Part shown: piece by piece, positions 1-64,000 of the stretch | Layout of the letters: every line of letters begins with the position of its first letter | Numbering within the stretch: position 1 is the first letter of the stretch | NCBI GenBank assembly: GCA_963813535.1 | Contig: CAWEZH010000002.1 | Location: 1,696,001 to 1,760,000 of the forward strand | Length of the DNA stretch: 64,000 nucleotides | Origin: an uncultured Chloroflexia bacterium | Lineage (GTDB): Bacteria; Chloroflexota; Limnocylindria; Limnocylindrales; CSP1-4 | Direction: 5' to 3' | Made by a program: the position numbers and the translations under genes | The notes under the pieces: model-generated | Database searches by the model: none | Told to the model about the DNA's origin: nothing | What the model saw: the letters and a program-made list of their open reading frames with translations, nothing else

Positions 1-1200
1 ACCACCGCCTGGTCCAACCTCGTCAATGGTGTCTCCGGCTTGGCGCCGATCACCTATTTCGACACGTCGCCGTACGAGGCGAAAGTGGCCGGCGAGGTCC
101 ACGACTTCGATGCCAAGGAGTGGATGGACCCCAAGGCTGCCCGCCGCAGCGAGACGAGCATGCACTTCGGGGTGGCAGCGGCCAAGCAGGCGCTCGCCGA
201 CTCCGGCTTCGAGCTGACCGACGAGAACCGCACCGAGGTGGGGGTCGTGTTCGGGTCGGGCGCGGGCGGCCAGCAGCTGATGATCGACAACTACGTCTCG
301 TTGCACGACAAGGGCCCCCGGACGGTCGCACCCACGTTCATCGCCAACGCGCTGGTCGACAGCTGCTCGGGCATGATCGCCATCGAGACCGGGGCCATCG
401 GGCACAACGTGTGCATGGTGTCGGCCTGCGCGACCGGCACGCACAACGTGGGTGAGGCCGCCGAGACCATCCGCCGTGGCGACTGCGTGGCGGTCATCAG
501 CGGCTCGACCGAGGCGCCGTTGCTCGAGGTCGCGCACGCCGGGTTCTCGAACATGCGCGGCATGGGTCTGCCGCGCCCCGGCGAGGAGCCGCAGACCGTC
601 TCACGCCCGTTCGACGCGACCCGCGACGGGTTCGTGCTCGGCGAGGGGGCCGGTTCGCTGTTCCTCGAGGACCTCGAGCTGGCCAAGGAACGCGGGGCCA
701 CGATCTACGCCGAGGTCGTCGGCTACGGCTCGGCGGCCGACGGTTGGGACATGGTCCAGCCGATCGACGCCGGCGTCGGCTCGTCTCGCGCCATGCAGAT
801 GGCGCTCGATCGACGGGGCGTGCCGGCCGACGAGGTCGACCTCATCAACCCGCACGGGACGTCGACACCGCTCGGTGACAAGCGCGAGGCGGAGGCTGTG
901 TGGGCGACGTTCGGATCGCGAGCGGCCCGCGACGCCAAGTCCATCGCCATCAGCGCCACCAAGTCCATGACCGGCCACATGATGGGGGCGGCCGGCGCCT
1001 TCGAGGCCTTCGCGACGGTCATGTCGGTCGCCGAACAGTGCGCCCCCGGCACGCTCAACTACCGGGACTTCGATCCGGAGTGCGACCTGTGGGTCCCTGC
1101 GGAGACCGTGCCGATGCCGATCCGCTACGCGCTGTCGAACAACATCGGGCTTGGCGGCCACAACGGCGCCGTCATCTTCAAGAGGTATGACGGAGACTGA
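1..1200 (+). CDS. fabF: Beta-ketoacyl-ACP synthase II, 5' end outside the window
   Basis: Frame is open from base 1. Catalytic Cys (SACATG), His (HGTST), His (GHMMGAAG) and RPFD..RDGFV motif. C-terminal motif is NNIGLGGHN instead of NSFGFGGxN. Confidence 0.92.
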   Translation, partial: TTAWSNLVNGVSGLAPITYFDTSPYEAKVAGEVHDFDAKEWMDPKAARRSETSMHFGVAAAKQALADSGFELTDENRTEVGVVFGSGAGGQQLMIDNYVSLHDKGPRTVAPTFIANALVDSCSGMIAIETGAIGHNVCMVSACATGTHNVGEAAETIRRGDCVAVISGSTEAPLLEVAHAGFSNMRGMGLPRPGEEPQTVSRPFDATRDGFVLGEGAGSLFLEDLELAKERGATIYAEVVGYGSAADGWDMVQPIDAGVGSSRAMQMALDRRGVPADEVDLINPHGTSTPLGDKREAEAVWATFGSRAARDAKSIAISATKSMTGHMMGAAGAFEAFATVMSVAEQCAPGTLNYRDFDPECDLWVPAETVPMPIRYALSNNIGLGGHNGAVIFKRYDGD

Positions 1201-1239
1201 CCGTCCGACCCCCTGGATCCACCCCTACAATCCGTCCCG

Positions 1240-2505
1240 ATGCCTGAACGAGACCCCAGCCGTCGCGCGGTCGTGACCGGTCTCGGCGCGATCATGCCGA
1301 TCGGGAACGACTTCCCGACGTACTGGGCGAACCTCCGGGCCGGCGTGACCGGCACGCGGACGATCCGCAGCTTCGACGCGTCGCAGCACGAAGTCCGCAT
1401 CGCCGCCGAGGTGCTCGACTTCGACCCGACGAGCGTCATGGAACCCAAGATGGCCCGCCGGATGAGCCGCTTCATCCACCTGGCGATGGGCGCCGGCAAG
1501 GAGGCCGTCGCCGACTCCGGCATCGACTTCGCGGCGATGAGCCAGGAGCAGCGCGACCGGGTCGGGGTCGTCGTGAACACGGGTGGCGGTGGGATCGAGC
1601 AGATCATCGATGGCACGCACGTGCACGACCAGAAGGGTCCGAGATTCGTGTCTCCGTTCGCGGTGCCGGCGTTGTCGGGCTCGATGGGGGCCGCGATGCT
1701 GTCCATGGAGTGGGGTCTGACCGGGCCCGTCATCACGCAGGTCGCGGCCTGCGCCACGTCCGTCATCGCGTTCCACGACGCGCTGCGGCTGATCCGCGAC
1801 GGCGAATGCGACGTCGTCATCACCGGCGGATCCGAGGCGCCGATCTGGCCGATGGGCGTGGCGGCGCTCGCGAACATGACGGCGCTCTCGAAGCGGAACG
1901 ACGAGCCCGAGAGCGCGTCCCGACCGTTCGACGCCACACGCGACGGCTTCGTGCTCGGCGAAGGTGCCGGGGTCACCATCGTCGAGTCGCTCGAGCATGC
2001 TCGGAACCGTGGCGCGACGCCGATCGCCGAGATCATCGGCGGCGCGCTCACCGCGGACGCGTTCCACATCAGTGCGCCGGAGCCGACCGGCCGTGGCCAG
2101 GCACGCTCGATGACCAACGCCATGCGTCACGCTGGCATCGCGCCCGACGAGGTCGACTACATCGTGGCCCACGGCACAGCCACGCCGCTCAACGACGTGA
2201 CCGAGACCCGCGCGATCAAGACCGCCTACGGGGACCACGCGTACAAGGTCGCGATCAGCTCGCCGAAGTCGATGATCGGCCACCTCGTCGGTGCCGCGGG
2301 GATCGCCAGTGCTCTCGCCGCGGTGGGCGCGATCCGGGATCAGGTCATCCCGCCGACCGCGAACCTGCGCACGCCCGACCCGGAATGCGACCTCGACTAC
2401 GTGCCCGTCACCGCCCGGAAGGCGAAGGTCGAGACGGTCGCGGTCGATGGCTTCGGTTTCGGCGGCCAGAACGCCGTCACGATCTTCCGAAAGCTGGTCG
2501 ACTAG
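1240..2505 (+). CDS. fabF: Beta-ketoacyl-ACP synthase II, second paralog
   Basis: VVTGLG N-terminus, AACATS, HGTAT, GHLVGAAG, GFGFGGQN. TACAAT lies 8 nt upstream of the ATG. Confidence 0.93.
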   Translation: MPERDPSRRAVVTGLGAIMPIGNDFPTYWANLRAGVTGTRTIRSFDASQHEVRIAAEVLDFDPTSVMEPKMARRMSRFIHLAMGAGKEAVADSGIDFAAMSQEQRDRVGVVVNTGGGGIEQIIDGTHVHDQKGPRFVSPFAVPALSGSMGAAMLSMEWGLTGPVITQVAACATSVIAFHDALRLIRDGECDVVITGGSEAPIWPMGVAALANMTALSKRNDEPESASRPFDATRDGFVLGEGAGVTIVESLEHARNRGATPIAEIIGGALTADAFHISAPEPTGRGQARSMTNAMRHAGIAPDEVDYIVAHGTATPLNDVTETRAIKTAYGDHAYKVAISSPKSMIGHLVGAAGIASALAAVGAIRDQVIPPTANLRTPDPECDLDYVPVTARKAKVETVAVDGFGFGGQNAVTIFRKLVD

Positions 2506-2553
2506 GCCCTACCCGGCACAGTCAGGACCGCCGCACCAGCCGTCGAGCGAACG

Positions 2554-3039
2554 TTATCGCAGGGAACGGCCCTCGTGGGTCTCGATGGCAGCGATGAAGG
2601 ACTCCCCCAATGGGGCCGGGCGGTCGGTGCGGTAGTCGTAGCGGACCATGACCGACTCGCTCGTGGCGACCAGGCGCGGCGATCCGCCCGGGCCGCGCGC
2701 CGTCAACCGATGCTCGAGCGTGAATGACGTCCTCCCGAGGCGGGTCGCGCGCGTCTCGACCGTGACTGTATCGGTGTGGTAGACCGGCGCGCGATAGGTG
2801 ATCCGGGCCTCGGCCAGGATGAGGCTCTCCGCCCCCTCGTGGCCGGCCGCGACAGGTTCGCCAGTCACGTCGGACCAATAGCGGATCCGGGCCATCTCGC
2901 AGTACGTCAGGTACACGGCGTTATTGACGTGGCCCATCGCGTCGGTGTCGGCGAATCGGACAACGACATCGCCCCGGTGGGCGAAGTCGCCCGCCAGGTC
3001 GCGCGGGTCGTCGGGCGTCTCGATGCGTCCGTGAGCCAT
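2554..3039 (-). CDS. Acyl-CoA thioesterase, 4HBT/YbgC hotdog family
   Basis: VRFADTDAMGHVNNAVY motif. Start reassigned to ATG 3039, just after the copA stop. Confidence 0.88.
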   Translation of the reverse strand: MAHGRIETPDDPRDLAGDFAHRGDVVVRFADTDAMGHVNNAVYLTYCEMARIRYWSDVTGEPVAAGHEGAESLILAEARITYRAPVYHTDTVTVETRATRLGRTSFTLEHRLTARGPGGSPRLVATSESVMVRYDYRTDRPAPLGESFIAAIETHEGRSLR

Positions 3040-3046
3040 GGCGGCC

Positions 3047-5747
3047 TCAGTCTGGCGGCTGGACGACCAGCGTGCCGACCATCCCCGACTCGGCATGGCC
3101 CGGCACCGTGCACAGGATCCGGTAGGTGCCCGGATCGTCGATCCGGAACCTGATCCGCTGGGTCTGCCCCGGTCGCGCTGCCGCGTCGACGTTCGCGAGG
3201 CCCTCGGCTTCCCAGTCGTGGAAGACCGGGTCGTCGTTGCGGAATGACAGCGCCACCGTCGTGCCCGCCTCGACGGACAGGTCTGCCGGTTCGAATCGGA
3301 GATCGCGGGCGACCACCGACACCTGGCTCGCGCCCTCCTCGATCCAGCGATCCGCGGCCATCCCGAGGCCGGCGACCCCGAAGGCGGCGAGCGCCACCGC
3401 CACGAGGAACGAGGCTTCCCTGAGGCGGGCCACGCGCGCGCGACGGACGCGATGCTCTGCCTCGGGTCGTGCGTCGTAGGCGCGCAGCCGAAGAGCGTTC
3501 GCGACGACGGTGACCGAAGACAGTGCCATCGCACCCGCCGCCATCCCAGGTGACAGGGCGATGCCGAACGCCGGGATGAGGACCCCCATCGCGACGGGGA
3601 TCAGCACCACGTTGTAGGCGAACGCCCAGAAGAGGTTCTGGCGCACCGTCGTCATGGTCGCCCGCGACAGGCCGATCGCCGTCGGCACACCACGTGGGTC
3701 GGCGTGCATCAACGCGACCCGGGCCGTTTCGATCGCGATATCCGTGCCGGTCCCGATGGCGATGCCGACGTCGGCCTGCGCCAGCGCCGGAGCGTCGTTG
3801 ATCCCATCGCCCACCATCGCGACCGTCCGACCGCGGCCCTGGAGACGCCCGACGATGGACGCCTTGTCCTCAGGCCGGGCGTCCCCGACGACGCGGTGGG
3901 CGGGGATCCCCACCTGGCCCCCGACGGCCAGGGCGGTCGAGCGCGCATCGCCAGTCACCAGCCAGACCTCGATGCCGGCACGCGCCAGCTCACGGACGGC
4001 GGCCGCGGACTCGGCGCGGACCGGATCGGTGATCCCGACGACCCCGGCTGCCCGACCGTCGATCGCGACCGATGCGATGGTCCTGCCACTCTCGCCGGCG
4101 GCCGCGATCGCGGCCTCGAGCGGTTCCTGTTCCACGCCCTCCGCGACCAGCCAGCGGACGCTGCCGATCGCCACGTCGCGAGGCCCGTCGGCCGCATCGA
4201 CCGTTCCTCGGACACCACCCCCAGCGACGACCCCGATGTCGCGGACCGGGAGGAAGCCGAGCTCGCGCTTGTTCGCGTACGCGACGATCGCGGCGCCCAG
4301 AGGGTGCTCGCTCGCTCGCTCGACCGACGCGACCAGGTCGATGAGCGTCCGTTCGTCGGTGCCCGGGGCGGTCACGACCTCTCTGACTGTCGGTCGGCCG
4401 AGAGTCAGCGTCCCGGTCTTGTCGAAGACCACGGCGTCGATCCGCTCAGCACGTTCGAGCACGTCGCCGCCACGGATGAGGATCCCGGCCTCGGCGCCAC
4501 GACCGGTACCGACCATGACCGCCGCAGGCGTAGCGAGACCCATCGCGCACGGGCAGGCGATGACGACGACGCTGATGAACGCTGTGAGCGCGAGGGTCAG
4601 CCGCGGCTCCGGGCCGGCGAGGAACCAGATCGCGAACGTCGCCGTGGCCACGACCAGCACGATGGGTACGAACGCCTCGGCGATCCGATCGGCCAGGTGC
4701 TGGATCGGCGCCTTGCTGCCCTGCGCCCGGCGCACCGCGTCGACGATCCGTGCCAGGGCGGTGTCGTGGCCGACACGCGTCGCGCGCATCAGGAACGTGC
4801 CGGTCCGGTTCAGCGTCGCCCCCACGACCTCGCTGCCCGGCTCGGACCTCGACGGGCATCGGCTCGCCGGTCAGCATGCTGGCGTCCACGGCCGACGCGC
4901 CCTCGACGACCACCCCGTCGACCGGCACCTTCTCGCCGGGACGGACCCGCAGGAGGTCGCCGACGACGACACCCTCGAGTGGGACGTCGGTCTCGTGGCC
5001 GTCGGCGACGAGGCGCGCGGTGGTCGGCTGGAGGCCGATGAGACGGCGGATCGCCCCGGCCGTGCCGGCCTTGGCCCGGCTCTCGAGCCAGCGCCCGAGC
5101 AGGACCAGCCCGATGATGATCGTCGAGGCGTCGAAGTAGGTCTCCGGGTGGAGCCCGGCCTCGTGGATGGCCTCCGGGAAGAGCGTGACGCCGACGCTGT
5201 ACAGCCAAGCGGCCGTGGTGCCGACGGCGATCAACGTGTCCATGTTCGCGGTGCCGTGACGGAGCGCCCGCCACGCCGCGCGGTAGAAGCGGGCGCCGGC
5301 CACGAACTGGATCACGGTCGCGGGGATCAGGGCGATCCAGTTGATCGTCTCCATCGGCACGCGCGTCTGGGGGACGAACATCGCGATCATGATCCCGATG
5401 GCGACCGCGATCGACGCGACGGCCTGGCGGAGCAGCAGCCTCGCCTCCCGATCCCGCCGCGCATCGTCGACCGCCGCCTCGTCGACCAGCGAGGTGTTCG
5501 ACGGCTCGGTGGTCGTCTGCTGCTCCCGCACGTCGTAACCGGCCGCCTCGACCGCGGCGACGAACCGGTCGGGTCCGGTCACATCAGGGAGGTACCGGAT
5601 CGTCGCCTGCTCCGTGGCGAGATTGACCGTGGCCTCCTCGACACCATCGGTCGCGCGGAGGAACCGCTCGATGCGGTTCACGCAGGAGCCACACGTCATG
5701 CCCTCGATCGGCAGCTGGATCTCAGCGTGGGAGGTGCTGTTTGTCAT
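3047..5747 (-). CDS. copA: Cu(I)-translocating P1B ATPase with N-terminal HMA domain and C-terminal cupredoxin; one extra base at about 4844-4845
   Basis: GMTCGSC, TGEP, CPC, DKTGT, SEHP, GDGIND, YN and MALSS motifs are split across ORFs 4446-5783 and 3047-4825. Removing one C from gaggtccgagccg (minus strand) restores [14 protein letters not shown]. Confidence 0.9.
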
Positions 5748-5762
5748 ACTCCCAGGGAGTAT
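5746..5762. promoter_or_regulatory. CsoR-type operator palindrome overlapping the copA -10 element and start codon
   Basis: Perfect inverted repeat ATACTCCC-A-GGGAGTAT. Minus-strand TATACT at 5758-5763. Resembles TAC-C-tract/G-tract-GTA CsoR operators. Confidence 0.7.
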
Positions 5763-5806
5763 ACCGTGGCGGCATGCCTGCACCCACGGGGCGCAGACTG
5801 GGCGTC

Positions 5807-6382
5807 ATGGCAGATCGCATCGTGACGGCCGTCCTCGACGGGATCGGAGCGCCGTTCCGGATCGCGGCCACGGAGCGTGGGATCGTGGCGGCCGGTTGGC
5901 AGCCTGACAACGACGTCTTCGAGGGTGAGCTCCGGGCACGGCTGCACCTCCCCGTCGTCGCCCTCGCCGATGCTCCCTCGGACGACCCCGCTGCGCGCGT
6001 CCTGCGGGCAGCGTTGCCGACCGTCGAGGCGATCCTCCAGAGCACCCCAGCCGACGGCCGTGACCTTCCCGTCGACCTCGCCGACCGGCCCGACTGGGAC
6101 CGGCGCGTGCTCGGCGAGGTCCGCCAGGTCGACTGGGGCCGAACGGCCAGCTACGGCGACATCGCGAAACGGGTCGGAGCACCGCGTGCGGCACGGGCGG
6201 TCGGTGGCGCCCTGGGCCGCAACCCGATCTCGCTGCTGATCCCGTGCCACCGGATCATCGCGGGCGACGGCACACTCGGTGGATACGGTGGGACCGGCTG
6301 GATCGACCGCGACCGGCAGCTGTCGCGCAAGGAGGCACTCCTGTTGCGCGAAGGCGTCACGGTGCCGAGGCGCGCGGTCTAG
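5807..6382 (+). CDS. ogt: Methylated-DNA--protein-cysteine methyltransferase
   Basis: SYGDIA..G.PRAARAVG helix-turn-helix, NPISLLIPCHR active site, GGYGG. Confidence 0.9.
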   Translation: MADRIVTAVLDGIGAPFRIAATERGIVAAGWQPDNDVFEGELRARLHLPVVALADAPSDDPAARVLRAALPTVEAILQSTPADGRDLPVDLADRPDWDRRVLGEVRQVDWGRTASYGDIAKRVGAPRAARAVGGALGRNPISLLIPCHRIIAGDGTLGGYGGTGWIDRDRQLSRKEALLLREGVTVPRRAV

Positions 6383-6466
6383 ACTCCCCAGCGACCGCCC
6401 GTCACGTCGGTCATCCCCGGGTCATCGAGCAACGGTACGGCGCCGTCCGGGCGCCCTGGAGGTCGC

Positions 6467-8300
6467 ATGACGGCAGCCTCGGTGCCCGCCGCCCCGTCGA
6501 TGTTCTCCGTCTTCCGCAAGCGCGATTTCTCGCTGCTGTGGCTTGCCCAACTGATCTCGACCGCGGGCTCGGCGCTGACCGACCTGGCCGCGGGCATCTA
6601 CGTCTTCCAGGTGACGGGCTCGGCGCTCGCGGTCGGGCTGACGCTGATGGTGACGGCAATCCCGAGCCTCGTCGTGGGGCTGCTGGCGGGCGTCTATGTC
6701 GACCGGCACGATCGCAAGAAGATCCTCATCTGGACGTGCCTGATCCAGGCGGTGATCGTCGGGGCCATCGCGTTCGTGCTCGGCATGGACGCCATCGCGA
6801 TCCCAGGGCTGTACGCGCTATTGCTGCTGAATGCGGGCGTCAAGCAGTTCTTCGATCCGGCGCACGAGAGCCTCATCCCCGAGATGGCCAGCGACGAGGA
6901 GCTGGCGGCGGCCAACTCGTTCCTGTCGATCGCCTCTTTCGGGTCCACCGCCATCGGCTTCGCGGGCGCCGGGATCCTCGCCAGCATCGACCTGCGGGTT
7001 GCGTTCGTCATCGATTTCGATCTCGTTCGTCGTGTGCGCGCTCCTGATCTCCCTGATGGGGCGCTACCCGATGCCGATCCCGGAAGACGAGGCCAGCGTC
7101 AAGGTCATCGTCGACAACCTCAAGTCGGGGCTCGGCGCGCTGTTCGGGATCCAGGTTCTCCGTTCGCTGTTCTTCGTCGGCGCGCTGATGTTCTTCTCGT
7201 TCGGACTCTGGAACGTCCTTCTGCTGCCGATGTCGCTACGCGAGCTGGACGCGACCGAATTCGAATACGGCCTCCAGGAGGGGCTCACGTCGGTCGGTTT
7301 CGTGATCGGATCCTTCTTCATGGCGCGCTTCTCGGATCGCCTGCCGGAGTCGCTGTGGGTGTTCGTCGGCCTGATCGGGATGGGCGTCTGCGGGCTCGCG
7401 TATGCGGCGGCGACGTCGGTTCCCGTGGCCATCCTGCTGGTGATGTTCTCGGGCTTCTTCAACTCGCCGACATCGGTGGCCCGTTCCGTCCTGCTCCAGC
7501 GGAATACGCCACGCGAGCTTCGCGGCCGGGTCTTCTCCACCTACTACGTCATGCGCGACGTGATCTTCCTCTTCGGCATGGCCGGCGCGGGCCTGGCCGA
7601 CATCATCAACGTCAGGGTCATGATCGCGTTCGCATCGATCCTGCTGTTCGGAGCTGCGGCCTACGCCCTGGTGGCGCCCGGCCTTGGTCTCGGCTCGTTG
7701 CGCGCCGCACGCGCCAGGCTGGCGGGTGCTGCCGGCGCGGCAGGGCTTGCGGCGGCCTCGTTCCGGCCGGCCACGCTCGCCGACTTCGACCTCCTGGTGG
7801 GCAAACTGCCCACGTTCGCCCGGCTATCGGGCACCCAGCGCGAAGCATTCCTGCGCGATGCGAGCATCCGCGACGTGCCGGCGGGGACGCGGATCGTGGA
7901 GCACGGGGACACCGCATCGTCGGCGTATTTCATCCTCGCCGGGACCGCGACGGCCGGCATCCCCGAGGAGAACGGCTACCGCGGTCTCTCCACGATGCAG
8001 GAAGGCGACTTCTTCGGGGAGATCGCGGCCCTGACAGGCAACCCGCGGACCGCCGATGTCGTCGCCGACACGGACACGACGCTGCTCGAGGTGCCCGCCG
8101 ACGCGTTACGCGCCACGATGCCGGTGCCCGAGATCCGGCGGCTCGTGTACTCGACGCTGGAGTCCCGACTGCAACGGACCGAGGCGGCCGACCTGCCCCG
8201 TCTCGCCGGCCCGGACCAGGAGGCGTTGCGCGACCTGCGGACCCCACGACCCAACGTCGACGCCGCGCCAGGCTCGTCGCAGGGCGAGGCGACCTCCTGA
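6467..8300 (+). CDS. MFS transporter (MFS_3/DHA3-like) with C-terminal cyclic-nucleotide-binding domain; one extra T at 7015-7017
   Basis: GGAGG RBS and GVYVDRHDRK motif A. Removing one T gives IDSISFVVCALL and joins both halves. C-terminal GDFFGEIA...PRTADV phosphate-binding cassette. Confidence 0.87.
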
Positions 8301-8410
8301 AAGGGTGTCTCCTAGCCGACACCGATCCGGTCGCGTCCGGGCTACGGAGGATGGGCGTCCGGGGCGTACAGTTGCACGCAGCACCGTCACCCGTCACGGA
8401 GGAATGACCG

Positions 8411-8608
8411 ATGAAGAAGATCAGGCTCCCCAAGGAGGGGCTGGTCGAGCCCGAGGAGGGGACCCGCGGGGGCGACGGGTTCATCGACGAGAACGACGTT
8501 GAAGGCCACGGCCTGCCGATCACCGCGCCGCCCAGCATCGGCCAGCACGGCCCGGGCCACGGCGGCGAAGTCACGCCGACCGACAGCGACGAGGACACGA
8601 CCGACTAG
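8411..8608 (+). CDS. Small acidic Gly/Pro-rich peptide (65 aa) containing a DVEGH motif
   Basis: GGAGG 8 nt upstream, TACAGT -10-like element at 8367-8372, high GC3 codon use, downstream hairpin. Confidence 0.75.
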   Translation: MKKIRLPKEGLVEPEEGTRGGDGFIDENDVEGHGLPITAPPSIGQHGPGHGGEVTPTDSDEDTTD

Positions 8609-8638
8609 CCGACGCCGTTTCCATTACCGCTTCGACTG

Positions 8639-8660
8639 CCGCCCGGCACCAGCCGGGCGG
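8639..8660. terminator. GC-rich hairpin between the convergent peptide and S8 genes
   Basis: CCGCCCGGC-ACCA-GCCGGGCGG, with no strong U tail. Confidence 0.5.
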
Positions 8661-8667
8661 TCGTGAT

Positions 8668-9486
8668 TCAGGTCGGGGTCGACGCCGTCGCAGCCAGCAG
8701 CGCCTTGATCTCGAACGGGGAGGCCGTCGGATAGCGCGATCGGAGCCGCGCCGCCTGCCCGGCCAGATGCGGCGCCGCGAACGAGTTGCCCGTCGCGCGG
8801 ATGCGGCCGCCGTCCCGCCATGCCACGTCGACGTCCACGCCGAGTGCGCCGAACTCGACCGGGGGTGACGGGTTGTAGAACCACGTGTCGGGATCGGGCA
8901 GGTCGTGCGCGGCTACCGACACCACGCTTGCGAACAACGACGGGTACGACGGACCCGGGACGTTGTTCGCGGCACAGACCAGCAGCGTGTTCGCGAAGTA
9001 GGACCGGTCGGCGATGTCGTGGAAAGCCGCGAACATCGACTCGCTCCGCGACGACAGGCTCAGGTTGACGACCGCGATCCCCTCCCCGACCGCCCATTCG
9101 ATCGCCGCTGCGAGAGCGCGACCCTTGCCCCGGTTGTCGGCGCCGAGCATGCGGATCGACACGATGTCGGCGCCCTGCGCCACGCCCGCCACGATCCCGG
9201 CACACGCCGTCCCGTGGCCGACGAGGTCGCGCGGCTCGAGGTCGTCGACGACGTGGGCGTCCTCGCCGTCGAGGTCGACCCGCAGGTGGCGACCGATCCG
9301 GCCCGCCACGGCTGGGTGATCGCCGTCGACCCCGGAATCGACGACGGCGACCGTGACCCCACGACCGTCGGCGTCACCGAAGACCGTCGCCCGATCGAGG
9401 CGACCGAACGGGGCGTCGGGGCGCCCGAGCGATTCGCGGGCCCCGCCGGCGAACGCGTCACTCCATGCGGGGAGTAGCACGGTCAT
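8668..9486 (-). CDS. S8 subtilisin-like serine peptidase with no signal peptide
   Basis: Catalytic triad motifs VVDSG, GHGTACAG, GNSFAAP; oxyanion Asn in AANN. ATGA overlap with the upstream GAF gene. Confidence 0.9.
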   Translation of the reverse strand: MTVLLPAWSDAFAGGARESLGRPDAPFGRLDRATVFGDADGRGVTVAVVDSGVDGDHPAVAGRIGRHLRVDLDGEDAHVVDDLEPRDLVGHGTACAGIVAGVAQGADIVSIRMLGADNRGKGRALAAAIEWAVGEGIAVVNLSLSSRSESMFAAFHDIADRSYFANTLLVCAANNVPGPSYPSLFASVVSVAAHDLPDPDTWFYNPSPPVEFGALGVDVDVAWRDGGRIRATGNSFAAPHLAGQAARLRSRYPTASPFEIKALLAATASTPT

Positions 9487-10265
9487 CGGCCGTCCCCGTG
9501 GACGCCGCGCGACCCACCTCGATGCCGGAGCAGGGCATCGAGCCAGTCGACCACGAGATCGATCGACTCCGGATCGACGTCGCGCAGCGCCGCGATCTTG
9601 TCCACGAGGCGCCAGGTCTGGTCGTCGTCAGTGGCCGCCGCGGTCGTCGCGCGGGCGACGAGCGCATCGATCGCCGCGGGGTCGCGGCCACCGTCGTCCG
9701 CGTCGGCGAGCTCGCGCAGGCTCGCGCCGAGGATCGTCGCGGCGTCGCGCTCGATGTGCTGTCGGCCTACCGCCGACGCGATCACGGTCGCGATCGACGA
9801 GGCGACGTCGATGTCATGGAGGGAGAAGGTGCCGCGCCGGCCGTCGAGCGCCTCGAGGACGCCCAACGTCGCCCGCGAGTCGACGATCGGCACGGCCAGC
9901 AGCGACGAGGGCACGTATCCGGATGCCTCGGCGACGGATCGCTCGAATCGGGGATCCGCGGCGACGTCGGCGACGGCCAGGGGTTGGCCGGTCGTGAACA
10001 CGTAGCCCGCGATGCCGACCTCGGGCTCGATGGCCATGCCGACGATGTCGCCGGCCGCAGGCCCGGCGGCAGCCCGGAACACGAGCCGCCCGGTCAGCGG
10101 GTCGTACAGGGCGATGGACGCTGCCTGCGACTCGAGGGCAGTCGCTGCCACCCGGGCCAGCGAGACGACGAGGTCGTCGCCTGCGGGGGCAAGCTGATCG
10201 GCGACGTTCAGGCGGTGGGCGATGGCGTCGAGCACACGCTCGACGTCGCCCGGCTCGAGGCTCAT
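9483..10265 (-). CDS. Stand-alone GAF domain protein with helical C-terminal extension
   Basis: GIAGYVFTTGQPLAVADVAADPRF...SLLAVPI...GVLEALD...FS..D pattern. Confidence 0.85.
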   Translation of the reverse strand: MSLEPGDVERVLDAIAHRLNVADQLAPAGDDLVVSLARVAATALESQAASIALYDPLTGRLVFRAAAGPAAGDIVGMAIEPEVGIAGYVFTTGQPLAVADVAADPRFERSVAEASGYVPSSLLAVPIVDSRATLGVLEALDGRRGTFSLHDIDVASSIATVIASAVGRQHIERDAATILGASLRELADADDGGRDPAAIDALVARATTAAATDDDQTWRLVDKIAALRDVDPESIDLVVDWLDALLRHRGGSRGVHGDGR

Positions 10266-10381
10266 CTGCGTGCGGCCATCGCCGGGCGACCGGCGTCGAT
10301 CCGCCCGTCGTCGACGCCGCCGAAGAGGCGACACGCACGCAGCGCCTCGCGCTTCCGGCCGGCTTCGGGCGACGCCACCAC
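10262..10381 (-). pseudogene. 39-codon ORF resembling the N-terminal helix of a Crp/cNMP-binding protein, probably a remnant
   Basis: Translates as MVASPEAGRKREALRACRLFGGVDDGRIDAGRPAMAARR. TACGAT lies 6 nt before the GTG, and the stop overlaps the GAF ATG (ATGA). Confidence 0.5.
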
Positions 10382-10551
10382 GACCCCATCGTACGCGGCG
10401 GGGACCGCCGCCAGCCGGTTGGATTCTGTTGCCAATCCGCACCAGTTGCCGCCAACGTCGGCTGGCCGACATGGGACGATCCCCGCCTGGCGCTACTATC
10501 CCTATCTGCGATCAACCACCCCGCACCGTCCAGCGGGCTCCGGAGGGGAAT

Positions 10552-11922
10552 ATGTCGTTCGTCGTCTCACATCGGTCGCGACCCGTCGGGTCCGGGCTGA
10601 TGGCGCTCTTCACTGCCGTCGCGCTCCTGGTCGCGCTGGCCGGTCCAGCGACCGCAACGTTCACGAAGCCGTACACGGCGACGTGGTTGTCGGGCTCCAC
10701 GCCAGTCGCCAATCCACCCAACCAGATCAACCTGCCGGGCGGCAGTACGACGGCCGTGCTGCGGATCAAGAACTACGCGTTCGTCTCGCTGGGTTCGGCA
10801 AACATCACCCCGCCGAGCGGCTACACGCTTGGTGGTGGCTCGCTCGCGCCCGCGGTCGGGACAGCCACGCTGGCCGGCAATACGCTCCAGCTTCGGAACC
10901 TGTCACTGGCGCCGGGGGCGTCCGTCAACGTCACGATCAACCTCAGCACGTCCTGTCTCAGCAGCCCCGGTAGCCCATGGGCTCTCACCGTGAGGGAGGG
11001 CGGCGGCTTTACGGGCACCACGTTCGTTCGCAAGGACGGCACGGTCGCCCCGAAGACGGTCGCCGCAGGCTCGTCCTGCCGGCTTCGCTTCGGGAACCAG
11101 CCGAACACGACGGAGACCGGAGCGTTGATCCGGGACGGCCACGACAGTACCGGCAACCCGGTCAAGGTCGAGATCTACGATCCGGGAACCGGGCTGACGG
11201 TCTCCTCCACCGCAACCGTCACATTGACCCTGCAGTCCAACCCGGCGGGAGGCACCCTGAGCGGGGGCTCCGTGAACGCCGTGGGAGGCGTGGCGAAGTT
11301 CCCGTCATTGTCGATCGGCACGCCCGGCCCATACATACTCAAAGCGAGCAGCCCGGCTGCGTCGAATACTCCCTTGTCGGATGAGTTCAACGTTGCGAAC
11401 AATGTCGCGACGTGTGCCAGTACGGGCTGCAGCTTCACCGACGCCCAGGGTCAGAACAGCTACAAGACCAAGCCGCAGCAAGGCGCAGCTGGCGCGACGT
11501 GGGCCAGCACGCTCAACCTGCCGGGTCTGAAGGTCTCGTGCGATTTCGCCCCGTTCGATTACCCGGACGCACGCCAGCCGAACGCGGTCTGGTACGTGTA
11601 CGACGACGGGGCGACCGGCTCGGCCAAGGTCAACACGATCGTCATCGACAAGACCGTCGTGCAGGAGACGCCGGAGAACGGCACATCCAAATATCGCGTC
11701 TGCTACTCCTCACCTGATCCGTTCAAGGATCGAACGGGGCAGTGGGCACAACCGGATCCGTGGAGCAACGGACCATCGGCGTACTTCGGCGGGACCTGGT
11801 TCACCGGATTGCTGCCGGACTGCTCTGACGGCGTGGCGCCCTGCGTCCTGAAGTGGACGGCCCAGAGCGGCGACCGGATCGGGACGTTCCTCACGCCGCC
11901 GGGCGACCCGAACTACCGCTAG
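10552..11922 (+). CDS. Secreted Thr/Ser/Gly-rich beta-sandwich (Ig-like) protein with several Cys
   Basis: GGAGG RBS, signal peptide ending AGPATA, segment ATVTLTL...GGVAKFPSLSI...Y.LKASS typical of bacterial Ig-like domains. Confidence 0.72.
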   Translation: MSFVVSHRSRPVGSGLMALFTAVALLVALAGPATATFTKPYTATWLSGSTPVANPPNQINLPGGSTTAVLRIKNYAFVSLGSANITPPSGYTLGGGSLAPAVGTATLAGNTLQLRNLSLAPGASVNVTINLSTSCLSSPGSPWALTVREGGGFTGTTFVRKDGTVAPKTVAAGSSCRLRFGNQPNTTETGALIRDGHDSTGNPVKVEIYDPGTGLTVSSTATVTLTLQSNPAGGTLSGGSVNAVGGVAKFPSLSIGTPGPYILKASSPAASNTPLSDEFNVANNVATCASTGCSFTDAQGQNSYKTKPQQGAAGATWASTLNLPGLKVSCDFAPFDYPDARQPNAVWYVYDDGATGSAKVNTIVIDKTVVQETPENGTSKYRVCYSSPDPFKDRTGQWAQPDPWSNGPSAYFGGTWFTGLLPDCSDGVAPCVLKWTAQSGDRIGTFLTPPGDPNYR

Positions 11923-11961
11923 GCGAGCGTCGCCCGCCAGCCGCGCATCGGTCCTCGACCA

Positions 11962-11992
11962 GCACCGCCCCGAGCTCCGGCCGGGGCGGTGC
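11962..11992 (+). terminator. Hairpin after the secreted-protein gene
   Basis: GCACCGCCCC-N11-GGGGCGGTGC. Confidence 0.5.
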
Positions 11993-12048
11993 CGTGTGTG
12001 GTCCGGCATCGCGCGGGCCGTTATGCCCCTGGGTCGTAGACTCAGTCC

Positions 12049-15000
12049 GTGATGGTCTGCGAGGCATGCGGAACAGAGAACGTCGAGGATGCGCGCCTCT
12101 GCGTCGATTGCGCCACGCCGCTCGCCCTCGATCACGCAACGGCCGAGACCCGGCGGTTCGCCACCGTCGTCCAGACGGACCTGAAGGGTTCGACCGCGCT
12201 CGGCGAGCGGCTCGACGCAGAATTGCTGCGCGAGGTCCTCACCCGGTACTTCGACGAGATGCGCTTCGTCTACGAGTCGCACGGCGGGACGATCGAGAAG
12301 ATCATCGGTGATGCCATCGTCGCGGTCTTCGGGATCCGAGGCCCGCGCGTGGACGACGCGATCCGCGCGGTCGAGGCTGCGGCCGAGAGCCTGGCCGTCC
12401 TTGCCGACCTCAACGACGAGTTCGAACGGACCTGGGGCGTCCGACTGGTGGTCCGGACCGGCGTCAGCACCGGCGACGTCGTCGTAGGGGAGGCACTGGC
12501 GGGGCAGCACGTCCTGACCGGGGACACGATGCGGATCTCGTCGGCCATGGAGCAGAACGCGCCGCCGCTCGGGATCCTGCTGTCCGGATCGACCTACGCG
12601 CTCGTGCAGGAGCAGGTGGAGGTCGAACCCGTGCCGCCGGTCACGCCGAAGGGCATGACGGTCGAGATCCCGGCACACCGCGTCGTTGCCGTCTATCCGC
12701 GCGAGGCGCCCGGATCCGCTCCCACCGGCGAAGGTGTCACCAGGACCACATCCCGGGAGAGCCGCAAGACCGTCACCCTGGTCTTCGCCGATCCCAAGCC
12801 GACGTCGCTCACCGACCGACCGCCGTCGGCAGAGGCATTGCGCGACGTGATGACGCGCTATTTCGACGCCATGCAGGCGGCGCTGGCTCATCACGGGGGA
12901 ACGATCGAGAAGTTCATCGGCGATGCGGTCATGGCCGTCTACGGGCTGCCGGTCCGCCACGAGGACGACGCCATCCGCGCGATCCGGGCGGCGGCAGACA
13001 TGCAGGCGGCCCTGCCCGGTCTCAACCGCTCGTTCCGCGAGCGGTGGGGACTGGAGTTGCAGAACCACATCGGGGTGAACACCGGTGAGGTGATCGCCGG
13101 CGACGCCTCGACCGGTCAGCGCCTCGTCACCGGCGACGCCGTGAACACGGCCGCGCGGCTCGAGCAGGCGGCAGGGCCCGGCGAGATCATCCTCGGCGAG
13201 CTGACCTATCGCCTGGCGCGCGAGGATATCGACGTCGAGGAGGTCCCGCCGCTCTCCCTGAAGGGCAAGGCGGAACCGGTCAGGGCGTATCGATTCGTCG
13301 GCCTCCGGGAACGACCCATCGCGGCCGAGTCGGAGTCGGCGCCGTTCGTCGGGCGCGACGCAGAGATGGCACTCCTCACGTCGACACTCACTGAGCTCTC
13401 GGAGCGTCCAGGCGCCGCTCTGCTGACGGTCGTCGGCGACGCCGGGGTCGGCAAGTCACGCTTGATCAGGGAGTTCGCCCTTGCCGCCTCTCCTCGGGCG
13501 CACGTGGTCCGCGGGCGATGCCTGCCATATGGCGACGGCATCACGTTCTGGCCGATCGCGGAGATCGTGCGCGGTGTGGCCGAGATCGCCTCGGACGACA
13601 CCCTCGAGGCGGCGATCGCCAAGGTCGACCTCCTGGTCGAGGATCTCGGCCTGGCGGAGGCCGATCGGGCCGCCGTCGTCGACCGAGTCGCGTCGATGTT
13701 GGGCCTCACGAGTGGCCAGTTCCCGGTGGCGGAGTTGTTCTGGGGCATCCGGAAGCTCCTGGAGGCCCTGGCCCGCGAAGAACCGCTCGTGATGGTGATC
13801 GACGACATCCACGCCGCCGAGACCACGCTGCTGGACCTGCTGGATCACCTCGCCGAGACGGTCGAGACGGCGCCCATCCTGATGGTCTGTTCGGCGCGCC
13901 ATGAGCTGGTCGATCGACACGCCGAGTGGTCGGAGTCCCACCGCGATCGGCTGATCATCCTCGAACCGCTGTCCGACGACGATTCCGGGCGCATGATCGA
14001 CCAGTTGCTGGGCAACAGCGGACTCGACCGGGGGATGGTCGCACGGGTCGTTGCCGCGGCGGAGGGGAACCCGCTCTTCGTCGAGCAGATGGTATCCATG
14101 CTGGTCGACAATGGCACGCTTCGACGTGACGGGGATCGGTGGGTCGCATCAGGTCTGTCGGCGGACCTCGTCGTGCCGCCGACGATCCACGCCCTTCTGG
14201 CGGCCCGCCTCGACGACCTGGCCGAGGACGAGCGGGAGGTCGTCGAGCCCGCCTCCGTGGTGGGCCTGGTCTTCGCCGAGGATGCCGTGGAGCACCTCAT
14301 CGAGGAGCCGCGGCGACCGGCCGTGCCGATCCACCTGCGATTGCTCATGCGCAAGCAATTCATCCGCCCGGATCGGCTCGATGAGGAGGATGCATATCGA
14401 TTCGGTCATCAGCTGATCCGCGACACGGCGTACGGGAGCCTCCTGAAGCGCGAGCGGGTCGTGCTGCACCGGCGGTTCGTCGATTGGGCCGATGAGGTCA
14501 ACCGGGAACGAGGTCGCGAGACCGAGTACGAGGAGATCCTGGGTTACCACCTCGAGCAGGCCTACCGGTACCGCACCGAGCTCGGACCCCTCGATGATGA
14601 CGCCGTGGAGTTGGGCGCGCGGGCGTCGACGCGACTCGCGTCGGCCGGTCGACGCGCCCTCGGGCGCGGCGACTTCCCGGCGGCAGCGAACCTGCTCGAA
14701 CGCGCCGCGGGGGTCCTCGACGACGCGGACACGGGACGTCCCAGACTGCTCGTCGGAGCGGGCGAGGCCTACATGGAGATCGGTGAGTTCGCCCGGGCTG
14801 ACGACCTCCTCGTCAAGGCCGGGACCGCCGCCGCGGTGGTCGGCGAGCGATCGGTGGTCACGACGTCCGAGCTGATGCGGCTGCAGCTCCGCCTGCGCTC
14901 CGAGGCGGCCACGTCGATCGAAGATGTGATGCGACAGACCCTCGCCGCCATCGGTGGTCTCGAGGAGATCGATGATGCCGGCGCTCTGGCCCGGGCGTGG

Positions 15001-15891
15001 AGGCTCCTCGAGCTCGCACACGGCATCAGCGGGCAGTACCGGGCGGCCGGCGAGGCGAACGCCAAGGCCACGGAGTACGCCCGACTGGCAGGCGACCACG
15101 TGCTCGAGATGCGCCTGTACGCCTCGGCTGCGCTGGTTGCGCCGAACGGGCCGATGCCCGTTGCCGAGGGCATCGCACGGTGCGAGGAGCTGCTGGGGAT
15201 CGCCGAGCGCGATCGCCGCGCGCAGGGCATGACGCTCGGCGCGCTGGCACACCTCCGGGCCATGCACGGGGACTTCGATCGAGCGCGCGATGACTACCGT
15301 CGCGGGCGAGCCATCCTGGAGGATCTCGGTCTCCGATTTGACGCCTCCACGATGTCGCTCGACTCCGGGCGAGTGGAACTGTTGGCCGGGGACCCCCGGG
15401 CAGCTGAGGCCGAGCTCCGCAAGGACTACGAGTCCCTGGATGCCATCGGCGAGCGGAACTACATCTCCACGATCGCCGGCTTGCTGGCAGAGGCTCTGTA
15501 TCAGCAGGGCCTGTTCGACGAGGCCGGCCATTTCGCCGCGTTCTGTGAGGAGGTCGCGGCTCCCTCCGATGGGATCTCGCAGTCGCTGTGGCGAGGCGTC
15601 CGAGGGAAGCTCCTCGCGCGCGACGGTGCCTATGACGAAGGCATCGAGCTCGCTGCATCGGGCGTGCGAGAGATGCAGTCGTCCGACGACATCGAGGGGC
15701 AAGCGAACGCGCTCGTGTTCCTGGCCGAGGCGCAGGGCGCGGCCGGCCGATTCGAGCTCGCAGCCGAGTCGGCATCCCGCGCGCGTCGTCTCTTCGAGGC
15801 GAAGGGCAACGTCATCTCGGCGGGGCGCGTCGACGAGCTGGTCTCGTTCCTGGGCCCGACTCCCTCGGAGTCGGTCACGACGTCGGCTTAG
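12049..15891 (+). CDS. Zn-ribbon + two class III nucleotidyl cyclase domains + STAND/AAA ATPase + TPR-like region
   Basis: CEACG..CVDC; cyclase 1 TDLKGST and EKIIGDA; cyclase 2 EKFIGDA and GDAVNTAARLEQ; Walker A GDAGVGKS; Walker B MVIDDIH; GNPLF. Confidence 0.92.
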   Translation: MMVCEACGTENVEDARLCVDCATPLALDHATAETRRFATVVQTDLKGSTALGERLDAELLREVLTRYFDEMRFVYESHGGTIEKIIGDAIVAVFGIRGPRVDDAIRAVEAAAESLAVLADLNDEFERTWGVRLVVRTGVSTGDVVVGEALAGQHVLTGDTMRISSAMEQNAPPLGILLSGSTYALVQEQVEVEPVPPVTPKGMTVEIPAHRVVAVYPREAPGSAPTGEGVTRTTSRESRKTVTLVFADPKPTSLTDRPPSAEALRDVMTRYFDAMQAALAHHGGTIEKFIGDAVMAVYGLPVRHEDDAIRAIRAAADMQAALPGLNRSFRERWGLELQNHIGVNTGEVIAGDASTGQRLVTGDAVNTAARLEQAAGPGEIILGELTYRLAREDIDVEEVPPLSLKGKAEPVRAYRFVGLRERPIAAESESAPFVGRDAEMALLTSTLTELSERPGAALLTVVGDAGVGKSRLIREFALAASPRAHVVRGRCLPYGDGITFWPIAEIVRGVAEIASDDTLEAAIAKVDLLVEDLGLAEADRAAVVDRVASMLGLTSGQFPVAELFWGIRKLLEALAREEPLVMVIDDIHAAETTLLDLLDHLAETVETAPILMVCSARHELVDRHAEWSESHRDRLIILEPLSDDDSGRMIDQLLGNSGLDRGMVARVVAAAEGNPLFVEQMVSMLVDNGTLRRDGDRWVASGLSADLVVPPTIHALLAARLDDLAEDEREVVEPASVVGLVFAEDAVEHLIEEPRRPAVPIHLRLLMRKQFIRPDRLDEEDAYRFGHQLIRDTAYGSLLKRERVVLHRRFVDWADEVNRERGRETEYEEILGYHLEQAYRYRTELGPLDDDAVELGARASTRLASAGRRALGRGDFPAAANLLERAAGVLDDADTGRPRLLVGAGEAYMEIGEFARADDLLVKAGTAAAVVGERSVVTTSELMRLQLRLRSEAATSIEDVMRQTLAAIGGLEEIDDAGALARAWRLLELAHGISGQYRAAGEANAKATEYARLAGDHVLEMRLYASAALVAPNGPMPVAEGIARCEELLGIAERDRRAQGMTLGALAHLRAMHGDFDRARDDYRRGRAILEDLGLRFDASTMSLDSGRVELLAGDPRAAEAELRKDYESLDAIGERNYISTIAGLLAEALYQQGLFDEAGHFAAFCEEVAAPSDGISQSLWRGVRGKLLARDGAYDEGIELAASGVREMQSSDDIEGQANALVFLAEAQGAAGRFELAAESASRARRLFEAKGNVISAGRVDELVSFLGPTPSESVTTSA

Positions 15892-16493
15892 CTGCGCGGC
15901 ACAGGGCGCATGGGGTAGACCCCGACCACGATCGGCGCGAGTGGGTCAAACGACAGCTCGTAGCCGATCTCGCCGCCTCGTAACAGCTCGCCGAGGAGCG
16001 ATCCCTCGCGCGCCGGCAATCCGACGTAGACGCGGCTGCCGTCGAGATCGACCTGCGTCACGTCGTCATCGGTCCCGTCGATCGCGAACCGCCGTCGCAG
16101 CTCGTGCATCGGGACGTAGGGCCGGCTCTTGATGAACCGCCGGAGTTGCGGGGCGGTGCAGCCGTTCGGGCGCTCATTGCCACCGTTCTGGGCGTGACCG
16201 TTGCCCGGGTGGCCGTTGCCGTTGTGGTGTGGAGTCGTCGTCGGTGGTGCCGCGGCGGCAGCGGCCCCGTTCACCGGGGGCGCGGGCGGGGGCGGGGGCT
16301 CGACCAGCACCGGCGGCCGTGCCGGCAGCTCGGACGTCGAGGACGGCCTCTGCTCCGGGGGCTGTGCCGCGCTCGCTTCGACGGGGGCGGTCTCGGGTGC
16401 CGGAGCGACCGGTCGTGACGCTCCGGCGTCGGGACGTGGCCCCTCGTTGCGGTGTCGGCCGTGGTGCGGCCGGCCGTGGTGACGGCGGCTCAT
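15888..16493 (-). CDS. Hypothetical protein with disordered His/Pro-rich N-terminus and folded C-terminal domain
   Basis: Fills the gap on the operon strand. C-terminal PQLRRFIKSRPYVPMHELRRRF...GEIGYELS looks globular. Confidence 0.68.
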   Translation of the reverse strand: MSRRHHGRPHHGRHRNEGPRPDAGASRPVAPAPETAPVEASAAQPPEQRPSSTSELPARPPVLVEPPPPPAPPVNGAAAAAAPPTTTPHHNGNGHPGNGHAQNGGNERPNGCTAPQLRRFIKSRPYVPMHELRRRFAIDGTDDDVTQVDLDGSRVYVGLPAREGSLLGELLRGGEIGYELSFDPLAPIVVGVYPMRPVPRS

Positions 16494-16677
16494 CGGACCG
16501 ACCGATGCGAGCCGGCATCCCGGCGTTGGTGCTCGGCGACCGTCGGTCGCCGCTCGGTGGTGGGCATCAGATCTCAGATCGAAGGTTGGGGTCGCTCGGA
16601 TACGACCTCGGCCGATGATACCGCAGGGCGGCCGACCGACCTACGAGCCGGGCCGCGAGGCGAACGGCCCCGCGAGG

Positions 16678-17823
16678 TCAGCCGGTGACGACGGCCAGTT
16701 CGCGCGGGGCCTCGTTGAGCACGATCGGCCCGGCATCGCCACAGACCACGATGTCCTCGATGCGGGCGCCGTACTCGCCCGGGTAGTAGATGCCGGGCTC
16801 GACGCTGAAGGCCATACCGGCACGGAGCGCGAGGTCGTTCCCGGTGACGAGATAGGGATCCTCGTGCCCGTCCAGCCCGATGCCGTGCCCCGTGCGATGG
16901 AAGAAGGCGTCGCCGTGACCCTCGCCCTCGATGACGCTGCGCGCCGCCGCGTCGATCGCGGCGCACGCGACCCCGGGCTTGACGGCCGTCGTCGCATGCG
17001 CCTGGGCCGTGTGGAGGGCGTTGAACAGGTGGCGGAACCGCTCGTCCGGGTCATTCGCCGGGTCGCCGCCGGTGACCCACAGCGTGCGGGTGATGTCCGA
17101 GCCATACCCGCCCAGCGTCCCGCCGATATCGAGCACGATCGGCTCGCCAGCCTGGATGACCCGCTCTGACGCCTCGTGATGGGGCGACGCCGAGTTCGGC
17201 CCGGAGGCGACGATGGCGAACGTCGCGGCCTCGTGCCCCTCGTCGACCAGGCGGTCCCGGACCTCGCGCGCGACATCCGCTTCGGTTCGGCCGATGAGCG
17301 GCCCGGCGGCGATGGCCGCCACGACCCGATCCGCAGCGTGAGCCGCTGCCCGCAGCAGCTCGATCTCATCGGGGTCCTTGATCATCCGCAGGTCACGCAG
17401 GACGCTCGACGCCGGGACATACGCGATATCGCGATCGAGCGCGTCCTGGATCCGGAGCAGATGCATCGCCAGCATCGTGTTGGAGACCGCGACACGCCCA
17501 CTGTCCCGGATCCCGGCCACCGCCAGGGCGTACGGGTCGTCCGTCTCGTCCCAGGTCCGGATCGCGATCGGCGTCTTCAGGCCAGCCTCGGTGGCAGCGC
17601 GCTCGAGCCGCGGGACGACGATCGTCGGGGCGGAGCCCGGCCGCAGCACCAGGAGCGTCAGCCGCTCGAGTGGCATCGCTTCATACCCGGTGAGATACCG
17701 CAGGTCCGAGCCGACGCCGACAAGCGTCGCCACGAGACCGGCAACCTCGGTCGCCTTGCCCGCCCGATCCAAGCGATCAGCGAACCGACCGGCCGGGATC
17801 GTCGGCCGTTCGACGATCGTCAC
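16678..17823 (-). CDS. Xaa-Pro peptidase, M24B family
   Basis: LRMIKD, D.G...GY.SDITRT, HRTGHGIG...HE, EPGIY, RIED metal-ligand motifs. Confidence 0.92.
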   Translation of the reverse strand: MTIVERPTIPAGRFADRLDRAGKATEVAGLVATLVGVGSDLRYLTGYEAMPLERLTLLVLRPGSAPTIVVPRLERAATEAGLKTPIAIRTWDETDDPYALAVAGIRDSGRVAVSNTMLAMHLLRIQDALDRDIAYVPASSVLRDLRMIKDPDEIELLRAAAHAADRVVAAIAAGPLIGRTEADVAREVRDRLVDEGHEAATFAIVASGPNSASPHHEASERVIQAGEPIVLDIGGTLGGYGSDITRTLWVTGGDPANDPDERFRHLFNALHTAQAHATTAVKPGVACAAIDAAARSVIEGEGHGDAFFHRTGHGIGLDGHEDPYLVTGNDLALRAGMAFSVEPGIYYPGEYGARIEDIVVCGDAGPIVLNEAPRELAVVTG

Positions 17824-18194
17824 CGCGGCGTTTCGATCGCCGGGGTCCGCGCCATCCAGGCCGAGATCGTCGCGGGTCCGTCCTCGAACAGCTTGCGGTA
17901 CGCGTACACCCGCTCGGCACCACGCGCGAGCGCGCGTTTCCGCTGCGCGACGTCATCGTGTTGGCCGACCGCGACCACCCGCGCGCCGCTGGAACGGGCG
18001 CGCTCGATGGCGACGAGAGGGTCGTACGCGCTGGCGGTCATGTCGATGATGGCCAGATCAGCGCAGACCAGGGCTCGGTCGAATTCGGGTGCGGTCTTGG
18101 CCCGGGCGGGCTCAGCGCCGGCGGCCTCGACCGCGCGCGACAGGCGGTCGGACCAGATCAGGTCCTGGGCGAGGATCGCGACGCGTGGTGCCAT
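17820..18194 (-). CDS. Atypical stand-alone receiver-like domain
   Basis: (beta/alpha)5 pattern with DLAIIDM. The acidic pocket and KP motif are degenerate. Its stop overlaps the peptidase start. Confidence 0.65.
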   Translation of the reverse strand: MAPRVAILAQDLIWSDRLSRAVEAAGAEPARAKTAPEFDRALVCADLAIIDMTASAYDPLVAIERARSSGARVVAVGQHDDVAQRKRALARGAERVYAYRKLFEDGPATISAWMARTPAIETPR

Positions 18195-18211
18195 GACGCC
18201 GTCCGTCTCCG

Positions 18212-18712
18212 TCAGTCGATCGTCTGGGCGAGGTGGTGGAAGATGTCGCGCGCGGTGACCACGCCAGTGGGACGGCCGTCCTCGACGATCGGGATGTGGC
18301 GGAACCCGCCCACGGCCATCTTGTGGATCGCGACCGCGATCGGATCGTCATGGCGGAGGACGACCGGGTCGGGGGTCATGAAGTCGCGCACATGGAACGA
18401 GCCGAGGCGCTTGCCCGCCGCCTTCACGACCGCGTCACGGTCGGTGAAGATGCCGACCAGTCGATCGTCGGTCATGACGAGGACACAGTCGACCTCCGCC
18501 TCGTGCATCCGCGCGATGGCAAGATCGATCGGTGTGTCGGGGCCGACCGTGATCGGCGCCGGCGCCCCAAGCTCGTCGAGATGCTCACCGAGGAGCTGGC
18601 CCTTGAAGGCCGGGGCCTGCATCGGGGTGTCATGCCCGAAGATGTCGGCGCCGCAGTTGTCGCAGATGTCGGCGCCGACGAGGTTGACGAAGCCGCACAC
18701 CGGACAGCGCAT
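18212..18712 (-). CDS. Zn-ribbon + CBS-pair protein
   Basis: CPVCG..CDNCG, LVGIFTDRD, FMTPDP, FRHIPIV; GGAGG RBS. Confidence 0.88.
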   Translation of the reverse strand: MRCPVCGFVNLVGADICDNCGADIFGHDTPMQAPAFKGQLLGEHLDELGAPAPITVGPDTPIDLAIARMHEAEVDCVLVMTDDRLVGIFTDRDAVVKAAGKRLGSFHVRDFMTPDPVVLRHDDPIAVAIHKMAVGGFRHIPIVEDGRPTGVVTARDIFHHLAQTID

Positions 18713-18762
18713 GCCGTCGTCGCCGCCCTCCTGACCCGCGACGATCCCGTCGTCGCCGGCGG

Positions 18763-19848
18763 TCACTCCACCGTCCACGTCTCTCCGCCGTTGAGCACGC
18801 GCTCGAGGTCGCCTTCGCCGGAACGGGCGACCGCCGCGGTCAGCTGGTCCTCGATCAGTCGATCGTGCGTCGGGCGGGGCGCCGCGCGCAGGACGCCGAC
18901 CGGCACCGGGAAGTCGGGCCAGAACATGCGCGACAGGACGAGCGCGAGATACGGGTCGTCCGCGGTCTCGTCATGCACGAGGAGATCCGCCTCGGTCACG
19001 CCGCCCTGGCCGATCGTCACGACCTCCGGGTGCAGCCCATTGAGGCGGATGCCCTTGTCGCGGTCCTTGCCGAAGATCATCGGCTTGCCATGCTCGAGCG
19101 TGAGCATGCGGTCCTCGCGGACCTCGCGGTCCGTGAAGTCGCGCCACGCGCCGTCGTTGAAGATGTTGCAGTTCTGGAGGACCTCGACGAACGAGCTGCC
19201 CTTGTGGCGGCCGGCCCGCTCGAGGGTCTGCTGGAGGTGTTCGGTGTGCGTGTCGACCGAGCGAGCCACGAACGACGCCTCGGAGGCGAGGGCGAGCGTC
19301 AGCGGCATGATCGGCGTGTCGATCGTCCCGACCGGCGTCGACTTCGTCCGCTTCCCGAACTCGGAGGTCGGCGACGCCTGACCCTTGGTCAGCCCGTAGA
19401 TGCGGTTGTTGAACATCACGAGGTTGATGTCGACGTTGCGCCGCATCGAATGGATGACGTGGTTGCCACCGATCGACAGTGCGTCGCCGTCACCGGTGAT
19501 GACCCACACCATCAGGTCGGGACGGGCGGCCTTGAGCCCGGTCGCCAGCGTCGGGGCTCGGCCGTGGATGGTGTGGAAGCCGAACGTGTTCATGTAGTAC
19601 GGCAGGCGGCCCGAGCAGCCGATGCCCGAGATGAAGACGATGTCCTCCTTCTTGTACCCGAAGTCCGGCATCACCTTCTGGGTCTGGGCGAGGATCGAGT
19701 AGTCGCCGCAGCCGGGGCACCAGCGGACCTCCTGGTCGGACACGAAGTCCTTCCGCGTGAGCGCGATGACCTGGGCGTTCTCGGGGCTCAGGGCGGGCTC
19801 GTCGCCGTTCGACTGCGGTGCTGTCGTGCCGTTGGTTTCGGTGGTCAT
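18763..19848 (-). CDS. korB: 2-oxoacid:ferredoxin oxidoreductase beta subunit
   Basis: WCPGCGD, SGIGCS, HGR, TPP motif GDGD...NN, YGLTKGQ.SPT. ATGA-coupled to the alpha subunit. Confidence 0.93.
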
Positions 19849-21704
19849 GCGTCGTCCTTGAGGATCCGCTCCGCCTCGTCGACGATCTCGCCGATTCGGA
19901 ACGGCTTGCCGCGCACGCGGTCGTAGCCGATCGCATCGACCAGGAACCGGGCGCGGATGAGGAGGAGCAGCTGCCCGAGGTTGACCTCCGGGATGAGCAC
20001 CTTGCGATAGCTCCGGACGACGGCCTCGGTGTTCTCGGGGAACGGGTTGAGGTGGCGGAGATGGGCGTGCGCGACGCTCTGCCCCTCGGCCTGCATGCGC
20101 TCGACAGCCGACCGGATGGCACCGTACGTCGACCCCCACCCCAGGATCAGCAGCTCGCCGCTGGATGGACCGAACACCTCGAGTGGCGTGATGTCCTTCG
20201 CGATGCCGGCGACCTTTGCGGCCCGCAGCGTCTGCATCAGGTGATGGTTGTCCGGGTCGTAGCTGACGTTCCCGGTGATATCGGCCTTCTCGAGTCCGCC
20301 GATGCGGTGCTCCAGACCAGCCGTGCCCGGGACGGCCCACGGTCGGGCGAGCGTCTCGGGATCGCGCAGGTACGGATGGAACGGGCCGTCACCCTTGATC
20401 GCGTTCTCGACGGCGATGCTCGGCAGATCGCCGAGCGTCGGGATCCGCCACGGCTCCGACCCTGTCGCAAGGAACGCGTCCGACAGGTAGACCACGGGCG
20501 TCATGTATTTCAGGGCGAGACGCGCGGCCTCGATGGCGTAGTCGAAGCATTCGCCCGGCGTCGCCGGGGCGACCACCGGCAGGGGCGAGTCCGAGTTGCG
20601 TCCGAACATGACCTGCAGCAGGTCGGCCTGCTCGTTCTTGGTGGGCATGCCGGTCGACGGCCCAGCGCGCTGCACGTCGATCACGACGAGTGGCAACTCG
20701 ACCATCACGGCCAGCCCGAGCGCTTCGCTCTTGAGCGCGATGCCCGGCCCTGAACTCGCGGTCAGGCCCAGGGCGCCGCCGTAGCTCGCGCCGATGGCGG
20801 CACCGATCGCCGCGATCTCGTCCTCGGCCTGGAATGTCTTGACACCGAACGTCTTGTACCCGGACAGCTGGTGGAGGATGTCCGAGGCCGGGGTGATCGG
20901 ATAGGAGCCGTAGAACAGCGGCCGATCGGACAGCTTCGAGGCCGCCAGGAACCCGAGCGCCGTCGCCTCGTTGCCCGTGATGTTCCGGTACGTGCCGGGC
21001 GGCAGCTTCGCCGGCCGCACACGGTAGTGGGTGTGGAACATCTCGGTCGTCTCGCCGTACGCGTAGCCCGCGCGAAGCGCGCGCTTGTTCGCATCGGCGA
21101 TGACCGGGCGGGCCGAGAACTTCGAGTCGACCCACTGGAGCGTCGGATCCATGCTTCGCTCGTACAGCCAGAACATGAGACCTAGAGCGAAGAAGTTCTT
21201 CGTGAGGTCCTTCTGCTTGGTGGTCATGTCGAGGCCGTCGAGCGAGCGCTCGTTGAGCGCCGAGATCGGCACCTCGAACACGGTGAAGGGCTTGAGGGAC
21301 CCATCCGTCAGCGGGTTCGATGCGTATGCGGCCTTGTTCAGGTTCGCCTGCGTGAACGCATCGCTGTTGACGATGAGCGCGCCACCGGCCGGCAGGTCGC
21401 CGACGTTCGTCTTGAGCGCGGCCGGGTTCATGGCCACCAGCACGTCCGGCTGGTCGCCCGGCGTATGGATGTCGGTCGAGCTGAAGCTGATCTGGAACCC
21501 GCTGACACCCGGCAGCGAGCCCGCCGGTGCGCGGATCTCCGCGGGGAAGTCCGGCAGGGTGCTGATGTCGTTGCCGAAGACCGCGGCCGTCCGCGTGAAC
21601 TGGGTTCCGGTGAGCTGCATGCCATCACCGGAATCGCCGGCGAAGCGGATGGTGACCCGCTCGAGCTCCTGGACGGCGAGCTCCGGCTCCTTGGTGGTCG
21701 TCAT
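19845..21704 (-). CDS. korA: 2-oxoacid:ferredoxin oxidoreductase alpha subunit (gamma-alpha fusion)
   Basis: [36 protein letters not shown] motifs. Confidence 0.93.
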
Positions 21705-22201
21705 CCGCCTTCGGCTTGCCTCATGCGCTGGTGCGGTCGGGGCGGGAGGTTGAGCAGCTCTTCGGGGAAGGATTCCGCGAGGTACTTGATGATGTCGACC
21801 TGGCGGACCACGCCGACCAGCCGGCGGTGATCGTCGACGATCGGGACGTTCCGATAGCGACCGGTCTGCATCAGCTCGATCGCGTCTCGGATGGTCTGGT
21901 CGAGGTCGAGCGTGCGCGGTTCGGTGGTCATCAGCGTCTCGACCGGCTGGGTCAGATCGACGTGGCCGACCACGATTCGGGTGAAGATGTCGCGCTCGGT
22001 CAGGACACCGACCAGCACACCGGATCGGTCGCACACGAACACCGAATCGCCCGTCCCGGTCCGCTGGATCGCGCGGAGGCACTCGGCAAGGCTCGTCCCC
22101 GGCGGGACGGTCACGGGCTGGCGGCGGCTGAGCACGCGAAGCCGCACATCGGTCAGTGTCGGGACGCGACGGGCGACCGCGCCCTCGGTGAGGTCGGTCA
22201 C
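21701..22201 (-). CDS. CBS-pair protein
   Basis: [24 protein letters not shown]. First gene of the operon; TACACT lies 7 nt upstream. Confidence 0.88.
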
Positions 22202-22260
22202 ACGGGAAAGTGTAGTCCGTCGCCGCGCCTGACGGGTTCGGACTGATAGCCTCGGGACCG

Positions 22261-23244
22261 ATGGATCGACGCACGGCCACGGGCATCGGACTGGTCGTGG
22301 TGTCGTCCGCGGGGTACGGCTCCGGGAGCGTGCTGGCCGCCCCGATCTATGCCACCGGGTTGGACTGGCTGACGCTGGTCGAATGGCGGTTCCTCATCGG
22401 CGCGGCGCTCGGGTGGATCTGGGTCCTGGTATCGCGGGAGCGGCGGGGAGCGCTGGCACGCATGCCGCGTCGCCAGCTCGGCGTGGCCCTGGCACTCGGT
22501 GCGCTGTTTACCGGCAATGCGGGCACCTACTACGCGGGGCTGGAGACCGTGCCGGCGGCGCTCGCCGGTGTCCTCGTCTACACGTATCCCGTGATCGTCG
22601 CAGTGCTGTCGCTGCGGTTCGCGACGCGGTTGCCCGGCCGCCGGCCGTGGATCGCCCTCGCCCTCGCGGTCGTCGGCTCCGTGCTGGCACTCGGCGGGAT
22701 CGACGTCGACGCCGCGCCACCCATCAGCGGGCTGCTATTGATCTGGGCATCGGCGCTGATCTACTCGGTGTGGATCATCCTGTCGGCTCGGTTGTCCGGG
22801 GAACGACGCGATCGACTGGGGAGCGACGCGCCAGAGGCGGCCGAGCCAGCGGGGGACGCCGCCGTGACCACGGCCGTGATGATGAGTGCCACGGCCGCGG
22901 TGTACGCGGTGGCCGGAGGGCTCGTCGGACGGCCGCTCGATCCGCGGACCGTCCCTGCCGACGCGTGGCCGCTGCTGCTGGCCGTTGGGCTCGTGGCGTC
23001 GTTCCTGGCGATCCAGGCGTTCTACGCGGGTGCTCGGCGGATCGGAGCGGCGAAGGCTGCGCTCATCAGCACGGTCGAGCCGCCGATCATCGTCGTGCTC
23101 GCCTTTCTGTTCCTCGGCCAGACGCTCGCGCCGATCCAGCTCGCCGGCGCGGCCTTGATCCTGATCGCGGTGATCGTGGCCCAGACCTCGCCGCGCCCGC
23201 ATGGAGCGCCGGAACCGGCGACTCCCCTGGAGGCGGAGGTCTAG
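22261..23244 (+). CDS. EamA/DMT family transporter
   Basis: About 10 hydrophobic helices in two repeats; YTYPVIV and STVEPP motifs. Confidence 0.85.
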
Positions 23245-23268
23245 GGTCCGGGGGCGGGACGTGCGCGG

Positions 23269-24033
23269 CTAGACGGGCCGGCCGGCCGCTTGGAGCATCG
23301 CCCGGGCGCCGGTCGACACGAAGGATCCCTCCGAGCCGAGCCCGATGAACCGGAACCCGAGCTCGAGCAACGGCGGCAGTGCCGCTGCGTCGTAGATGAG
23401 GATGCCGGCCGCCTTGCCGTGTTCGCGGCACGCCTCGACCACGGTCCGCAGCGCGTCCTGGTAGCGAGGTTCGTCGAAGCGTCCCGGGATGCCCAGGCTG
23501 TGCGTCAAGTCGGCCGGGCCGACGAACAGCACATCGACCTCGTCGAGTGCCGCGATCCGGTCGGCGTCGGCCACGGTCCCAGCCGACTCGATCTGGACGA
23601 TGCCGACGATCCGCTGGTTCACGGCCTGCGCCACATCAGCGTGGCCGAGTGCCCCCATGCCGGCACCCCGCGTCCGGAGCGCGACGCCCCGCTGACCGGT
23701 CGGCGGATAGCGGAGGTATTCGACCGCTGTCCGCACGTCATCGATCGACTTGAGCTGCGGCAGCATGATGCCGTCTGCCCCGAGGTCGAGCGCCCGACCG
23801 ACGCGCAACCGCTCCGCCGACTGCGGCCGGACGATCGCGGCCATCGGCGTCGTGCCCACCGCGTACAGCAACGCGAGCAGGTCGGCCTCGGTCGACGCGC
23901 CGTGCTCCAGGTCGAGGACGGTCCAGTCGAAGCCGGCCCGTCCGGACAGCTCGGCCGCCATCGGTGAAGCGAGATCGGAGAAGACGCCGATGAGCGTCTC
24001 CCCGGCACGGATCCGTGCGCGTAGGTCGGCCAT
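23269..24033 (-). CDS. HpcH/HpaI aldolase family protein
   Basis: GFDW..LDLEHG, LDLGA.G, YPP.G.RG, QIES, FVGPADL. Confidence 0.9.
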   Translation of the reverse strand: MADLRARIRAGETLIGVFSDLASPMAAELSGRAGFDWTVLDLEHGASTEADLLALLYAVGTTPMAAIVRPQSAERLRVGRALDLGADGIMLPQLKSIDDVRTAVEYLRYPPTGQRGVALRTRGAGMGALGHADVAQAVNQRIVGIVQIESAGTVADADRIAALDEVDVLFVGPADLTHSLGIPGRFDEPRYQDALRTVVEACREHGKAAGILIYDAAALPPLLELGFRFIGLGSEGSFVSTGARAMLQAAGRPV

Positions 24034-24114
24034 CAGGTGATGATGCCGGGTCCACGTGTTCGGCGTGAGCTCGTCCGGCGTGGCGGCCACGGCCGGTCTG
24101 AGACCGATCCGCGG

Positions 24115-25128
24115 TCAGGAGCCGTTGACGAGCCCTGTCGTGTCGACCACCTCGAGGTCGCGACCTGTGATGACGTCGAGCTCGTGCATCACGTCGTCGT
24201 CGAACCGCGAGTCGCTCATCCCGCCGATGTACCAGGGAGAGCCGTTGTCCGCCAGGATCATGCCGTAGCGCTTAAGGGCGTCCGCGATCACCCGGGCGTG
24301 CGGCGAGAAGTCACTCGTGTCGTAGCCGGCCTTGAGCCGGACGCGAAGGCCCATCGGCGGCAACGTGGTCGAGGTCGACTCGCCCGCCTGGTGGCGCGCA
24401 GGGTAGATGTACTGCTTGCGCGTGCGGTTCGTCGTGAAGCGCAGCGCGTGGTTGATCGCCCCCGCGGCGACTTCGTCATACCGGACGAGACCGGGCAGGA
24501 TCGGCAGCCCGGCGGCGTCGGCGCTGGTCCAGCCGGCCGGTCGCAGCGCGTTGGTGCGCATGTCCCACGTCGCTCCGCTGCCCGCGTACCACTGGCCGCC
24601 CGATCGGTGGGCGGCGAACAGCTCGTAGAGGCGGCAGGCGTCTCGGTCGACCATGAGGATGTGGCGGTCGCCGCTTGCTCCGGCACCGCCTTCGATCAGC
24701 GGGTTGGCCGGGATCGGGTAGCCGACCTGGTCCGACTCATCGTCGTACTCGAAGCTGACCGTCGACCTGGGCGTCGCCGAGGTCACGACCTGGTATGGGA
24801 TGCCGTACCCGGCGTACGAGCCGAAGTCCATGTGGAGCCCACGCGTCAGGCCGATGGCACTGATCATCGTCGAGGAGTTCGAGGCGGATGCTCGGTCGTC
24901 GATCCGGCGGTTCCAGACATTCGATGCCGGAAAGACGAAGCAGCCCGGAGCGGCGGGGAGTGTCGGGCCGGGAGGCACGGGTCGACGCGAAGACGCCCGC
25001 GGATCGATCGGTCGCGGGGACGCCGGCGGACGAGGGCCGGGTGCCCACGCGTCGACCGGCGTGGCGCCGGACATCGAGCCGACCAGGATGGCGCACAGCG
25101 CGATGCCAAGCGCACGTCGCAGATGCAT
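24115..25128 (-). CDS. Secreted hypothetical protein
   Basis: Signal peptide, Pro-rich linker and globular domain (GDRH, WTSADAAGLPILPGL, HALRFT, YGMILADNG). Confidence 0.72.
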   Translation of the reverse strand: MHLRRALGIALCAILVGSMSGATPVDAWAPGPRPPASPRPIDPRASSRRPVPPGPTLPAAPGCFVFPASNVWNRRIDDRASASNSSTMISAIGLTRGLHMDFGSYAGYGIPYQVVTSATPRSTVSFEYDDESDQVGYPIPANPLIEGGAGASGDRHILMVDRDACRLYELFAAHRSGGQWYAGSGATWDMRTNALRPAGWTSADAAGLPILPGLVRYDEVAAGAINHALRFTTNRTRKQYIYPARHQAGESTSTTLPPMGLRVRLKAGYDTSDFSPHARVIADALKRYGMILADNGSPWYIGGMSDSRFDDDVMHELDVITGRDLEVVDTTGLVNGS

Positions 25129-25240
25129 GCCGGGAGCGTGGCCGGCACCGGCGCGTGGCGGACCTCCCCACTCGTTCACCCAAGCTCGCCGCAGGTCCGG
25201 TTCCGGCGCGCACCGGTCGGACGGCAGCCCGACATACCCG

Positions 25241-26464
25241 TCAGTCGGGGAACGCCTCCGGGCCACGCTCCGCGAGCTCGGAGGCTTCCCTCGCGTGGTC
25301 CTCGGCGGGCAGCCAGCTGAACGGGTAGCGCCCGTCGTCGAGGTCCATCGCCGCCTGCGTGACGTGGAGCGGGTGGAAGGTATCGACCATGACCGCCAGC
25401 TCCTCGGTGGCCTCCTTGCCGATCGAGGCCTCGACCGTGCCCGGATGTGGCCCGTGCGGGATCCCCGCCGGATGGAGCGTGAACGACGCGATCTCCACCC
25501 CGCGCCGGCTCATGAAGTTGCCCGCCACGTAGTAGATGACCTCGTCCGAGTTGATGTTCGAGTGGTTGTACGGCGCCGGGATCGCGAGGGGGTGGTAGTC
25601 GAACTTGCGGGGCACGAACGAGCACACGACGAAGTTGCGTGCCTGGAAGGTCTGGTGGACCGGCGGCGGCTGGTGGACGCGCCCGGTGATCGGCTGGAAA
25701 TCCGCGATGTTGAAGCGGAACGGCCACAGGTAGCCATCCCAACCGACCAGGTCGAACGGGTGGTGGCGATAGACATAGGCGGTGATCCGGTCGGCCGACC
25801 GGACGTGGATCGTGAACTCGCCCTCGTCGTCACGCGGCGCGACCTCAGTGGGCGCATGGATGTCGCGCTGCGAGTACGGCGCGTGCTCGAGCAGCTGACC
25901 GTAGTCGTTGCGGTACCGCTTGGGGGGCTCGATCTCGGACGGCGCCTCGAGGTACAGGATCCGCTGGACGGACCCCTCGTTCGGATCGAGCCGCCAGGTC
26001 GTCCCGATCGGCAGGACGAGGTAGTCGCCCGGGCCATACGTGAGCGGCCCGAAGATCGTGTCGCAGAGGCCCGTCCCCTCGTGGACGAACAGCATCTCGT
26101 CGGCGATCCCGTTGCGGTAGAAGACGCCGTCGGGCATCGGCCCCGAGGGCCGCACGACACCGAACACGACGTCGTTGTTGAAGTAGAGCGGGATCCGGCC
26201 GGTCACGACGTCACCGGTGGGCTCGATCGCGCCCGTCTTCGTCAGTCGATGTCGGTGGAGACCGTCGTCGGCGGCCTCGAGGTGCACCCGCGATACGGGT
26301 TCGATGCGGTGCGTCCGCGTCGGCGGGGTCACGTGATAGAGCAGCGACGATCGCCCCGTGAAGCCTTCGACGCCGAATAGCTCCTCGGCGTAGAGCGCAC
26401 CGTCCGCCGAACGGAGCTGGGTGTGGCGCTGCTGGGGCACGTTACCGTGCTGGACGTAGTACAT
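25241..26464 (-). CDS. hmgA: Homogentisate 1,2-dioxygenase
   Basis: EELFG.EGF, HPFD.VGWDG, HQPPPVHQTF, PYNHSN..SDEV, HP.G..HGP iron-ligand motifs. Confidence 0.92.
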   Translation of the reverse strand: MYYVQHGNVPQQRHTQLRSADGALYAEELFGVEGFTGRSSLLYHVTPPTRTHRIEPVSRVHLEAADDGLHRHRLTKTGAIEPTGDVVTGRIPLYFNNDVVFGVVRPSGPMPDGVFYRNGIADEMLFVHEGTGLCDTIFGPLTYGPGDYLVLPIGTTWRLDPNEGSVQRILYLEAPSEIEPPKRYRNDYGQLLEHAPYSQRDIHAPTEVAPRDDEGEFTIHVRSADRITAYVYRHHPFDLVGWDGYLWPFRFNIADFQPITGRVHQPPPVHQTFQARNFVVCSFVPRKFDYHPLAIPAPYNHSNINSDEVIYYVAGNFMSRRGVEIASFTLHPAGIPHGPHPGTVEASIGKEATEELAVMVDTFHPLHVTQAAMDLDDGRYPFSWLPAEDHAREASELAERGPEAFPD

Positions 26465-26581
26465 GAAATCGACTGGCCTCCTCGATCCCGAGGAGGCCAG
26501 TCTAGGTGCCGAGGGTGGTTACGGGGTCGGCGTGACACCGAACGCTCAGTCGGTCATGTCAAGGGCGATGGACCGACCGTC

Positions 26582-26621
26582 TAAAGGGTCCTCCCGTAGC
26601 CGGTGCAGAAATAAAGGGTCC
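26582..26621. repeat. Direct repeat TAAAGGGTCC x2 with a 30-bp period in a divergent intergenic region
   Basis: Copies at 26582-26591 and 26612-26621. Confidence 0.55.
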
Positions 26622-26718
26622 GGTGCGGCGAAGATCGGTCGCTCGGTCGATGGCACGGGCCTCGTTCGAACCTACGGTAGACGCATCGCATCAACGACCT
26701 TGGGAAGGAGCCACAGCG

Positions 26719-26901
26719 ATGCTCGCCGATCTCGAATTCAAGTTCAACCAGCACGAAGAGACCATCCGCCGAGCCGAGTCGAACGCCCGCCTGATGGAGG
26801 CGTTGACGCCGCATCGTGCGACGTCCGACCAGGAGCGTCCGCAGCGCCGACTGTCGACCCTCCTACGACGCCTCGCCGGGACGGCGTACACGGCCGCCTG
26901 A
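26719..26901 (+). CDS. Small helical protein (60 aa) upstream of the LuxR-STAND regulator
   Basis: AAGGAG RBS; MLADLEFKFNQHEETIRRAESNARL... Confidence 0.65.
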   Translation: MLADLEFKFNQHEETIRRAESNARLMEALTPHRATSDQERPQRRLSTLLRRLAGTAYTAA

Positions 26902-26948
26902 TCGACCTCGAGACCGGACGAGGCGGTCGCTCTCGTACCATGGAAGCC

Positions 26949-29900
26949 GTGGCAACACGGGTCGCCAGCCCCGAGTTCATCGGGCGCCGGCGCGAGCTCG
27001 GATCCCTCACGGACGCGGTGGTGCGCGGCACTGCCGGTGACGCCGTCGTCGCGCTCGTCGGCGGTGATGCCGGCATGGGCAAGTCGCGGCTCGTCGCGGA
27101 AGTCGCGGTCGCGGCCCGAGAACGCGGCTGGCTGGTGCTGGAGGGCGGCTGCGTCTCACTCGGCAATGGCGAGGGGCTGCCGTTCGCACCGATCGTCGAG
27201 GCGCTCCGCCGCCTGCCAGGGATGATCGCCGCCGGTCAGGCCGGCCCCATTCACGATATCGACGAGCTGCGGATGCTCGAGACGAGCGATCTTGGCCGGC
27301 TGGTGCCCGAACTGGGTGCCGTCGCTGCGCCCGATCCCGACGTGTTCGATCGACCCGGCTGGGTCCAGGCACGGATCTTCGAAGGGCTGCTCGTGCTCCT
27401 GCGATCGCTCGGCGAGCGCGTCCCGGTCCTCCTGGTCGTCGAGGACCTGCACTGGTCCGACAGCTCCACCCGTGACGTGCTGTCCTTCCTCGCCCGGAAC
27501 GCGCGGACCGAGCGCCTGGCCGTCATCGGTACCTACCGCACCGATGAGCTGAACCGGCGACACCCGCTCCGGCCGTGGCTGTCCGAGATGGAGCGCCTAC
27601 CCAGGGTCGTCCGAATCGAGATCGGCCGGTTCGGTCGCTCGGACCTCGACGCGCAGATCGGCGCGATCCTCGGCCAACGCCCAAGCCTCGAGATGCTCGA
27701 GGCGATCGAGCGTCGCGCGGAGGGCAATCCGTTCTTCGTTGAAGAGCTGCTGGCGTCGGGTGCCGGCGCCCCCGGCGACGGTCTGCCGCCGACGCTTCGG
27801 GACGTCCTGATGACACGCGTCACGGCGCTGTCGGAGGACGCCCAGCGGATCCTCGGGGTGGCCGCAGTGGCCGGGCGGACGGTGGAGCCGGACCTGTTGG
27901 CCGAGATCGCCGGAGCCGCCGAGACCGACATCGAAGGGCCGCTGCGGGAGGCCGTTGCGGCGCAGATCCTCACGATCGACGCACAGAACCGCCCGGACGC
28001 CTATCGGTTCAGGCATGCCCTCCTTGCAGAGGCCGTGTACGACGACCTGCTCCCGAGCGAGCGGCGGCGGCTGCATGCCGCGTACGCCGCCGCGCTGGAC
28101 GCGCGACCCGTCCCGAGCGGTGCCGAGGGCGCGAGCCGACTCGCGTCACTCGCGCATCACGCGACGGCGGCACACGAACCTGTCGTGGCGCTCCGGGCAT
28201 GGGTTCGCGCAGCCCGCGCCGCCGCCGGATCACATGCCTTTGCCGAAGCCAGCCGCGCGTACGAGCGAGCCATCGAGCTGTGGGATGCCGTGCCGGCGGA
28301 CGATCGGCCCGGCGATGCGGACGCGGCGGCGCTCTACCACGAAGGCGCCCTCGCGGCGATGATCAGCGGGCGCAACGCGAGGGCCGCCGATCTGGCGCGG
28401 GCCGCCGTCGATCGACTCGACCCCGAGACCCAGTTGGAGCGGTGGGCGGCTGCCAACGAGCGCCTTGCTCGAGCGGTCTGGATCTCGGGGGGCATGGACG
28501 AGGGCCTCGCTCGACTCGAGTCCACCGCAGCCATCCTGGCGCCCGGCGACCCGTCTCCGATGCGGGCCAGGATCCTCGCCGCGATCGCCGGTGCGCACAT
28601 GCTGCAGGGCGACCATCCGAGGGCACTGGAGGTTGCCAGGTCCGCGATCGACGAGTCCCGCGCCACAGGCGCACGCCTGTCAGAAGCGCACGCGCTCAAC
28701 ACCCTCGGCACGAGTACGGCCTTGCTGGGCGACTGCGAGGAAGGGCTTCGGACCTTGCGGGACGCATTCGAGCTGACGAACGAACTCAACGACGTCGATG
28801 ACCGCGGTCGGTCGTTCGCCAATCTCAGTTCCACGTTGCTCGTCTGCGGAGCCGGCGAGGAGAGTCTCCGCGTCTCGCTCGATGGGGTGGCGTGGGCGCG
28901 GGGCGTCGGGGCCACCAACGGCTATGGGCGATTCATCGCCGGGAATGCGATCGATGCCGCTGTCCAGCTTGGTCGATGGGACCGGGCGGAGGAGTTGGTC
29001 GACGAGCTGCTGGCCGGCGACCCGGAGGGCGCGAACCGGATCAGCATGATCAGCAACGTCGGCCCGCTGTACGCACGGCGTGGCCGGGCGGCCGACGCGG
29101 AACGGCTGCTGGCCGAGGGCAAGACCTTCGTCGACTCGCTCCTCGAGGCGCAGTTCACCGGTCCCGTTCATGTCGGCCTCGTCGAGTTGGCATTGGCGAC
29201 AGGTCGCATCGGCGACGCCGCCGCGACAGCGGCGGATGGCATCGCACGGTTGAACCGAACGAGGGACCGCTTCTACCAGAGCGAGCTGCGGGCGCTGGGC
29301 GCCCGGGCCGAGGCGGATCGCGCCGAGCTGACACGGGCCGGGCGCGATACGGCGACCGCGGCCGAGGCCGCCGCCGTCGCGGCCGGATATCGCGACGAAC
29401 TCCACGGCTGGGTGGCCGAAATGCCCCGCCCGGACGCGTACGGCGGGTCCCTCGCCGCGGATGCGGCGCAGGCCGCCGCGGAAGCCCGTCGAGCGGACGG
29501 CGTCGCGGACCCGGCCGCATGGCAGGCGGCCGTCCAGGCTGCCGACCGAGCCGTCTCCGCATGGCGCCAGGCGTATGTGCGATATCGCGCTGCGGAGGCG
29601 CTGCTCGGCGCCCGGGCGCCCCGCCGGGATGCGGCGGCCGAACTGGGCGATGCCGCGGCCCGCGCGACGGCTCTCGGTGCTGAGCCGCTCCTCGGGTGGA
29701 TCGAGGCCCTCGCTCGACGGTCACGGATCGAGATCCCGACCGCACAGCCTTCAGCCGAGCTCGACACACCCGCGATACCGGAGCCACCGGCCGACGACCA
29801 CGGTCTGACCGCACGCGAGCGCGAGGTCCTGGCATTGCTCGTCGAGGGCGATACCAACCGCCGCATCGCCGAGCAGCTGTTCATCAGCGAGAGCACGGCC

Positions 29901-29993
29901 GGCGTCCATGTCTCGAACATCCTCGGCAAGCTGGGCGTGACGTCCCGGACCGAGGCGGCGACTGTGGCGGCCCGGCTCGGGCTGGTCGACTAG
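26949..29993 (+). CDS. LuxR-family regulator with N-terminal AAA/STAND ATPase (LAL/MalT-like)
   Basis: FIGR, GDAGMGKS, VVEDLHW, GNPFF and C-terminal LTAREREVL...HVSNILGKLG HTH. Start is GTG 26949 or ATG 26940. Confidence 0.92.
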   Translation: MATRVASPEFIGRRRELGSLTDAVVRGTAGDAVVALVGGDAGMGKSRLVAEVAVAARERGWLVLEGGCVSLGNGEGLPFAPIVEALRRLPGMIAAGQAGPIHDIDELRMLETSDLGRLVPELGAVAAPDPDVFDRPGWVQARIFEGLLVLLRSLGERVPVLLVVEDLHWSDSSTRDVLSFLARNARTERLAVIGTYRTDELNRRHPLRPWLSEMERLPRVVRIEIGRFGRSDLDAQIGAILGQRPSLEMLEAIERRAEGNPFFVEELLASGAGAPGDGLPPTLRDVLMTRVTALSEDAQRILGVAAVAGRTVEPDLLAEIAGAAETDIEGPLREAVAAQILTIDAQNRPDAYRFRHALLAEAVYDDLLPSERRRLHAAYAAALDARPVPSGAEGASRLASLAHHATAAHEPVVALRAWVRAARAAAGSHAFAEASRAYERAIELWDAVPADDRPGDADAAALYHEGALAAMISGRNARAADLARAAVDRLDPETQLERWAAANERLARAVWISGGMDEGLARLESTAAILAPGDPSPMRARILAAIAGAHMLQGDHPRALEVARSAIDESRATGARLSEAHALNTLGTSTALLGDCEEGLRTLRDAFELTNELNDVDDRGRSFANLSSTLLVCGAGEESLRVSLDGVAWARGVGATNGYGRFIAGNAIDAAVQLGRWDRAEELVDELLAGDPEGANRISMISNVGPLYARRGRAADAERLLAEGKTFVDSLLEAQFTGPVHVGLVELALATGRIGDAAATAADGIARLNRTRDRFYQSELRALGARAEADRAELTRAGRDTATAAEAAAVAAGYRDELHGWVAEMPRPDAYGGSLAADAAQAAAEARRADGVADPAAWQAAVQAADRAVSAWRQAYVRYRAAEALLGARAPRRDAAAELGDAAARATALGAEPLLGWIEALARRSRIEIPTAQPSAELDTPAIPEPPADDHGLTAREREVLALLVEGDTNRRIAEQLFISESTAGVHVSNILGKLGVTSRTEAATVAARLGLVD

Positions 29994-30009
29994 GCTGGGC
30001 CGACGGCCG

Positions 30010-30525
30010 TCACGTCCCGACGCGACCGCTTCGGCGCTCCATCAGCACCACGTCGCGCCATCGTCCGCTGCCGTCGCGGCCCATCCCGCGCATGACGCCG
30101 ACGCGTTCGAATCCGCACCGTCCGTGGAGAGCGAGGCTCGCCTCGTTCTCGACCATGATCCCGGCCAGGAGCGTCCAGAACCCCGCGGCCTCGGATGCCG
30201 GGGCGAGCGCTTCGAGCAGGGCGCGCCCGATGCCGTGGCCCCGTTCAGCCTGCGCGACATAGACGCTCTCCCAGGCGACGCCGCTGTAGACGCGCCGCGC
30301 CGAGTACGCCGTCAGGGCGACCCAGCCGACCGCCGGACCCCCTGGCTCGAGACGGGCGACCAAGCGGCAATCGCGCCGGTGCGAGCGGTCGAAATGGTCC
30401 CAATCCGGCGCCTCGCGTTCGAGCGTGGCGTCGCCGGTGGCGATCCCGTCGGCATAGATCCGATGGACCGCCGGCCAGTCGGCCGGCTCCATCGGCTCGA
30501 CGCGGACAGCCTGACGGCGGGGCAC
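30010..30525 (-). CDS. GNAT N-acetyltransferase, phosphinothricin acetyltransferase-like
   Basis: IY..GI....AT.E, SVYV...RGHGIG, ENEASLALH...GF. Start is uncertain (GTG 30525 or ATG 30492). Confidence 0.85.
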   Translation of the reverse strand: MPRRQAVRVEPMEPADWPAVHRIYADGIATGDATLEREAPDWDHFDRSHRRDCRLVARLEPGGPAVGWVALTAYSARRVYSGVAWESVYVAQAERGHGIGRALLEALAPASEAAGFWTLLAGIMVENEASLALHGRCGFERVGVMRGMGRDGSGRWRDVVLMERRSGRVGT

Positions 30526-30553
30526 GGCCGCATCATCGCACCGGGCCGGACCC

Positions 30554-39622: not shown

Positions 39623-40492
39623 CAGGCGGTCGGCCGCGGCTTGCCGTCGCGCGACGTCAAGCTGGGCTTCGAGCTGATCGCCAAGTTCGACGGTGCGGCG
39701 GAATGCCGCCCAGACCGCCTCCGACAGCACGGTCCGCAGGCGCCCGCTTTCGAGCTCATGGAGGGCCGCCGCAGAGGTGCCGCCGGGCGACGTGACCATG
39801 TTCCGCAGCTCGGCCGGATGCATGCCCGACTGGCGTGCGAACACCGTCGAACCCTCGAGCGTCTCGATGACGAGGTCATGCGCGATGTGGCGCGGGAACC
39901 CGAGGTGGACGGCGGCGTCGATGAGCGCCTCCATGACGAGGAACACATATGTCGGGCCGGTGCCGCTGACGGCGGTCGCCATCGCGACCATCTTCTCGTC
40001 ATCCACCTCGAGCTGGTGCCCGAGAGCGCCGAGCAGGGCGGCGGCCTGCGCACGTTGCGTTTCCGTCGTCTCGGGCGTGGCATACCAGACCGTCACGCCC
40101 TTCCCGAGGCGGGCCGGCGTGTTGGGCATGCTGCGCACGACCTGGTCGTGCCCGAGGATGCCGGTCAGGGCCGCGGTCGTGGCGCCGGCCAGGACGCTCA
40201 GGACCAACTGCCCGCGACGCAGGTGCGGGCCGATGTCGCGGCCGACGCGGTCCAGCATCTGCGGCTTGATCCCGAGCAGGATCACGTCGGCGTCGCGGAC
40301 CGCGTCCGCGTTGGCGCTGACGGTGCGGATGCCGTACTCGCGCTCGAGTGCCTCTCGGCGCTCGGCGCGCGGATGGCTGGCGACGACGCGCTCGGGTCCG
40401 ACGAGGCCGTCGCGGAGCAGGCCCGCGATCATCGCCTCGGCCATCACCCCCGAGCCGACCGTCGCGATCGTGGCTTTCGACAGGGGCGACAC
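39622..40492 (-). CDS. proC: Pyrroline-5-carboxylate reductase; extra base near 39659
   Basis: GSGVMAEA, KPQ, RSMPNTP, SGTGP.Y, VTSPGGTS. TATACT lies 6 nt before GTG 40492. Removing one T gives QLTSRDGKPRPTA-stop. Confidence 0.9.
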
Positions 40493-40539
40493 GGCCGGAG
40501 TATAGCCACGGCCCCCGGCCGACCCGCGATGCCGGACCG

Positions 40540-41479
40540 TCAGGTAGGGCCAGGCGCTGCGCGTGCCGTTCCGAGCAAGGAAGAAGCGGCCGGTGGTCGT
40601 GATGTCGATGTCGTCGAAGCCGGCGGCCTCCAGCGCGCGCGCGAGCTCATCCGGCGCGTAGAACACCTTCACGATCGTGAACTCCCGGCCGTCGTCCAGC
40701 CGACGGGTCGACCGATCGTCAGCGGGTTCGGCGTGGTCGGCGGCACCGGATGCCGGATCCGCGAGCGAATCGATGAACGCGATCCGACCGCCCGCCTTCA
40801 GCCAGCGCCGGGCGATGGCCAGGGACTCCGCGAGTCGCTCGCGCGGGACGTGGCTGAGCCAGAACCCCATGAACAGGCCGTCGACCGCACGATCGGGCTC
40901 CGACCACGCGTCGCGCACGTGCAGGTGCGCCCGGAGTCCGTGAGCAACCAGGCGTTCACGCGCCCGGTCGAGCGCAGCCGGCGAGGCGTCGTACAGCGAA
41001 AGCTCGCCCCTGGACGCCAGCAATGGCGACCACCAGCCGGTCCCGGCGGCGAGCTCCACGATCTCACCGGCCCATGGCAGGGCGTCCAGCCAGCGCCCGG
41101 CGGCGTCCAGCTCGGCGTTCCATGCCGCGTCGTGGATCGCGCCGCGCGCGTAGCGACCACGGCGGAGGTACCAATCGTCGTACTCGGGCGCCCGGGCCTC
41201 GTAGTACTCGACCATCTGGGCGTCGAGGTCGGCATCGCGGCGCCGGTCCTCCGGTTCCCGTTCCGCCACGACCACAGCCGCCGCCGCGGTCCCGTCGCCG
41301 CGGGCTGCGGCGGCCCGCTCCCCCAGGGCCTGTCGCAACCGGAAGCGCAGGAACCCGTTGTCGCCAGCCTTGCCGACACAGTCCGGGCAGAGTTGCGCCC
41401 ACCCTTCGAGGTCGTCCGACGAACGCGTGGCATAGGTAGTCCCGCACCACAGGCACGAGAAGGACGCCAGGAAGGGCAC
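40540..41479 (-). CDS. Class I SAM-dependent methyltransferase with N-terminal CxxC/CxxC domain; extra base near 40577
   Basis: YYEARAPEYDDWY, ELAAGTGWW motif I, FWLSHVP. Removing one T gives FFLLGTARAAPGPT-stop. Confidence 0.82.
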
Positions 41480-42412
41480 TCAGCCGACCTCGACCGGTGC
41501 CCATCCGCCGGGCGGTGCGACGTCGACGAACCCCTCCGGATCCATGATCTCGGCCAGCATCTCGACGCCGTCGATGACACGCGGTCCAGGCCGGGAGAAG
41601 TACGCCGACCCATCGACCGCGAACACGGCGCCCGAACGCACGGCCGCAAGATCGCCCAGCCACGCCGGGTGCGGCGTCCTGGACCACTCATCGATCGTCT
41701 CGGCCAGGTGGAACCCGCAGGGCATCAGGAACACCATCTCGGGATCGACCTCGGCCACCGCATCCCACGTCGTGGCGTGCGATCTCTGCTCGTCGGCGCC
41801 GAGCAGGTCCCAGCCCCCGGCCCGACGGATCTGCTCGGGGACCCAGTGGCCGACGGCGAAGGGCGGATCGAGCCATTCGAGGCCGACCACGCGGACCGGC
41901 GATCGGCCGGCGTCCCGCCGACGGGCGACACGCTGCTCGACCGCGCCGAGCCGTTCGCGCAGCAATTCGACGAGGTCGATGGCGGCATCCTCGACCTCGG
42001 CCATGGCGCCGACGGTCGTGATGGTGTGGAGGATCCCCTCGATCGAGGTCGGCTCGAGCGACACGACCGTGATATCGGCATCGATCCGGCGCGCGACTTC
42101 GTTGACCTCCTGGTAGCTGACGGCGCACACGTGGCACAGCTCCTGGGTCAGGATCAGGTCTGGCTCCGTCGCGGCGAGCGCCTCCTCGTCGAGCTCGTAC
42201 AGCGACGACCCACCGTGCATCGCCGCCGTGACCCGCGCATGGATGTCGCGCGACGACGCCGTCGCGAGGTCGTGGACGCTCCGTGTCACGACGGGCTTGC
42301 CGACAACCGCCGGCGGCCAGTCACATTCGTGGGTCACCGCCACCAGCTCGTCCTGGAGCCCGATGGCGCAGACGATCTCGGTAGCCGACGGAAGAAGAGA
42401 CGCGATCCTCAT
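41480..42412 (-). CDS. BtuF/TroA-like cobalamin or iron-complex binding protein with no signal peptide
   Basis: MRIASLLPSATEI, VTHECD.P, LTQELC.VCA, EWLDP, GHWVPE, SRPGPR. Confidence 0.82.
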   Translation of the reverse strand: MRIASLLPSATEIVCAIGLQDELVAVTHECDWPPAVVGKPVVTRSVHDLATASSRDIHARVTAAMHGGSSLYELDEEALAATEPDLILTQELCHVCAVSYQEVNEVARRIDADITVVSLEPTSIEGILHTITTVGAMAEVEDAAIDLVELLRERLGAVEQRVARRRDAGRSPVRVVGLEWLDPPFAVGHWVPEQIRRAGGWDLLGADEQRSHATTWDAVAEVDPEMVFLMPCGFHLAETIDEWSRTPHPAWLGDLAAVRSGAVFAVDGSAYFSRPGPRVIDGVEMLAEIMDPEGFVDVAPPGGWAPVEVG

Positions 42413-42494
42413 GGGTCAGGTGCTGGCTACTGGCACCCTCAGCGGGGAGGTGTCACACGCGCACCGAGGCCTGAGGCGGAGCTCTGCGACGCCA

Positions 42495-42788
42495 TCAGCC
42501 CGAGGTAGGTTTGAGCTCGTCGACCGAGGCGCGGGCCGCCGCCTTGTCCGTGTACCAGGTCGCGTCGATCACCGTGTACTGGGCCCACTCGGGCGGCAGC
42601 GACTCCTCGGGGAAGATGGCGTTCACCGGGCACTCCGGCTCGCACGCTCCGCAGTCGATGCATTCATTCGGGTCGATGAACAGCTTCCGGTCCACGCCCT
42701 CTTCGTAGTGGATGCAGTCGACCGGACAGACGGATACGCACGAGATGTCGAGCACGTCGATACACGGCTCGGCGATCACGTAGGTCAT
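42495..42788 (-). CDS. fdxA: 7Fe ferredoxin
   Basis: MTYVIAEPC...C...CPVDCI and CIDCGACEPECP; GAGGAGG RBS. Confidence 0.92.
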   Translation of the reverse strand: MTYVIAEPCIDVLDISCVSVCPVDCIHYEEGVDRKLFIDPNECIDCGACEPECPVNAIFPEESLPPEWAQYTVIDATWYTDKAAARASVDELKPTSG

Positions 42789-42989
42789 CCGGTTCCTCCT
42801 CGAGGCTGGAAAGGGTCGATGGATCGTCAGGAAAGCGCGTGGCGAGAGCGTACCACCGTGCGTGCGGCGGGTCCGTTCGCCCTGGCTGTGCCACGCCTCG
42901 CGCGCCGACCTTGACACGTCAGGGGTCGCGTCGCATCGTTCGCGCACCCGTCACCCCCGGGCTGAACGCGCGAGCAGCAGTGAGGGCGC

Positions 42990-44135
42990 TTGGCCATCCC
43001 GACCGACATCCGTGACCCGAACGCGAGTGCGGGCCCGGGTTCGTCGACGCCGTCCGTGACGACCGCGTCGGCGGCGATACCAGCCGTCCGCCTCGAGGGG
43101 GTCGAGAAGCGCTACGGCGACGTCGTCGCCGTAGATGGCATCGACCTCGACGTGCGCGACGGTGAGTTCTTCTCGATGCTCGGGCCGTCGGGCTCGGGCA
43201 AGACGACGACCCTCCGGATGATCGCCGGCTTCGAGCAACCGACAGCCGGTCGGATCCTGCTCCACGGCGGCGACGTCACCGGCGTCCCGCCGTTCGACCG
43301 TGACGTGAACACGGTGTTCCAGGACTACGCGCTGTTTCCCCATCTGAGCGTGGCCGACAACGTCGCGTACGGGCTGATGGTCCGCAAGGTCAAGCGCGAC
43401 GAGCGTCTCGCCCGCGTGAAGGACGCCCTGCGCATGGTCCGGCTGGAAGGCTATGACAAGCGCAAGCCGGGCCAGCTGTCCGGTGGCCAGCGCCAGCGCG
43501 TCGCACTGGCTCGGGCGCTCGTCAACCGTCCGCGCGTGCTGCTGCTCGACGAACCGCTTGGCGCGCTCGACCTGAAGCTGCGCGAAGAGATGCAGATCGA
43601 GCTCAAGGCGATCCAGCAGCAGGTCGGCATCACGTTCATCTACGTGACTCATGACCAGGAAGAGGCACTCACGATGAGCGACCGCCTGGCGGTCTTCAAC
43701 GCCGGCCGGATCGAGCAGCTCGGCTCGCCCGCCGAGGTCTACGAACGACCGGCTACACGGTTCGTCGCAGGTTTCGTCGGGACGTCGAACCTCCTCACCG
43801 GCGACGTCGCGGGGACGGTGCTTGGCAGGGCCGGCAGCTTCACGATCCGTCCCGAGAAGATCCGGCTGGCGTCGATCGATGGCGTGCCCGGGCCCGACGA
43901 ATCGTCGGCCCTCGGCACCATCCAGAGCGTCGTCTATCTCGGCCCCGACACGCGGTACATCGTCGAGCTGGAGGCCGGCGCCCGGCTCGTGGTGACCGAA
44001 CAGAACCTGTCGACCACCTCGACCGAGGTGCTCGAGCAGCAGGGCAAGGCTGTCCGCCTGATCTGGAAGCGACAGCACGAGCTACCCGTCGCCGACGGAA
44101 GTCGATCCGTGGAGGAAGAGGAGGAGACCCCATGA
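42990..44135 (+). CDS. Polyamine ABC transporter ATP-binding protein (PotA-like)
   Basis: [40 protein letters not shown] region. Confidence 0.9.
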
Positions 44136-45310
44136 TCCATCGAAGGCTGCTGGCACTCGCCGGCGCCGCCTCGCTCGTCATCGCTGCGTGTAGTGGTACC
44201 GGGTCGGGGACACCCGCTCCCAGCCTCCCGACGTCGGTCGGTGAAGGAGAGGGTGCGCTCTCAGTCCTTGCGTGGCCGGGCTACGCCGAGAACGGGTCGA
44301 CCGACCCGGCTGTCGACTGGATCACCCCGTTCGAAGAGGCCACGGGGTGCAAGACCGAGGTGCAGGTGTTCGGCAGCTCGGACGAGGCCTTCAGCCTGTT
44401 CACCACCAACCCCGAGAAATTCGACGTCATCTCCGCATCCGGCGATGCGAGCCTGCGGCTTGTCCGAGCCGGCTATGTCGAGCCGGTCAACGTCGACCTC
44501 GTTCCGAGCTATGCGGACGTGTTCCCGGCACTCAAGGACAAGCCGTACAACACCGTGGACGGCGTGCACTATGGCGTCCCTCACGGCCGCGGCTCGAACC
44601 TTCTGATGTGGCGGACGGATGACGTCGATCCGGCGCCGACGACCTGGGCGGAGATGTTCGACCCCTCGTCGGCATTCGCGGGCAAGGTGTCGGTCTACGA
44701 CGCCCCGATCTACATCGCCGATGCGGCCGTCTTGCTGATGTCGACCAAGCCGGACCTGGGCATCAAGAACCCGTACGCCCTCGACGACACCCAGTTCCAG
44801 GCAGCTGTCGATCTGCTCAAGCAGCAGAAGCCGATGATCTCCCAGTACTGGGTCGACTACACGAAGCAGATGGATGCGTTCCGCAACGGTGACGCCACCG
44901 TCGGGACGACGTGGCAGGTCATCACGAACCTGCTGCAGGGCGAGGATCCGGCCGTCCCGGTCGAGGTCATCAAGCCGCCGGAAGGTGCCACTGGCTGGTC
45001 CGACACGTGGATGATCAATTCCAAGACGACCCACCGGAACTGCGCCTACAAGTTCATCGATCACATCGTTTCGCCAGCGGTGAACATCCAGGTCGCCGAG
45101 TGGTTCGGCGAGGCCCCTGGCAATTCGAAGGCGTGCGCGCTGGCGACGACGCCGGAGCATTGCGAGATCTTCCATGCGGACGATGACGCCTTCTGGGAAG
45201 ACGTCTGGTATTGGCAGACCCCGGAAGCCAAGTGCGTTGACGGTCGCACCGACAAGACGTGCAAAGACTTCGACGCATGGGTGACGGCCTGGACGGAGAT
45301 CAAGGGCTGA
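44132..45310 (+). CDS. Polyamine ABC substrate-binding lipoprotein (PotD/YdcS-like)
   Basis: Lipobox IAAC, WPGY, SGDAS, EGATGW.DTW. Confidence 0.88.
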
Positions 45311-45383
45311 GCGCGCCCTCTCCGAGGGCAGCTACCGCAGCGGCCCGGACCCCGGCGGGGCCCGGGCCGCATATCGTTCGACG

Positions 45384-46290
45384 ATGACGGCGAGCGACGG
45401 GGTGGCGACGACGGTCCCTCTCTCCGGATCGCGGCGTGTGGCCGCGGCCCTCTATCGCCGACCACGGCTCCGGCTCGGATTGCTGCTCGCCGGGCCCGTG
45501 GGCTGGCTCGTCGTGGCGTATCTCGGGTCGCTCGCCATCTTGTTTCTGAACGCCTTCTGGACGCGCGATCCGTTCACTGGCCTCGTCATCCGCGAATTCA
45601 CGCTGGACAACTTCGCCGAGGTCGCGACCGATCCGCTCTATCGGACTGTCACGCTGCGGACCGTGGGCATGGCATTCGCGGTGACGCTCACGTGCATCGT
45701 GCTGGCGTTTCCGATCGCCTACTACATGGCGCGCGTCGCCTCGCCCCGGGTCCGCGGCCTGATGGTCGTGGCCGTTCTGATGCCACTCTGGGCGAGCTAT
45801 CTCGTCAAGGCCTACTCGTGGCGGCTGATCCTGTCCGAGGACGGTGTGCTCAATTGGTTCCTTGCGCCGTTCGGGCTGCGGGGGCCCGGGCTGGGGGAAG
45901 GCATGGTCGGCCTCTGGATCGTGTTCACCTACCTGTGGCTGCCGTACATGATCCTGCCGATCTACGCCGGCCTCGAGCGGATCCCCGCCTCACTGCTGGA
46001 AGCCTCCGCGGACCTTGGAGGGCGGAGCTTCACGACCTTTCGGCGGGTGGTCCTGCCCCTCGCGTTCCCCGCGGTCGTGGCTGGCTCGATCTTCACCTTT
46101 TCGCTGACGCTCGGCGACTACATCGCGCCGGGGCTCGTGACGACGACGCAGTTCATCGGCACGCTGATCCTGTCGCGTTTCGGGGTCCCGGATCTGCCAC
46201 TTGCGGCCGCGCTCTCGATCGTGCCGCTCGCGATCATGGTCGGCTACCTGCTCGTCGCGCGGCGCCTTGGGCGCCTTCGAGGCGCTGTGA
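45384..46290 (+). CDS. Polyamine ABC permease (PotB-like); extra base at 46267-46271
   Basis: EASADLG EAA loop. Removing one base gives RRLGAFEAL-stop with a TGATG overlap. Confidence 0.87.
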
Positions 46291-47084
46291 TGAGCGGCCG
46301 GCTCGGTCGAGGGGCCCTCGGTCTGGTATCGATCGCGGTGCTGGCGTTCATGTACTTCCCGTTGGCCCTGATCGTCGTGTATGCCTTCAACGAGAGCGGC
46401 ACATCGGCGTGGCCTCCGTCTGGGATCTCGCTCAGATGGATCGCGCTGGCACTTGAGAACAGTGGGCTCCGTCAGGCCTTCATCACGTCGTTGGCGGCAG
46501 CGCTCGGGGCGACACTGATCGCCCTGCTCCTGGGGACACTCGCGGCCCTCGCAGTCGCTCGGTATCAATTCTTCGGGCGCGAGGCGATCTCATTCGTGGT
46601 CATCTTCCCGATCGCGCTGCCGGGCATCGTGACGGGCATGGCGCTGAGCACGACATTCGCCACGACAGGCGTGCCTCTCGGGCTCTTCGCGATCGTCATC
46701 GGTCACGCCACGTTCTGCATCGTGCTCGTCTATAACAACGCGATCGCCCGCCTTCGGCGGACCTCCGCATCGCTCGAGGAGGCGTCCTCCGACCTCGGCG
46801 CGGATAGCTGGCAGACGTTCCGGCGGGTCACCTTGCCCAGCATGCGGTCGGCGATGCTCGCCGGAGCGCTCCTGGCATTCGCGCTGTCATTCGACGAAGT
46901 GATCGTGACGATCTTCCTTGCGGGCGGCGTCCAAACGCTGCCCATCTGGATCTTCCAGAGTTTCCGACTGGCGAATCAGCTTGCGCTGGTGAACGTCGCG
47001 GGTCTCGTGGCGATCCTCCTGTCGGTCATCCCGGTGTACATCGCGACCCGGATCAGCACCGGCGTCGCGGGCGCCCGGACCTGA
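46290..47084 (+). CDS. Polyamine ABC permease (PotC-like)
   Basis: YAFN, EEASSDLGA, FALSFDE, TLP. Confidence 0.88.
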   Translation: MSGRLGRGALGLVSIAVLAFMYFPLALIVVYAFNESGTSAWPPSGISLRWIALALENSGLRQAFITSLAAALGATLIALLLGTLAALAVARYQFFGREAISFVVIFPIALPGIVTGMALSTTFATTGVPLGLFAIVIGHATFCIVLVYNNAIARLRRTSASLEEASSDLGADSWQTFRRVTLPSMRSAMLAGALLAFALSFDEVIVTIFLAGGVQTLPIWIFQSFRLANQLALVNVAGLVAILLSVIPVYIATRISTGVAGART

Positions 47085-47090
47085 GGCGAC

Positions 47091-47174
47091 TCACCAGCGA
47101 CGAGCGAGATCGCCGATCAGGGCGAGGGCGACGGGCAGCAGGGCGACGAGGGACTGGCGGATGCGTTCAGACAT
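47091..47174 (-). CDS. Micro-peptide MSERIRQSLVALLPVALALIGDLARRW (27 aa), signal-peptide-like
   Basis: GGAGG at 47186-47190 on the minus strand, high GC3 codons, ARRW terminus shared with 36365-36466. Below the ORF-track cutoff. Confidence 0.72.
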   Translation of the reverse strand: MSERIRQSLVALLPVALALIGDLARRW

Positions 47175-47303
47175 GGGCGGCTCGACCTCCGCCGGACCCG
47201 GTACCGGCTCGCTCGACGGCCGACCCCATCGAGGAGTGCCCGGTCGTATGCCGTGGCGGCCAGTATCGCCACGGCCGCTTAGCTGCGGCTTATCAGCCGC
47301 GCG

Positions 47304-47474
47304 TCACATCGACGGGACGTAGTCGGGATCGAGGTACTTCTGCGGGTCGTCCTTGAAGTCCAGCAGGCACCCCTTGCTGCAGAACCAGTACGTCGTGCCC
47401 TCGTGGTCGTACGACAACAGCGACGTCGTCGTGTCCACCTTCATCCCACAGACGGGATCGATCTCGACGGCCAT
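47304..47474 (-). CDS. YHS domain protein
   Basis: DPVCGM.V...Y.FCS.GC...F..DP..Y; AAGGAGG RBS. Confidence 0.9.
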   Translation of the reverse strand: MAVEIDPVCGMKVDTTTSLLSYDHEGTTYWFCSKGCLLDFKDDPQKYLDPDYVPSM

Positions 47475-47490
47475 CGGACGCCTCCTTGAG

Positions 47491-47505
47491 TACTCCCCCG
47501 GAGTA
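47491..47505. promoter_or_regulatory. CsoR-type palindrome upstream of the YHS gene
   Basis: TACTCC-CCC-GGAGTA overlapping minus-strand TATACT; same arms as the copA box. Confidence 0.68.
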
Positions 47506-47550
47506 TAGCCGCCGGTCACGCATGGCCGCCACCGAGCGTACAGTCCGACC

Positions 47551-47895
47551 ATGACCGAGCCCGACACGACGTCCGCCCGCGCCGCCTTGAAGGTCGAGCG
47601 TGCCCGGCTGCTCGCCGAGCTCGGTGAGGCGATCCAGGCACCCGGCCAGATGACCTACGGGTCGCAGGCGGCCGCGGCCAGCCAGGTCTTCGAGCAACAG
47701 CGCGATCTCGCCCTTCGCGACCATGCGACCCAGCAGCTCGAGCTCGTCGACGCGGCGCTCGAGCGCCTGGACGCCGGGAGCTTCGGCACGTGCCTGCGCT
47801 GCGGCAAGCCGATCGCGCCGGCGCGGCTCGAGGCGCTGCCGTGGGCGGCGCACTGCATCGAGTGCCAGAGCGCGGTCGACAAGGGTCGCCGGTGA
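47551..47895 (+). CDS. TraR/DksA C4-type zinc-finger protein
   Basis: AL.RLD.G.FG.CLRCG..I...RLEALPW...CIEC. TACAGT lies 6 nt upstream. Confidence 0.88.
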   Translation: MTEPDTTSARAALKVERARLLAELGEAIQAPGQMTYGSQAAAASQVFEQQRDLALRDHATQQLELVDAALERLDAGSFGTCLRCGKPIAPARLEALPWAAHCIECQSAVDKGRR

Positions 47896-48887
47896 CGACG
47901 GTAGCCCCGGCGGACCTCGTCGGCATCGACGCGATCCGGGAGGCGGCCGATCGCCTCCGTGGGGTCGTCGTCCATACACCGTTGGTGCCGTACGTCGCGC
48001 CACCCGACGGCGTCTTCATCAAGGCCGAAAGCCTCCAGCCGATCGGGGCCTTCAAGATCCGCGGCGCGTACAACGCGATCGCCTCGCTGACCGACGGCGA
48101 GCGAGTGCGCGGCGTCATCACCTACTCCTCCGGCAATCACGCCCAGGGCGTCGCCCGTGCGGCGCGACTGCTGGGGACTCGGGCGGTGGTCGTGATGCCC
48201 GACGACGCCCCGACCATCAAACGCGACCGCGTCGCGGACGACGGTGCCGAGATCGTCATCGTCGGGCCTGCATCGGAGGAGCGCCAGGAACGGGCTGAAG
48301 CGATCGCCGCCGAGCGGGGACTGGCGATCATCCCGCCGTTCGACGACGACCGGATCATCGCCGGTCAGGGCACGATCGGGCTCGAGATCGTCGAGGACCT
48401 GTCGGCCACGGAGCTGATCCTCGTCCCGGTCGGTGGGGGCGGCCTGGCGAGCGGCGTCGCGGCCGCGGTCAAAGCGATCAGGCCGGACATCCGCGTCATC
48501 GGCGTCGAGCCTGAGCTCGCGGCCGATGCCCGCGACTCGCTGCGTCGTGGCGAGATCGTCCGCTGGTCCGCGGCCGATGTGTCCCGGACGATCGCCGACG
48601 GCACCCGTACGCAGGCGCTCGGAGCGCGGACGTTCGCTCACCTCCGGGCGCACCTCGACGACATCGTGACCCTCACCGAGGCGGAGATCGCCGGGGGCGT
48701 ACGGCTCACCGCGGAGCGGGCTCGGCTGGTCGTCGAGCCCTCGGGTGCGCTCGCCGTCGCTGCCGTCGCATTCCGACGCGGCGAGCTCGGGATCGGGGGT
48801 GGCGGTGTCACGGTGGCTGTCGCGAGCGGCGGCAACGTGGAACCGGCGGCTTTCCGGGCCTATCTCGAGGCGCCACTCCCGGGCTGA
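47892..48887 (+). CDS. PLP-dependent threonine/serine dehydratase family protein
   Basis: KAESLQ.IGAFKIRGA, SSGNHAQG, VGGGGL, VEPSGA, SGGN. GTGA overlap with the upstream gene. Confidence 0.9.
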   Translation: MTTVAPADLVGIDAIREAADRLRGVVVHTPLVPYVAPPDGVFIKAESLQPIGAFKIRGAYNAIASLTDGERVRGVITYSSGNHAQGVARAARLLGTRAVVVMPDDAPTIKRDRVADDGAEIVIVGPASEERQERAEAIAAERGLAIIPPFDDDRIIAGQGTIGLEIVEDLSATELILVPVGGGGLASGVAAAVKAIRPDIRVIGVEPELAADARDSLRRGEIVRWSAADVSRTIADGTRTQALGARTFAHLRAHLDDIVTLTEAEIAGGVRLTAERARLVVEPSGALAVAAVAFRRGELGIGGGGVTVAVASGGNVEPAAFRAYLEAPLPG

Positions 48888-49948
48888 GGATCGGGCGTCG
48901 CCTCGGGCGCCTCCCGTCGCAGGCGCTCCGCGAGTCGCTTCTCCCGGTCGCGGATGAGGGCCATCTCCTCCGCCGCCCGCCTGTCCGTCCGGACGGCGTC
49001 GCGACTCTCGGCACGCGACCAACCGAGGAGGATCGCCAAGGTGGCGGCGAGGAAGATCATGTCGCCGATGACCCACATGAAGGCTGCGGCGATCTGCTGA
49101 TCCTCGAGCGGCGTGGGACCCCACGACCGCTGGACCGTGGCGTAATGCGGGTACAGCACGGTCTGGGCGTTGAGGATCACGACCGCAAGGAACGTGTTCT
49201 GGGTCATCTGGAGGAACACGTAGAGCGCTCGTGCCGGGTGCGACATCCGCCAGGGCGCCGGGTCAAGCGCGACGGCGGGCCACCAGAAGAGCAAGGCCGC
49301 ACCGAGGTAGACCGCGTGTTCGAAGTCGTGGATGAGCGGGTCCTCGAGCGCCGCGTCGAACAGCGGCGAGAAGTGGCTGACCCAGAGCACGCCCGCGAAG
49401 ATGAGCCACGCCACCACCGGGAACGCGAGGAAGCGCATCACGCGGCTGTGGAGGATCGGCAGGATCCAGCGGCGCCGGGTCGCCGGCGAGGAGACGCGGA
49501 GGATGAGCGTCACCGGCGCCGAGAGCGCGATGAGGGGCGCGACCACCAGCGTCAGGAGCACGTGCTGGACCATGTGGATCGAGAAGAGGGTCGTGTCGTA
49601 GCGATCGATCCCGGAAAGCAGGGCGAACGCCAAGGCGACCATCCCGCCGACGAACGCCATGGACCGACGACGAGGCACGGGGTTGGCGGGGTGGGCGACA
49701 TCGACCCGCCGCACGGCCCAGAACCACCAGGCGAGTGCGACGAGGATGCCCAGGGTCGGTAACGGCTCGAACGTCCAGCCGAGAAGGAGCGAGGCCGGCG
49801 TGGGCGGTTCGGTCGGGGCGGGTCCATGCGCCGCCACGGGGACCGCGGCGACGGCGACCCCGACGACGGCGCCGACCGTCGCGAGGCCGGCTACCGGCGT
49901 CCGCGCACGGTGTCGCCCCGCGGATCCGACGGCGCTCGTGATGCGCAT
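48860..49948 (-). CDS. ctaG: Cytochrome c oxidase assembly factor, Caa3_CtaG family
   Basis: LFSIHMVQH..L, H..EH, FWW, DQQ.AA..MW..GD. Start is approximate. Confidence 0.85.
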   Translation of the reverse strand: MRITSAVGSAGRHRARTPVAGLATVGAVVGVAVAAVPVAAHGPAPTEPPTPASLLLGWTFEPLPTLGILVALAWWFWAVRRVDVAHPANPVPRRRSMAFVGGMVALAFALLSGIDRYDTTLFSIHMVQHVLLTLVVAPLIALSAPVTLILRVSSPATRRRWILPILHSRVMRFLAFPVVAWLIFAGVLWVSHFSPLFDAALEDPLIHDFEHAVYLGAALLFWWPAVALDPAPWRMSHPARALYVFLQMTQNTFLAVVILNAQTVLYPHYATVQRSWGPTPLEDQQIAAAFMWVIGDMIFLAATLAILLGWSRAESRDAVRTDRRAAEEMALIRDREKRLAERLRREAPEATPDPQPGSGASR

Positions 49949-50093
49949 GTCCGCATCGTCCCACGCCGCGTCGCGCACCGCCTCGAGCCGATGTAGCGGC
50001 CGCGCGATGCGCCGATGGTGCGCGGTAATATGACGATGGTCCGACCCGGGCGGGTCCGGACGCGTCCGCCTCCCACCCGCACCGAGGAGCTGC

Positions 50094-51275
50094 ATGGCGA
50101 GTTCCCCCAGGACCGGCCGCTCATCCGTCGGGATGGTCGCGTTGGTGGTCGGCGCACTCCTGCTCCTCGGGGCCGCGATGGTGATCGTCCTGGGGTTCGA
50201 CCCGGTTCGGGTCAGCCAGGGGGTCCTGGCTAGCTTCTTCCCGCCGCAGGCGATCACGGACCGTGGCGCCAAGATCCGCGAGCTCTACGACCTCGTGTTC
50301 GGGATCGCGGTCGTCATCTTCTTCGTGGTCGAGGGACTGATCGTCTGGAGTGTCATCCGCTACCGACGCCGGCCTGGTGATGACGAGCTGCCACCACAGA
50401 CCCATGGCAACGCGATCGCCGAGGTCGTCTGGACGGTCGTGCCGACGATCATCGTCGCGGTCATGTTCGTGGCGTCATGGGCGACGCTGAACACCGTGGA
50501 AGCCACGTCACCGGCTCCGGAGCACAAGGTGCGCGCAGTGGCCGCGCAGTTCCTGTGGACGTTCGACTACATGCCCGACGATTACGACCCGAAGTCCACG
50601 AAGGAGTTCGAGCCGCTCTATACGGTGACCACGCCCGAGGGCCCCGACGGCGGTCTGACGTTGCCCGTCGGTCGGACGATCCACCTGTACCTGCAGAGCC
50701 CAGACGTCATCCACGCGTTCTATGTCCCCCAATTCCTGTTCAAGCGCGACGTGGTCCCCGGCCGGGTGAACAACTTCGAGTTCACGCTCAATGAGCAGGA
50801 CGCGGGCGGGACATTCCATGGGCAATGCGCCGAGCTGTGCGGTTCCGGTCACAACTCGATGCACTTCGATGTCCACGCGATGGCCGCAGCGGAATTCGAC
50901 ACATGGCTCGAGACCAAGATCGCCGAGGCCGCGGCGTCGCCGCCACCCCCGCCGTCGGGTGAGCCCGGTCAGTCAGGCGAGCCGGCGGGCGGCCCCGTCC
51001 TGATGCTGGCCGCCGAGCAGGTCGCGTTCGACACGGCCGAGTTGTCCGCGCCCGCCGACACCCCATTCAAGATCGAGTTCGACAACCGCGACCCGTCGAT
51101 CCCGCACAACGTGGCGATCCACGAGGGATCCCCGACGGGTCCCGAGGTCTTCCGTGGCGAAGTCTTCCCCGGCCCGGCCAAGAAGACATACGACGTACCG
51201 GCGTTGCAGGCCGGTAGTTATGGCTTCATCTGCTCGGTCCATCCGACCATGGCCGGCACACTCACGGTCCAGTAG
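50094..51275 (+). CDS. coxB: Cytochrome c oxidase subunit II with extra C-terminal cupredoxin
   Basis: HGN...E..WT..P, DVIHAF, CuA motif CAELCGSGHNSM, Pro linker, then PHNV...CSVHPTM. Confidence 0.92.
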   Translation: MASSPRTGRSSVGMVALVVGALLLLGAAMVIVLGFDPVRVSQGVLASFFPPQAITDRGAKIRELYDLVFGIAVVIFFVVEGLIVWSVIRYRRRPGDDELPPQTHGNAIAEVVWTVVPTIIVAVMFVASWATLNTVEATSPAPEHKVRAVAAQFLWTFDYMPDDYDPKSTKEFEPLYTVTTPEGPDGGLTLPVGRTIHLYLQSPDVIHAFYVPQFLFKRDVVPGRVNNFEFTLNEQDAGGTFHGQCAELCGSGHNSMHFDVHAMAAAEFDTWLETKIAEAAASPPPPPSGEPGQSGEPAGGPVLMLAAEQVAFDTAELSAPADTPFKIEFDNRDPSIPHNVAIHEGSPTGPEVFRGEVFPGPAKKTYDVPALQAGSYGFICSVHPTMAGTLTVQ

Positions 51276-51284
51276 GAGTCCATC

Positions 51285-52952
51285 GTGGCGACAACCGCGC
51301 TCCACCCGGCCGCCTCCACGTACCGCAGCACCCTGTACGAGTGGATCACGACCACCGATCACAAGAAGATCGGGATCATGTACCTGATCAACTCGTTCCT
51401 CTTCTTCTTCATCGGAGGGCTGCTGGCACTCGGCGTGCGCACAGAGCTCGCCCAGCCCGGTCTGCAATTCGTCTCCGACCAGACCTACAACGAGCTGTTC
51501 ACGATGCACGCCACGTTCATGATCTTCCTGTTCATCATCCCGATCCTGGCGGGCTTCGGGAACTACATCGTGCCGCTCCAGATCGGCGCGCCCGACGTCG
51601 CCTTCCCGCGCATCAACGCCCTGTCGCTGTGGATGCTGCCGATGGCCGGGATCCTGCTGCTGCTGAGCTTCTTCGTCGGCGGTGCGCCGGCAGCGGGCTG
51701 GACGAGCTACGCGCCACTCAGCGAGGACCGGCCACTCGGGGCGGTCGGCCCCGGCCAGGACCTGTGGCTCGTCGCGGTGGTCCTGATCGGGACCAGCTCG
51801 ATCCTCGGCGCCGTGAACTTCCTCGTGACGATCTTCAAGATGCGGGCGCCCGGCATGACCCTCTTCCGGATGCCGATCATGGTCTGGACCGTGCTGGTCA
51901 CGTCGGTGCTGGGACTGCTCGCCACGCCGGTCCTGACCAGTGCCCTGATCATGCTGTTCATCGACCGCAACTTCGGCGGCAGCTTCTTCGACCCGCGGAA
52001 CGGCGGCGACGCGATCCTGTACCAGAACACGTTCTGGTTCTACTCACACCCCGCCGTGTACATCATGGTCCTGCCCGCGATGGGCATGATCAGCGAGATC
52101 CTGCCGGTCTTCAGCCGCAAGCCGCTGTTCGGCTACAAGGCGTTCGTCTTCGCCACCGCCGCCATCGGCGCGCTGGGCTTCTCGGTCTGGGCACATCACA
52201 TGTTCACGACCGGGGCGGTCTACTTGCCGTTCTTCAGCCTCATGACGTTCCTCATCGCCGTGCCGACCGGCGTGAAGATGTTCAACTGGGTCTTCACGAT
52301 GTGGCGCGGGAAGCTGAGCCTGTCGACACCACTGCTGTTCGCGCTCGGCTTCCTGAGCATGTTCCTCATCGGCGGCATCAATGGCGCCTTCTCCGCCGCG
52401 GTCCCGGTCGACTTCGCCCTGCACGACACGTACTGGGTCGTGGCCCATCTCCACTACGTCCTGTTCGGCGGATCGGTGTTCGGCGTGATGGCCGGCCTCT
52501 ACTACTGGTTCCCCAAGATGACCGGCCGGATGCTCGGCGAGGGTCTCGGCAAGGTCCAGTTCGTGCTGATGTTCATCGGCTTCAACCTGACGTTCTTCCC
52601 GATGCATCAGCTCGGCCTGGCCGGCATGCCGAGGCGGATCGCGGACTACTCGTCGACCGCGGGCTGGAACGATCTCAACCTCGCGGCGACGGTGGGCGGC
52701 TTCCTGATCGCGACCAGCATGCTGCCGCTGCTCTGGAACATCTTCGTCTCCCTCCGCAGCGGCAAGCCGGCCGGCGACGATCCGTGGGAGGGCAACACCC
52801 TCGAATGGGGGACGAGCTCACCACCACCGTCCTACAACTTCGACCACCTGCCGGACATCCGGTCGGAGCGGCCGATCTTCGACATGCGGCACGGTCACGC
52901 CGCGCCCGCCGCGACGACCCCGCTGCCCCAGTCGGCCTCGGGGAGCGATTGA
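51285..52952 (+). CDS. coxA: Cytochrome c oxidase subunit I, A2-type
   Basis: TDHKKIG, TMHA, WFYSHPAVY (YS motif), WAHHM, HDTYWVVAHLHY, GMPRR. Confidence 0.96.
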   Translation: MATTALHPAASTYRSTLYEWITTTDHKKIGIMYLINSFLFFFIGGLLALGVRTELAQPGLQFVSDQTYNELFTMHATFMIFLFIIPILAGFGNYIVPLQIGAPDVAFPRINALSLWMLPMAGILLLLSFFVGGAPAAGWTSYAPLSEDRPLGAVGPGQDLWLVAVVLIGTSSILGAVNFLVTIFKMRAPGMTLFRMPIMVWTVLVTSVLGLLATPVLTSALIMLFIDRNFGGSFFDPRNGGDAILYQNTFWFYSHPAVYIMVLPAMGMISEILPVFSRKPLFGYKAFVFATAAIGALGFSVWAHHMFTTGAVYLPFFSLMTFLIAVPTGVKMFNWVFTMWRGKLSLSTPLLFALGFLSMFLIGGINGAFSAAVPVDFALHDTYWVVAHLHYVLFGGSVFGVMAGLYYWFPKMTGRMLGEGLGKVQFVLMFIGFNLTFFPMHQLGLAGMPRRIADYSSTAGWNDLNLAATVGGFLIATSMLPLLWNIFVSLRSGKPAGDDPWEGNTLEWGTSSPPPSYNFDHLPDIRSERPIFDMRHGHAAPAATTPLPQSASGSD

Positions 52953-52956
52953 CGCG

Positions 52957-53613
52957 ATGAGCACCGACAGCCACGCCCTGACGACGCAGGAGCACAGCCC
53001 GGTCGCGGGTCTGGCGCACGACTCCCGCGGCGGCATCAGCAATGTCGTCCTGGGGATGCTGCTGTTCATCACCTCGGAGGTGATGTTCTTCGCCGGGCTG
53101 TTCGCCGCGTATTTCAACGTCCGCGCGAATGCTCCGTCGTGGCCGCCGATCAACGCCGAGACCGGCGAGCCGTTCCACCTCGAGATCCTGCCGCTCGTCG
53201 GTCCCGCGACGGTCCTGCTGATCCTGTCGTCGTTCACCTGTCAGTTCGCCGTCTGGGCGATCCGGCGCGACGACCGGACGGCGTTCCTGCGCAACATCGG
53301 CGTCACGTTCGTCATCGGCGTCGTCTTCCTGCTCATGCAGGGCACCGACTACATCCTGCTCGCCAACGAGGGCATCACGATGTCGGCGGGCACGTTCGGC
53401 ACGACGTACTTCACGCTGACCGGCTTCCACGGGGCGCACGTCTTCGGAGGGGCGATCATGCTCGCGGTCGTGCTCTATCGCGGCCTCGCCGGCCAGTTCT
53501 CGTCGCGCCACCATGACGCGGTCGAGGCGGTGTCGTTGTACTGGCACTTCGTCGACGTCGTGTGGATCCTGCTCTTCTCGTTGCTCTACCTGCTGCCCGG
53601 GACGGCGGGCTAG
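52957..53613 (+). CDS. coxC: Cytochrome c oxidase subunit III
   Basis: FITSEVMFF, TGFHGAHV, YWHFVDVVW. Confidence 0.93.
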   Translation: MSTDSHALTTQEHSPVAGLAHDSRGGISNVVLGMLLFITSEVMFFAGLFAAYFNVRANAPSWPPINAETGEPFHLEILPLVGPATVLLILSSFTCQFAVWAIRRDDRTAFLRNIGVTFVIGVVFLLMQGTDYILLANEGITMSAGTFGTTYFTLTGFHGAHVFGGAIMLAVVLYRGLAGQFSSRHHDAVEAVSLYWHFVDVVWILLFSLLYLLPGTAG

Positions 53614-53617
53614 CCGT

Positions 53618-53812
53618 ATGCATCCCCTCCGCCACCCCCGCAACGCGATCGTCGTCGGCCTGTTCTTCGCCGGCGCCGGAGCCGTGTACTGGGGCGTCCA
53701 GGCTTTCGCTGGGTGGCCGGTCGACTACGCGGGGGTGACGATGCTGTTCCTGCTCGGCGTGGCCACCAGCATCCTCGCGTACGTGCTGATCGCCGGCTCC
53801 CCGAACGACTGA
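53618..53812 (+). CDS. Small two-TM protein, resembling the N-half of oxidase subunit IV (CtaF)
   Basis: 64 aa with two hydrophobic helices and a DYAG.T.L motif, inside the cox operon. Confidence 0.6.
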   Translation: MHPLRHPRNAIVVGLFFAGAGAVYWGVQAFAGWPVDYAGVTMLFLLGVATSILAYVLIAGSPND

Positions 53813-53821
53813 CCCGGTTCC

Positions 53822-54901
53822 ATGTTCGAGGACTTCTGGAACGGGATCCTGGAGCTGACGAGCAAGTTCGTCATCCCGGATTGGGGCAGCGTGGTCGCGA
53901 TGCTCCCGGTCCTGATCTTCGTGTTGGCCGTGCTCGTCACTGCGGTGTTGTTCTGGAGGCTGTGGCGCCAACCGAAGCGCGTCCCGGGCAGGGGCCGCGT
54001 GGAACCGCAGCCACCGGCTGGCGTGCACATGCCGGGTCCGTCGCTGGCACCGCCCCTCGCGGCGATCGGCGCGTTCCTGCTCTTCCTCGGGATCGTCTTC
54101 GGCGGGCCGCTCCTGATCATCGGCGCGATCGGGTTGTCGGTAACGCTGCTGTACTGGTTGGCCGAATTGGTCCGCCTGTACGAGCACGACATCGGTTCGA
54201 CCGTGCCGGAACTCCCTGCCGCGGTGCACGACGGCCCGCCCCCGGGTGTCCACATGCCGGGTCCGTCGTTCCTGCCGTTCCTCGCCGCGTTCGGGATGGC
54301 CATGCTGATGCTCGGCCTCGTGTTCGGGGAGTGGCTGCTGGCGGTCGGCGTCATCGGACTGGTCATGAGCCTGCTCGGGTGGATGACCGCGGCGCGACGC
54401 GAATACGTCCAGACCGTGGAAGCGGACGCGACGGGTCACCTCGAGCCGCTGCCCGACCCGCGACCCCCCAAGCTGTTGCTCACCGGGCTCACGCTCCTGC
54501 TCGTCGCGGGAGCCGTCATCCAGGCCGGTTGGATCCCTCCTCGCGCCGCCGGTGGCGAGTCGGGGCCGGGAGCATCACCCGGGGCGTCCGGAGCGCCCGG
54601 TCAGCCGAGCGGCGGACCGCCCGCCGGCGGACCCGTCGTCCATGCCAAGGACGTCCAGTTCGTCGACAAGACCTTCATCGCTCCGGCCGAGAAGCCATTC
54701 GAGCTCGAGTTCGTGAACGAGGACGACAGCATCCCGCACAACATCGAGATCAAGGACGAGGCGGGTGCGAGCGTGTTCAAGGGCGAGGTCATCACGGGCG
54801 TGGCAACGACCGCGTACAAGGTCCCTGCTCTCGCGGCTGGGACGTATCCGTATATCTGCACCGTGCACCCGACGATGACCGGGTCGGCGACCGTCGAGTA
54901 G
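53822..54901 (+). CDS. Membrane protein with two subunit-IV-like repeats and a C-terminal cupredoxin
   Basis: Repeat PP.GVHMPGPS..P, each followed by a TM hairpin; C-terminal PHNI...CTVHPTM. Confidence 0.75.
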   Translation: MFEDFWNGILELTSKFVIPDWGSVVAMLPVLIFVLAVLVTAVLFWRLWRQPKRVPGRGRVEPQPPAGVHMPGPSLAPPLAAIGAFLLFLGIVFGGPLLIIGAIGLSVTLLYWLAELVRLYEHDIGSTVPELPAAVHDGPPPGVHMPGPSFLPFLAAFGMAMLMLGLVFGEWLLAVGVIGLVMSLLGWMTAARREYVQTVEADATGHLEPLPDPRPPKLLLTGLTLLLVAGAVIQAGWIPPRAAGGESGPGASPGASGAPGQPSGGPPAGGPVVHAKDVQFVDKTFIAPAEKPFELEFVNEDDSIPHNIEIKDEAGASVFKGEVITGVATTAYKVPALAAGTYPYICTVHPTMTGSATVE

Positions 54902-54929
54902 CGGTCGAGAAGCGCCAGCCACGGGTCAC

Positions 54930-55448
54930 ATCACGCAGCGTCGCCTGATCCTCGTCGCCCTCGCCATCGCGGCCATCACGACGGCGGGCGTCTGGTGGTT
55001 CGTGAACGGCACCTCGTCGGATGGCCGGGCCGCCATCGGTGAGCCGGCCCCATCGATCACCGGAACCACCCTGGAAGGGACCGCGTTCGACCTGGCGAGC
55101 CTTCGAGGTCGACCGGTCGTCGTCAACTTCTGGGGTCCTTCGTGCGTGCCCTGTCGCGAGGAGTTCCCCCAGTTCCTCCGCGAACTCGACGCGCATCGTG
55201 CGGACGGGCTGGCCGTCGTCGGCGTCCTGACCGACGATCCGGTCGAGCCGGCTCGCCAGTTCGCCACCGAATACGGCGCAACCTGGCCGACGGTCGTCGA
55301 CCCCGGCGAGTCCCTCAAGCGCGCCTACCGGGTGGTGGCCCGCCCGCACACCTGGTTCGTCGACCGCGCCGGCATCATCCGGTCGATGCAGATCGGCGGC
55401 CCGATGACCGACGCGGAGTTCCAGCGCCACTACGACCGGATCCGCTGA
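54930..55448 (+). CDS. TlpA/ResA-like membrane-anchored thiol-disulfide oxidoreductase, start uncertain
   Basis: G.PAP, VVNFWGPSCVPC..E, P.TWFVD..G. The TM anchor lies upstream of the first canonical start (55002) and begins at ATC 54930. Confidence 0.8.
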   Translation: MTQRRLILVALAIAAITTAGVWWFVNGTSSDGRAAIGEPAPSITGTTLEGTAFDLASLRGRPVVVNFWGPSCVPCREEFPQFLRELDAHRADGLAVVGVLTDDPVEPARQFATEYGATWPTVVDPGESLKRAYRVVARPHTWFVDRAGIIRSMQIGGPMTDAEFQRHYDRIR

Positions 55449-55449
55449 C

Positions 55450-56403
55450 GTGGCCGGTCCGGGCGCCGGCGAGCCCGCGATCGCGGTCGACCGACTGACG
55501 ATGCGATACGGCGAGCGGACCGTCATCGACGGCGTCTCCATCGAGGTCCGGGCGGGCGAGATCATCGCACTGCTCGGACCGAACGGCGCCGGCAAGACGA
55601 CGACCGTCGAGATCCTCGAGGGGTATCGCCGGGCCGACGAGGGTGCCGTGCGGGTGCTGGACAGCGACCCCTGGCGGGCGACGCGGGCGCATCGGGCGAG
55701 GGTCGGGCTGATGCTCCAGGCAGGCGGCTTCGACATGCGTGCACGCCCGCTGGAGACGGTCCGCGAATTCGCCGCGTACCACGCCGATCCGCTCGATCCC
55801 GACAGCCTCATCGACGATCTCGGCCTGCGCGAGGTCGCCACCACGCCCTACCGACGGCTGTCCGGCGGTGAGCGTCAGCGGCTCGCGTTCGCGGTAGCCC
55901 TGGTCGGGCGACCCGACGTCCTGATCCTCGACGAGCCCACGGCCGGGATGGATCCGGTGCTGCGCGCGACGGTGCGAGACCGGATCGCTCGAGCACGCGG
56001 CGATGGGACGGCTGTGCTGTTGACCTCGCACGAACTTGCCGAGGTTGAGCGTCTGGCAGACCGGATCGCGGTGCTGGTCAGCGGGCGGATCGTCGCAAGC
56101 GGCACGCCCGGCGAGCTGGCTGCGGGTCTGCGGCCCAGGCTGCGGTTCGGCCTCGACCGGCCGCTCGGCGCCGCCGACATGGAGGGCCTCGGTCGCGCGT
56201 TGGGCGCCGTCGTCGTGGGATCCGGCGAGGCGACTGGCTACGAGACGGCCGCGGCGCCCACGCCCGCGGTGCTGACCGCGCTGGCGACATGGTGCGAGCG
56301 AGAGGGACGCCTCATCACGTGGTCCCGGACGGTCGGCGGCACGCTGGAGGATGCTTACCTGGACCTCGTCGCCGCCACGCCCGACCCAGGGGACAGGGCA
56401 TGA
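55450..56403 (+). CDS. ABC-2 type exporter ATP-binding protein
   Basis: [23 protein letters not shown]. Confidence 0.9.
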   Translation: MAGPGAGEPAIAVDRLTMRYGERTVIDGVSIEVRAGEIIALLGPNGAGKTTTVEILEGYRRADEGAVRVLDSDPWRATRAHRARVGLMLQAGGFDMRARPLETVREFAAYHADPLDPDSLIDDLGLREVATTPYRRLSGGERQRLAFAVALVGRPDVLILDEPTAGMDPVLRATVRDRIARARGDGTAVLLTSHELAEVERLADRIAVLVSGRIVASGTPGELAAGLRPRLRFGLDRPLGAADMEGLGRALGAVVVGSGEATGYETAAAPTPAVLTALATWCEREGRLITWSRTVGGTLEDAYLDLVAATPDPGDRA

Positions 56404-57140
56404 GCCTCGCCGCGTCGTTCGGCCGCGTGGTGGCGACGCGCGCCGCATCCGAGACTCGGCTGACGCTTCGACGTGGAGAGAATCTCCTCGCGATGGTCGG
56501 CCTGCCGGCCGCCGCGCTCGCGTTCTTCGCGACGATCGGCTCGGGCGGAGGCTCGCAGAGCATCGAGACGCTGCTGCCCGGCGTCCTCGCCCTCGCGCTC
56601 GTCGCCAGCGGGCTCGTCAACCTCGGGATCGCGACGGCGTTCGAACGCGGATATGGCGTGCTGAAGCGGCTCGGCGGGTCGCCACTCGGCCGCGACGGGC
56701 TGATCACGGCGAAGCTGGCAGTGGTCGGCGTCATCGCGCTCGTACAGGTCGCCGTGCTGATCATCCTGGCGATCGTCCTGGGCTGGCAACCCGGTCCGCA
56801 GGTGTCGGTGGTGGCAGTCGGTGCGACCGTCGTGATCGGGAGCGCGGCGTTCGCCGCCATCGGGCTGCTCCTGGCGGGGACCCTGCGTCCCGAGGCCACC
56901 CTGGTCGTGGCCAACACCCTCTTCCTCGTCGCGCTGTTGCTCGGCGGCGTGCTGGTTCCTATCAGCGAATTGCCTGAGCCCCTCGCGACCATCGCGCTGA
57001 TCTCGCCGGTCGGAGCGCTGGCGGAGGCATTCCGCGTGGCGCTCGGGGATGGAGCCGGGTCGCTGGATGATCTGGCGGTCGTCGCGGCCTGGGGCGCGAT
57101 CGGGTTGCTCGGCGCGATCCGCACCTTCCGCTGGGAGTGA
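56400..57140 (+). CDS. ABC-2 type exporter permease
   Basis: FER.YG.LKRL..SPL, six TM helices, FRWE end; ATGA overlap. Confidence 0.87.
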   Translation: MSLAASFGRVVATRAASETRLTLRRGENLLAMVGLPAAALAFFATIGSGGGSQSIETLLPGVLALALVASGLVNLGIATAFERGYGVLKRLGGSPLGRDGLITAKLAVVGVIALVQVAVLIILAIVLGWQPGPQVSVVAVGATVVIGSAAFAAIGLLLAGTLRPEATLVVANTLFLVALLLGGVLVPISELPEPLATIALISPVGALAEAFRVALGDGAGSLDDLAVVAAWGAIGLLGAIRTFRWE

Positions 57141-57222
57141 GGCCAAGGATCAGACGCCATGTCGGGCAGACCGCCTGGTCCCAGACAGCGATCCCGCCTG
57201 GCAGCGCGTCGCCCCATGACCT

Positions 57223-57296
57223 GAACCTTTGGCAGGACACCGACGCCATACCCTGAGGAGCACGACCACCATGGGCGTGCCGCATCAGAGGCGACC
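57223..57296 (+). promoter_or_regulatory. Conserved promoter/leader of ECF operon 1
   Basis: GAAC-N14-CGACGCC-N-TACCCT, a GCACG..CGTGC hairpin and GAGG RBS; repeated at 59193-59268. Confidence 0.6.
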
Positions 57297-57860
57297 GTGG
57301 ACCAGCGAGGACTCGTGGAACGAGCGAGGCGGGGCGAGCATGACGCCTTCACCTCGCTCATCGACGTGCACCTCGCGCGGCTGGACGCGGCCGCCCGCCT
57401 GATCCTCCGGGACTCGGAGCTCGCGCGCGACGCAGTCCAGGAGGCACTCATCCGAGCGTGGCGCGATCTGCCGGGTCTCCGCGATCCGGACCGCTTCGAC
57501 GCCTGGCTCCACCGACTTCTCGTCAACGCGTGTCTCGACCTCGTCCGACGCGGCAAGCGCCGGGTGATCGAAGTCGAGCTCTCTCCGATCGATGCCCCGT
57601 CCACCCGCGACTTTGCGAGTGGCCTCGCCGATCGCGAGCTCCTGGATCAGGCTCTCGCGGACCTAGCGCCCGGGCATCGCGCGGTCGTCGCTCTCCATTA
57701 CCTGCTAGGGATGCCGCTACCAGAGGTCGCGGCCGTCCTGCGCATCCCGCCCGGGACCGCCAAGTCACGGCTGCACTACGCGCTCGCCGCGATGCGCCTC
57801 ACCGTGACCGCGGAATCCGAGCCCGCCCCGGTCGCTGTCGCAGGAGGGCATCTGGCATGA
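57297..57860 (+). CDS. ECF sigma-70 factor, copy 1
   Basis: DAVQEA...AW, F.AWL.R...N (region 2); EVA..L..P.GTAKSRLH (region 4). Confidence 0.92.
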   Translation: MDQRGLVERARRGEHDAFTSLIDVHLARLDAAARLILRDSELARDAVQEALIRAWRDLPGLRDPDRFDAWLHRLLVNACLDLVRRGKRRVIEVELSPIDAPSTRDFASGLADRELLDQALADLAPGHRAVVALHYLLGMPLPEVAAVLRIPPGTAKSRLHYALAAMRLTVTAESEPAPVAVAGGHLA

Positions 57861-59170
57861 CCTCGCCGCGACGCTTCGAACACGACCTGCCGGTGCTGCT
57901 TGCCGACATGTACGTCGCCGGGACACCCGACTACCGAGATGACCTCGTCGAGCAGGTCGCCCGCGTGCGGCAGCGACCCGCCTGGACCTTCCCCGAAAGG
58001 TGGCCCCCGATGGATCTCGCGATCAAGGCACTGCCTGGCGCACCCCGCGTCCAATGGAGGATCGTCGGTGTCGTGGCGCTCCTTGCAGCCCTGCTCGTCG
58101 GCATGCTCGCGTTCTATGCGGGCTCCCAGCGACCGCTGCCAGCGCCGTTCGGGCGGGCGGCGAACGGGTCGATCGTCTTCGTCGAAGGCGGCGACATCCA
58201 CGCGGCCGATCCCGTGACGGGTGCGACGACCGGCATCGTCGTCGGCCCGGAGACCGACGTTCAACCCGTCTACTCGCTGGACGGCACTCGCGTCGTCTTC
58301 GAGCGCAAGGTCGAGGGCGATGGCGGCGTCCGGCCCGGAATGCTGTTCGTGGCCGGGGACGATGGACGTGGGCTCGTCCAGGTCACGCCCGAGCCGCTCG
58401 CCGGCCTCGGCTCCTGGAGCTTCTCGCCCGACGGCCGCTCGATTGTCGCGTTGGCCACTCGCCGAACGGGACCCACGATCATGGTCGTGGCAAGCGACGG
58501 CAGCAGCCCGCCGCAGTTCTTCGATGTCGGGCCAACGTTGAATGACGAAGCACCGCAATACCGCCCGGACGGCTCCGAGATCATGTTCCAGGGGATCGAG
58601 CCCGGAGCGCGCACTCGCGGCCTGTACGCGCTCGACACCGCAACCGGTGATGTGCGGACGATCATCGCCCCTTCGGACACGGCTGACGTCAGCAACGCGG
58701 CGTGGTCCCCCGACGGGACGCGCATCGCGTATGCCGTCTTCGATCCCAACGACGACAGGGTGTCGTTGCGGACCCACGTCGTGTCAGCGGACGGCACCGG
58801 CGACATCCTGGTCGACGCTCACCCGGACAGCTTCGCGGACGGCGGTGGCGGCGGCTGGTCGAACGACGGAACCCGTTTGATCATCAATCGGTGGTACGTC
58901 GGCGCAGACGGCGACATCATCCGGTCTGCCATCGTTCCGGCCGATGGCAGTAACGTCGGCATCGACATCGAATGCGCCTCGTTCGCTTCGCCAGACGCTT
59001 GCAATGCCGACTGGATCTGGTCACCCGACGACTCGGTCCTCCTCGGCACCACGTGGGACGCAGGCGGCCGGCCGCTCCCGCATTTCCTGGCCGACCCAGT
59101 GACCGGCAAGGTCCGGCCCGCTCCCTGGACGGCGACCGGCATTTCCACTTGGCAGCGTCGAGCCCTGTGA
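57857..59170 (+). CDS. Putative anti-sigma factor with single TM and extracytoplasmic TolB-like/PD40 propeller, copy 1
   Basis: ATGA-coupled to the sigma gene; PDY...RQRPAW...ERW.P N-domain, TM helix, (W/F)SPDG repeats. Confidence 0.78.
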   Translation: MTSPRRFEHDLPVLLADMYVAGTPDYRDDLVEQVARVRQRPAWTFPERWPPMDLAIKALPGAPRVQWRIVGVVALLAALLVGMLAFYAGSQRPLPAPFGRAANGSIVFVEGGDIHAADPVTGATTGIVVGPETDVQPVYSLDGTRVVFERKVEGDGGVRPGMLFVAGDDGRGLVQVTPEPLAGLGSWSFSPDGRSIVALATRRTGPTIMVVASDGSSPPQFFDVGPTLNDEAPQYRPDGSEIMFQGIEPGARTRGLYALDTATGDVRTIIAPSDTADVSNAAWSPDGTRIAYAVFDPNDDRVSLRTHVVSADGTGDILVDAHPDSFADGGGGGWSNDGTRLIINRWYVGADGDIIRSAIVPADGSNVGIDIECASFASPDACNADWIWSPDDSVLLGTTWDAGGRPLPHFLADPVTGKVRPAPWTATGISTWQRRAL

Positions 59171-59182
59171 CCCACTGACCCA

Positions 59183-59268
59183 TCGATGCCGGGAACGATT
59201 CCGGCATCGACGACGCCCTAGGATGTCGAGCACGGCCACCTCGGTCGTGCCGACATCCTGAGGCGACC
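59183..59268 (+). promoter_or_regulatory. Inverted repeat plus conserved promoter/leader of ECF operon 2
   Basis: TCGATGCCGG-N8-CCGGCATCGA enclosing GAAC; GAAC-N14-CGACGCC-N-TAGGAT. Confidence 0.6.
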
Positions 59269-59832
59269 GTGGACCAGCGAAGTCTCGTCGAGCGAGCGCA
59301 GCGGGGCGATCATGACGCCTTTGCCACACTCGCCGGCGCGGCCGTCGCGCGCCTGGACGCGGCCGCACGCCTGATCCTCCGGGATACCGACCTTGCACGG
59401 GACGCTGTCCAGGAGGCTCTCGTCCGGAGCTGGCGCGACCTCCCCACGTTGCGCGACGTGGACCGGTTCGACGCCTGGCTCCATCGACTGCTCGTCAATG
59501 CCTGCCTCGACCTGATCCGGCGCCGCAAGCGCCGTGCGATCGAAGTGGAGCTGACTCCGCTCCAAGTCCCGTCGACCGCCGATTTCAGCGGTGGCGTCGT
59601 GGATCGCGACCTGCTCGATCGCGCGCTCCGGACCCTCGAGCCCGGCTGGCGCGCGGTCGTCGTCCTGCATTACTTCCTCGGCATGCCACTGCCGGACGTA
59701 GCGTCCTGCATGGGCATCCCGCTCGGTACCGCGAAATCCCGGCTGCACCGCGCGCTCGGCGTGCTCCGCGCAACCGTTGCGAACGATGACGCCGTGGATC
59801 AGGTCGCTGTGCCGGAAGGGCGGTTCGCATGA
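59269..59832 (+). CDS. ECF sigma-70 factor, copy 2
   Basis: Same length (187 aa) as copy 1 and collinear with it. Confidence 0.92.
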   Translation: MDQRSLVERAQRGDHDAFATLAGAAVARLDAAARLILRDTDLARDAVQEALVRSWRDLPTLRDVDRFDAWLHRLLVNACLDLIRRRKRRAIEVELTPLQVPSTADFSGGVVDRDLLDRALRTLEPGWRAVVVLHYFLGMPLPDVASCMGIPLGTAKSRLHRALGVLRATVANDDAVDQVAVPEGRFA

Positions 59833-61124
59833 CGCCGATCGATAGCTTCGAACGTCAGTTGCCCGTCGCCCTGACCGACCTGGCTGACCCGCGAACCCCC
59901 GATTACCTCACAGACATACTCGGGCGGACCGCCGGCACGCGTCAGCGACCCGCCTGGGCATCCATCGAAAGGTGGCTCCCCGTGGAACTTGTGACTGTGC
60001 GGACCCCGACGACTCGGTTGCCATGGCGCCGGCTCGCTGTCTTCGCGCTGCTCGTCGTCCTACTTGCGGCGATGGTCGCCGCGTACGTCGGCTCTCGACC
60101 GCGCCTGCCCGCGCCATACGGGCGGGCGGCCAACGGGTTGATCGCGTACGACGCCGAGGGCGACATCTACTCGATGGATCCAGTGACCGGCCAGACGGCG
60201 GCCCTGGTCACGGGGGCCACATTCGATGCGCGTCCGATCTTCTCCAGGGATGGGACGCGCTTTGCGTTCGCCCGCACGGGTGAGGGTCGCAACGCCCTGC
60301 TGTTCGTTGCGAACGCCGACGGCACGAACATGATCCAGGTCACGCCAGAGCTGCTCGATGAATTCGGCCCGTACCACGATGCGTGGAGCTTCTCGCCAGA
60401 CGGGCGCTCGATCCTGGCGACAGCTTTGGTCGACAACACCTTTTCCCTGCTTCTCATCCCGACTGATGGTTCGGGGGCCATACGGACGATCGACGTCGGG
60501 ATGAGTGTCGAGGCGCCGTCGTTCCGCCCGCCAAACGGATCTGAGATCCTCTTCACCGGCCATCGAGCCGACGACGGGGTGCCAGGCCTGTTTGCAGTCG
60601 ACATCGCGACGTCCGTCGTTCGAACGATCGTCGAGCCGGCGACTGGCGTCGGGGGCGGATCGTGGTCTCCGGATGGCTCTCGCATCTTGTACGGATCGAT
60701 GGATGCCAAGGACGTCTGGCGCACACATGTCATCTCGGCGGATGGGACGGACGACGTTCGCGTGGACCACCATCCGGGCGCGATCTCCGATGGCGACGCG
60801 GTCTGGTCGAACGATGGGACACGCCTGATCATCACGAGGATCTTCTCGCCAGACGGTTCGGACCATCGTGCCGCGGTGATCCCGGTCGACGGAGTCGGTC
60901 CCGACGTCGAGATCCAGTGTCCGAGCGGGCCAAGCGATGCCTTCGGCGACCTGTGCGCCCGCTGGGTCTGGGCGCCCGACGATGGGTCGATCTTCGGCGT
61001 GTACTTCGACCAGAAGGGTTGGGCCGCCAACCGCCTGACAGTCGATCCGCTCACCGGTGCGACTGCCGTCGCGCCATGGCCCGGGGATAATGGCCAACCG
61101 GCGTGGCAACGACTGGCGCCCTGA
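59829..61124 (+). CDS. Putative anti-sigma factor with TolB-like propeller, copy 2
   Basis: Same architecture as 57857-59170; ends WQRLAP. Confidence 0.78.
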   Translation: MTPIDSFERQLPVALTDLADPRTPDYLTDILGRTAGTRQRPAWASIERWLPVELVTVRTPTTRLPWRRLAVFALLVVLLAAMVAAYVGSRPRLPAPYGRAANGLIAYDAEGDIYSMDPVTGQTAALVTGATFDARPIFSRDGTRFAFARTGEGRNALLFVANADGTNMIQVTPELLDEFGPYHDAWSFSPDGRSILATALVDNTFSLLLIPTDGSGAIRTIDVGMSVEAPSFRPPNGSEILFTGHRADDGVPGLFAVDIATSVVRTIVEPATGVGGGSWSPDGSRILYGSMDAKDVWRTHVISADGTDDVRVDHHPGAISDGDAVWSNDGTRLIITRIFSPDGSDHRAAVIPVDGVGPDVEIQCPSGPSDAFGDLCARWVWAPDDGSIFGVYFDQKGWAANRLTVDPLTGATAVAPWPGDNGQPAWQRLAP

Positions 61125-61149
61125 TCCGTCCGGATAGAGGCAGAAAGGT

Positions 61150-61181
61150 TGAACCCCGGGTTGGTCGGGACCCGGGGTTCA
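61150..61181. terminator. Bidirectional intrinsic terminator
   Basis: TGAACCCCGGG-N10-CCCGGGGTTCA between the convergent anti-sigma and tRNA genes. Confidence 0.75.
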
Positions 61182-61195
61182 CGGAAAAGGCGTAT

Positions 61196-61270
61196 TGGTT
61201 GCGGGGAAGGGATTCGAACCCTTGACCTTCGGGTTATGAGCCCGACGAGCTGCCGCTGCTCCACCCCGCG
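61196..61270 (-). tRNA. tRNA-fMet (CAT)
   Basis: Minus strand CGCGGGGTGGAGCAGCGGCAGCTCGTCGGGCTCATAACCCGAAGGTCAAGGGTTCGAATCCCTTCCCCGCAACCA. C1:A72 mismatch, three G-C pairs in the anticodon stem, encoded CCA, TATCAT upstream. Confidence 0.97.
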
Positions 61271-61302
61271 ACGCCGAATGATAGGGACGACACTCGAAAC
61301 GG

Positions 61303-62178
61303 TCAAATGGTCCGAGCTTGCAGCTCCTCGGCGTCGAGCTCCTCGGACGCAAGTTCGGTCGAGGTGACGGCCATCGCCGCGGCGACCGCGCCGTAGCGAA
61401 GCGCCCGTTCGAGGGGCACTCCCTCGAGCTCCCCGAAGAGCACGCCGGCGAAGAACGCGTCGCCGGCCCCGTTGGTATCGACCACCTGCACGTCGGGAAC
61501 GACCGGCACCCGGTACACGCGCTCGTCCGCGTCGAGGGCGATGGCACCGTCCGCGCCCATGGTGCAGACCGCGAGGCGCTTGCCGCGGTCGATCAGCGAC
61601 CGCAGGAACCCCGCCGGGTCCGGCAATCGATCGTGGCTGACGAACACGACCTCGGCCGCCTCGATGAATGGCGCGTGCCACGTCGACGAGCCGTCGAAGT
61701 CGTGCAGGTCGGTCCAGATCGGCCGGCCGGACGTCCGCGCGTCGTGGAGCGCGCGAGGCGTCCACGGTGCGAGGTCCAGGACGACGACATCGGCGGCGAC
61801 CATCGATCCTGCCAGCGCCACCTCGTCGAATGCGAGTTCGGGCGAACCGTTGGTGAGCATGAGCGAGATCCGGCCGCCGTCGGGATCCATCAGGTTGACG
61901 TGCTGGGCCGTGCCGGTCGGATCGACGACGGCGCGGAGGTCGACGCCGGCCGCGCCGAGCCCCGACCGCACCCGTGCGCCCGCGTCGTCCTCGCCGAGAC
62001 CCGCGTGCAACGTGACGCCGACACCGAGGCGTGCCAGGTTCAGCGCCTTCCCGGCCCCTGCCCCGCCGATCGCCTTGTGATGCCACCGTGGATGGACGGT
62101 CGCCGTTCGTCCGTCCGGCAACACATCGACGTGGATCATGCGATTCCAGGCGGCGCCGCCGAGGATCGTGACCTGCAT
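61303..62178 (-). CDS. PfkB family carbohydrate kinase
   Basis: GGAGAG.A..LARLG, G.D..G, VVDTNGAGDAF signature. Confidence 0.9.
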   Translation of the reverse strand: MQVTILGGAAWNRMIHVDVLPDGRTATVHPRWHHKAIGGAGAGKALNLARLGVGVTLHAGLGEDDAGARVRSGLGAAGVDLRAVVDPTGTAQHVNLMDPDGGRISLMLTNGSPELAFDEVALAGSMVAADVVVLDLAPWTPRALHDARTSGRPIWTDLHDFDGSSTWHAPFIEAAEVVFVSHDRLPDPAGFLRSLIDRGKRLAVCTMGADGAIALDADERVYRVPVVPDVQVVDTNGAGDAFFAGVLFGELEGVPLERALRYGAVAAAMAVTSTELASEELDAEELQARTI

Positions 62179-63500
62179 CAGGTCGCGCGTGCCGGGACCG
62201 GCGCGGGTTCCGGCACGCGGCCGTGGAGCCGGTCGCCGCCCACGGCCACCGCGATCACGAGCGTCACGAGCATCACGGCGCTGAATGAATAGAAGGGCAG
62301 CAGGATGCTCTGCTCCGCCAGGATCCCGGTCGTGACCGACGCGATGATGAAGCCGAGCGTCCCTGCCGCACCGAACAGTCCCTGGGCGGTCGACGACCGG
62401 CCGGGCGGCGAGTTCGCGGCGACCACCGCGTACAGCGCCGGGTTGAGGAACGCGAACCCGGTCGCCTCGATGAGGATGAGCGGGACTGCGAAGGACGGGT
62501 CCCGCATGAGCGTGTACAGGATGCCGGTGACGGCCGGCAGGACCATGCCGATCACGATGAACGCGAACGACCCGCGCTTGTCGACCAGTCGTCCCGCGTA
62601 CGGTGATAGGACGAGCACGGGCAGCCCGAACATCGCGAATGTCAGCCCGATCAGCGCGAGATCGGCGCCCAACCCCTGCAGGAACAGGCTCCAGATCACC
62701 TCGTAGGTGCCACCGCCGTAGTACCCGCCCACGTTCAGGATGATCGCCGCGACGAGGCCCCGGTTGAGGAGTCGCATCGTCCGTGACGTCGTGGGCGTCG
62801 GGCCATCGCCGGCCACCCGATCGGCCGCCAGGGCGGCCGCGGCTCGACCTTCGACGTACGGCGAGTCGGGCGGCATCGTCGTGCGATCTGACCAGGGCGA
62901 TGCGTCGGCCTTGTGTGCGGGACCCTCTTCGCGGACGCGCAGCGCGATCCCGACAGCGGCCACGATCGCGGCGATGGCGCTGAACACGAACACGAAGGCG
63001 ATGCCGCCGAAGCGATCGGCGCCGAATGCCCCGATCGACGGGCCGATCAGCAGCCCGCCCATCTGCGCCGCCCCGTACAGCCCGAACGCCTCCCCGCGCC
63101 GGTCGGGCGGCGTCGAGTCGGTCAGGAAGCCGCGGGCGGCCGGGTCGTAGATCGCGGCGCCCAGCCCGGCCCCCGCCCGCAGCACGAAGAACGGCAGCGG
63201 GCCCGTCAGGACCAGCGGCAGCGCCCCGAAGACACCTGTTGCGACCAGGCCGATGACCATCAGCGGGACCCGCGCCGTTCGGTCGGCAAGCCAGCCGAAG
63301 AACGGTTCGCTCAACAGTCGCGCCGCCGGCCACGCGGCGATGACGAGACCGAGCGTCGCGAGGTCGAGGCCCTGCTGCTCGAAGTAGATCGGCAGGACGG
63401 GGAGTAGCCCGCCGAAGCCGAGCCAGACGACGAATTCCGCGACGAGCAGGGGGAGGATCGCGCCCCATCGGTCGAGCCAGGCGCGGAGTCTGTCCATCAT
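62178..63500 (-). CDS. MFS transporter (DHA1-like)
   Basis: GWLADRTAR and GRLVDKRG motif A; 12 TM helices; TGATG-coupled to the kinase gene. Confidence 0.88.
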
Positions 63501-63618
63501 CGGACGCCGAGCGTACCGGTCGGCGACCTGCGGCGGCGGGCTGTTGCCGGAAACCAACCGTTGCCGTGGGGAACCTATACTGCCCGTTCGCCCCCTTCCT
63601 CCAGAGGTGCGCTGCCGC

Positions 63619-64000
63619 ATGGACGTCATCACCGCCGACGGGCTGGTCAAGATCTACAAGACCCGTAAGCACGAGGTCCGCGCGCTCGACGGGCTGGACC
63701 TGAGGGTGCGCGAAGGGACGATCCTCGGTCTCCTCGGCCCGAACGGTGCGGGCAAGACGACGACCGTCCGGATCCTGGCCACGCTGCTCAGACCCGACGC
63801 CGGGATGGCAACGGTCGCGGGGTTCGACGTCGTTCGCGAGGCGCAACGGATCCGAACCTTGATCGGCCTGTCCGGCCAGTACGCGGCGGTCGACGAGAAC
63901 CTGACCGGACGCGAGAACCTCTGGATGGTCGGCCGGCTCTACCAGCTCACGAGCCGCGTCTCGAAGACACGCGCCGATGAGCTGCTCGATCAGTTCGACC
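63619..64000 (+). CDS. DrrA-like ABC exporter ATP-binding protein, 3' end outside the window
   Basis: [13 protein letters not shown]...ALDGLDL...GPNGAGKTT...[21 protein letters not shown] and TATACT at 63576. Confidence 0.88.

What the first reader, a model, noticed from the sequence alone, without database searches (positions are those of the whole stretch)
47091..47190. Second, unlinked micro-peptide with the same [DE]-x-A-R-R-W terminus
Seen: about 10.6 kb away on the opposite strand, a GGAGG-preceded ORF encodes MSERIRQSLVALLPVALALIGDLARRW. It has the same layout as the 36365 peptide (basic N-region, hydrophobic core, acidic residue, ARRW), while the leader sequences differ. Inference: the tail is under selection, so the two ORFs form a dispersed precursor family that could yield nearly identical mature signals from different promoters. 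This copy lies downstream of the YHS gene that carries the CsoR-type box, so copper-linked expression is possible.
Basis: partly seen in the sequence, partly recalled or inferred. Interest (0 to 1): 0.8.

Follow-up and report, generated by a model that had tools for sequence, protein, structure and literature searches.

The report
Micro-protein family with co-varying tails
The 27-codon reading frame is a real, conserved gene for a tiny membrane-type protein, one of at least three unlinked copies in this soil Chloroflexota genome whose last four conserved residues change together from species to species, as if one common partner reads them.

Summary
The ORF at 47091-47174 (-) is there as described, with GGAGGT 10 nt before its ATG. 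The tail motif alone is no commoner than chance (2 hits in the genome against a mean of 4.25 in simulated genomes), but conservation settles the matter. All 12 syntenic loci of the genus keep a Shine-Dalgarno-preceded micro-ORF at this spot. In other genera 20 of 30 YHS loci keep one, against 0 of 30 in each of three control stretches. There its tail matches that of the 36365 peptide, so both belong to one family, found only in Limnocylindrales-type Chloroflexota and in no Pfam or NCBIfam family.

A third paralog lies about 95 kb beyond the window end and occurs in 64 of 71 genus genomes. One Trp is invariant, and two Arg residues 20 positions apart bracket a membrane-length hydrophobic stretch.

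The main new result is that the tail [A/G]-x-[K/R]-W co-varies between the unlinked paralogs. It is identical in 22 of 22 genomes holding both the YHS-linked and the third copy, across ten tail states, usually with different synonymous codons.

Best reading: single-pass membrane micro-proteins whose tail is read by a shared, co-evolving partner. A released signal peptide is not excluded. Copper-linked expression is untested.

The parts
47091..47174 (-). Micro-ORF F1 (27 aa plus stop), the finding itself. It has a basic N-end, a 14-residue hydrophobic core and the tail D-L-A-R-R-W.
   Evidence: A micro-ORF is kept at the same place in 12 of 12 syntenic loci of the genus. Tail codons are shown.
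47185..47190 (-). Shine-Dalgarno GGAGGT, 10 nt before the ATG.
   Evidence: Read. GGAGGT lies 5-10 nt before an ATG or GTG in all 10 loci printed, and these columns are invariant in alignment A4.
47233..47245 (-). Conserved leader motif GAYCGGGCACTCC between the upstream box and the Shine-Dalgarno. Function unknown.
   Evidence: Invariant or nearly invariant columns in A4. RNAalifold gave no covariation support: covariation term +1.28, and the pairs around it never vary.
47278..47292 (-). Conserved box TAAGYCGCAGCTAAG just after the YHS stop. It may be a promoter or operator element, or a stop-proximal element.
   Evidence: Invariant columns in A4, and retained in G014 where the upstream gene is not YHS. 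The exact 15-mer occurs at only one other place in the genome, C3:270501-270515. No sigma-70-like promoter or intrinsic terminator was found in 46950-47600.
47304..47474 (-). YHS-domain gene (56 aa), the usual upstream neighbour of F1.
   Evidence: Pfam PF04945, E 3.8e-16. A micro-ORF of the family follows YHS on the same strand within 700 nt in 20 of 30 loci of other genomes, against 0 of 30 in each of three control stretches.
47491..47505 (-). Inverted repeat TACTCC-GGG-GGAGTA before the YHS start.
   Evidence: Read. One CsoR-family gene (PF02583) lies elsewhere in the genome, at C3:954237-954473.
36365..36466 (+). Micro-ORF F2 (33 aa plus stop), the companion paralog, with tail L-E-A-A-R-R-W-N.
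   Evidence: Its profile A1 finds it in 56 of 201 genomes of the order, all within one family. Codon-position entropy is 19.4 / 12.6 / 28.8.
35636..36193 (+). DUF5317 membrane protein gene (185 aa from GTG 35636), 171 nt upstream of F2 on the same strand. It is a candidate partner.
   Evidence: Pfam PF17248, E 1.3e-27. The start was fixed by the conserved N-end in 34 homologues. Second F2-type copies in other genomes also follow a DUF5317 paralog. The predicted complex gave weak support only.

Best explanation
The ORF is a translated gene for a roughly 27-35-residue single-pass membrane micro-protein. It belongs to a family restricted to Limnocylindrales-type Chloroflexota.

This genome has at least three unlinked paralogs:
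- F1 follows the YHS gene, at 47091-47174.
- F2 follows DUF5317, at 36365-36466.
- F3 lies at genome C2:1855578-1855673, outside the window, beside a cupredoxin lipoprotein gene and a TPR-LuxR regulator gene.

Each has a basic N-end, a membrane-length hydrophobic helix bracketed by two Arg residues 20 positions apart, and a short tail [A/G]-x-[K/R]-W at the helix end. I infer that one shared, co-evolving partner protein recognises the tail, so when the partner's specificity shifts all paralog tails shift with it. The family-specific helices would dock each paralog to its own local context; for F2 that is possibly DUF5317.

Shown: the gene is real, the three ORFs form one family, the layout is as described, and the tails co-vary at the amino-acid level. 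Inferred: membrane insertion, the existence of a single reader, and that the peptides act uncleaved. Unknown: topology, the partner's identity, and the cell process. The neighbourhoods hint at copper and respiratory proteins.
For: Coding:
- 12 of 12 syntenic loci of the genus keep an ORF of 25-34 codons at the same spot, although pairwise identity falls to 12-40%.
- GGAGGT lies 5-10 nt before the start in 10 of 10 loci printed.
- F2 shows a third > first > second codon-position entropy of 28.8 / 19.4 / 12.6 over 43 distinct sequences, and pN/pS is 0.49.

One family:
- YHS-linked micro-ORFs of other genera carry the F2-type tail.
- In the own genome a combined profile ranks F2 (64.0 bits), F1 (23.7) and F3 (13.5) as the top three of 58,000 ORF tails; the best reversed control scores 11.0.

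Layout: in a 42-sequence alignment the Trp is invariant, and Arg11 and Arg31 are at least 90% conserved, 20 positions apart.

Co-variation:
- F1 and F3 have the same four tail residues in 16 of 16 genus genomes first compared.
- F3 tails then predicted the F1 tail correctly in 6 further genomes: G016, G009, G012, G015, G013 and G002.
- There are ten tail states: ARRW, GRRW, GLKW, GMKW, GQKW, GNRW, GVKW, GIKW, GHKW and GHRW.
- F2 and F3 agree in 16 of 16 genus genomes. F1 and F2 agree in 12 of 12 genus genomes and in 7 of 8 genomes of other genera.
- In 14 of 16 genomes the F1 and F3 tails use different synonymous codons, and the flanking DNA is unrelated.
- The states sit on separate lineages of a single-protein tree.

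Partner hint: a predicted complex of DUF5317 with F2 gave weak support. The median score was 0.47 (runs 0.11, 0.47, 0.63) and the best of 3 controls 0.00. The mark was reached by 58 of 80 solved complexes and 2 of 110 mismatched pairs, but at 0.60 or under by only 7 of those 80 and by both mismatches that passed. The runs agree in at least 25% of contacts and the partner's pLDDT is at least 50. My own alignments were used, so these counts hold only roughly.
Against: - No expression or protein data exist for this uncultured lineage.
- Membrane insertion and topology are inferred from composition only. The hydrophobic stretches are short (14-15 residues of strict core) and could also serve as signal-peptide h-regions.
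- The reader protein is not identified.
- DUF5317 occurs in 154 of 158 genomes of the family, while F2 was found in only 55 of 158. Four genus loci have DUF5317 without any F2-like ORF after it. DUF5317 therefore does not need F2.
- F1 was not found in the stretches fetched from G023, G004, G006 and G005. It was also not found in L120 of G098 or by profile in G123, G098, G006, G152 and G105.
- Exceptions to tail identity: G133 has F1 with GMRW but F2 with GQRW. G002, a 540-contig bin with three copies of the locus, has one matching and one non-matching F1. Extra F2b and F4 copies in G152 and G098 carry GQRW or GMRW while F2 and F3 there carry ARRW.
- Related genomes are not independent. The tree rests on one protein, and 7 of its 14 inner branches are unresolved.
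Confidence: 0.45

Rival explanations
1. One reading: the micro-ORFs are precursors. The basic N-end and hydrophobic core act as an export or membrane-insertion leader. A protease cuts at or next to the small residue (G/A), and the short x-[K/R]-W peptide is released or displayed as a species-specific signal, a 'pherotype', that a co-evolving receptor reads. Several genes then feed the same signal from different promoters.
For: - The tail is variable between species and identical within a genome, as expected of a signal-receptor pair.
- The position before x is always small: G, or A in one clade.
- The conserved N-part with a polymorphic Trp-bearing C-end resembles ComX-type pheromone precursors. 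This resemblance is recalled, not tested.
- F3 lies next to an 866-aa regulator with TPR and LuxR-type HTH domains; TPR domains bind short peptides (recalled).
- The three upstream regions share no motif of 9 nt or more, apart from one 11-mer at different distances.
Against: - In F2 the whole peptide is conserved across genera, not only the tail.
- The two Arg residues 20 positions apart fit a membrane-spanning helix.
- The residues after Trp (0-3 of them) differ between paralogs of one genome, so the products would not be identical without trimming.
- No peptidase, exporter or modifying-enzyme family was found in the neighbours scanned, except a convergent S9 peptidase that is also present where F2 is missing.
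- The DUF5317 model has no clear fold match: best Foldseek E 1.6, best VIA Z 6.7. Its only peptidase hit, Peptidase_A8, has E 0.69.
Confidence: 0.2
2. The paralogs assemble with each other in the membrane as a hetero-oligomeric helix bundle. The equivalent tail residues touch across the interface, so they must stay alike. No outside reader is needed.
For: - Identical rather than complementary residues at x in the paralogs of one genome fit a symmetric self-contact.
- Small-residue runs in the helices (A-S-S in F2, G-P in F3) could serve helix packing.
- Tandem micro-ORF pairs exist in other genera, and one database protein reads through a pair.
Against: - F2 is missing from 12 of 29 genus genomes and F1 was not found in several, so the set of partners is not constant.
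- Extra copies (F2b, F4) with other tails coexist with the ARRW copies in G152 and G098.
Confidence: 0.15
3. They are type I toxin-like hydrophobic peptides: multi-copy, membrane-damaging, and held in check by antisense RNA and a structured leader.
For: - About 30 aa, one hydrophobic helix, several dispersed copies, in intergenic positions.
- F1 is convergent with, and only 6 nt from, the permease gene, so read-through transcripts would be antisense to it.
- The conserved 5' leader contains CUCC, which could mask the Shine-Dalgarno.
Against: - Stable synteny with core genes across many genera, one copy per site.
- The concerted tail change has no role in a toxin model.
- The leader structure has no covariation support.
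- No promoter-like site was found on either strand in 46950-47600.
Confidence: 0.07
4. The shared tails are kept alike by gene conversion between the paralogs, or by a nucleotide-level constraint, and the tail residues as such carry no shared function.
For: Identical tail codons in F1 and F3 of G017 and G020.
Against: - In 14 of 16 genomes the four tail codons of F1 and F3 differ at synonymous sites.
- The codons before the tail and the DNA after the stop are unrelated.
- The profiles of F1 and F2 do not even find each other in the own genome at E up to 10.
Confidence: 0.05

Closest known systems
Small single-helix accessory proteins of bacterial membrane complexes (KdpF, CydX, AcrZ, MgrB; names recalled, not tested)
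   Same: About 30 residues, one hydrophobic helix with charged flanks, own Shine-Dalgarno. F2 sits 171 nt behind a polytopic membrane protein gene on the same strand.
   Different: No sequence relation to any Pfam or NCBIfam family. There are three or more unlinked paralogs, and a conserved C-terminal tetrapeptide changes in concert between them. I know of no such behaviour in those proteins (recalled).
ComX-type and Phr-type peptide pheromone precursors of Firmicutes (recalled)
   Same: A short precursor-like ORF with a more conserved N-part. The C-terminal stretch is polymorphic between species, has an invariant Trp, and is followed by a few variable residues.
   Different: No isoprenyl transferase, Rap-type or histidine-kinase gene was seen next to F1 or F2. 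The peptides have a membrane-length helix. Several genes carry the same tail. The phylum is different (Chloroflexota).
C-terminal sorting signals read by one dedicated enzyme (LPXTG/sortase, PEP-CTERM/exosortase; recalled)
   Same: A short motif next to a hydrophobic helix, shared by several unlinked genes of one genome and differing between lineages.
   Different: Here the 'signal' is the whole protein, with no cargo domain. The order is basic end, then helix, then motif, instead of motif, helix, basic end. No sortase-like gene was looked for genome-wide.
Type I toxins (TisB, Fst, Ldr, Ibs; recalled)
   Same: Size, one hydrophobic helix, multiple dispersed intergenic copies.
   Different: Conserved synteny across genera and a concerted tail motif. 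No antisense RNA evidence.

Membership tests
Bacterial small single-pass membrane proteins (accessory-subunit kind) | ORF of at most about 50 codons with a conserved ribosome-binding site and start | tested here: met
   GGAGGT 5-10 nt before ATG or GTG in 10 of 10 loci. The ORF is kept in 12 of 12 syntenic genus loci.
Bacterial small single-pass membrane proteins (accessory-subunit kind) | One membrane-length hydrophobic segment with charged flanks | tested here: met
   Arg11 and Arg31 are at least 90% conserved and 20 positions apart, with hydrophobic or small residues between them, in 42 sequences. This rests on composition only; no topology predictor was on hand.
Bacterial small single-pass membrane proteins (accessory-subunit kind) | Physical association with a partner membrane protein | tested here: inconclusive
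   DUF5317 with F2 gave weak support: median 0.47, best control 0.00. F1 has no membrane-protein gene on its own strand next to it.
Described small-protein families in Pfam or NCBIfam | Significant match to a curated model | tested here: not met
   F1 matched 0 families. F2 matched only Pardaxin at E 0.47 (cut-off 25 bits, score 10.6). NCBIfam matched 0 of 42 family members.
RiPP or pheromone precursor | Dedicated modifying, processing or export gene next to the precursor | tested here: not met
   The neighbours scanned are DinB_2, DUF5317, Peptidase_S9 (convergent), ABC importer parts, YHS, DksA/TraR, PALP, Caa3_CtaG, COX1, COX3, cupredoxin and TPR-LuxR. None is a known RiPP tailoring or export family. 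Some ORFs had no Pfam hit.
RiPP or pheromone precursor | Variable core or mature part with a conserved leader, and a co-varying receptor | tested here: inconclusive
   The tail varies between species and is uniform within genomes. No receptor is identified; a TPR-LuxR gene lies next to F3.
RiPP or pheromone precursor | Cleavage and release of a mature peptide | not testable with these tools
   Needs peptidomics.
Type I toxin-antitoxin | Overlapping antisense RNA gene that controls the peptide mRNA | not testable with these tools
   No RNA data. The promoter scan of 46950-47600 found none on either strand, but that scan covers sigma-70-type sites only.
Type I toxin-antitoxin | Patchy, mobile, copy-number-variable distribution | tested here: not met
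   Fixed syntenic sites across genera. F3 is single-copy in 63 of the 64 genus genomes that have it.
Lipoprotein signal peptide (SPase II substrate) | Lipobox ending in Cys after the small residue | tested here: not met
   The residue after G/A is R, L, M, Q, N, V, I, H or K, never Cys, in the tails listed.

The most novel reading that the evidence does not exclude
The four-residue tail is a species-specific recognition code, comparable to a pherotype. Several unlinked micro-genes, each under its own control region and each beside a metal or respiration-related gene, present or release the same short [A/G]-x-[K/R]-W peptide. One co-evolving reader binds it; the TPR-LuxR regulator next to F3 and DUF5317 are the candidates at hand. 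That would be a new peptide-based signalling or addressing system in Chloroflexota, a phylum with no known peptide signalling (recalled).
Probability: 0.25. Interest if true: 0.85.

Novelty: new variant of a known kind. Interest (0 to 1): 0.68.

Why it matters
Genome annotation mostly misses proteins under 50 residues, and few have a handle for function. This family offers a clear, testable one: a four-residue C-terminal motif that changes in step in three unlinked genes at least nine times within one genus. That points to a specific reader, and the same genomes can be searched for it by co-variation. If it is a membrane complex, for example one linked to copper proteins or cytochrome oxidase, the family would be a new set of accessory subunits. 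The work also shows that a motif count at chance level can hide a real family, which conservation then reveals.

Tried and rejected
- The search for related loci with the broad alignment A3 had no stretch conserved enough. It was sent again with A1.
- Rfam over 35000-49000 at E up to 1 gave only a chance-level snoRNA row and nothing at either ORF.
- The profiles of F1 and F2 do not find each other in the own genome, and hhalign aligns only the 6-residue tail at probability 35%. Homology rests on the bridging sequences instead.
- The A2 (F1) profile over 161 genomes of the family gave mostly hits inside large ORFs and is useless beyond the genus.
- An apparent DUF5317-F2 fusion in G098 (L044) is a frameshifted DUF5317 that happens to read into F2. 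It is not a true fusion.
- Phyletic co-occurrence of DUF5317 and F2 is uninformative, because DUF5317 is in 154 of 158 genomes of the family.
- RNA runs: no RNA holder was listed for 44000-49000.
- Leader RNA structure: the RNAalifold consensus is weak, at -10.48 kcal/mol with covariation term +1.28.
- No sigma-70-like promoter and no intrinsic terminator were found in 46950-47600.
- The idea that DUF5317 is an intramembrane aspartyl peptidase found no support. The Peptidase_A8 hit has E 0.69. The PDB sequence search gave 0 hits at E up to 10. Foldseek against the PDB gave a best E of 1.6. VIA-align wide gave a best Z of 6.7 on generic helical bundles, and no peptidase stood out. The result is inconclusive, not excluded.
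- The search of earlier findings by place and by sequence returned nothing.
- Literature: no paper holds 'DUF5317'. No paper holds both 'Limnocylindr' and 'small open reading'. In a looser search the ten papers listed had no occurrence of 'Limnocylindr' (search listings only, no paper read). Supplementary files were not consulted.
- I did not attempt a covariation scan of candidate partner proteins against tail state. With these few lineages it cannot be separated from phylogeny.

Full report
**Observation.** The ORF is in the sequence as described: 47091..47174 on the minus strand, ATG start, 27 codons, with the quoted translation. GGAGGT lies at 47185-47190, 10 nt before the ATG. The stop codon is 6 nt from the stop of the convergent ABC permease gene (45384..47084). 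The YHS gene (47304..47474; PF04945, E 3.8e-16) ends 129 nt upstream on the same strand. The companion ORF is at 36365..36466 (+), 33 codons, and ends ARRWN. The window is C2:1696001-1760000 of a 3.28-Mb, 69.4% G+C assembly in three contigs.

**Chance.** The tail regex hits the six-frame translation of the whole genome twice, and the two hits are these two ORFs. Twelve order-3 Markov simulations of the genome gave 2-8 hits, mean 4.25, so the tail by itself is not enriched. With an M 18-40 residues before it the count is 2 against a mean of 0.5. With a hydrophobic core the count is 2 against a mean of 0.17, and no simulation had two such ORFs.

**Conservation of F1.**
- A 1-kb DNA query around the ORF matched 31 of 41 related genomes and gave 12 full syntenic loci in the same genus.
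- All 12 hold a micro-ORF of 25-34 codons between the permease gene and the YHS gene, on the YHS strand.
- Pairwise identity to the first sequence of the alignment is only 12-40%, with a single invariant residue, the Trp.
- All 10 loci printed have GGAGGT 5-10 nt before an ATG or GTG.
- The frame, the start signal, the basic N-end, the hydrophobic core and a [K/R]-W near the end are thus kept while most residues change. That is what a small translated protein under selection for its physical features looks like.

**Conservation of F2.**
- The 36365 ORF is far better conserved, with 14 invariant positions in six genus sequences.
- Its profile finds it in 56 of 201 genomes of the order. All are in one family (55 of 158), none is in the sister family of 1.1-Mb genomes (0 of 42), and 15 of 32 genera are covered.
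- Over 43 distinct sequences the summed entropy per codon position is 19.4 / 12.6 / 28.8 and pN/pS is 0.49.

**One family.**
- Directly, the two profiles do not see each other, and hhalign aligns only the six tail residues.
- The link comes from other genera. I fetched 30 YHS loci across the family. In 20 of them a micro-ORF with a hydrophobic core and a [K/R]-W end follows YHS on the same strand within 700 nt. The count is 0 of 30 on the opposite strand and 0 of 30 on each strand upstream.
- Many of these YHS-linked ORFs end in the F2-type motif L-E-A-G-x-R-W.
- In a 42-sequence alignment of all types the Trp is invariant, and two Arg residues 20 positions apart are at least 90% conserved.
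- Neither Pfam nor NCBIfam has the family: and 0 of 42 members.
- A profile search of 1.84 billion representative proteins found 197 at E up to 0.001. Almost all are about 30-aa proteins or longer gene calls with the match at their C-end. The ESM Atlas holds unnamed 33-34-aa clusters.
- A pattern scan of 185,579 species genomes returned 42 confirmed loci. Of these, 40 come from records labelled Chloroflexota, Chloroflexia, Anaerolineaceae or Candidatus Limnocylindrales/Limnocylindria, and 2 from bins labelled otherwise.

**More paralogs.**
- In the own genome a combined profile ranks F2 (64.0 bits), F1 (23.7) and a third ORF at C2:1855578-1855673 (13.5) as the top three of 58,000 ORF tails. 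The best reversed control scores 11.0.
- This F3 is conserved in 5 of 5 genus genomes checked and in 64 of 71 genus genomes by profile.
- It lies between a cupredoxin-domain lipoprotein gene (divergent) and an 866-aa TPR-LuxR regulator gene (convergent).
- In other genera, second F2-type copies follow a second DUF5317 gene, often with a further micro-ORF type directly upstream.

**The main result: tail co-variation.** When the tails are tabulated per genome, the four residues [A/G]-x-[K/R]-W are the same in the unlinked paralogs of one genome and differ between lineages.
- F1 and F3 agree in 16 of 16 genus genomes where both were in hand.
- I then used F3 tails to predict F1 tails in genomes not yet looked at. 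G016 and G009 (GHKW), G012 (GLKW), G015 (GRRW) and G013 (GHRW) matched. G002, a fragmented bin with three copies of the locus, has one matching copy (GLKW) and one non-matching copy (GRRW).
- Ten tail states are covered: ARRW, GRRW, GLKW, GMKW, GQKW, GNRW, GVKW, GIKW, GHKW and GHRW.
- F2 and F3 agree in 16 of 16 genus genomes. F1 and F2 agree in 12 of 12.
- Across other genera F1 and F2 agree in 7 of 8 genomes. These include two prospective hits, GKRW in G084 and G116. G133 is the exception.
- The agreement is at the protein level. In 14 of 16 genomes the F1 and F3 tails differ at synonymous sites, and the neighbouring codons and downstream DNA are unrelated. That argues against gene conversion and against a nucleotide-level constraint.
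- On a tree of one neighbouring protein, the ARRW genomes form one supported clade (99/97). The other states sit on separate, mostly unresolved lineages, so each paralog changed state at least seven times among those 16 genomes and did so on the same lineages.
- The residues after the Trp do not co-vary.
- In the 6 genus genomes with a non-RRW tail that were also in the F2 profile search, F2 was not found. All 16 genus genomes with F2 have RRW.
- Not every family member follows the rule. The extra F2b and F4 copies of G152 and G098 carry GQRW or GMRW beside ARRW copies.

**Mechanism.** The layout fits a single membrane helix. The concerted tail change calls for something that reads the tail. 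I therefore read these as membrane micro-proteins with a family-specific helix and a common tail bound by one co-evolving partner.
- DUF5317 is a candidate for F2. The gene lies 171 nt upstream, and the association recurs with a paralogous pair.
- The one complex prediction gave weak support only. The median was 0.47, from runs of 0.11, 0.47 and 0.63, and the best control was 0.00. By the tool's calibration a pass at this level is more often wrong than right unless it was likely beforehand.
- DUF5317 folds with confidence (pLDDT 88.1, pTM 0.82) but has no clear structural relative. It is present in nearly all genomes of the family whether or not F2 is.
- The neighbourhoods share a metal and respiration theme: YHS, a Caa3_CtaG gene, and COX1 and COX3 within 6 kb of F1, and a cupredoxin next to F3. 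This is context, not evidence of function.
The co-variation is what a signal-receptor pair would show, and a small residue always precedes x. The conserved full-length helix, the non-matching residues after Trp and the lack of processing or export genes weigh against it.
- The type I toxin and gene-conversion readings are disfavoured, as set out under the rivals.

**Regulation.**
- Between the YHS stop and the F1 start lies a sequence-conserved element. It comprises the box TAAGYCGCAGCTAAG at 47278-47292 and the motif GAYCGGGCACTCC at 47233-47245.
- The element stays with the micro-ORF in G014, where a different gene lies upstream.
- It has no covariation support as an RNA structure and no sigma-70-like promoter match.
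- The three paralogs share no upstream motif of note.
- An inverted repeat, TACTCC-N3-GGAGTA, precedes the YHS gene, and one CsoR-family gene exists elsewhere in the genome.
- Whether F1 is co-transcribed with YHS or responds to copper was not testable. No RNA holder was listed.

**Novelty.** Small membrane proteins are a known kind, and this family is unnamed. The concerted change of a C-terminal tetrapeptide in several unlinked micro-genes is, as far as I can recall and as far as three literature searches went (listings only), not described. I rate it a new variant of a known kind. The bolder reading, a species-specific peptide code with a dedicated reader, stands at about one in four.

Noticed in passing
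genome C3:270501-270515 (outside the window); window 47278-47292: The exact 15-mer TAAGCCGCAGCTAAG of the F1 upstream box occurs once more in the genome. There too it lies directly after a gene's stop codon, and it precedes a ComEA-like helix-hairpin-helix gene. About 0.006 occurrences are expected by chance.
   Followed up: partly
genome C3:758502-761948 (L085): The second DUF5317 copy of this genome is the N-terminal part of a long ORF that continues into an MFS-like transporter. It follows a membrane HD-domain (HD-GYP-like) gene. Many relatives have the same roughly 680-780-aa fused form (open frames).
   Followed up: no
L063-L065, L070, L071, L073, L075, L076, L078 (other genera): A further micro-ORF type (start M/V-K-A-N-L-A-R-F, tail G-A-G-x-R-W) sits in tandem directly upstream of second F2-type copies behind a DUF5317 paralog. 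One database protein (P0001, 70 aa) reads through both.
   Followed up: partly
L235 (G002:C13:800-1200): The F1 ORF of this bin carries an internal duplication of its tail: the L-G-L-K-W stretch occurs twice, 9 residues apart.
   Followed up: no
L044 (G098:C7): The DUF5317 gene of G098 is frameshifted near its last helix, so its reading frame runs on into the F2 micro-ORF. This could be an assembly error or a real lesion.
   Followed up: partly
window 47491-47505: A perfect inverted repeat TACTCC-GGG-GGAGTA lies 17 nt before the YHS start. The only CsoR-family gene of the genome is on another contig (C3:954237-954473).
   Followed up: partly
window 48860-53613: A Caa3_CtaG assembly-factor gene (minus strand) lies next to a cytochrome c oxidase operon (COX1 at 51285-52952, COX3 at 52957-53613; 50094-51275 was not scanned). 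DNA of the cupredoxin gene beside F3 matches several places near the F1 locus in relatives.
   Followed up: partly
window 38603-42508 (+) and 38552-41479 (-): Two very long overlapping ORFs lie on opposite strands (1301 and 975 aa). The plus-strand one has no Pfam match at E up to 1e-5. Which one is the gene was not settled.
   Followed up: no
genus-wide: The tail position x has diversified (L, M, Q, N, V, I, H, and A and Y in F3 alone) only in genus genomes where the well-conserved F2 paralog was not found. All 16 genomes with F2 keep R-R-W.
   Followed up: partly
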